Shown one piece after another: positions 1 to 64,000 of a DNA stretch of 64,000 nt. Origin of the DNA: Narcine bancroftii. Lineage: Eukaryota. The position numbers were made by a program, and so were the translations under genes. The stretch spans positions 175,646,001 through 175,710,000 of the forward strand of contig NC_091472.1 of NCBI RefSeq assembly GCF_036971445.1, written 5' to 3'. The notes beneath the pieces were generated by a model. It searched no databases. It saw nothing but the letters and a program-made list of their open reading frames with translations, and had not been told where the DNA came from. The stretch's first letter is position 1; the number at the start of each line of letters is the position of its first letter.

Positions 1-265
1 AGTAGACTTGATCAGAGAAATAGAGGCAGGTTTAATCAGCACGTGTGAGGCTGAACTTGTTTCTTTATCCCTCTTCTCCCTCTGTTAAATAATTCAATTG
101 TCTCCAAATGGCAGGGCATTCCACATTGTCGCCACTCTCCAGGTAAAGGATTCTGTCCACACCCTCTGTCTGATCTGCTCACCACAGCCATCTTGAATGC
201 TTGCACTGAGATAGCAAAATTCATGCAAATCAATCTCCAGCAGTAGTCTGGGTGAAGAAGGGTGA

Positions 266-349
266 CCACAAAGAGTCTTTGACCTGAAACGTTACATTCA
301 TTTCTCCTCATTAGATGCTGTCTGACCTATTGGGTATTTCCAGCTTTTT
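266..349 (+). mobile_element. Penelope-like element (PLE) 3' pLTR remnant
   Basis: Motif ...gacctgaaacgttaca...agatgctgtctgacctattgggtatttccagc resembles the PLE ends at 37940-38047, 41415-41520 and 53055-53152. Confidence 0.55.
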
Positions 350-1673
350 TAATGGAGTGATGTATACTGGTGTAACTTTCTTCCTGTCAACACAGTAGGG
401 GGGATTGGAGGAAGAAAATCACACTGGAACATACTTATCCTCTCGCCTGTTTTTCAGACCATTAGTAGCATTCTGAAAACCTTGGCCTTTTGTAGTTTGT
501 TTTTCAACAGAAAAGCATGTGATTGGATGGCGTGGGATGCTTTGGAACATTTAATTTTAGGAAACATCACTGATATCTCTCTCACTCTGCAAGTACAACG
601 CCATTCATCAGGCATAACCAATGAGTGTAAAGCTGGAAAGGTCACGGGCCCATACATTTGAAGAGAAATGTTGGAGGCTCCACTGAAATGTGAACAAATT
701 GATTGGTTTGCAGAACACTTTTTTCTCCTATTCACACAATCTTCATACTCAAGGCAGATTTCTATTGTACTATCCATGGTACAATATGTATTAATTTAAT
801 ACAGGATATATCTGTGAATAGAATTGAACAAACAAAGCCCGACTTGTCTTCCTGCTAACATCTGACAGATTAATGTGTCTGGCACTAAAATATTCATAAA
901 TCTGGCAATTCAACAGTTTGGGGAATTTAATAATAATTCTGATCAAAAGGATAGAATAGCAATAAAACCACATCCTTTATGTGTTGAAACATTATTCATC
1001 AGAGTTACTTTTTCCTGATCTAAATGTCGTTACGAGCTACATAAAATGCAAATTGGCTATGGTAACTTATAACATAATATAATTTTGATGTACGAAATAC
1101 CTGGTTTTTAAAATGCAAGAAGAAATTTTACAAATTCAGCAGAAACAACCCGATGATTTCAGTGTACTGTGAATAAATTAAAAGCAGGATACACCATGAA
1201 TCCTTTTCTGAAATGTTTCTCATGTTTTGCTTGCAGATTGCTTTTGTTAGCAATGTGACTGATTAAAATAAATAACAATTTGTATTTCTTCCTAAGTGTC
1301 CTTGCATCTGCTTCTTGCTTTTCCCATTGGCAGAATGCCTGCACAAGTGGAAACTAATAGATTCACAAGGTATATCAGTGTAAATACAGTACAAGCATAT
1401 TCCAGCAATAATCTGCAATGCTACTCATTTCAATTGTCTTAATAAACTGAGCATGTCATAACCTACCAGATCCCTCTGCATGAAGTGTCAGCATATCTCA
1501 TTATTTGGAGTGTGCAGTTCCATCTGTTATCCTTAGTTTTAACATTATATAATTACAAACTGAGACTCATAATTCAATATGGTATACATGTGAAACCATT
1601 TTGTTCCATTACTCCTAATATCCTATTATTCAGAATCTTTGAGAAGGGAACAGGTTAAAGGTTATTGATGACA

Positions 1674-3449
1674 ACATAACAGAACCATGGAAAACTACAG
1701 TGCAGAAAACAAGCCATTCACCCATTCTAGTCTGTGCTGAAATATCATTCCGCTAGACCCACTGATCTGCACCCATTCCCAAACCCTTCAGACCTCTCCT
1801 ATCCACGTATCTATCCAATTTATTCTCAAAAATTAAGAGTAAGCCCACGTTTACCACATCAGAGGGCAACTCGTTCCACACCGCCACCACTCTCTGAGTG
1901 AAGAAGTTCCCCCAAAGTTCTTCCTAAACCTTTCCCCTTTCACCCTAAAGCCATGTCCTCTTGTAATTATCTCTCCTAATCTAAGTGGAAAGAGCCTTCT
2001 CGCAATTACTCTGTCTAAACCCCTCAACATTTTTTAAACCTCTATCAAATCTCCCCCATTCTTCTACGCTCCAAGGAATAAAGTCCTAACCTGTTTAATC
2101 TTTCCCTGTAACTCAACATAGTTTTTGATTTATCAAGGCCCAAGATACCAAAAGCTTTCTTTACAATCCTGTCTACCTGTGATGCCACTTTCAGGGAATT
2201 ATGTATCTGTATTTCCATATATCTTTGTTCCTCCTCATTCCTCAGTGTCCTACCATTTACTGCGTATGTCCTACCTTGGTTTGTCCTTCCAAAATGCCAC
2301 ACCTCACACTTAATGTCTGCATTAAATTCCTTCAACCATTTTCTGTCCCACTTTTACAGTTAGCCCAGATCCCTCTACAAGCTTTGAAAATATTCTTCAC
2401 TGTCCATAACACCTCCAATCTTAGTGTCATCAGCAAACTTGTTGATCCACTTTACCATATTAGCATCCAGATCATTGATATAGACAACAAACAACACAGA
2501 TCCCTGAGGCACATCACTAATCACAGGCCTCCAGTCTGAGAAGTAACCATCCACTATCACTCTTTGATTTCACCCGTGCAGCCAGTTTCAAATCCAGTTT
2601 ACAACCTCTCCATGGATACCTAGTGTCTGAACCTTCTGAAATAACCTCCCACGTGGAATCTTGTCAAAAGCCTTACTAAAGTTCATGTAGACAACATCCA
2701 CAGCCTTTCCTTCATGGTAACCTCCCCGAAAAACTCAATAAGATTTGTTAAACACGACCTGCCACACACAGAGCCATGTTGACTACCCTTAATCACCCCC
2801 TGGATGTCCAAATATTTGTATACCCAGTTTCTCAGCATACCCTCCAATAATTTACCTACTACTGACGTCAAGCTCATTGGTCTGTAATTTTCTGGTTTAC
2901 TTTGAATCCATTTTTTATGACACCTCACCCGTATGGCTAAGGATCTTTTAAATATTTCTTCCAGGGCCCTTGTAATTTTTACACTAGTCTCCCTCAAGGT
3001 CCAAAGGAATATCTGTCAGGCCCAGGGGGATTTATCTACCTTTCTTCGCTCTAATGCAGCAAGAATCTCCTCTTTAATCTCTATATGTTCCATGCCTCTA
3101 CTGCTTGTTTCCCTTCCATATAACACTATGCCAGTTTCCTGAGTATATACTGATGCAAAAAACTGTTTAAGATATCCCCATCTCATGAGGCTCCACACAC
3201 AGACAACCAATTTGATCTTGTAAGGGACCAATTCTGTCCCTTACTATCCTTTTTACTCTTAACATACTGTAGAATCCCTTCAGGTTTACCTTCACATTAT
3301 CTGCCAAAGCAACCTCATGTCTTCTTTTTGCCTTCCTGGATTCCTTCTTAAGTACTTTATATACTCTTCTAGTACCTCATTTGCTCCATGTGGCCTATAT
3401 CTCTATGCACCTCTCTTTCTTCTTGTTAACCAGATCATCAATATCCCTT
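1674..3449 (-). mobile_element. CR1-clade LINE, 5'-truncated, decayed ORF2
   Basis: ORF fragments PENYRPMSLTSVVGKLLE, SCLTNLIEFF, VPQGSVL, INKFADDTKIGG, KCEVWHFGRTN, LGLYSLERRR; CR1-type 3' UTR near 1680-1800. Confidence 0.92.
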
Positions 3450-3699
3450 GTAATTCTATCTTGTTTTATGATCCATTCCTGAAGTTATACTCTGAACCCA
3501 CTCATTCACAATTAGCAAATGAGTGAAGTTCAGGGGGATCGAGGTCTTCTAATGCATGGTCTCGTGAGTTAGCAAGCTGGTCCAACAAGCAGTTTAGAAA
3601 GAAAATTACATTATGATCTATATGGTGAAGAGGATTGGAATTTAAGAATAGGGAGTTTTTGTAAGTGTGAGATAGGGTACAATTTTTCCCCCAGAATTT

Positions 3700-4815
3700 A
3701 ACAAGGATACAGTAGGGGAAGTCCAAAGGAGATTCGTCAGGTTAATTGCTGGGATTGTCCTGTAAAGAGATGCTTTAATAGCCCTTTAAAAGCCTTGTTT
3801 GGTTTCTCTCATGAAGAGGATAAACTTGTGTCTGCATCTAAAGGGAAAGTTTTAGCTTTTAGCACGTTGACAACCAGACGAGCAATTTTAATGAAATGGA
3901 AAGATGATTCTTCACTGACTCATGCCCAGTGGTTTCATGATGCAATGTCCTATTTAAGCGGAGAAAATTAGATACAATGTTATAGATAGAAAGTTTCAAT
4001 TTCAAAAGATGTGGGGCTCATTCATAGAATATTATCACAATTGACAGATTTAAGTAATTTGGATGCTCTGGCGATTCTCTGTCTAATTTCTGAAGGTCAT
4101 TATTTGATTCATATCTTTAATTTTTTTTTCTATCTAAGGTTCCCTTGATTAGAGGGAGGGAGTAGATTAGATTTAGTTTTAGTTTTTTTTCCCTTTTTAT
4201 CTTTTTTTCTTTTTATTCCTTTTTTAGGTTAATTGATTATATAATCACAGTTATGGTTGTCCTAGGTCACATCCTGGTGTCCTATCCCTTTAAGTACATC
4301 ACATATTACTGTGTTATGACCAAGACTTGCTATATTGTAACTCATTTGGTTTCTATCTAGAATTATTTTTAAGAAATAATGTTTAATCAAAATATATGTA
4401 TGGATTTGAATTACATCTTTATTAATTTGTGATATGATATGACATGCTTTTTTGCTCTATTAGTAGATTTTGTATGTAGGATTAATATTTTAAACTCAAT
4501 AAAAAATACTTTAAAAAGAGATGCTTCACATTTTGGGTCTGTATTCTTTGAATACAAGTGGAGAGTGAGAGTTTGGTCATTCAAACCTGATGTGCATAGA
4601 CATTTCTTCTCTCAAAGGATAGTGAATCTCTGGCATTTTCTGCTCTGGTGCTGAAGTCAGATCATTAAGGTACATTTAAGGTGGAGATTGATAAATGTTT
4701 GAACAATTAAGGAATTGAAGATTATGGAGAAAAGGGACAGAAGAAAAGTTGAGATCAGCATGGACCACCAGAAATATATTGAGGGACAGGTGGTTTACTT
4801 TTTCTCCTATCTCTT
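3700..4815 (+). mobile_element. Old CR1 3' fragment split by an L1 insertion (pieces about 3700-3775 and 4527-4815)
   Basis: VQRRFVRLI-like segment before the insert; LGLYSL and RHFFSQRIVNLW after it. Confidence 0.7.
3776..4514 (+). mobile_element. L1-clade LINE 3' end
   Basis: ORF2 C-terminus (AFSTLTTRRAILMKWKD...QWFHD...EKIRY), T-rich 3' UTR, AATAAA near 4498; 12-bp TSD aaagagatgctt at 3764-3775 and 4515-4526. Confidence 0.85.
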
Positions 4816-5128
4816 TGTTTCCTTGTATGCTTGTGTAAAGATTTATTGGAGTAGGCCTCAGTCATTCTTTGGAATGTATATGTTTTGATCATCTTCATGG
4901 AAGCACCCCTTTGTGTAGTCAATAAATCCTTCAAACCTGTATAATCTAATGAAAATTATGTTTAACTTCATTAATTTATTCTGACCAGTACAACAGATAA
5001 GGACAACAGCTTAGACTTTTTATTCTCTCTCTTTTAAACACTTAATACTTAGTTTTTAGTGGAAGCATGAGCAGATCCCAAAGCCCAAACATGAATTTGT
5101 TGTCAATTAGTGATTGAATACTAGGATA

Positions 5129-5283
5129 CCCAACCCCAACCAACCAATTTTCCCCTGCAACCGTTGCAACCGTGTCTGCCTGTCCCGTATCGGACTTGTC
5201 AGCCACAATCGAGCCTGCAGCTGACGTGGACGTTTACCCCCTCCATAAATCTTCGTCCGCGAAGCCAAGCCAAAGAAAGAAAG
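5129..5283 (+). mobile_element. RTE-clade LINE 3' terminal fragment
   Basis: Near-identical to the 3' end of 47716-49229; (aaag)n tail; 9-bp TSD actaggata at 5120-5128 and 5284-5292. Confidence 0.93.
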
Positions 5284-5309
5284 ACTAGGATATCACAGGA
5301 ACTTGCATA

Positions 5310-6184
5310 TACGGTTAAATACCTTTATCCAAATTCCCGAAATTCAAAATGATATAAAAGACAACACTTTTCTAATCCTTGGTCCCATAAGGTAATAGAG
5401 TTCAGATATCTGATCAGAGAGCGGGAGATAGCAGATGTAATAGTGCATTATTGAGTGTAGATTTTTCAATATACCATATATACTCCTGTAATTGTTGATA
5501 CGGTGCAATAGTTAACCACCCTTTTTATGGCCTAAAAAAGGGTGTTTTTTGTATGGCCTGTGTAAAAGTCAACCCCACTATTTTTGGCCTCACTGCCCAC
5601 CCATCTGAACTCCTGACTGCAGATCTTTGTCCTGACACCCACCCATCCAAACTCCTGACCGTGGATCCACCCCCCCCACCCATCCAAACTCCCAACCATT
5701 GATCCTCACCCCGCTGCCCACCCATCCAAACACCCAACCACGGAACCTTGCTCCCACTGCCCACCCATCCAAACTCCCAATCGCAGATCCTTGCCCTGCT
5801 GCCCACTCATCAGAACTCCCGACAGCAGATCATCCCCCCCCCCACCCATCTGAACTCTCGACTGTGGATCCTCACCCTGGTGCCCACCCATCCAAACTCC
5901 TGTCCGCGGTTCTTCGCCCCTCCCCACCCTTCCAAACTCCTGACTCCTCGCCCCTCACTGCCCACCCATCTGAAATCCCAACCACAGATCCTCGCCCCCT
6001 TGCCTGTCCATCGAACTCCCAACTGCAGATCCTTACCCCAGTGCTCACCCATCCGAATTCAATTCAGTTAACTTGTGCATATTTAAATATTTGTATTGTA
6101 ATGTGAATTCAGGTAATTTTAAGTCTGAGTGAATCCGCAGCACTTCTGGTCCCAGGCGTTTCAGATAAGAGGTATTCAACCTGG
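5310..6184. mobile_element. Tigger/pogo-type non-autonomous DNA element (possibly composite) containing a minisatellite
   Basis: Left end tacggttaaatacctttatc is an imperfect inverted match to right end gataagaggtattcaacctg; a second pogo-like end (accatatatactcctgtaa) lies near 5472. Confidence 0.5.
5590..6058. repeat. C-rich minisatellite, unit about 36-39 bp, about 12 copies
   Basis: Recurring ctgcccacccatc(c/t)(a/g)aactcc(c/t)gac...gcagatcct; produces repetitive ORFs on both strands. Confidence 0.9.
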
Positions 6185-6287
6185 ATAGCCAGTGGAAATA
6201 AGAAGTCAATTCATTCAGCACATCAATAATCTCAAGCTCTTGCATGCAATGGGTTAAAAGTGACTGATTTCTCAGTGCATTACATGT

Positions 6288-7341
6288 GTTCTTTGGCTTG
6301 GCTTCGCGGACGAAGATTTATGGAGGGGGTAAAAAGTCCACGTCAGCTGCAGGCTCGTTTGTGGCTGACCAGTCCGATGCGGGACAGGCAGACACGATTG
6401 CAGCGGTTGCAAGGGAAAATTGGTTGGTTGGGGTTGGGTGTTGGGTTTTTCCTCCTTTGCCTTTTGTCAGTGAGGTGGGCTCTGCGGTCTTCTTCAAAGG
6501 AGGCTGCTGCCCGCCAAACTGTGAGGCGCCAAGATGCACGGTTTGAGGCGTTATCAGCCCACTGGCGGTGGTCAATGTGGCAGGCACCAAGAGATTTCTT
6601 TAGGCAGTCCTTGTACCTTTTCTTTGGTGCACCTCTGTCACGGTGGCCAGTGGAGAGCTCGCCATATAATACGATCTTGGGAAGGCGATGGTCCTCCATT
6701 CTGGAGACGTGACCCATCCAGCGCAGCTGGATCTTCAGCAGCGTGGACTCGATGCTGTCGACCTCTGCCATCTCGAGTACCTCGACGTTAGGGGATGAGC
6801 TCTCTGAACCCTTCTCCATTAACAATGGCGTGAAGCAAGGCTGTGTTCTCGCACCAACCCTCTTTTCAATCTTCTTCAGCATGATGCTGAACCAAGCCAT
6901 GAAAGACCCCAACAATGAAGACGCTGTTTACATCCGGTACCGCACGGATGGCAGTCTCTTCAATCTGAGGCGCCTGCAAGCTCACACCAAGACACAAGAG
7001 AAACTTGTCCGTGAACTACTCTTTGCAGATGATGCCGCTTTAGTTGCCCATTCAGAGCCAGCTCTTCAGCGCTTGACGTCCTGCTTTGCGGAAACTGCCA
7101 AAATGTTTGGCCTGGAAGTCAGCCTGAAGAAAACTGAGGTCCTCCATCAGCCAGCTCCCCACCATGACTACCAGCCCCCCCACATCTCCATCGGGCACAC
7201 AAAACTCAAAACGGTCAACCAGTTTACCTATCTCGGCTGCACCATTTCATCAGATGCAAGGATCGACAATGAGATAGACAACAGACTCGCCAAGGCAAAT
7301 AGCGCCTTTGGAAGACTACACAAAAGAGTCTGGAAAAACAA
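6288..7341 (-). mobile_element. RTE-clade LINE copy with 5' inversion
   Basis: 6289-~6790 is the RTE 3' end on minus (LRWMGHVSRM...RIGLVSHKRACS); ~6793-7341 is the upstream RT part on plus (GVKQGCVLAP, LLFADD); 11-bp TSD gcattacatgt at 6277-6287 and 7342-7352. Confidence 0.93.
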
Positions 7342-7459
7342 GCATTACATGTAAAAGCCCCATATTGACATGTAACAATAGAGAGACAAAGATGTAAGAT
7401 ACTAATTAGTGCGCTCTTAGTTAGGCAACATCAGTAAGATGAATATGATAGAATATTTT

Positions 7460-7810
7460 AATAACAGGCTTGGTATGTTAGAAGAGACTGAGTTATTCAC
7501 TCGAGCTGAGAGGAATAAGTGATGGCTTCACTGATACTTACAAAATTCTTAGTGGGCTTGGTAAGGTATAAAAGGAAGAATGTACCCCTACAATAATTTT
7601 AGAATTTCAGGTTTAGAGCCTGAAAATTAAAGTTAGGCCAATTAGGAAGGAAATAAGAACAATTTCTACAGTTTTTGAATTATTTTTCCCAGAAGATTAT
7701 GGAGGCATTAAAAACAAATTTAATTGATTCCTGGATACTGAGGGAGCTAAGATGTAAGAAGATCGAGCAGGAAATGCTTTGAGGATGAACATGTTATTGA
7801 ATGGCAGAGT
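7460..7810 (+). mobile_element. Old CR1 3' fragment (continues at 16452-16520)
   Basis: Degenerate ...gatacttacaaaattcttagtgggcttg... (TYKILSGL) and 3' UTR gttattgaatggcagag, compared with the younger CR1 at 18314-18914. Confidence 0.6.
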
Positions 7811-8138
7811 TTTTAAAAATATTTTATTTCATAAATTTTAAACCACATCTGTAAATATATTTCTTTCAATAAAAACTTACAAAAATTATACATGTGGTAT
7901 ACAAAATTCCCTCCCTCCCTCCCCAAACCCCTCTCAAAAAAGGAAAAGAGATTAAAAAAAAGAGAAAAGAGAAAAAACTGGAGAATTTCAAGAAAGTAAA
8001 GATTTTAATATTATAATGATGCTGGAGGTTACCAAAATTTGGGGTCTTCAGAGAGTCTGTTAAGCATTGAAACTCACATTTTGCAAATATGCCCACCATA
8101 TTTTCCAAATTGCCTGATATTTATTTTGTACATTATAA

Positions 8139-8232
8139 TGTTATGAGCCCAGAGGATCCCAAAACCCAGCAGCAATAGATAGTCACCAAGGCAAATGGTT
8201 ACTTAAACAAAAGATGCTTTTAATTATCTTTA

Positions 8233-8290
<58 letters not shown>

Positions 8291-8867
8291 GTTCAGAAAA
8301 GTTCTTTGATTCACAGTCCAATCTCACTTCTCAGTCCACCAAGTTCACTGAATATAGACAGTTCTTAAATTGCGCACAGAATTTAACATTTATGACGTTC
8401 ACCAGGCTTTGGTGTTTGAAAGGTAAATGGTTACCATTCAGGAAGGTTCTTGTTGGTTTTCAGAGAGAGATTTGTTGGTCGCTGGACACAAACTGATTTC
8501 TTCTAATCAGCCACGTCTTGCTGAAGAAACTTGCCCCATCAGGGTTTTCCAGATGATAACCTTTTTCTTTCAAGTCACCACAGAGTTACTTTTTTCAAGT
8601 GAAACATTAGGCAGCCAGCCCTCTCCTCTTGTATGGACCACAAGGGCTTTAACCAGGCTGAAATAAGCACAGACAATCTCCTGGGCACTCCCCATAGTTT
8701 TTGCAAAGGCTCCCAGGAGCTGCCCTGTCTGGCTTGAGCAGAGCTCCAGTATTTTCAATGAGATCTGTTTGGAAGTGTTTATATGTGACCTACACTAAAA
8801 AACGTGTGCCAATTTATCTTCCCAAAAAATACCTATATACAATAGAGACTCAACATAATCTGTCACA
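8139..8867. mobile_element. Solo LTR (TG...CA) with 4-bp TSD
   Basis: Starts tgttatgag, ends tgtcaca; TSD ataa at 8135-8138 and 8868-8871; cleanly interrupts L1 coding sequence. Confidence 0.8.
8234..8288. repeat. (TG)n microsatellite
   Basis: About 27 perfect TG units. Confidence 0.99.
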
Positions 8868-9650
8868 ATAAGTAATCTCCTCCAGTGGAATGCAGCTATG
8901 AAGTTCTGAATGCCATCTCTCTTTTTTTTTTGAAAATGTTATTTAAAATCATGATAAATCATAAATTAAAGGTACAAAGAAGTACTTAACATTTTATCCT
9001 TTACAACCCCCACCCCCTACCCTAACCCATTCACCCCTCCCCAGCCCCCTCTAAAGTACCCCAAAAAGAAAAAGAAAAAAAAGAAGAGGAGATCACATAA
9101 GATAAAATTCTCAATCAGTTGTTTGCCATGGTTTGGAGCAACAGCATCAGTGTGTCAGAAGAAAATTAATAATTCAATCCCATATATTCTAAATACGGGC
9201 TCCAAGTTTTGACAAAAAAAAAAATTCATTACATAAATTATATGTTATCTTTTCCAATGGAATACAGGATCTCATTTCCAAATGCCTATTTTTCCAAGTA
9301 ATTGCCAAACATTTCTTCGCCACAGCTAGAGCTAGTCTCAAAAAAGTGATGCGAAACTTAGTCGATTTTAACTCCAAGCTCAATTCCTTAATATAACCCA
9401 ATAAAAATAACAAAGGATCAAGTGAAATTTTAAATTTAAAAATAGTTTCTAAAAATTCCTTAATTCTATACCAAAAGGGCCTCACTGTTTCGCATAACCA
9501 AGTAGAATGTAAGAAAGAACCAACTTCCTTAATACATCTAAAACAAAATCAGAAGAAATAAACTTTTATTTCCTTAGTTTCTCTGGAGTTAAGTATAACT
9601 GATGAAGAAAATTATAATGGACCAATCTATACCTTACGTTTACAATTTTA

Positions 9651-10498
9651 AGCCACTTTCAGGTGCAATTGCTCTGAGAATGTGCCTGCAGAAACGGCTG
9701 CGGGTGTATTCGAATGGACATTCAGGTGGCAGCGCTGAAGGCGCTGTTCTGGCACCTGAAAGGGCCGGCTGCAGGAGAGGAGCATCGGAGCGAGTGCCAG
9801 CTCCTGTCGACTGTGGCCGTAGTCCCGCCCGCTGACAGGGCTGGGGTAGCCAGCGCGGGACATCAGGGCAGGGGCAGCTGGCATGGGATATCAGGGCAGG
9901 GGTGGCCGGTGGGGGATGCCAGGGTTGAGGTGGTCGGTGTGGGACTTGGGGCAGGGGCAGCCAGCACAGAACTTCGGGGCAGGGAGCTATCAGGAATGGA
10001 GAGGGGGGCTGTCAGGGCACGGAAAGGGGGGCTGTCAGGCAGTGGGGAGGGGTCTATCAGAAGTGGGAAGGGGGGCTGTCAGGCATGGGGATGGGGTCTG
10101 TCAGGGTGTGGGGGGCTGTCAGGGCATGGGGAGGAGGGGTTGTCGGGTGTGGGGAAGGGGCTGTCGGGCGTGGGGAGTGGGGCTTCTAGGCAGTGGGGGG
10201 GGGCTATCAGGCCGCGGGGAGGAGGGGCTGTCAGGCATGGAGGGGCTGTCTGGCGTGGGGAGTGGGGCTGTTAGGCAACAGGGGGGCTATCAGGGCACAG
10301 GGAGGGGGATATCAGGTGCGGGGAGTTGGGTTGCTGGCTGATTGACATCAGCCCGCCCCCTAGCAGCCACTTTTAGACTGCAGCTTTCAGGTGCCCCGAG
10401 GAAGGTTGGGTACTCCTCAGGCCAGGTTTTGTGCTTTCAGGTGGCCTCCTGACAGCTGCATTCGGGTAGAATATACGGCTTTACATCGGGAAGCGACT
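9651..10498. mobile_element. PIF/Harbinger-type MITE inserted in L1 ORF2
   Basis: TTA TSD at 9648-9650 and 10499-10501; imperfect TIRs agccactttcaggtg / catcgggaagcgact; removing it restores L1 reading EDGMTK|IVNVRYRLVHYNFLH. Confidence 0.75.
9985..10330. repeat. G-rich minisatellite, unit about 19-20 bp
   Basis: Repeats of ggggctgtcaggcatgggga(g), about 17 degenerate copies. Confidence 0.9.
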
Positions 10499-13400
10499 TT
10501 AGTCATACCATCCTCACATAAAGTCATCCAATCATCTTGAGAAATAGATATGGACAAGTCTTTTTCCCATTTAAATTTAGATTTATAAACATCTGGCTTA
10601 AACATTTTATTCTTCGATAAAACATACATCTCAGATATAAATCCTTTCTTACCACCATCGATAAGTAGAATTAAAAATTTAGACTGCCTAGGTAGCTGTA
10701 ACTTACGCCCAAAATTATCCAACAATAAAGCTCTAACTTGATCATTAACAAATGAAGTATTCAAAGAAATTTCATATTTCTCTTTCATTCTTTGAAACAA
10801 AATAAAATATCCTGCTTCATAACAATCTTCTACCAATTTAATTCCTTTCTGTACCCACAACTTCAAAAGTATAAAAGAAAAAAAGCTTATTTTGAAACAA
10901 AGGAGTTTTAGCCTCAATTTTATCTTGAGTACCTATAATTTCATTCTTTTCAGTCCATAATTCCATTAAATATTTAAATAAAGGCAAATTATAATTATGT
11001 AATAACTGAGAAATCCATCTGTAAATAAACTGATCCATCCTCTTCTCGCCAATCTGAGATCATTCAATATCAGTCCATATCAAAGGTTTATCCACTTCAA
11101 ACATCCTATTTAATAAATTCCAGCTGTGCTGATTCATAATAATTCTGAAAATTAGGAAGTTGCAACTCTCCTAATGCATGCTTCCAAGTTAATTTCTGTA
11201 GTGACCCCTTACATTTTATCTTTCCACAAAAACATTCTCATTAAAGCATTCAGATCTTAGAAAAATTTTTGAGGAATCTTGCAAGGGATAGATTGAAAAA
11301 GATATTGAATCCGGGGAAAGATATTCATTTTGACACAATTAACACGTCCTATTAATGTTATAGGTAAATCTTTCCACCGATTTAAATCATATTTACTTTT
11401 AGACAATGAAGGAGAGTAATTCATCTCATATAAATGATTATAATTACTATCTATTATGATACCTAAATATTTAATCAGGTCAAACCACTTAAATTTCACA
11501 ATATGTCTACAAAGCAAATAATCCATTTCAGCTAAGGGCATGATTTCACTCTTTTCCCAATTAATATTATATCCCGACAATTCGCCATACTGCTCCATTC
11601 TATCATGCAGATTCCCCAAAGATAACAAATGTTGTGTTAAATATATCAAAACATCATCTGCAAACCTTAGTACCCTTAATATTACTATCTTGTCTAATTA
11701 TCTGAGCCAAGGATTCAATAACCATTGCAAATCGAGCTAGTGACAAAGGACAGCCTTGTCTGGTTGATCTAGATAACATAAAAGGTGAAGAGACCTGTCC
11801 ATTTGTCACAACTCTAGCAGTAGGATTTTTATACAAAGCCTTAATCCAACCAATAAAAAGAGGCCCAAAATTAAACTTCTCCCAAACTTTAAACAAAAGG
11901 CTCCATTCCACTCTATCAAAGGCTTTTTCTGCATCAAGAGAAATTACCATTGGTTGGTCAGACTGCTCCCAAGAAACATTAATTACAGAAATCAATTTTA
12001 CAATATAATCTGCTGAATGTTGATTTTTAATAAAACCCACCTGATCTACATGAATCAAATCTGGTAAGTATTTAACTAATCTATTAGCCAAAACCTTGGC
12101 AATAATTTTATTATCTACATTCGACAAAGAAATAGGTCTATAAGATCCTGATTTTAGTGGGTCTCTATCCTTCTTAAGAATAACTAATAATTGCTTTAGA
12201 AAAAGAATCTGGGAAAGAGCCAGTCTCCATCACTTGTTTCAATCAACAAAGGAATTAATAAGTCCTGAAATTCTTTATAAAATTCAGAAGTAAAACCATC
12301 ATCCCCTGGAGACTTCCCACTTCCCACCAGGCATAGATTGAAGTGCTTCCATCACTTCTTTCACAGTAAAAGAGGTATCTCGATCCTTAATATTCATATC
12401 CTTCAAAGAAGGATAAAACATTGGCAAAAATTATCAATTTTAGAGTCATCTTCCAATACTTCAGAGGTATACAATTTCTCATAAAATGTACAAAACTCAT
12501 CATGAATTTCCTGAGGTTTATATGTAATCATTGAATCATGTCTGATAGCATTTATTGTTCTAGAAGCTCGTTCTGTTTTTAACTGCCGTGCTAAAATTTT
12601 GTGAGCTCTCTCACTCAACTCATAATATCGCTGTTTAGTTCTCTGTAATAATTTCTCAAACTTATAAGTTTGTAATGAGTTATATCATAATTTCAAATTA
12701 ACTAAGCGTGCTTTCTTAAATTCCATAGAATTTAGTTGTAAATCCTTTTCCAAAATCTCTATCTCCTTCTCCAATTTACTTATCTCAGCCATATGTTGTT
12801 TCTTAATTTTAGCAGTATAACTAATAATTTGTCCCCGCAAATAAGCTTTCAAAGCATCTCATAAAACAAATTTACTATCAACTGAACCTAGATATATTTT
12901 CAAAAATAATGGTATTTGAACCCTTATAAATTTAGTAAATTCTGGATTTCTCAACGATAAATAATTAAATCTCCAATGATAAACATTCTCTACTCTCTCT
13001 GAACCAGTACACGTAATTAATGTGTGATCAGATAAAATCTTAGTCTTATATTCATCTTTAAAAACTCATCCTTGTAATTGTGCTAATACTAAAAATAAAT
13101 CTATTCTAGAATAAGAATCATGTCGAGCTGAATAAAATTAAAAATCTTTCTCCTAAGGATTTAATTTTCTCGATATATCTACCAAATTCATATCTTTCAT
13201 TAACACCATTAACTGTTTAGCCATCTTAGTTCTAATTATTGATTTTGGTGATTTATGTAATAATGGATCTAAACAACAATTAAAATAACCCCCTACCATA
13301 ATTTTATAATATGCCTGACTTAAGTTAAGAAAAGAATCCACCATAATTTGCTCTTCATCTATGTTAAAGGCATCAACATTCATTAAAGTCCAAGATTCAG

Positions 13401-16400
13401 AAAAACATTTACAATTAACAATCAAAAGCCTACCAGCTGCCTCAAAAACTAAACCCAAATTAAAAGATAACTTCTTATTGATCAAAATAGTGATTTTTTT
13501 TTGCTTTGGAATTAAAAGAAGATGCTATAACTTGTCCAACCCAATCACTTTTTAATTTCTGATGTTCCTTTTCAGTCAGATATGCCTCTTGTAAAAAAGC
13601 TACATCAACCTTCAACTTTTTAATATAAGCCAATGCTCTTTCTCTTAATCAGATTATTAAGCCCATTAACATTAAAAGTAGCAAGATTTAAATTAGCCAT
13701 AAATCATCTCTATAAATACCCCATCATAAATGGCGAAGCACCTCCCCATGGCTCCAACACAAACAAGACTAAAGATCTCCTCAGAGAAAAGAAAGAGAGA
13801 AACAAAAAAAAAACCATACCCCCCAAAAAGAATACTATAATAGTATAATAGTATTACCCCCTCAATTATATGGGAGTGACCAATGCCACAAAGTGGCCGA
13901 CAACTTCGGAAGGATTGGTAGTCGAACCACCTCCCTGAAACAGAACAATCAAGAATAAAACATAAAAATCATTTCAAGTACGTTATGCTTCTTCCAGATC
14001 TCGGTTAACCTGATCGTAATCAATTCCAATATCAATCAGCTGTTGAGTTTCCATCTCTCACTTCCCAGTCTTCCCTTTTAGAAACAAAACAAGCTGTTGA
14101 GAAAACCTTTCTTGATCTTGCCCCTGTTTATTATCAGGTAAAGAATTAGCAAATGTAAGGGCTTCAACATCATCATTAAAAAAACTGAGATTGATAATCT
14201 CCATAAAAAACTTATTTCCCTTCTTCCATAAAACTGCCTGAGCTGAATTAAATTATTTACGATGTTTAATTACATCTTGACTCAAATCAGCATAGAAAAA
14301 TACTCTATTATTCTTAACAAGTAAAGGACCCTGATTACTTCTTGCATTCTGTACAGCAAGTCTTAGAATCAATTCTCTGCCCTGATAACGCAAGCATCGA
14401 ATCAGAATAGAACATGGAGCTTGACCAGGGAGCAGCTTCCTTCTTATTGCTTGATGAGCTCTATCTAATTCCAGACCATTTGGGAAATAGGCTGTTCCCA
14501 AGATCTTGGGAATCCACTTCTGAGAAAACTGAACTGGGTCAGGACCTTCAAAATCTTCCAGAAGACTGACAATATTTCTACAACTCTGATTCCTCAAAGC
14601 ATCAATCTTCTTTAACAAATCACTTTTCTGATTCTCCCAACCAATGAACGAATCCTCCATCTGTCCCATCTTTTCTTTACATTGGTCCACATCATCTTTA
14701 CAATCAATAAATGCTTCCTCAATCTTCTTAAATTTATCCTGGACCATATCTACTGCTTGCAAACACTTTACCACATCCATTTTAATAGAAGATATTCTCC
14801 CTTCATTTCAGCAAACTGTCCCTTCATAGCTAAAAATCCTTGACTCATTTGTACAGCCAGATATTCCATTTGTTTAGATAAATCAAGAGATGAAGTTGGA
14901 TCTGAATGGTGAGGATCAGACTTAAACTTAAGGCTCTGCCTCACCACAGGCCTACCCTTAAATATAACTGTGTCCTCCTCTTCCATTGCTCCTCCTCCTC
15001 CTCTTCCAATCCAGTGATGTCCTCATCCTCCTCCATCAATACGGACTACGACGACAGGCGCGGACCCCTCCCCCTGTCAGTCCAGGATTGCTGAATCGAG
15101 GAAGGTCTGGTCCCCCCTCAGCCTGGACCATTTCAGATATAACAAATATGCGCGAAATTTCATGCATGCGCAGTTGCTCTTCTTGGTCAGACGGAGATTG
15201 ATGTCAGGCGCTGGTGCCATCTTGCGTAGCAGTATGCAAGGACGGCGCTGGTGTAGTGTAGACCTTACCAGTGGACTGGTGTTGAGGTTGGGGATGAGAG
15301 GAAATCGACTCTGGAGGCTCCGTTTGCAAGGTAGGCCAAGATTCTTCAGTAATTATTAACTGTTTAGTAGCTCTTTTCTTTATTGGCTGAGCTTTAGTTT
15401 TCCTCATAGCTGCTTGTAGAGTACTTTAACAATGCAATTAACAGTTTTTTAAAAAAATTTAAACTTTTAGAAGGGTTTTAAATAGTTCTGCCAAGGGTGG
15501 GTGTCTTCCCACATCTTCTCCATATGCCATCGTGCCATGTCCCCTGTATGCCATCTCTTCATTCTTAAATCTATGTCTGATTTCCAAGTAATAGCTGTAC
15601 ACTTCCAAGAAACTGCTAAAGCAATTTGTACAAATACAATTTGATACATAGTTAATTTAGATTTAGGTCTTCTAGCCCTAATATTACCCAACAAAAAGGA
15701 TCCTGTGGAAACTTAACTCCCATTATTCATTCCAAATAATTTCCACTTCCAACCAAAAATGATCAACTTTAGGACACTCCCACATAGAATTCTAGATATG
15801 ATCAACCTCCTGACCACATCTAAAACATAAATCTGATAATGGAAGGTTCAATTTTTAAAAACTTTTTGAGGAGTTAAGTGTAACTGATGCAAAAAATTGT
15901 ATTGAACCAACCTATATCTAACTTTTGTCACCTTATCTCTACATATATGCATCCAATCCTTCTCATCTATTTGTCTATTTAAATCTGCTTCCCATCTTAA
16001 TCACGACTTCCGTACCCTTATTTTAAGGGCTTTCTTTTGAAATAAATTATACCTTACAGAGATAAATTTATTCACGTTACCATTATGAATCAATAATTCC
16101 AATTCACTCTGGATAGGTAACGTCAAACTAGGACCTTACGTATTAGCAAAAAAAAAAGCCTTAATTTGATAATAACAGAAAAAAGTATTATTTGACACAT
16201 TAAATTTATTCTTCATTCATTCAAAGGTGATAAAGCTTCCAGGATCAAAACAATCTTCTTTTCTCTCAACACCCAACTGCATCCAAATCCTCAGAAATTG
16301 ATTATCCATAGAATAAGTCTATTTTGACATAAAGGCCTTTTTCGTGAAATTAAACTTTTCGCACCTATTTCATAATCAATCTTATTCCATAGTTCAATTA

Positions 16401-17052
16401 ATACATCATTCAATTAAATGCTTCAAAGCAGGTGCATCTCTACTTCCCACCAATGGCAGAGTATTCTTAAGAGACAAATAGCCTCTATCTACTATTACTA
16501 CCTTTTGCTTCTCTTGTGTGTACATGACCTAGTTATTCATAGATCTGAGTGGAGGACCTTTTAATCCTGCTCTTGTCTGCCATCTAGACATTTTGGCCTG
16601 AAGGGTGGATGATGCGTAGATTGAATGGTAAATTCTGTGTTGTGCTCAACAGGCTCTCACCACCAACGGGCCTGAATGTAGAATAGTTGAGCTCACTGTG
16701 GAAGGATGATCATGAAGAATCAGGTGCTAGAGGGCCCACAGAATTGTCCTATTGGAGGCTGTGGCTTCTGCAGATTGTTTGGAAGAAGTGCTTGTTCATT
16801 GTTTCATTTGAGGTGGCTAACTGCAGTTTAGCTTAAATAAATGGAGATGGGAAGAATTATACCAGTTCAAAATTCCATGAAGTACATGGAAACCTCATTG
16901 GCATTCTGATTAGAGAATGATGTCACCCATACCAGCTCAAGCAGTCAATCAGACATTTATTTTCATTCAATGCCAATGAACACAATTATAAGAATGATTC
17001 TTGTAAGTGTGTATTTAAATGTTTTACTGCCTTGTCAATGTTGTAAATCTAA

Positions 17053-17525
17053 CCATATAATCATATAACCACTTACAGCACAGAACAGGCCAGTTCGGCC
17101 CTACTAGTCCATGCCGTAACAAATCCCCACCCTCCTAGTCCCACTGACCAGCACCCGGTCCATACCCCTCCAGTCCTCTCCTATCAATGTAACTTACCTG
17201 TCTTTCCTTAAATGTAACCAATGATCCCGCCTCGACCACGTCTGTCGGAAGCTCATTCCACATCCCTACCACCCTTTGCGTAAAGAAATTTCCCCTCATG
17301 TTCCCCTTATAATTTTCCCCCTTCAATCTTAAACCATGCCCTCTAGTTTGAATCTCCCCCACTCTTAACTGAAAAAGCCTATCCACGTTGACTCTGTCTG
17401 TCCCTTTTAAAATCTTAAACACCTCTATCAAGTCCCCTCTCAATCTTCTACGCTCCAGAGAAAAAAGCCCCAGTTTGCACAACCTTTCCCTGTAACTCAA
17501 ACCTTGAAATCCTGTCAACATTCTC
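17053..17525 (-). mobile_element. CR1 3' end (young)
   Basis: ORF 17135-17521 LGLFSLERRRLRGDLIEVFK...NFFTQRVVGMWNELP; short (catataa) tail repeats. Confidence 0.92.
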
Positions 17526-18313
17526 AGAACCTTCTCTGGGGTTGAACCAAACTGCTTGCCTCTGCTTTGATCTTCAACATCTGAGAAAACAGTCCTTGGA
17601 CAATGAAATACAAAATTATTTTATCTGTTTTATTGATCAAGCACAAAGAAAAGGACATAAAGCAGAATAGAATGTAGTACTGAACACGTGAAATGAATGA
17701 ATACAGAAGGTAACAGACCAATTGAACTCTGTGAATAGTTATTCTGACCGAGGGTGGTCACAATAATTATAACTGCAATCCTGCATGGAAAGTTAAGACT
17801 TTCTCTTGAATAATTTCTCAGGAAATTAGTGAACTTGAACAATGGCCGAGATCTACTAGTATTTCAAGTTTAAGAAAACATAATACAGGAAGTTTGTGTA
17901 AAATGCATATGGTTGCTCTGCCTAGATCACACTTGGAAACCATACAGCCTCTGGACAGTCAGTAGCGTCCATCCAATTGGAGTCAGGCCGATATCTACCT
18001 ATTCTAATTTATCATCTGCAGAACTTCCAGGAAGTGTTTTAGTGACATTAACTGTGAAAAAGAAGTAATCGCTTTAGTCAGTGTGTGTGCAGCAATAGAA
18101 GTGATTAGTTCTTTAATTCAGATGATATTTGCCACATACCAATAATTCCATCTGGTGGTTTTCAGACACCATGTGGTGTGGAAAGTTGGTTTCACGAATC
18201 AGTCTGACTCAAAACTGACCTACCCTTTTGCTTGATTATTCTGCTGTGAGTAACTAGAACATTCTGTTTCAAATGCTTAAGTTCTTTCCCAGTTACAACT
18301 ATATAAGGATACC

Positions 18314-18914
18314 TTACTGCAGCTGTACAGGGCCTTGGTGAGACCCCACCTGGAGTATTGTGTGCAGTTTTGGTCACCTTATCTAAGGAAGGATCTTCTT
18401 GCAATGGAGGGAGTGCAGAGGCGATTCACCAGGCTGATCCCTGGAATGGCAGGAATGACTTATGAGGAAAGATTGTGCAAATTGGGATTGTACTCCCTGG
18501 AGTTTAGAAGATTGAGAGGGGATCTCATAGAGACATATAAAATTCTGGCAGGACTGGACAGAATGAATGCAGATGGGATGTTTCCAATGATGGGAAAATC
18601 CAGAACCCGGAGCCATGGTTTGAGGATAATAGGCAAACCATTTAGGACCGAGATGAGGAGGAATTTCTTTACCCAGAGGGTGGTGAATCTGTGGAATTCA
18701 TTGCCACAGAGGGCAGTAGAGGCAGGTTCATTAAATCTATTTAAGAGTGAATTAGATCTATTTCTTCAGTATAAGGGTATTAAAGGTTACGGAGAGAAGG
18801 CGGGGACGGGGTACTGAACTTTAAGATCAGCCATGATCTCGTTGAATGGCGGAACAGGCTCGAAGGGCCGAATGACCTACTCCTGCTCCTATCTTCTATG
18901 TTTCTATGTTTCTA
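18314..18914 (+). mobile_element. CR1 3' end (young)
   Basis: ORF 18335-18817 VRPHLEYCVQFWSP...RRNFFTQRVVNLWNSLP; (ttctatgt)n tail. Confidence 0.95.
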
Positions 18915-19108
18915 TTATTTTCTAAATTGGTAAGTCATTTTCACCCTTTGCCAGCAACTCAGCTTGTGCCTCGTATATTTCCCAATGCAAGTTATGAATG
19001 CATGCCTCAATGTTTTTGCACGTGTGCAGCACTTTATCCATTTTGGCCTTTATCTTAACTTACACCATCTGCTCTGGCTTTGCCTGGACTTCTTGCATAT
19101 GATGAAGC

Positions 19109-19339
19109 TGTGATAGTACAGATTCTATCACCAATGTGTATATGTACAGATGGTAGTGTAGGATGACTGTGATTGGCTGAGAGCATAGCCACACCTACTG
19201 GCAGGTCTTAAAGGATTGCTCCTCGCCAGACCAGGTCATTCTGGACTGGTCGACCTACTTGTGATATGCTCCAGTCTATTAGTTAATAAAAGCCTTGGTT
19301 TGGATCAACAAGTCTTTGGTTCTTTCGACGTGCTCTTCA
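19109..19339 (+). mobile_element. Solo LTR, 231 bp, related to the LTR at 58430-58669
   Basis: TG...CA ends, AATAAA near 19285, 5-bp TSD gaagc at 19104-19108 and 19340-19344; shares gatagtacag...tatcaccaatg and aataaaagccttgg...caacaagtctttg with the 58430 copy. Confidence 0.9.
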
Positions 19340-21934
19340 GAAGCATAGTGCAATATTCATCACAAGATGATATGTTTAAAATCCCTGTCTTCACATCAAG
19401 TACTACTGACATCAGCCATTTATCATATTTGTTATTTCAAAGCATTTGCTTTGCAGAAGATAGGATTCTGAATGCGTGGGACTTGCATTAATAGAGGTCA
19501 TTACATCAAAATGAGCTCCATTACCAAAACAGTTAATTCCAGTCACCCAGTTTCAATTATGGCTTTGCTTTAGGCACCCAGCTCTTTCACAGAAGTCGAT
19601 CAATGATGTGTCCCATCTACAGCCTCCCATGAAGCCAATGGATGCTGTTCCCACAATGGCAAAGGAGCATTTTGCTGTAGCTGGAAGCAATTGCCCTCAA
19701 GTTAAATCAAGCACAAATCAGGTGGGAGCATAGACAAACTGCTCAGTGAAACACGAACTTATGGCATCAGCAAAAAAGCGAAGCAAGGCCAAATTAAGGA
19801 GTGTAATTCATCAAGGATGACACCTCTGTTTCACGATTCAATCTGAACACCTGAAAGACTTACTTTCTTATTATCTTTCCCAGCTTTTCCCCGTATAATT
19901 ACCAAATTTATAAAAGTAGGTCACACTTGTCTGATCCTGGAGTGACAACTTGTAAGCCTGAATTATTTCTTTGCTTTTGCAGTGATCATGTTTCATCATC
20001 TGAGAGTCATGTTGTGAGCTGCTGCAGTCCATGTGGTGAAGAGGCCTGAAGAGGTGTGAGGTAAAGAAGCCAAGATTTTTCTACCTCCTGAAGGAACTAT
20101 GAGATACAGGGTTGCATGTATGGTGATATTTCTATTTCTAAACTAGACAGGGACAAATGGAGGCCAGATCCTTAGATCTTCTATGGTTCTTTTGGTGATT
20201 ATATCTGCAGTCGCTGTTGTAAATGGTGATGCAGTGGCATTAGAAGATCTTTGTTAGAAGAACATGGGCCTCAGACACATAGAAATATTATCATGCACAG
20301 TTCTACCTTGATACTGGTGCAATGTCTGGACTTCCCTAGGTATCCAGGGAAGATCTAACATCTATTGCTGATGTCAACCAGACCCAAAGACACCTGCAAC
20401 TGCCCCATGTGTTGCTCTGGTGGACTCCAGGTTAAGCTTGACGTAAGTCCCCATTCTCAACCATGAATGAGTTTAGGTGCTCAGGATCAGATATGGAGTA
20501 TTTGTTGATAAAAGTTTCAGACCCGCGCAGGGGCAGCTCCAACGTGTGGGACATTGCAGCATTGGATGGAGCCAGATGCAAAAGAAACAAAAAAAAAAGA
20601 AACAATAGAAAAAGAAGAAAAAAGTTTCAGTGTTTATCAATAAACAAATATATCAATGTATTTTTTTAACTGTTTGAATGTAACATATTTAAACAATATT
20701 TGAGTTTCCTATGTGTAACTTCATGTACATGTCAAAAGCATTCAGGAGGAGGAACTCCTTATGGAAGGTCTCGGGCTGCTGCAGAACCATGCTATGAAGT
20801 TTTGGCCATGGAGGTACATGATAAAGATTTAACCCAGTAATGATGAAGAAGCGGCAATGTACATCTGAGTGCATGATTCTTCCATGCGTCTGAGCCCATG
20901 TCCTTCCAAAATAGACAGAGGAGATCTTCCGCCCTAACACTAGTGTATCATTATGTTCATCACTGGCTGCAGTTACAATCAGCTAGAGGCACTGTGAAGA
21001 AATTCTGATGATCTAAGTCATTCCTGAGTTCCACACCCTCACAAGACTCTGCTCCATGATTTTATGGAATGGATTTCACAACATTGACATCCAAATTTCA
21101 GAACATATTCTTGGAACGCAACCCCTTCGGGGATGGCCTGTACATAGTTGCTTATTGTACCTCACCTTTCCTCACTGAATGAGGGGTTTGCACAGATCTT
21201 TTGGTTATTAGCTCTGCTGCCTCTGCTGTTCAGCATGGTGTAATCTTAACCGGGGTTCCCATCTCACTGTTGGTTATGCCTGACGTTGCTCCCTGCAGAT
21301 TGTTCAACACTCCTTACTGATCAAAGATGATTTCTTTTTCATGGCAATAATAAATGGAAGCCCTTGCCATTTCATGAGATTATAGACTGGGTGGCATAGT
21401 GCTACTAGATAGTGCACAGCAACTCATACATGGCCAGTTTTGATCATAACTCAATTAACCCCTTTAAGTCCAGTGTTGATGCCCTGTCATGTGATAAGCA
21501 ATGGCAACTAAACAAAGAATACATCGATTTGCAGCTCAAGAAGATTAAAATAAAATTCAGTAGAGCAGTACCATTGTAGCTAAGTGGAAAAATTGATGTT
21601 CCTTTTATTCATTCTCTTCCATGTCAGCTGCAATAAATGCAATATTAGTTGCAGGACTATATGTTTGCTTTAATATTGTGAAAGGCTCCTTAAAATTGCC
21701 TGGCTGCTTTCTGTGTACAAGATTTTAAAACACTACACATTATGTTCATTATTTGCAAACAAAATAAGCTGAACAGCAACATATAAAAATAATGGCTCAA
21801 ATTTTTGCAATACATAAAAATCAACTGAATTGCCCAGCAGCAATCGATTCAGTCTAACTTTTCTCCAGATATTTTCACACGCTCAATATAAATCCACCCT
21901 TATAGCTAAATCTGCACGCAAGAAGTAGGCATCA

Positions 21935-22030
21935 AATGGATGCAGGTCAGTGGGACAAGGGGAATGATGTTTTGGCACAGACTAGAAGGGCTGAATGGCC
22001 GTTTCTCTGTGCTGTTGTTTTCTATAGTTG
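21935..22030 (+). mobile_element. Short CR1 3' UTR fragment
   Basis: gcaggtcagtgggac...gaagggctgaatggcc...ctgtgctgt matches the CR1 3' UTR at 17080-17160. Confidence 0.55.
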
Positions 22031-22450
22031 TAAATAATGTTTTGGATTCAGTCTTATTTCAAAAATGGCTTTTAAATTTTATAAGAAAAAATTGGAGATG
22101 AATGCCCTGAGTTGGTATCTGTCCCTCATAGCCTACATGCACGTAGCTCTGGTCCCCAGGTCAAGTTTGGAGCAGACTTCAGTCGGGATTTTACCTGAAG
22201 GCCATTGGAGTTAGGTGACTCAGATTGGAACAGCTCCGGTCATCAGGAAGATGATTGGGCAGTAGAGATCAAGTGATTTTGTATTTTTTTTCCATGAACT
22301 TGTGACACTTAATTCATTTCAACTCAACAGTCTGGAGATGGAACTATTGACTGGAGTTCAACATTGTACACGTGACAGTGAGTAGGAAATTCTCAACTAA
22401 CTAGTTTTTTTTTGTACAAGCATAAAGAGAAGTGTGCTTTGAAGATGATC

Positions 22451-22620
22451 CAGTGGCACAACAGTTAGCTCACAGTGCCAGGAAGCTGGGTTTAAACTCA
22501 GTCTTGGGTGCTGCCTATGTGGAGTTTGTACACTTCTCTTTCACTCTGTGAATTTTTGTGGGGTGTTCCTTCATTCCCAAATGCAAATACATGCTGTTAA
22601 CTGTAAATTAGCCTTTATTG
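22451..22620 (+). mobile_element. tRNA-derived SINE (V-SINE/HE1-like)
   Basis: Head ctcacagtgccagg...gggtttaaa followed by V-domain-like tgtggagtttgtacacttctc. Confidence 0.65.
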
Positions 22621-23623
22621 GATGAAAGGGACAGAAGAATCAAAAGGATAATGGTGGGAAGCTGAGAAAAAAATTAGCTGCAGCAAAATAAAGGAGGGGA
22701 GGCTGGGGCAGTTGAGAACAGCCATAGACAATGCGCTAAGCGGTTTCTTTTGGGATGGCATTACAGTGGTCCAAACTGCTTCACAAAGAGTGAAACATTT
22801 CATTTGTGGTGTAGTCACTATTGTGGCTTAGTTTTAGTTTTGAGATGCACCACGGTAATGGGCCCTTCTAGCCCGTGCTGGCCAATTATACCCATATAAC
22901 TCAAGGAAGAAGTACAGCAGCGATTTTTGTAGCAAGGTCCCGCAGCTAGTGGTGTTGGTGTGGAAGTAAATGATTGGTCAGGCCACTTGCAAGAAATCTT
23001 CTTCACAATCAAGATGGACGTTTACCTAAAAGGGCAGGTGTGAAGGTCTTCATTTTAGATTTCGGCTATAAAACAGCATATCCCCTGGTGTTGTACCTAC
23101 ATTTTACAATGTGATTGAAGGGAGGAAAATGGAGACCTCAATAGATGCTTTGATCCGATCAGGTTGGATATGGAATTGCAATGTTTCGTACTCCATCATG
23201 GACACCATATCCCTCATTTTATAACCCAATATAGAAAACTGCTTTAAAAAAAACCTTTTTTTAAAACAAACTAATACAGTAGAGAGATAGCTAAAGAAGG
23301 CAAGCAATGGAACAGCTTGAGACAGAGCTTTTAGCATGGGGTGGATTTTGCTCATTCATTTGTCCCATCTGTGCAACATTTATTGAGCAATGCCAGAAGT
23401 TCATATAGTAACAGTTCAGCAGCAAGACCATTGGATTGAATTGCTTGTTTTTGTTTTCAGAATCGATTGCATTTTTTAAAATTCCTTGCTCTAAACTTAG
23501 CCAGAGGCTGGAGGGTTAACTTGCCAATGTATTGTTCAGCAGAGCCTTTGATTCCGCCCACTGAGCCCTCATTTCCCTCCATCATCCATTACTGAAGAGA
23601 GAACACTGTTTTATGGAGTCTTC

Positions 23624-23859
23624 GGCGGGCAGCAACCTCCTTTGAAGAAGACCGCAGAGCCCACCTCACTGACAAAAGGCAAAGGAGGAAAAACCCAACA
23701 CCCAACCCCAAACAACCAATTTTCCCCTGCAACCGCTGCAACCATGTCTGCCTGTCCCGCATCGGACTTGTCAGCCACAAACGAGCCTGCAGCTGACGTG
23801 GACATTTACCCCCTCCATAAATCTTCGTCCGCGAAGCCAAGCCAAAGAGAAGAAGAAGA
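23624..23859 (+). mobile_element. RTE-clade LINE 3' fragment
   Basis: Near-identical to 49015-49229; (gaa)n tail. Confidence 0.92.
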
Positions 23860-24254
23860 GAAAATAATGAAATTAAATCAAATAATCCATCCAAATAGGT
23901 TTGTGAGAAGGAGAATATTTATATTTATGTTTGGAATCCACTCCATGGATTTGAGAAGGAGAATATTGCAGGGTAGAGGCAGGTGATATTTACACAACTT
24001 GCCTTGAACTTGGATCAAGATGAACTTTAAGGTTTTGACTTGTGTGGTCAAGCTGAATAGATGTCTGCCGAGGAGCAAGGAGACAGAAAGAAGAGCGAAG
24101 CAGTTTCAATCTGTCCAGCAATGAAAAGCACTTTCTCTTGTCCTGCATATTGATGACTGACCAGGTAGACAGGCTTTCAGCATGTACAATGAGGTGTAAT
24201 GGTGAAAAGTCAATGGTGTGCACGGAAACTTGATGGGCTGCTCAGTTTACCCAT

Positions 24255-24495
24255 ATCATAAAAGTGGGAGCACTTTTGTGGGATCAAAAATAATTTATGG
24301 TGATGTAAATCAGCCTGGGACTTGTCATAAGGTGCTTTTATGGTGGGCCTCCACTTCCAGGCCAGCTCCATCCACAGATAAAAATCTGCACTTATCTTTT
24401 TATAGAGCTCCAGTGTCACTTTTATGCGGAACAGCGCCTTGGTGTGTCTGCCCTAGCCGATGTAGGTGCCGCTCTTCCACATGACAGCATAAATA
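24255..24495. promoter_or_regulatory. Candidate HOX/CDX-PBX-MEIS enhancer-like motif cluster
   Basis: Five TTTATG/CATAAA hexamers, TGATTTAC (minus, 24305-24312) and TGACAG (24482-24487) in non-repeat DNA; motif evidence only. Confidence 0.3.
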
Positions 24496-25152
24496 CATGG
24501 CAAGCAATGGCCATCTTCATTACCTATAATCCCCCTTGCAGCTGGCACCAGTCTGGGAAATGCAGAGCACTTCTAGCTACGTGTGAAATTATGGGTAACA
24601 AAGACAGCCATTGATCCTCCTTCTTCAAGGATGCTTAACTTGGCCAGTTAATTCCTCAAAATCTTTAAAACTCTAGCTTTGAATGGCAAAGGAGAACAAA
24701 AGCAGTGAAGTGGGAATGCAGCAGAATCAAAGCATAGTGTGACTGGTTCGGGCAACAGTTTGGAACGCAACGGGCAGAGTCAGGATTGGCATCTTGTGTG
24801 GCTGTGACGCTTCTGCAGAGGAAAATTGAGTTAAAAATTGCTGCTGCTCAGTGTGCGTGGGAGATTGGGAGGTAAGTTGCTGGCAGCCAATGTCATAGAG
24901 GGGGTGCTATTCAGCGCTCACTTCTCGCTCCGGAGTAATTTACAAGTCCGTTTCACATTCCGTTCTCAGAGCCAGCACCTTGCTAATGATCTCCATGTTC
25001 TGCTCAGAAATCACACAGCAGTCCCCAGCTCCCCATGACTCTCCCTTCCACAATGCGTCCAGCAACAGCTCTCCCAGACGCTCCCTAACATGCACTGACA
25101 AGGCTTGGTTGTGCATGTGAATATAATGGGTCACGGGCTGATGGCACCATTG

Positions 25153-25160
25153 TGACGTCA
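25153..25160. promoter_or_regulatory. Perfect CRE palindrome in a CpG-retaining unique region
   Basis: TGACGTCA; the surrounding 24750-25330 keeps more CpG than its flanks. Confidence 0.3.
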
Positions 25161-26638
25161 TCAGCCCACCCCTCACCAGCTGCTTGCAGCAGCAGTGCAC
25201 GTATGAAGCGAGGTGGTAGCATTCCGCTCCACCTCTGGCACAAGCCTGAAGAGGGATTAGCGTCAGTGTCTTGGAGCCACTCACGGAGAATTTATGAAAA
25301 TAGGGCGGAGAATCTCCACCTTTACGGTTGCATTTTTAAAAACTCTTTAAAAGGGCCTATAGTGGAGTTCATAATTGTTATCATAGTTGTGTTCCCCTGC
25401 TCTTTGACACCTCCTTCCCCTCCCCCACCCCTCAAAGATATAAAAGGCAATAACTAATGGTTGAGGAAATGCAGATTTCACAGGGTTTTCTCTTGGGAAG
25501 GTGACAAAGCAGTTTCTTAGACTACGACACAGATCTTGATTCAAATTTGCACTTTTGCCTTTCTCCGTGTCCATTTTCCTTTCACCATCTATGTTCAAAA
25601 GACATATTTTCTCGTAATAAGATACTCTGAAGTCACTCCACCCACATGCCATATTTACATGTTGCAAACAAAGGAGTAAATTCACTGTTGAAACAGACCA
25701 GAAAGCAACTAATTCAACCCCGAGAGATTTGCTTCCTCAGAGTTAAGGATTCAGTGGCCTCATGCAATAACTTGCCCTGCGGCAGAGGCGGGTCATCATT
25801 TTTGACATTTTCAGCATGCATTTAAGTATAATTTCTTTTAGCATAGAAATGAAACGTACATTTTCTGGGAGTCTGATAGCATCGTGGTCACCTCACTGCT
25901 GCAAATGTATTGTTTTGAGTGTTTCACAGAGAAACACATTGACAAAGAAGCTTCCCCTAGGCTGTGATGGTTGTTTTTAATTAATCCTTCAACAAAAAGT
26001 TCAGAAGCACCAAACAGTTCTGTGGAGTTGTTCGTACTCCAGACAGAAATCTACAGGTTAAAAAAAAGGAATAGTTTTGAAAAGGGAATAAGCCAGGGGA
26101 ATGATGAAGTGTCAGACACATAGAATGTGCAGCAAAATGTCACCCCTGATCTTCAAAACTCCTCAGCCAATGTAGAACTATAGAGCAGAGAAGTAGGAAT
26201 GATATCTGATTCACTCAAAAGCAAGAGTATTCTTGGTGAGAACACCGGTGGGGAATAAACCCAGATCTCATGAGGGACTGGCTCCTCCATGTTACAGCAC
26301 ATTGAGCAGTGGATTCACACTGAGGATTTTAGAATCTGGTTTGTCAACAGCAAAAGCTGCTTGAATAGAAATTGAGGAGACGGGATTAAGTTTCTTGAGT
26401 ATCCTAGGGGGGGGATCTTGAGAGAAGAGAAATGAGATCTGAACATTTCTAGCGTGTATTAAGAGAAGAGACACGATTTAACATTTTGGAGAAAGGATTA
26501 AGTCCCAATGACAAGCAAGTTGTACATTGTGTAAAACACTTTGAATTCATTGGCAGTTGTTTCTTGCTGCTCCTTGCTTATGTATTTAAGTTAATCATAT
26601 TGATTACCATAGGCAAACAGAATCTCATGTACCCACAC

Positions 26639-26850
26639 CATTAATAATTTAAAATGACCAATATTCTAAATTTTAAAATTACTCAACAATGTAAAACAAA
26701 TAATCATGCTGTCGACTTCCTCTCATATATTTTGACCCAAGTTGCATTAATAATTTAAAATGACCAATATTCTAAATTTTAAAATTACTCAACAATGTAA
26801 AACAAATAATCATGCTGTCGACTTCCTCTCATATATTTTGACCCAAGTTG
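26639..26850. repeat. Perfect 106-bp tandem duplication
   Basis: 26639-26744 is identical to 26745-26850; 3-bp cat microhomology at the junctions. Confidence 0.97.
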
Positions 26851-27319
26851 CATGTTTTCTCGTATTGTTTGCTCCCTCTCCTGACAATGAATGCTGGTCC
26901 TGGATACAGTTACTTGTCCAATATCTCACTCTTCTCACCAACTCGCTTTATCTCACGTGAGCTTTCTGTGAGAGCCCAGGCCACCAAACAATTCAAGTAT
27001 CTGGACACTGCAAGCTCGGAACTGATTTTGATGCACAGATCGCTGGATAGTTATTATTCTATCAGAGAGAAAGGTTGATTTTTTTTTTGGTTTAACCTCT
27101 AAAAATGGCAGAGATCAGCTAACGACAACACAAAATCTCTCTAGAAACGTGCCCAAAATATAGACATGCTGCAACTAGCCAAGTGGTATGTTTATTTTAC
27201 TGCATGAGGATTTGAATGCAGGACCAAAATTTGTTCTACTGCAATTATATTGTTGAGATAGCACCTGCAATATTTAGTACAAGTTTGCTTGCCCTTCCTA
27301 AGAAAAGATGTATTTGCAA

Positions 27320-27720
27320 TGGAGGGACTACAATTCAGACTCACCGGATTGATTATTGGAAAATGAGGGATATCCCAGGAAGATTAATTAATAAGGCTGG
27401 GCCAAAATACACTAAAGTTTAGCAGATTAAATGATCTCATTGAAGCATGAAAGGTTATTAAGGGATTTTACAGGATAGACACCAGGATGAAATTTCCTCT
27501 GAAAACTAGACATTTTTCATCAAGATATGGTGATGCTTTAGAATTCTCAACCCATGAGGACAGTGAAGGATCCATCATTGAGTATAGTCGAGGCAGAAAT
27601 TGATTACTGGATACTAAGGGAATCAAAGAATAATGAATTAGTGCTGGAAGCACTGAGGTAAATGATCTTATTGAATGGTGGAGCAGATACATGGAACCAA
27701 ATGTCTTCTTTTCTGATGAA
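27320..27720 (+). mobile_element. Old CR1 3' fragment
   Basis: gcaatggagggactacaattcagactcacc...atgatcttattgaatggtggagcag parallels 18400-18890. Confidence 0.6.
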
Positions 27721-28011
27721 TATTTATGGCACTCAGGTAAATAGATAAATGTAGCCTTGAAGGAATAGGAGGTGAAAATAGTGTTTATGTTCAGCTATTT
27801 GCGTTCCTCATGAAAATTTGCATCATAACCAATGCATAAGCATTGAGGCTAAACCTCTGTTAGCAATTATCCCATCACAGCAAGACCCACAAACAGTCAC
27901 ATGCTACATAACCAGATTTATTTTCTGAGACTGAGTGCTAAACGTTGCAAGGAGACTGTGTGAATGAATGCACTTCATTGAGATGTTCTTTAGGGTTTTT
28001 TTGCAGATATA

Positions 28012-28209
28012 TGTAATGTGACTGAGAGCACTCAAGACCAGAGAGAGTAAACACACTTTTATTCAGTAAGAATAACAAACAATAGTCTTTGGACTGAACT
28101 GCAGTTTTTGGCGGGGATCCAGGGGTTATATCGGGATATACAGGGATGGAGTTGGGGTGAAGCCTGTCCTTAGGACATCACTTCAGTCGTGAATTCCCAA
28201 TTCACTACA
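28012..28209 (-). mobile_element. Solo LTR, 198 bp, related to the LTRs of the 30626-34955 element
   Basis: TG...CA; 5-bp TSD atata at 28007-28011 and 28210-28214; shares aaacacacttttatt and gtgaattcc..ttcact.ca with those LTRs. Confidence 0.85.
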
Positions 28210-30625
28210 ATATAATTACATAATCCAGCAGATTATGTAGATGGTATCTGCCAGGATTCTGGGCTCTGGTTCTTGGATGTGTCTCAGGTCCATGACCTCC
28301 TGATTCAAGGGTCTCAGGAGCAGAAAGTCCCAAGAAAACTGTCGGTGACAAGCAGTTGAAGGACCCACATGGACTGCAGGCTGCTGGAGGCTGGCTCATG
28401 GGAACCAGGTTTTGGAACTGGGATTCGAGAGGGTGCCGAGGGCAAGAAGGGCTCCCAACGTGCCTCGGGTGCCAAAGGCTTCTTGATTGTATTGGAGGTT
28501 TTGATCTAGAGCTCGGGTTGCAGAGGCTGCAGGAGCACTGGAAGTGAATCCACAGGCACTCAGTGACTCTGAAGGGACTCTCTTTTCCTTCTCTTTCTCT
28601 TACACTAAGGGGCACCAAGCATTCCCAATGGCAACTCTTACAGCAGACTAATGGAAATTTCATGTAATATTACATTTTCTGTTTTATTAGTTGACAATAA
28701 AAGTACCTTGGACTATTGTAACAGGTGGCCGTTGAGGAATTAATGTGGCAGCTAAAGTAAATCGCTTCGGTCCAGTGCTGTGTCCTGGTTTTTAAAAAAA
28801 GTGGGCAATGGTATCATTACATTGGATTAAATTAGTAATGTTAACAATTATACTCAAATGGTCAGAAATGTAAATTTCTTTCACTTTTGAAAGTGTCTCT
28901 TTGTAGGATCAATAACATATGTACCATATTTGAAAGTTTGTTTGAAGTGAAATTCTGCAGTTTAATAATCACCTACGTGCCAGGAATAATTTGTAGTCAT
29001 GTAAGTAGCACTGTGAATCGGATCATGTTAAATAACCTTTTTGAAAATGGGTAGAGTTGGGTGAAGGTAACATGGAACAAAGTTATGTGAAGAACAGATG
29101 GCAAAAAATTACAATTCAGCAGATGGATGACATCACTGAAGTCTGCCCTTCTGTGACCATCTGAACCCACTGATTAGATTACAGCCTTTAATTCAATTGT
29201 AAGTATTTTATTAAATGTACAATCTGATTATACTTGATGCATTGAGCAGCTGGTTTGGAAAGACTGCCACACCACTGTTACTGGTATTACTAAACATTTT
29301 ACTTTTGTTGTGTTTGGAAAAGGTCCTGGATTGTGTTTATTTACCTGCTGTTATATTATATCTCATGATGTATCTCATAATGGAACCAATGAAAAATGAT
29401 AAAACTCCTTCGAGTTAGTGTAAATCTGAAATTAAGCCAGTTTAAATAATATAAAGATTAATTGAAAAATGAAGTAAAAAGGCTTCTTTAATATTCCACT
29501 TGATTCAACATCATTCAGAATTGACATGATATCTCGCTAGGATGGTGTAAAGGTTAAAACCTTGTGTTGTTGATTCTTTTGTTAATTATGTGCCTATCCC
29601 TTTAAGAAAAAAAATTGTTTGTAGTGTTGCTATAGCTACTATGACATCATATGTTGTAATATCCAAGTGGACCAAGAGTTTGCATCTTAATCTTCGAAGA
29701 ATCAAGAGACATAAGCTCTAGATACTTTTCTTTGAATTCATCTTAATTTCATTTTAATTCATCTCATTTTGTTTATTTCTTTTATTTGTTTCAAGTTGAA
29801 TATCATTATCTCATTTTTCAGTACGCGTTGTCTACTCATTGTTATAAAATCTCAGTGCAAAGTCATCCAAAATGTTTATTCATTTTATTAACGAATTAAA
29901 CCTACTTAAAGCTTCATCTACAAAGTTTGGTTTATTGGATTAATAAGATAGTAATTTGGAATATTGATGCTCATGTTTCCTAGAAGATGGAAATTGGGAA
30001 AAATTAGAACTTGGAAAGTGTTGTCTATAGCTGGTAAGCATGATGCATGTTACAACAGCTACATGAATCGAGAGGCCATCTGAAAACATATTTTACAATA
30101 ACATCAGATTACATTTATATAATGCATTTAGTAGAATAAAATGTTCCAACATGCTTTATAAAAAAAGAGCTGTGACACAAAGCCATTTAGATGACTAAGA
30201 AGCTTGTCAAAGAATTAAGTTTGAAGGACAAAGATGAAGAGGAATTTAGAGAGGCATTTCCACGCTTAAGGAGCTGCACAGCAGTGCCACCAGTTGTGGG
30301 TTGATGAAAATCAGGGCTGCACAACCTTCAAGCATTAGTAGTTTATTTTGTCTCCAGATTGTGTGCTCATGCTTTCTGGTTTTATCCTGCTACGGTAAGC
30401 ATCCTACTTACTTGGCTAAAGTCAAGTTCATTTTCACCAGGTTGCACAGGTACAGCCTGACGAAACAATGTTCTCCAGTCCTTGGTGCAAACATCCAGAC
30501 CTAACATACATACAGACAAACCATACATATGCAAGGCAAGTATAAAGGAGGCCATTTGGCTCATCATCTCCATGCTGCCTCCCAACAGTCCCATTCCTCC
30601 TCTCTCTAATTTCTCTATATTCCTG

Positions 30626-33600
30626 TGTAACATGGTGGAGAGTACTCGCAGACTTGTGTGGAGCAGAAACACGCTTTTATTAGCTTACAACTAATGGCCA
30701 GTATCTACAGTAGTCTTCAGGTAAATCGGAGATAAGGCGGAAAAATAAAGTTTATATCAGGACTGATGGGGGTGGAGCCAAGAGGAGGGGTCGGCCATCT
30801 AACCTATACATAGACAGTGAATTCCAGTTCACTGCATTCACCCCTTCCTTCAGAAAATAACCTGCAGGCAAAAACAGAGACCACGTACAGCAATAAAAAT
30901 TTTTACAATTATTTACAAGTTGAGTCTGTCAGAGAATCTGGTTATTCTGGTCAAGCGCTTTAGTACTGGTGGACTTTACTCTTCCAGAACCTCCTGTGGT
31001 TCTTGGATAGTGGGACTCAAAGGGAGACTCGGGGGTCCCGGATCTGATGGTGGCTCCGTTGGAAGAATGTCGTCCAGAACCCTGTGTGGGGTATTTGGAG
31101 GTTCCAGGCCTATTGTGGGTGTCAGGACCTCAGTTCCTGAAGGTGCCAGATCTCTGATCGAGATGGTGTCCTCTCTGCAGTCTGGGTATGCCACATAGGC
31201 GGACATCAGGTTTGTGTGCAGTAGGTGCACTCTCTCGACCAGTGGGTTCGTTTTGCTTCTCCTCACGTGCTTTTTCAACAGGACTGGACCTGGTGACATT
31301 ACCCATGCTGGAAGAGTGATCCCCGCCGCAGATTTCCTCAGGAATGCAAACATTAGTTTGTGATGAGTTGCATTGATCACAGTGCAGGGAAGCAATCTTA
31401 TGGAGTAGAACGTGGTGGGGAGAACCTCTTGCCACTGTGAGTCTGGAAGGCCTTTAGACCAGAGGACCAATTTTACAGCCTTCCAAACCATTGTGTTCTC
31501 CTTTTCAACTTGTCCATTCCACCGGGGGGTGTAGGTAGTCCTCCTACTGGAGGTGATGCCTCTTGCGAGCAGGTACTGGTATAGCTCTTCGCTCATAAAA
31601 AATGAGCCCCGGTTGCTATGAATATAGCTGGGATATCTGAACATGGTTGAAATGGAATGCTCTGATGACTGTGGTGGTGGTGGTGTCTGGGCAGGAGATG
31701 GGGAAAAGAAAATGCAAGTACTCATCGATAACGTTAAGAAAGGATACATTTCAGTTGGTGGACGGAAGGGGCCCTTTGAAATCAAGGCTGAGTCATTCGA
31801 AAGGGCGGGAAGATTTTATTAGGTGCGCTTTGTAGTAGAAGCACGGTTTGCCCTCAGCGCAGACCTGGCATGACCCAGTCATCTCCCTGATGTCTTCAAT
31901 AGAGAAGGGCAGGTTGTGTGCCTTGATGAAGTGAGCCATGTAGGTGATGCCCGGGTTGCAGAGCTCTTTGTGAATTGACCACAACTAGCTGGTGTCTGCA
32001 GCAGCACATCTTCCTTGGGATAGGGCATCTGGAGGCTCATTGAGTGGACCTGGTCTGTACACTCTCTCATAGTTATAGGTGGAGAGTTTGATCCTTCACC
32101 TCACAATCTTGTCATTCTTAATTTTACCACTATTCATATTATTGGACATGAATGCTACAGATCACTGATCAGTGAGCAGAGTGAATTTTCTGCTGACCAG
32201 GTCCAGTCTCTGATGGCTCCCCCAATGGTTTGAGCCTCCTTCTCCATAGACAGGTTCCAGAGCTCATGGCCTTGCAGGGTGTGGCAAAAGAAAGCTACCA
32301 GTCTGCTCGGAGCCAGAGCTATGTCGGAGCCATCGCTCTCCACCTAGAATGGTACATTTTTGTCCACTGCATGCATGGTGACCTTAGCAATTTAGCTCCT
32401 GATGTAGCTAAAAGCCACCTGGACTTCAGCTGATAATGGGAAGGAGATGGAATTTAAGAGGGGGCAGACCTTGTCAGTGTAATGAGGTGCCCACTGGGTG
32501 AATTATGAGAAGAAGTCCAGGCACCTCCTTGGTGCTTTCATGGTCCTTAGGATAGGGAGGTCTAAGAGGGAGCACATACACTCGGGGTCTCAGTCAATGA
32601 TGCCTTTGTCCACCGCTTAACCCAGGATAACTGGATGTTTGATCCTGAACATGCACATACTGACATTGTACATGAGGTTCAGGGATTTGGCTGTGTGGAG
32701 AAACTTCTGGAGGTTGCCGTCGTGGTCCTCCAGGTAATGTCTGCAAATGGTGATGTTGTCGAGGTAGGGTAAGGTAGCCCTTATTTACCTACCATTTTGT
32801 CCATCTGCCTCTGGAAGACTGAGACCCCGTTTGTAATACTGAAAGGGACCCTCAGGAACTGATAAAGCTGTCCATCTGCCTCGAATGCTGAATAGGGATG
32901 GTCCTCGGAGTGGATTGGTAACTGGTGATGTGCAGCTTTTAGGTCGATGGTCGAATAAACCTGGTACTGCGCAATTTAATTAACCATGTCCAAGATTCAG
33001 GGGAGGGGGTATGCATCCAGGAGTGTGAAGCGATTAATAGTTTGGCTATAGTCAATCACTAGCCTTGGCTTTTCTCCCCCCCTCATGACCACCACCTGGG
33101 TTCTCCACAGACTGTGGCTGGGTTCAATGATTTTTTTTTTTCCTTAAGCAGCCTCTAATAAATTCTCAGTCCCCTGCACTACATCACCTACTCTTTGTGG
33201 CTATTGGCTTACAGTCAGGGGTTAGGTTCTGAAACAAAGTGGGGGGGGGGGGGGGGGTCGATATTCATTGTGGAGAGACTGCATGTAGTGTCTGGGTTTT
33301 GGGATCTTCCGTTCTGCACCGTGATTGGGGGAAGTGGGCCTGAGTACTTCATGGTCACGCTTTTAAGGTGTCACAGGAAGTCTAGGCCCAGCAACACAGA
33401 ACCATACAAACCTTTCAATACATACAGTCGGAACATGCAAAACTCCCCCTATTTACAGTTAAGTGCACAGTACAATACCCCTGAATAGTCGACAAATACA
33501 TTTGCGATGCTAGATAGATACGGTAGTCTGTGGGATAAACCTTTAATTTGTACCACCGAGCAGTCATAGAGTTTATAAAGCTCTCTGTCGAGCCAGTGTC

Positions 33601-34955
33601 TATTAAACAATTCATCAGATGTCCGTTTACCCTCACCTCCATTGTTGAGTTGCTCAGCTGGCGGGGTTTCGCTTGGTCAACGATGACTGATGCCAGCGTT
33701 CTGGAGGCTGCATCACTCCCCCTGCCATCGTTGTCTTGATACGAAGGCCAGAAAGTTTCCATCCACTACAAGGAGTGGCAAGATTGCAACCATCCCACAG
33801 TTGCTTCTCTTCAGGTAGCCCGTTCCCACCGTTGCATCTCTTCCGGTAGCAGTTCTCATCACGAGACACAGCAAGATGGCGGCAGTGGCGAGCAGCATGG
33901 AGAGGTGAGGGTCCGCACCTCTGGGCTTGGACATGGGGTGTACAACTGTTCAAGGGTCATGCATGCGGTAGCCTTCCTGGGGTTCCCTTTGCCTGACAGA
34001 CTTTCGCCCAGTGTCCCCTCTTTCTGCATCTTGAACACACAGAGTCTCTCAAGGCATCTGGGGTGGAGGTGTTTGGCCTGTCCACAGAAGTAGTACTCTT
34101 GGTTGTGTGTGGCCAGTGTAATCTGTATCTGGGACAGCAGTGCTCCATGGGCCTGGCTTTCTGAGAAGGTGCCGCTTTCGTTAACGAGGTTGTCTGGTCC
34201 CAGTTGGGCCTATTCGAGGGATTTTGCCAGATCGGGGGTACTGGGAAGGTCCTTCTTCCCCAACTCTAGCAGTCGCTGCCTCATGTACCTCAAACTCACT
34301 CCAGCCACAAGTGTATCCCGCACTTGCTCTTCTTCCCTCACTCGGGCTGAGACTGCTCTGTCATGACACTTTCTCATCAGCATCCACAGTTCCAGGATAT
34401 AGTCATCCAGCAATTCACCTGGTTGTTGCCTACATTGTGAGAGTCAGTGTCTCGACAGCACATCGCTCTGGGGCCATGTGTAGTGGGCCTTCAGGCCTTT
34501 GGCCATCTTGTACGTCACACAGTGCCTGATTACCGTGTATCCCTTGGGGCCAACTCGAGAGAGGAGGGCCAATCTCCAGAGGCTATTGGAGTGGAAGACT
34601 TCTTGGCTGGCTGCTATGTAGGACTGGAAACACTCCATCCAGTAGGCGAATTATTTTGGGGCCTCTGGGAACAGAGGGTCAACCTCGAGCAGGCCTGGCT
34701 TCAATAGGCCTTCCATCCCATCTTTGAAAGTAAGCTAATAAAATTTTAACGTGATGGTTAGTACTTGGAGGCTTGTGTGGAGCAGAAACACACTTTTATT
34801 AGCTTACAATTAACAGCCGGTATCTACAATAGTCTTCAGGTAAATTGGAGGTAAGGCAGGAAAACCAGGTTTATATTGGGACTGACAGGGGCGGAGCCAA
34901 GAAGAGGGGTCGGCTGTCTAATCTATACATAGACAGTGAGTTCCAGTTCACTGCA
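30626..34955 (-). mobile_element. Full-length decayed Ty3/Gypsy LTR retrotransposon with self-complementary (non-tRNA) PBS
   Basis: 211-bp LTRs 30626-30836 and 34745-34955 (about 85% identical by hand count); perfect TSD tcctg; PPT aggaaggggtgaa at 30837-30849; gag CCHC (CSRCRKRGHWAKVC), protease LIDTGS, RT YLDN, RNase H, integrase (NGQVEKEN) in Gypsy order. Confidence 0.95.
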
Positions 34956-34994
34956 TCCTGCAAATCATTTTTTCGTATGTCTAACAACTCCTCC

Positions 34995-35120
34995 TTGATT
35001 CATTTATCACTTATGGGTAATGTAGTCAATTAACCAACAGCACATCTTTGCCACTTGGAAGGTAACTGAAGCTCCTGGTGGAAAACTATATGTTCACATG
35101 AAGAAAGTGCAACCTTTACC
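34995..35120 (-). mobile_element. V-SINE fragment
   Basis: Reverse of the V-SINE core (aaccaacagcacatctttg...aaagtgcaac). Confidence 0.5.
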
Positions 35121-35122
35121 TG

Positions 35123-35326
35123 AGTTTAAATCTGCTGCTTTCTGTAAGGAGTTTACACGTTCTCCCCATATTTGCATGGGCTTCCTCCAGTTGCTCCGGA
35201 CTGCTTCCATGTTCCAAAGATGTACGGTATTTGTAGGTTAATTAGTCACTTGGGTGTATTTGGACAGCAGGAACTCACGGGCCAGAAAAATCTGTTACCG
35301 AGCTGTATCTCTAAATTACAAATTAA
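35123..35326 (+). mobile_element. V-SINE
   Basis: tctgtaaggagtttacacgttctcccc core; same family as 41779-42030. Confidence 0.75.
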
Positions 35327-36834
35327 CGCAGGCAGCACCAGCCTCAAGTTCCTGGAAATGTGAAACAGCAGGATCTTGTGATTTACCTCTGATGTTCAGG
35401 TGAATCCCAGCAGACATTCTAACCATTTTGTTTGGCATATAGTTGAAGGGTGTGTATTGTTGACATGCGTATATAAATGATATCCTTGAATGAAACTATC
35501 CGTAAGTTATTTCTGGCTTTGTGTACTCTGGCCAAGCAAGTTTAGTTGAGCAATCGCTTTACCATGAGGGGTGTAAAAACAGAAGAGGTGACATTAAAAC
35601 CTGATGAAAAGTGAAAAATAGAAGAGAGCTGGATATTAAGTACTGCACAGTGATGTTGTGGGCTGTAACGCAGCAAGGAATCACAGTGAGCAGATGGCAC
35701 GGAGAAGGACTCACGGTTTTATCAATGTATTCATTTTGTCGCGAACAAGACCACCGTCTAGTGCCAATTAATGATTGCAGATGTGAAGGAGGTAATGAGA
35801 TGTTTCAGACCTTCTGGTGAAGTTACTCCCACAGTTCTGCATATTATGGAGTTTGAGGATTCATAGCCAAAAGAGATGTGTTGTATTTCCAAATCGAGAC
35901 GGTTTGTTACTTGAAGGGGAATCTTGTCCTTCTTGGTGATAGAGATTATAGGCAGGGGAACGCTGCTAAGGCACTGTCAGTGATGGCTCAATTTATGTAA
36001 GTGGCATCCCAAATATTGGCAGGAATTGTGGAGACCCTGCCCCCAAAAAAATGAAGTAGGGGGAACATTAGCTTTAACAAACGGGGAGAACTTCAGGCTG
36101 AGATGCACCCCATCCAACAGAAGGAGTCAATACCAAAATAATATCGCACAGGCAAGCCCCAGATCGCCACACTTTGAGTATTGAAGCATTTGATTCACAA
36201 AACAAAATTCTTTGCTGACAAAACCACAAAATATCATGACTGAAGCAAATACAAAATTCTCATCACGCATCTACTTTGATTAACAACCTCCAGATGTGAA
36301 ATAAAAAACATAATTGAAAACAAAAACTGACATTTACAATAGTTACTGTGGTATTTTTAAAAAGTAATCTGCTTCTGTACTTTGATTATGTCACTGGGCA
36401 TGTAATCCAGTAGATTTACACAAATAAACTCAATTCATTAATTCAATTTCGACTGCAGTGGCTTGCTGGGTTAAACTCTGTAAATTAATCTGGAATTAAA
36501 AAATTAGTATCAACAATTGTGTCTACGTAACTCTCGAATATTTAACAAAACCCAACTACCCTTCACCAGTTTGGTCGATTAGTCCAGACCTCACAGCAAT
36601 ATGGACGACCAGAAAACCTGCCATGAAGGACTGGCAAGCCATTCTGTGGAAGGCTGATTAGGCAATAAACACTGCCTTCCTATATCTGATGAACAAATGA
36701 AACAACATTATTTAAAGAAAGCCTAATACAGAAAGCCCCTGAATATTCATTAAATGATGCTGCACAGAAACTGCCCTTTTCGCCCTCAATAAATCATCAA
36801 ACATCCCATTTTTACACTAATCCTATCCTAACAC

Positions 36835-37070
36835 ACTTTATTCTCCCCAATTCCCATCAACTTCTCCCAGATTCTACCACTCCAACTTGCAGTGACCAAT
36901 TAACTCTACAAATGGCATACTTTTGGGATATGGGAGAAAACCAGAGCACCCAGAGGAAACGCATGTGAGCACAGGGTGAACGTGCAAACTCCGCACAGAC
37001 AGCACTGATGGTCAGGATTATCCAGAGTCACTGTAGATATGAAGCATCAGCCCCATTAGCTGCACAACTC
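36835..37070 (-). mobile_element. V-SINE
   Basis: gaacgtgcaaactccgcacagacagca is the reverse of the V-domain core. Confidence 0.75.
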
Positions 37071-37272
37071 TGTAACTGTTTTTTTTAATGATAGTCTGTA
37101 AATGTTATTCTGCAGTGCAAACTTGCTGGTGAATCAACATTTTATCACACAGAGAATGTGATTATCTAAAAAATCTAACACTGGGTTGTGTGAGTGGGAT
37201 AGAGTTGGGGCTGAGATGGTGGAGAAGTTCAGTGCACAGTGGGGTGGGTTCAAAAAGGTAAGTAAGAGATGT

Positions 37273-38047
37273 GAGTAAAGCAAAGGTCTGCAGACAGCAT
37301 GATGGAATGAAAACACACAATGCTGGAGAAACTCAGCAGGTCAGACTGTGTAGCAAAGATAAAGATACACAACCATCATTTTGGGCTTGAGCCCTTCATC
37401 AAGGAATGAGCAAAATCTAGGCAGTCGCCCAAACAAAATGGTGGGGGTGTGGAGGGGGTGGAGCATAGTCCAACAGATGGGAGGTAATAGGTGGATAAGG
37501 GAGGCAGGGCACACCAGCAAATGGGGAGGGGGAAGGCTCTGAATGGAGAGGGAGGGGGTGGAGAGCTGGCAGAAAGACAGAGGGATGGGGACTGACATGT
37601 CTGATCATGGCCTCATGTACAGTCAAACCCAGATCACCCATAAATTGGAGGAACAACACCTAATATTCTGTCTGGGCACTCGCCGACCAAATGCCATTAA
37701 CATTGACTTCTCTGGTTTCTACTAGCCTCCTCACCATTCTACCTCTCTTCCCCATCCCTCCATCTTCTTTCTTCCAGCTCTCCTCCCCTTCCCTCTCCAT
37801 TCACAGAGCCATCCGCCCTCCCCTTGTTTTCTGCTGTGCCATCCCTCCATTATCCACCTATTGCCTCCTCCCTATTGGACTGTGCTCCTCCCCCTCCCCC
37901 CCACAATTTTGTTTGGGCTACTGCCTACAATTTTCTCATAGATTGATGAAGTGCACAAGCCTGAAATGTTGGTTATGTATCTTCATCTTTGTTCTAAAAA
38001 GTACACCGTTTGACCTGCTGAGTTTTGCCAGCATTGCGTGTTTTCAC
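37273..38047. mobile_element. Penelope-like element: inverted pLTR (minus, about 37273-37590) joined to a plus-strand 3' end
   Basis: EEQHLIFCLGTRRPNAINIDFS PLE C-terminus; mirrored pLTR sequences; flanking direct repeat taag(t/c)aagagatgt at 37259-37272 and 38048-38061. Confidence 0.8.
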
Positions 38048-51785: not shown

Positions 51786-51801
51786 GGCACTTTTGGAAAC
51801 T

Positions 51802-52484
51802 GCAGTAAAATCCCTGTCATCGGGAATTCAAGCAACCGGCAGCCTTATGCAACTGCTAGAAAAATTGAGGAAATAAATGATTGCAATAAATAAGAATATA
51901 TAACAATGTAAATAAAAGTTTAAAATAGTTGAAGTAAATACTCTCTGAAGAACAACATAAATCTTTGGTGAAGATGGGAGCAAATTTTCATCCAGCAGAG
52001 TGCCTTCGTCATGTTTTGCTTGCATGTTCGAATAAGGTCTTTGAACAAAGTTGTGTATCAATAAAATGGCGTCACCCAAGATGAAGAGCTCGTTGATGCC
52101 ACTTACTGTTGGCTGCCTGCTTAGTAAGAGGCATGCCTCATACATAGTAAGAGTCTTTATCTTTATTGGTATATTAGTAAAGCTTTATCTGTGAACTTGA
52201 GAGGGAGGGCTTTAATTATCTAAAATGTTACCGTTAGTCTTTCGGGCAGCTCCGTGAAGTTGCAGTGACGGTTAAGTGTTTTCAAAGAATGTGATTGAAA
52301 ATAAAGTAACATTTTTTGTTTATATATTCATACAAGTCCAGTTTGTTCAGTATAGTATTTTTTTTCTTTTAAACTGTTTATTCTTAATGCAGGTGCATTA
52401 GTTATTCATTTTAAGAGTGAGTCTCAAGTAGCCGGAAAATGAGCATATCCGGCATCTGCTAATCCCCATAGGTGGCAGATACTG
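51802..52484. mobile_element. TcMar/Tigger-like non-autonomous element
   Basis: cagta...tactg termini with TA on the right side; subterminal ccgg-containing repeats. Confidence 0.45.
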
Positions 52485-52544
52485 TATACCTATGGGATAT
52501 CCTAAGGGATATCAGGTACTGCATACATCACCCAATTATATTGT

Positions 52545-52970
52545 TTTCAGAGGAGCAACAAGGACATCCCAGGTAAGACTCTGCCCACCATTGAGAACAT
52601 CTATAGGGAATGTTGCTGTCGGAAAGCAGAATCACCAAGGATCCACTCCAACTGGCACACACTCTGATCTCACTCCTACCATTAGGAAAGAGCTCATTAG
52701 GTGCCACAAACATGCACCAGGTTCAGGAACAGTTGCTACCTCCCCACTATCAGTCTCCTCAACAACAAACTCAATCAGGGACTCATTTTTTCACTTTATT
52801 GAATTTTTTCCTCTCTCTGCATTGCAGAGTCAGTTTGTTTACATTACGTGTGTACATTGAGTCCATTTTTTATTGCACTGCCAACAAGTGGTAACTCTGC
52901 CTTGCTCGCAGGAAAAAGAATCTCAGGGTTGTATATGATGTCATGTATGTGCTCAAACAATAAACCTGAA
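52545..52970 (+). mobile_element. Rex1/Babar LINE 3' end
   Basis: ITKDPLQLAHTLISLLPLGK matches the C-terminus at 43270-43400; aataaacctgaa end. Confidence 0.7.
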
Positions 52971-53054
52971 TAGGATTGAGATTCAACATCTTCAAGTTCT
53001 GAGCCTAAGTTACACTCGCACAATGAAGCTTAAAGCTGAAGCCTGACAATAAGC

Positions 53055-53152
53055 AATTCCTGATGAAGGGAGTCGGCCCAAAATCTGGACTATCTTTTTC
53101 CTTCCACATAGGATATCTGAACTGCGGAGTTCCCCCAGCATTTTGTGTGTTT
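53055..53152 (+). mobile_element. PLE pLTR remnant with a hammerhead-like motif
   Basis: cctgatgaagggagtcggcccaaaa...ctgcggagttcccccagcattttgtgtg. Confidence 0.7.
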
Positions 53153-56100
53153 CTGATAATGAGCCCCTTTGCTTTTTCAGAAATCAAAATGAATGGCAGA
53201 TAAATGGAGGTTTAGGAAATGTAAATGAGATTGAAACGTTCTAAGGAATCAAAGCAGATGATATTCCCTCTGAAAAATGCAACAAATGGTGAGCTTTTTC
53301 TTTATAAAAGGTTTATAAATTTACAGAGAAATTCCCAACCATTAAATGAATATCTCGTGTGGTTTATAAATGAAAGAAGACGAATCTCAGTTTTCTTAAT
53401 GGAATGATCTGACCTGTAGTTTAAACCTATTTTAGAATAAAATTCGTGATCTCATCTTGGAAACCGTTCAGAGTAGCATATTTGAAATTACCATATGGTT
53501 TGATTTGCATTCCATGAACTGCTTTAATATTTAAAATGAGAATTAATTGTATTTCTCTTGATTTCCTTCAGTCCGTCAACAAGAATATGCATCATTTATT
53601 CTGTGTGCATGTTTGGACCATTGGCATATTGAGAGCTTTCGTGTAACTGAAGAGAATGAGAAGCAAATCCCCTGATAATGGTGCTGAAATCATTCATTGC
53701 CCATTGTATTTGACAGATAAAACATAATAAGTAAATTTGAGGATACGAGTCAACGCTCTTGGATGGATGAAATCCTTTAGAAAGGTATGGGAGGATTGGG
53801 ATATTAGAGTTCACAAAGTGATAACCAACCACAAATGTGACCAACATAGTCTCACATGAAGTTGACCTGGCCACTGAATTTGGGCATGGCTTCCTCGAAA
53901 ACCAACATACATTAACTTATGAGCAGAAGTAAGAGACAACTGAGGGTCTAACCATGAGCACCAACAAGGCACAAAGTACAAGCAATAGACAGAACTGAAC
54001 TGTATCCTATTAAACTAAATGGAGTTGATCTTCCCACTTTCAGCATGAAACCTGCACACAAAATTGGAAATATATTGTTACGACCAGCTTGCTCCCACTC
54101 ACAACCTCCCAAGCAGAGGACAACCCCAGGACTGATTGACAGGCCCCTGCATAGCACCATAAGTAGCCAGCTTTGCCCCAGAGTGTTATTGGCAGCTGAT
54201 GTAGCACTCTTCCTCCCAGGCTCATTGGCTCTCAAACCAGTAGTCCACCATTTACATGGACAAGGACATGATCGTGTTTGTTTTCCCTATCTATCATTTA
54301 AACATTTTGAGCAAAAATGCCTGGTATGTAATGTTTGTTATTGCATTAACAAGATAACTACCAAGAGTAATGTTAAGCAAACTGTTTACTTTGTACAAAC
54401 AGGAGAGGGAGCTTCTTACATGGTGTAAATCCTGTTTTTTTTAACCGCTGTCCCTTCATGGAGCTCGCAGGTGTACAGAGTACTGTTGCAAGTACGGCAG
54501 TGCTGATGGCAGTGGCTGTCTACGTTCCCTTTCTTGAGCAACCCTGCCACATACTGTGATTCAAGCTAATGTTCTACATTACATTCAAGTCACCAAGCAG
54601 CCAACCCAATTCAGTCTCTATACTTGAGTTGGGTTTACAGCTATGCCCAAAGCGTGTCCTGTAGTAGCTCTCTGTGGATGTGGAGGCTTGGGGTGCCTCA
54701 GTCTGGGAGTATTGTCCATGAGCTGTTTTGCACTTCTTACAGCTCTCTCAGCCAACCCATTTGACTGTGGATATTTTGGGCTGCTGGATATCTGGGTTAA
54801 GTCCCACACTGCTCAAAGTCTCTGAATCTTTCATTGATGAATTGTCTGGCATGGTATGATAGCAGAGAGTGAGGTGCCCCATGAATTGAAAAGTGTCTTC
54901 TTAGCTTGGTTACGACCGTTGAGGAGGTAGCATCGCATAACAGGTTTATTTCAAACTATCCCGAGTACAAATCGATTGGTACCAAGTATTGCTGACTTTG
55001 CCATTGGAAAATGTCCATTGCCACGTTGACCAGGGTAGGTCTGGGACCTTCTGCTGGTGTGGTTTGGTACTGTTGCACACTGAGTAAGCTTGCACTTAAT
55101 CAATGTTTTCAGACATTCCATTATGTCTCTCTCCTTTTGTTTTGTTGCCTTTGCACCCAGATGCCCTCTGTGAAGAATGCCAATGTATATATTTTGCAGT
55201 GAACTCAGGATTACCGCTTTCTGGCCTTTCGTTACAATTCCTTCATCGATAAGTAGCTTGTCATGGAGTGGGAAGTAGGTTTACACTTCTGGGGGAAGGC
55301 TGCACTGCTTGTCTGGACAACCACCCCTGATAAAAGTACCTAGGGTCCTTAAAGAGGCGCCTTCAGCAGTGTGTCTTCTTAGTTCCTCCAACCGGGACGA
55401 GGAATGCACATGACCGTCATTTCATCAACCTGTTGGGCCGTGCATTTTCTGGGGACACGGGATAACGTGCTGGCTAGGTGCATCTCTGTTCCACACTTCT
55501 ATGCCAAAGTGATGTTGTACTTCTGAAGTCTGAGCATCATTCTTTGCAATCTCGTTGGTGATGCGTGTATCAGCTTCATCAATATCGTGACCAGGGTAGG
55601 TGGTTGATCTACCATAGACATAGTCGTTGAACTTGAAACAGGCAAAAACTATTGCCAATAACTCCTTTTCGATCTGCACATACCTGGTTTCCATGTGACT
55701 AAGTGACCTGTCTTGCGGTCATGCTGCACCTAAGGCCATACTGTGATGCACCACAGGTCAGCAGCACTGGTCTTTGTACGTCGTAGAGCCACAAAACTGG
55801 TGGGCATAACATGTGCCTCTTTAAAGCATCGAATGCGTTCTGTTGCTTCTCGTGCCATATCCACACCACATCTTTGTGTCAGCTTTTAGGTGGAGCTATG
55901 AGTTCGCTTGAGTTTGGGATGAACTTGCCAGGGTAGTTAACCATACCAAGGAATCTTTGTAGGGCTGTCACGTCCGCCGGCTCCGGCATCTTGCTGATTG
56001 CCATGGTTTTTGAGGGGTCTGCCTTCAGACCTCTGCTAGTAAATGCATGGCCTACGTAGCTGACCTGACTCAGTCGGAATTTGCAAGTCCGGGGGTTGAG

Positions 56101-57534
56101 CCTAAGATTCACTTTCCTGGCTCAGTCAAGTATCTTCTTTAAACTTGCTTTGTGTTCCTCTAAATTCTTACCACCCACGACTATATCATCGACTATGCTG
56201 GCACAGGGGTACCTGGCAAAAATTTGCTCCATGGATCTCTGGAATACCTTGCTGGGCGAATTGATTCCAAATGGCATCTGCAGACCAAACCCAGTGCTGA
56301 ATGTTGTCAATAGTGATGATTTGTAGTCAAGCTTGATCTGCCATGTTCAGAACCGAGAACACAGTTGCGCCGGCATTTGCACGGTCACTTCCTCCGTGGT
56401 GCACATCAGTTGGTGCAGTCTCTTCAGGGCTGTATTGAGGTCTCGTAGGTTTGTACATGTCTTTCTTTTCGGCATCCACCATGGAGGACACCCATTCAGT
56501 CAGCTTGGAGACCGCAGTAATCACACCAGCTCGGCCTTGACCTTGTCTTTCATTGCCATTGGTTCACAGTGCGCCGGACCAACCATGGGTCTCACTTCTG
56601 GGTCAAGCCGCATGGAGTACATTACTGGCAACTTCCTCATCTTGTCTGTGAAAAGATTGCTGTATTTTGAAAAATTTCTCTGGGACAAATCATCTTCGGA
56701 GGGGCTTATGTGATCCACTTCTCTGCTAAACAGGACAAGTCTCATGTCCATGCATGTGCTCTGGCCCAACAGAGGCATGACATCTTCATGGACTATGAAT
56801 AACATTAGTACGTGTAACTGTCCCTGTATGTAGACCACAGCCGCACCGTACCATTGGTTCTGATCCTGCTGCCTCCATACGCCACTAGACTCATTGACCT
56901 GATGCATGGCTTGCTCTGTTCCATTTACCTTAGCTAACTGAATGTTTTCTGTGACATGATGTTGCACTTTGCTCCTGTGTCGACCTTCATTTCTGCTATC
57001 TTGCCATTGACTTTCATAGTCATGAAGGTTTTGTTGCTTCCTCTGATTTACATTTCCGCTGAGTTCCCTGTGCCATCCACAGAGTCAGACCGTCGACATG
57101 TTACTCATCATCTGAGTTGCTTCCCCCTTACTCCGGCTCCAGCTGGTTGATCATCCTCCTTGATCTGGGTCTAGCATTGGTTTGCTGCCTGACTCTGCAC
57201 CATCTGCTGAAATGGTTCCATTTTCTGCAGGTTCTACACTACTGGCTGAACACTGGGCACATTTATTGTCTTTCCACGTGGTGGCTTCTGCAGTTGCTGC
57301 ACTCTTCCCTCGACGAGGATGTGGCATGGGCTGGCTGGCTTTTCCTCCTGACCTCCAGCCATTGTCTGTTCGCAGGTCCCACCTTGACTGCATCAATGCC
57401 TCTGGTATGTGGCTGTGGAGGGGCTAGCTCCCTGCTATTCTCCTCTGTGGTTTCTTAAGCCAAATAGGTAGAGATGGCCTTTGCTAGTGTTAAGTCGAGG
57501 TTGTGCAGAAGTGCCTTCCTCATACTATTGTCAC

Positions 57535-57783
57535 TGTAATGCAATCAATAACCACAAGCAGTCTTGAAGTGAGTGATTAAAGGCTTTAATAACCTGAAAC
57601 GTCAGGCATGTCTTTTCAGGCTGCTGGCCTGGATCCAATGCTGGTATTGAGGGAGGAATCTAGGGCTATCAGCCTTTATTGGGAATCTTCTGGAGAGGAG
57701 TTAGAGAGGAGTTACAGGGTCAGCAGTAGGCCAGCCTGAACAGTGAGGTGAGGTCACCTCCTGACCTACCTTGTTCCACCACA
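57535..57783. mobile_element. Solo LTR, 249 bp, inserted in gag
   Basis: TG...CA; TSD gtcac/gtcat; removing it restores ICGIHD|NSMRKALL. Confidence 0.8.
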
Positions 57784-58315
57784 GTCATGAATGCCACAGA
57801 TCATCCTACCTTTAATGAATTCTTCACAGAGCATTCCAAAGTTAGAGGTCTTTGTCCTGATTTTCTAATTGCTCATGTACGTTAATTGATTCACCGGACT
57901 TTTGGTCTATAGTGTTAAATGTGTGTCTTTCCTTTATGTTTCTCTGTGGGTTGCACATTTCCCTGAAATTTTTGTTTTAAATACTTGGGGTCCTCCTTCA
58001 ACTCAGCCAGACTGGTAGCGAGTTCCTCTTTATGCACTTCGTTTGCATACACGAATGACCTCTCCCTTTCAATGGCTTGCAGCCCTCCAAATTCAATAGA
58101 ATATACACTATGGTGCGGGTAGGCTCGTCACTGTGTGCTGCTGCAATAAGTATGTCCTACTCTTGTTCAAAAATATGCCAGTTCTCTGCTACATTGCCCT
58201 TGAACACAAGTGGGTCGGGCCATCTAAATCCATCCGCCATTATGGTGACTGCTGCAACGTGGTGTTGGTTACTCACCTTTGGTTGGTTGGAAGGCCTCAG
58301 GCTTGGATGCTCGTG

Positions 58316-58333
58316 ATCCCACTTCTGACACCA
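58316..58333 (-). promoter_or_regulatory. Primer-binding site complementary to the tRNA-Leu 3' end
   Basis: TGGTGTCAGAAGTGGGAT directly after the 5' LTR; complement of ...ATCCCACTTCTGACACCA. Confidence 0.85.
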
Positions 58334-58429
58334 TGTTTGTTATTGAGTGCTGAATAACAAGACGACTACTGAGAGTAACGTTAAGCAAACCATTTATTTT
58401 GTACACACAGGAGAGGGACCTTCTTACAT

Positions 58430-58862
58430 TATGATAGTACAGATCTATCACCAATGTATATAGTGTATATAGTTACAGTATCTAGACTGTGCTTACAGCG
58501 ATTGGCTGAGAGCTTAGCCACGCCTACTGTCTGGGCCTTAAAGGGTTGTGTCCCTAGCCAGGTCGGATCATTCCGGACTGGTCGGCCACCTATGAAGAGC
58601 TCCTGTCTTTTGCTAATAAAAGCCTTGGATTGGATCAACAAGTCTTTGATTCTTTCGACGAGCTCTACAATTTTATTAGCAAAAAGACAGGAGCTCTTCA
58701 CAGGTGGCCGACCAGTCCGGAATGATCCGACCTGGCTAGGGACACAACCCTTTAAGGCCCAGACAGTAGGCTAAGCTCTCAGCCAATCGCTGTAAGCACA
58801 GTCTAGATACTGTAACTATATACATTGGTGATAGATCTGTACTATCGCATTCACCCCTTCCT
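58430..58862. mobile_element. Fold-back LTR insertion: full LTR + inverted U3/R + PPT
   Basis: LTR 58430-58669; 58671-58849 is the reverse complement of 58430-58621; 58850-58862 is identical to the PPT at 30837-30849. Confidence 0.9.
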
Positions 58863-59690
58863 GGAGAACAAAGCCTGTTTTTTCTTTTCACCGCCGCACC
58901 TTTGTGGAGTTTGCACATGCCCAGAGCATACGGTAACTGCAACGCAATTGCAACGGGTGCAGAGCAGCAGATGGCAATGGCTGTCTACATGCAAGAAACT
59001 CTGCCAATTCACATCACAAAATATGATGAATAACTTTGGAATTCAATGACTTTTTTTTTAAAATGCAGCCAACTTTTAACTCCCAGTGAAATGAGAGGCT
59101 CGTGGTAGTGCAAAGCAGAAGGTAATCTCTTTGATTTTTTTTCAGTTTAATTGGGGAAGTTGCTGATTCAAAATACTGAACAGTTGTGAATAAAGATGGT
59201 TGTTCCAAAAGATATTACGGAAGAGTTAAACTGCACCATTTTATTTCAGTGAAGTGTGCAAATGCCAAAGTGCTTGCTTTGGATGCTTTTTAATTGCAAT
59301 TAAATGCCATTGTGATTATTCTGAATCTGCTTAGCATATTAGTAAATCAAAAATCAACCTTACATGGTTTCTCCCTGTTTCAATTATTCTGAACTCTAAT
59401 CAAGGGGCTGCAGGAGGTGAGATAGCAGGTGACATACTTGAGATTTCGCTTCTGAGTTGCAGGGAACAATTTAAACATAGTTTGGCTTAACCTTTTGATG
59501 CTTTGCTTTCAATTGCACAGAATGATGATGTGTGCACATTCATCAAGAGCATGGTCATGGGTAATTACTAGGAAGATGACTCCTTGACTGTCTGAGACCA
59601 GCTGGTAAATATGGGGGAGCAAAGCATTGCTCCACGTACAATCATATACTGTTGTGAAGCCATGCTTCTCAGGAAAAGAAGTCATTAGAC

Positions 59691-60498
59691 CACACGTGTC
59701 AAACTCAGGCCCGCGGGCAAAATTTGGACCGTGATATAATTATATTTGGCCTGCAAGATCATATCAAATGTGTATTAGAGCTGGCCCGCTGGCCGCCGCG
59801 CCAGTATAGCGCATGCACAGCTAATACTACAAACCCCAGAATGCTTTGCAAATGCGTTGGCGCCGGCCCGTCAGCCCGCTAATCGCCCCCACCTCCTCTC
59901 TTTACTTTTATTAGCATCTGCGACCTGTCGCATAACTCACATGTAATAAACCCCTTACCAAAAATGGACAAACGAAAGACAGAAAACAGGACCTTTCAAG
60001 ACAGGTGGGAGGCAAACTCTGACCCCACAGTTTGATGAACTTGCATCTAAGAAGAGATGCCAAGTATCTGGTTTAGACCCAGGTGCATCAGAGTAAATCA
60101 CAGTGTAGCAAGCTAAGCATGGATTAATATTTTCTTTGGTTAACTTTGGACTGTTCATAGTTGAAAGATTGGATTTTCATTGAAGCAAGTTGTTATTTTC
60201 TTGACTTGTTGGCTTGTGAAAAAAAAATACATTTAAAAGGAGCTTAAAGGCTATTAAAGGCTAATATTATTTATTGAATATTTTATTTCTCATTTGTTAA
60301 TGCTTCTTCTGGAAAGAGTTTAACCAAAATTATTATTAAACATTTATTTTAATAAGAAAAAGTTTAACATTACATATGTTGAAAGAAGAGAAAACATGCA
60401 GATATTGTTGAAAATTTTCAATAAATATTTAGTTTGGCCGACGACTCAGTCCAAGTTTTTAATTTTGGCCCTCTGTGAATTTGAGTTTGACATCCCTG
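59691..60498 (+). mobile_element. hAT (Charlie/Buster-type) internal-deletion derivative
   Basis: 8-bp TSD cattagac at 59683-59690 and 60499-60506; TIR core tgtcaaactca; transposase N-terminus (KRKTENRTFQDRWE) fused to C-terminus (LTPQFDELASKKRCQVSG). Confidence 0.9.
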
Positions 60499-60809
60499 CA
60501 TTAGACTGTGAATAGGGAGGAAATTGCTGCTTCTCTCATTTTTCTTCCAGACGGTGTTTTAATGCACCTGTTCATCAGCTGAAATCCATGTCCTTAGTTT
60601 AATGACAATGTTGTACATCCTGTAGTATTTTGCAGTTGTATTTGCAGCTTAGTTTGGCTCACCCTGCAAGGCATCACCAAGGTTACAGAAATGCCTGAAA
60701 CACAGGGGGTTTCTTTAAGATCATGCTAAACGTTGACAATCAGGAAGGAGACACAATGCAGGCTAAAATTCAAAATTGGAAGCAGATCCATGAAAAATAA
60801 GCCAGTGTC

Positions 60810-61770
60810 TTTGGTTCATTGATTATTCAGGAATCTGATGACAGCGGGGAAGAAACTGTCCTTGTGCCGCTGAGTGCTCATCTTTAGGTTCATGAACCCT
60901 TTCCCCAATGGTAGCAGAGTGAAGAGGGCATGGCCTGGGTGGGGGTTCTTTGAGGATAGAGACTGATTTTTTAAAATACCATCTCAAGAAGATGTCCTCA
61001 ATGGAATGAAGACTGGTGCCTGTGATGTCGCAGGCGGGCTAACAACCCTCTGGAGTTTATTCTTGTCCTGAGAGTTGATGCCTCCATATCGGGCAGTGAT
61101 GCAACCAGCCAGGATGCTCTCCACCTGTAGAAGATTTCAAGAGTCTTCGGTGAAATATCAAATCTCCTCAAACACCTCAAAAGTATAGTGATTGCCAAGT
61201 CTCCTTTGTGATGGCATCAACATGGAGGCTCGTGGACAGATCCTTGGAGATGCTGACACCCTGGAATTTGAAGATCTTGATCCTCTCTACCACTGAGTCC
61301 TCAATGAGGTCTGGGTTGTGTTCCCCTGACTTCCTCCTGAAGTCCACAATCATCTCCTTGGTTTACATCATTCAACGAGCCGATTTATCTCCCTCCTGTA
61401 TGCTTCCTCATTACCATTGGTGACTTTTCCGACAAGTGTGGTGTCATCAGCAAAGTTGTAGATGGCATTGGAATTATGCCTGGCCACACAGACATGGGTG
61501 TATAATGAGTAGAGCAGTGGGCTAAGCATGCATCCTTGGGCTGCGTCTGTGTTGATGATCAGTGTGGAGGAGACGTTGTTTCCAATTCGTACTGACTGTG
61601 GTCTTCCAATGAGAAAGTCAAGGATCAAGTTGCAGAGGGGGATACAGAGGCCTAGAGTTTGTAGCATCTTGACCAGCACTGAGGGAATAATGGTATTGAA
61701 GACGGAATTGTAGTCGATGAAGAGCAGCTGAATATATGAAATTGCTGCTTTTGAGGTGATCCAGAACTGA
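60810..61770 (-). mobile_element. Rex1/Babar-clade LINE fragment
   Basis: LCNLILDFLIGRPQSVRIG...AQGCMLSPLLYSLYTH...FADDTTLVG. Confidence 0.88.
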
Positions 61771-61774
61771 GAAA

Positions 61775-62275
61775 ACTGCGCCTACAATTTTTTTATAATT
61801 AAATTTTGAAGACAGTACCTTTACTCTACACTGAAAAAACCATTGACTTACACAGATGAAAGCACACTGGGCATGAAGAACTTTTGAAGCATTGAACTAA
61901 AATTAATTGCTGGATGGTGAGGATGCTAAAGCAACAGGGTCAATTTCACTCTCTTCTGATGATGCTCGAGAACAGCTCGTAGAACGCACTGCATCATCAA
62001 CACTTGTTGAAGGCACTGGGGCAACAAAAGTTGATTTCTTCCTGAAGGAGACTACGCCTGTTAAACCATCAACAAGTGTCGATGGCAGCATCGTGTGAGA
62101 GTATGCTGTACGATACTCTTGCATGATGCTGCCATCGCCCAGCATCGCGAGAGAGTAGCGTACTGCATGTCGCAAGCGCAGGAACAGATCGGAATTCAAA
62201 ATTGTAAGTACGGATTCAAACCACTGTAACTTCAAAAAATTGTAAATCGGATAATCAGAAGTAGGGGAACACCTG
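61775..62275 (-). mobile_element. Tigger/pogo-like DNA transposon fragment
   Basis: Terminus gtaggggaacacctg|ta; low-complexity tail SFRKKST...PVPSTS resembling a pogo transposase C-terminus; subterminal palindrome. Confidence 0.5.
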
Positions 62276-62289
62276 TAGTTTAATGTTCT

Positions 62290-62660
62290 CTCTCTTCTGC
62301 TTTATTTTTAAACTGGAAGAGTTACATTTGTTGTTTTCCAATTGAATGGGACCTTCCCCAATCTAAGGAATTTGGAAAATTGTAACTAATGCATCAATTT
62401 TCTCATTTACCATTTCTTATCAGGCTTTAGGAGAAAGTCCACCAAGACCTGGAAACTTCCTGTTCACAGCTCCAATAATGAGATCCATACCACTTCGCTG
62501 ATTATGAATTTCCTGAGTTTCTTCCTTACTTACAATTTCTAAAGTACAGGTATTCTAAGGATGTTAACTGTACCCTCTGCAGCAAAAAAAATGTACAAAA
62601 TGGCTGTTTAATTCATCTGCCATCTCCTTACTTTCCATTATTAATGCACATACTCACTTT
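62290..62660 (-). mobile_element. Old CR1 fragment
   Basis: Reverse reading EMADELNSHF...AAEG and KSPG-like segment of CR1 ORF2. Confidence 0.5.
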
Positions 62661-62674
62661 CAATAGGATTTCTA

Positions 62675-64000
62675 GTCATTGAATTATACAGCTCAAAAGC
62701 AGGCCCCTTGGTCAAACTCATCCATACCCAACCAAACTAAGTCCCATTTGGCTCATATTCCTCTAAACCTTCCTATCCTTGTCCCTTTCTTTTAAAATTA
62801 TTTTTGTTGAGTTTTATCAGAAAAACAAACAAAAAAAAGCAGTCTATCATTTGCAATTAAACCTTCGCAGATTTACAAATAATAACATCTGATACAGTAG
62901 CAATACTGCTTAATTCTAAATCCAATAAATAATACATACAATATTTTAAGAGATAAGTAAGAAAAAATGAAAAGAAAAAAATTCAAACCCACGGCAATCA
63001 AGGTTAACATTTATATTGTAAGTAGTGATAAATCTGAACAAGAGGCCTCAGGGGATCCAAATCAAATTTTATCAATGAACTCTTGCTCTTAAAGGCATGA
63101 TATCTGCTTTATATTAAAAACTATTGAATAAGAAAGCAATTTCTTTAAGTGAAATTAAAACTGAATGGGAGAATGATCTGAGTATCTCTTTCTCAGATGA
63201 AGAATGGACTTCAATTTTGGGCCTGATTTATGATTCATCATTGTGTGCTGGGCATAGTCTTATTCAATTCAAAGTGCTACATCGTGTACATTTCTCTGAA
63301 GACAAATTTGCTCGAATTTATTCTGATATTAGTCCACTTTGTGACAAATGCTAAATATTCGATGCCTCTTTGTTACATATGTTTTGGACTTGTTCCAATT
63401 TGCAAAAATATTGGACTGACATTTTTAGGACTTTTTCTACCTTATTTAGGATCTCTTTAGATCCATGTCCAGTAATTGCACTATTTGGTTTTTCTAAAGA
63501 TATAAGTATTATTTTTATCTTCTAATCAAATACAGGTTATAACATTCTCCACTCTATTAGTAAGAAGAGCAATTCTGTTAAATGGAAAGATGAATTCCCA
63601 TCTACACATAATCAATAGCTATTGGATATTATGTCCTTTTCACATCTGGAGAAAATTAGGCATAATGTCACAGAAATCAAGATTTCTTTTGATATATCTT
63701 GGGGCCCATTTATAGCTCACTTCCATAATTTGACTAATTAGGTGAATGATGAATGTCACTAGACCAGCTTGTTTGGATCCCCATGTGCCTTTTTAAATAT
63801 TGTTATTGTGCCTGCTTTTATGACAATCATACTCTGGCAGCTTGTTCACCCTCCACATGAAAAAGGTGTCCCTCAAGTCCCTATTAAATCTTTTCCCTCT
63901 CACCTTAAATCTAGGTTTTCTAGATTTGGATTCCCCTAACCCTGGATCCCAAATGATCTAACCTTGTGGACCAGGATACCCACAAAGGACTTTGTCAAAG
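62675..64000 (-). mobile_element. CR1 3' end split by an L1 (pieces about 62675-62785 and 63783-64000)
   Basis: ctctaaaccttcctatcc before the insert and ctctggcagcttgttc...tttccctctcaccttaaa after it, as in 1780-1950. Confidence 0.65.
62786..63782. mobile_element. L1 3' portion with inversion
   Basis: 62786-63060 is 3' UTR on minus; 63061-63782 is ORF2 C-terminus on plus (WENDL, LIQFKVLHR, HMFWTC, EKIR); both arms share ttggatcccc. Confidence 0.8.

Follow-up and report, generated by a model that had tools for sequence, protein, structure and literature searches.

LTR palindromes recurring in the Narcine bancroftii genome: probable copies of a retained self-primer of a Gypsy element without detectable chromodomain

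The window analysed here, a stretch of 64,000 nt of the Narcine bancroftii genome (contig NC_091472.1, positions 175,646,001 to 175,710,000), carries an LTR hairpin which belongs to a recurrent group of LTR palindromes. These palindromes derive from a Gypsy element lacking a recognizable chromodomain and were quite probably made when reverse transcriptase copied a self-primer that had not been removed. This primer, about 51 nt long, is predicted to be cleaved off the element RNA at its 5′ end. The hairpin class is real and recurrent and, as judged from sequence, probably represents an undescribed variant of self-primed reverse transcription.

The initial annotation had proposed a fold-back at this locus, and it was found as described: the LTR (58430–58669) is followed by a single A and then by LTR nt 192 to 1 as reverse complement (58671–58849). 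The structure has a folding z-score of −35.7 and none of 100 shuffles was equally stable (0/100). The LTR boundaries agree with those of 30 genomic copies, many of them solo LTRs with 5-bp duplications, but the solo LTR at 19109–19339 that had been cited in their favour belongs to a sister family and not to the parent. Similarly, the stem exists but is imperfect, the right arm lacking 9 and 5 bases, with one additional base in a T run and 3 mismatches. The PPT tail is also present, but extends over 20 nt (58850–58869) instead of the proposed 13, and 19 of these 20 bases correspond to the 3′ UTR and PPT of the parent family. The Gypsy at 30837 does contain the 13-mer (2 matches compared to 0.12 expected), but is again a member of a sister family rather than the parent.

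No target duplication surrounds the window copy, as had been observed before; the idea that its absence fits an aberrant product was not borne out, 23 of the 27 palindromes described below having a duplication with at most one mismatch. Compared with other copies of the host Gypsy, whose PBS we take to resemble the tRNA-Leu type, the hairpin replaces about 17 bases of the host LTR. Short-read contigs, which probably come from the sample that was assembled, span the tail-to-host junction without differences. The left junction is unbridged: it is reached by 27 LTR-side bases only, in a contig which shows 3 differences and continues into other sequence. The window copy is likely a molecule in which a PPT primer had stayed attached and its copy escaped trimming, and whose DNA would have been captured at a break without integrase, with loss of host bases. 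For Tf1, the available text of PMC11042837 describes that the cDNA often retains single-stranded copies of PBS and PPT and that these promote integrase-independent insertion.

Table 1. Features of the window hairpin and of related elements in the window (nt, position in the LTR)
Feature	Position	Strand	Comment
Complete 240-bp LTR, left arm	58430..58669	+	putative U3 58430-58569
TATA-like TTAAAG	58538..58543	+	LTR nt 109-114, 32 nt upstream of the predicted start; putative function
Initiator-like TCATTCC	58568..58574	+	LTR nt 139-145; predicted transcription start 58570 (LTR nt 141)
Predicted self-primer, ~51 nt	58570..58620	+	LTR nt 141-191; PBS pairing and AATAAA in the final 13-15 nt (58606-58620)
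Loop, remainder of R plus U5	58621..58669	+	template for minus-strand strong-stop DNA; predicted cut directly before 58621 (+/-1)
AT dinucleotide, LTR end to PBS	58670..58671	+	as in normal elements
PBS running on as complement of the entire predicted primer	58672..58723	-	LTR nt 191 to 141
Inverted U3, with 9- and 5-base deletions compared to the left arm	58724..58849	-	LTR nt 140 to 1
20-nt complement of the parent-family PPT and 7 bases upstream	58850..58869	-	only in the window copy among 27 palindromes
Decayed unrelated host Gypsy (approximate limits)	54330..59000	-	hairpin lies within its 5′ LTR
Sister-clade Gypsy	30627..34956	-	PBS and LTR segment show covariation with their counterparts in the hairpin family
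Solo LTR, second sister family	19109..19339	+	same product kinds genome-wide

Other repeats were noticed in the window. These are a MITE-like long inverted repeat element of ~740 bp at 37308–38046 (pairs I9, I13, I21 and I23), a perfect 106-bp tandem duplication at 26639–26850, two GC-rich minisatellites with a period of ~42–45 bp (5584–6045 and 9976–10286) and LINE copies, presumably RTE-like, at 5128–7354, 23621–23865, 40248–41205 and 47585–49230, which are 92–96% identical and of which some have inverted 3′ pieces nearby.

The junction at which the LTR end runs into an inverted LTR is recurrent, with 134 exact matches in the genome. LTR-PBS junctions of the family amount to 1554 genome-wide, and a control pattern gave 0, the search patterns being slightly different. 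We parsed 95 loci covering 101 of the 134 junction matches and could assign all but 8 to one of four classes. Every class passes from sense R through AT to antisense U5, in other words through the junction of the RNA primer with minus-strand DNA. Class I (27 loci) consists of U3-to-U3 palindromes of the window type, 20 of them flanked by exact 5-bp duplications, 3 by duplications with one mismatch and 1 by a duplication offset by one base, while 3 have none, including the window copy. In class II (24 loci), a 3′ LTR with a truncated internal part adjoins a sense piece of the LTR, which is followed by AT and an inverted U3; exact 5-bp duplications were found in 19 of 20 loci checked. A simple inversion of the loop between inverted repeats was excluded as an explanation of class II, the PBS and the 5′ internal region being missing. 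In class III (19 loci), the LTR and AT are followed by a short inverted arm and a jump, mostly into internal sequence (exact 5-bp duplications in 5 of 7 checked). Class IV (17 loci) comprises loci that resemble solo LTRs but have a 25-nt piece of inverted U5 after the primer sequence (L104, L118–L120, L132, L140, L142, L150, L155–L157, L164, L166, L168, L170, L175 and L176). Exact 5-bp duplications surround 13 of these 17. Because none of them (0/17) adjoins internal sequence, class IV suggests direct integration of short DNA instead of LTR-LTR recombination.

Some loci deserve separate description. L091, L092, L161 and L162 (C11:145.9–147.3 Mb) represent one class II product with a 332-bp tandem unit, locally duplicated. 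L103 and L163 have one junction in common, where LTR and primer copy adjoin an inverted 5′ LTR plus the first 277 internal bases. At L084, L088 and L093, U3 fragments (nt 3 to ~70, or 1–140) are fused directly to other or internal sequence; the limit at 140 coincides with the putative U3/R border.

Exact 5-bp target duplications at unique sites, in 20 of the 27 palindromes, make insertion by integrase likely, and most U3-U3 products would thus have entered the genome as integrase substrates. The same duplications bear on the alternative that the class is an assembly artefact or arose when, at the DNA level, the template was switched at the 14-bp inverted repeat present in an integrated 5′ LTR. 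Every 5′ LTR contains this inverted repeat, the window copy has no duplication and has lost host bases, and the assembly evidence comes from contigs, not long reads. A chromosomal fold-back would however enter the inverted flank, whereas 20 of 27 palindromes stop at LTR nt 1 between exact 5-bp repeats, and the arms carry several substitutions and indels, unlike fold-backs of reads or assemblies. For the class, template switching is largely refuted by the duplications, and this alternative as a whole is very improbable. It is just as hard to believe that the palindromes form a single MITE-like family spread from one master copy, even with terminal inverted repeats of ~190 bp and 5-bp duplications: left arms differ from other left arms by 12.3 substitutions and from foreign right arms by 12.8. 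Within 24 palindromes, the two arms of one insertion differ by a mean of 6.5 substitutions compared to 12–13 between insertions. Since the arms mirror subfamily alleles inside insertions, the palindromes formed repeatedly, from at least three subfamilies. Arms of two subfamilies were joined in 2 of the 24 (L028 and L160).

In full-length members of the family, ATTTTATTAGCAAAA lies behind the 5′ LTR and a purine tract ahead of the 3′ LTR, as seen in genomic copies and as the initial annotation had anticipated. The PBS lacks a TGG start and is complementary to nt 177–191 of its own LTR, a segment spanning AATAAA. This pairing covaries, with different sequences on both sides across relatives, including both sister families of the window. 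We also searched metagenome contigs, where 80 related loci yielded 20 direct-repeat pairs, 12 of which had usable 5′ LTR ends and were tested; the other 8 were set aside because they were truncated, were duplicates or did not represent the LTR of the element. PBS-LTR pairing outdid at least 195 of 200 coarse shuffles in 11 of the 12 metagenome relatives and in both window families tested. In the metagenome relatives, it lies mostly over a TAAA-type motif, 33–55 nt upstream of the LTR end.

Pairing of the PBS with its own LTR and the recurrent junction support the earlier proposal that the hairpin arose as a by-product when a self-priming element was reverse-transcribed, and plus-strand DNA over-running an unremoved primer, also proposed, accounts for the junction. 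In the scheme we favour, the RNA would start at nt ~141, fold and undergo cleavage behind nt ~191; the enzyme would presumably be RNase H, which also makes the cut in Tf1. Minus-strand strong-stop DNA would then end at nt 192, and the 51-nt primer, still in place, would be copied into the plus strand as far as the cap. The resulting plus-strand strong-stop DNA would contain U3-R-U5, AT and a copy of the whole primer, with a 3′ end complementary to its own R over ~52 bases. Due to this complementarity, the palindrome could form by fold-back or by head-to-head annealing: the 3′ end of the primer copy would anneal to R of the same or of a second strong-stop molecule and be extended over U3. The second strand may be made via re-priming at the copied PPT or reciprocal extension of two molecules. 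A cut after nt 191 would also leave two bases, AT, past the LTR end, just as there is AA at the PPT side.

Breakpoints were analysed at independent loci, two junction-sharing pairs each being counted once. The sense piece of class II starts at nt 192–193, immediately behind the primer sequence, in 7 of 21 loci (p ~4e-10 against a uniform and crude null), and at nt 135–143, the predicted cap site, in 0 of 21. Run-on arms of class III stop at nt 135–143 in 8 of 17 loci (p ~1e-6, again against a crude uniform null); microhomology is present at class III ends, which scatter over 135–150 and 164–171, and a TCCGGA palindrome at nt 143–148 alone could stall the polymerase. An extra untemplated base at the predicted cap site was looked for and was absent. 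The initiator consensus TCAKTY is cited in the available part of PMC3601003. Together with the initiator motif, the run-on ends indirectly place the start ~37 nt upstream of the paired stretch. The breakpoints suggest a 5′-end primer of nt ~141–191, cut as in Tf1 and about five times longer. A cut after nt 191 fits the class II starts at 192–193; class II of the 19109–19339 sister family shows no sharp peak, its starts being spread over 166–219, with several at 176–182, one at 129 and one at 51.

The initial annotation had instead assigned the priming to the RNA 3′ end, where R, with U3 and PPT upstream, would anneal to the PBS and prime, the plus strand then crossing U3 and entering the PPT. 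R contains the primer sequence, which is therefore present at both RNA ends, and this route also draws support from the PPT-side tail of the window copy, from the sister-family product L322, which starts at the initiator, from the chimeric nature of 2 of 24 palindromes and from L093, whose run-on passes U3, PPT and 1.2 kb of internal sequence and fits a 5′-end as well as a 3′-end primer. As 3′-end priming keeps the 5′ R intact, minus-strand strong-stop ends would be expected at the cap site, where none of the class II breakpoints was found; it also gives no reason for class III arms stopping at nt 135–143. The tail, which had been its key evidence, is confined to a single one of the 27 palindromes. 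An RNA 3′-end primer is thus distinctly improbable as the source of these products, although such priming may be a minor route. Somewhat less improbable, but still unlikely, is a short primer as in Tf1, with only the 13–15 nt PBS copy, as the 3′ terminus of plus-strand strong-stop DNA, mis-annealing to R and being extended, and the ends near nt 141 reflecting polymerase stalls. It predicts the same palindrome, the cut at nt 192 and the duplications; Tf1 itself is a precedent (available text of PMC7175516), and a small hairpin lies at nt 143–153. With a short primer, the RNA would have to start at nt ~177, ten bases upstream of AATAAA, whereas the initiator and TATA-like motifs indicate nt 141. 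Moreover, classes II and IV need a sense R-antisense U5 template followed by a jump to U3, for which a 52-base homology is easier than one of 14, and of 17 arms, just 2 pass below nt 135 and still stop before the LTR start. The long primer from the RNA 5′ end is therefore preferred.

The parent is a Gypsy of ~4.9 kb at full length, with 240-bp LTRs and 5-bp duplications. Its single ORF of about 1460–1490 aa (1464–1492) has the order protease, RT, RNase H, integrase, a weak match to a zinc knuckle, and Ty3 as best PDB match. Direct TG...CA LTRs, a duplication within 4–6 bp and the PR-RT-RH-IN order place it in Ty3/Gypsy. A Chromo or SH3_Tf2-1 match was absent in two open parent ORFs at E 0.1. 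A DIRS-type structure was excluded by the DDE integrase, and a tyrosine recombinase match was absent. The nearest named proteins are from rays and sharks, followed by many invertebrates. In an integrase tree built with no named reference sequences, the parent clusters with elements of invertebrates and chondrichthyans, separate from five elements of this genome that bear SH3_Tf2-1 (99/98); these five are not established as sushi, and three more were omitted owing to short or missing matches. In the parts of PMC12471100 and PMC4558846 at hand, Saci2 and lennie elements have a tRNA PBS and mostly 4-bp duplications, unlike the parent; PBS data are absent from the portion of PMC6238403 available. 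Numerous family copies genome-wide retain frames above 1400 aa, which points to a recent expansion of the family.

Run-on products are also found in the sister families. The LTR type of 19109–19339 has 148 run-ons among 669 junctions, many within tandem arrays, and Family 2 just 1 in 110. Among 33 parsed loci of the 19109–19339 family, several are palindromes, with exact duplications in 3 of 6 checked. Seven loci have the structure LTR-[44-nt primer copy]-LTR, in 278-bp units with one common junction and no PPT. This junction has 43 matches at ~16 places, mostly in one 15-Mb stretch of C11, and exact duplications were observed at L337 and L338 and one with a single mismatch at L341. The 278-bp unit is possibly a new non-autonomous mini-element. 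The arrays (L335, L337–L342) lie at C1:468.3–473.6 Mb, C5:343.5 Mb, C9:30–32 and 294 Mb and C11:227–242 Mb and contain up to 11 or more junctions; their clustering on C11 is odd.

Tf1 primes with its first 11 bases after an RNase H cut (PMC7175516, PMC5341516, as far as their available text goes), and self-priming has been predicted from PBS-LTR complementarity for Tf1/sushi, the Tcn1 clade and TAR/Houba copia elements (PMC6317226, PMC4600332, in the parts at hand). The likeness to Tf1/Tf2 of Schizosaccharomyces pombe, on the material available for them, includes a PBS complementary to the own LTR, a cut behind the paired stretch (predicted here), a primer that is retained and copied, a PPT copy at the cDNA end and tailed ends inserting without integrase. 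The parent differs by a predicted primer of ~51 nt compared to the 11 bases of Tf1 and, from Tf1/sushi chromoviruses, Tcn1 and TAR/Houba as they are described in the accessible text, by the absence of a Chromo/SH3_Tf2-1 match. Integrated palindromes and related products are unmentioned in the available portions of PMC7175516, PMC5341516 and PMC11042837, and no such animal lineage is listed in the available portion of the plant survey PMC6317226. TRIMs, according to the parts of PMC6934838 and PMC4558846 at hand, have direct LTRs, PBS and PPT and propagate. The palindromes resemble TRIMs, as described there, in being short LTR-derived insertions with target duplications, but have inverted arms and two U3 ends and arise anew from full-length parents. 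MITEs and DIRS elements have terminal inverted repeats. The repeats of the palindromes differ from these in being the U3 of a Gypsy LTR, with a DDE integrase in the parent and no common master copy. In the literature searched, neither integrated palindromes nor a long self-primer were found to be described, subscription journals and Repbase reports lying outside its scope; earlier notes on self-priming in the clade may exist.

Taken together, these results allow a broader reading which is tentative and rather doubtful. A widespread non-chromovirus clade of animal Gypsy elements would self-prime with a long capped primer carrying the poly(A) signal, and this primer would be copied so often that its fossils make up between one tenth and one fifth of LTR-PBS junctions, allowing RNA start and cut site to be mapped with nothing but the genome. 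The integrase would accept palindromes with two U3 ends as well as solo-LTR look-alikes, and one sister-family product would by now be a PPT-less mini-retroelement multiplying in 278-bp tandem arrays.

Self-priming has experimental proof in a yeast element and is elsewhere predicted from complementarity. The genome studied here contains hundreds of integrated intermediates including the primer-DNA junction, with testable coordinates for RNA start and cut. If the proposed mechanism is true, long-primer self-priming would be present in a non-chromoviral animal lineage and the integrase would be able to insert DNA that has U3 at both ends. Direct reverse-transcription products would then include some apparent solo LTRs and some MITE-like palindromes, and estimates of element loss based on solo LTRs would be affected.
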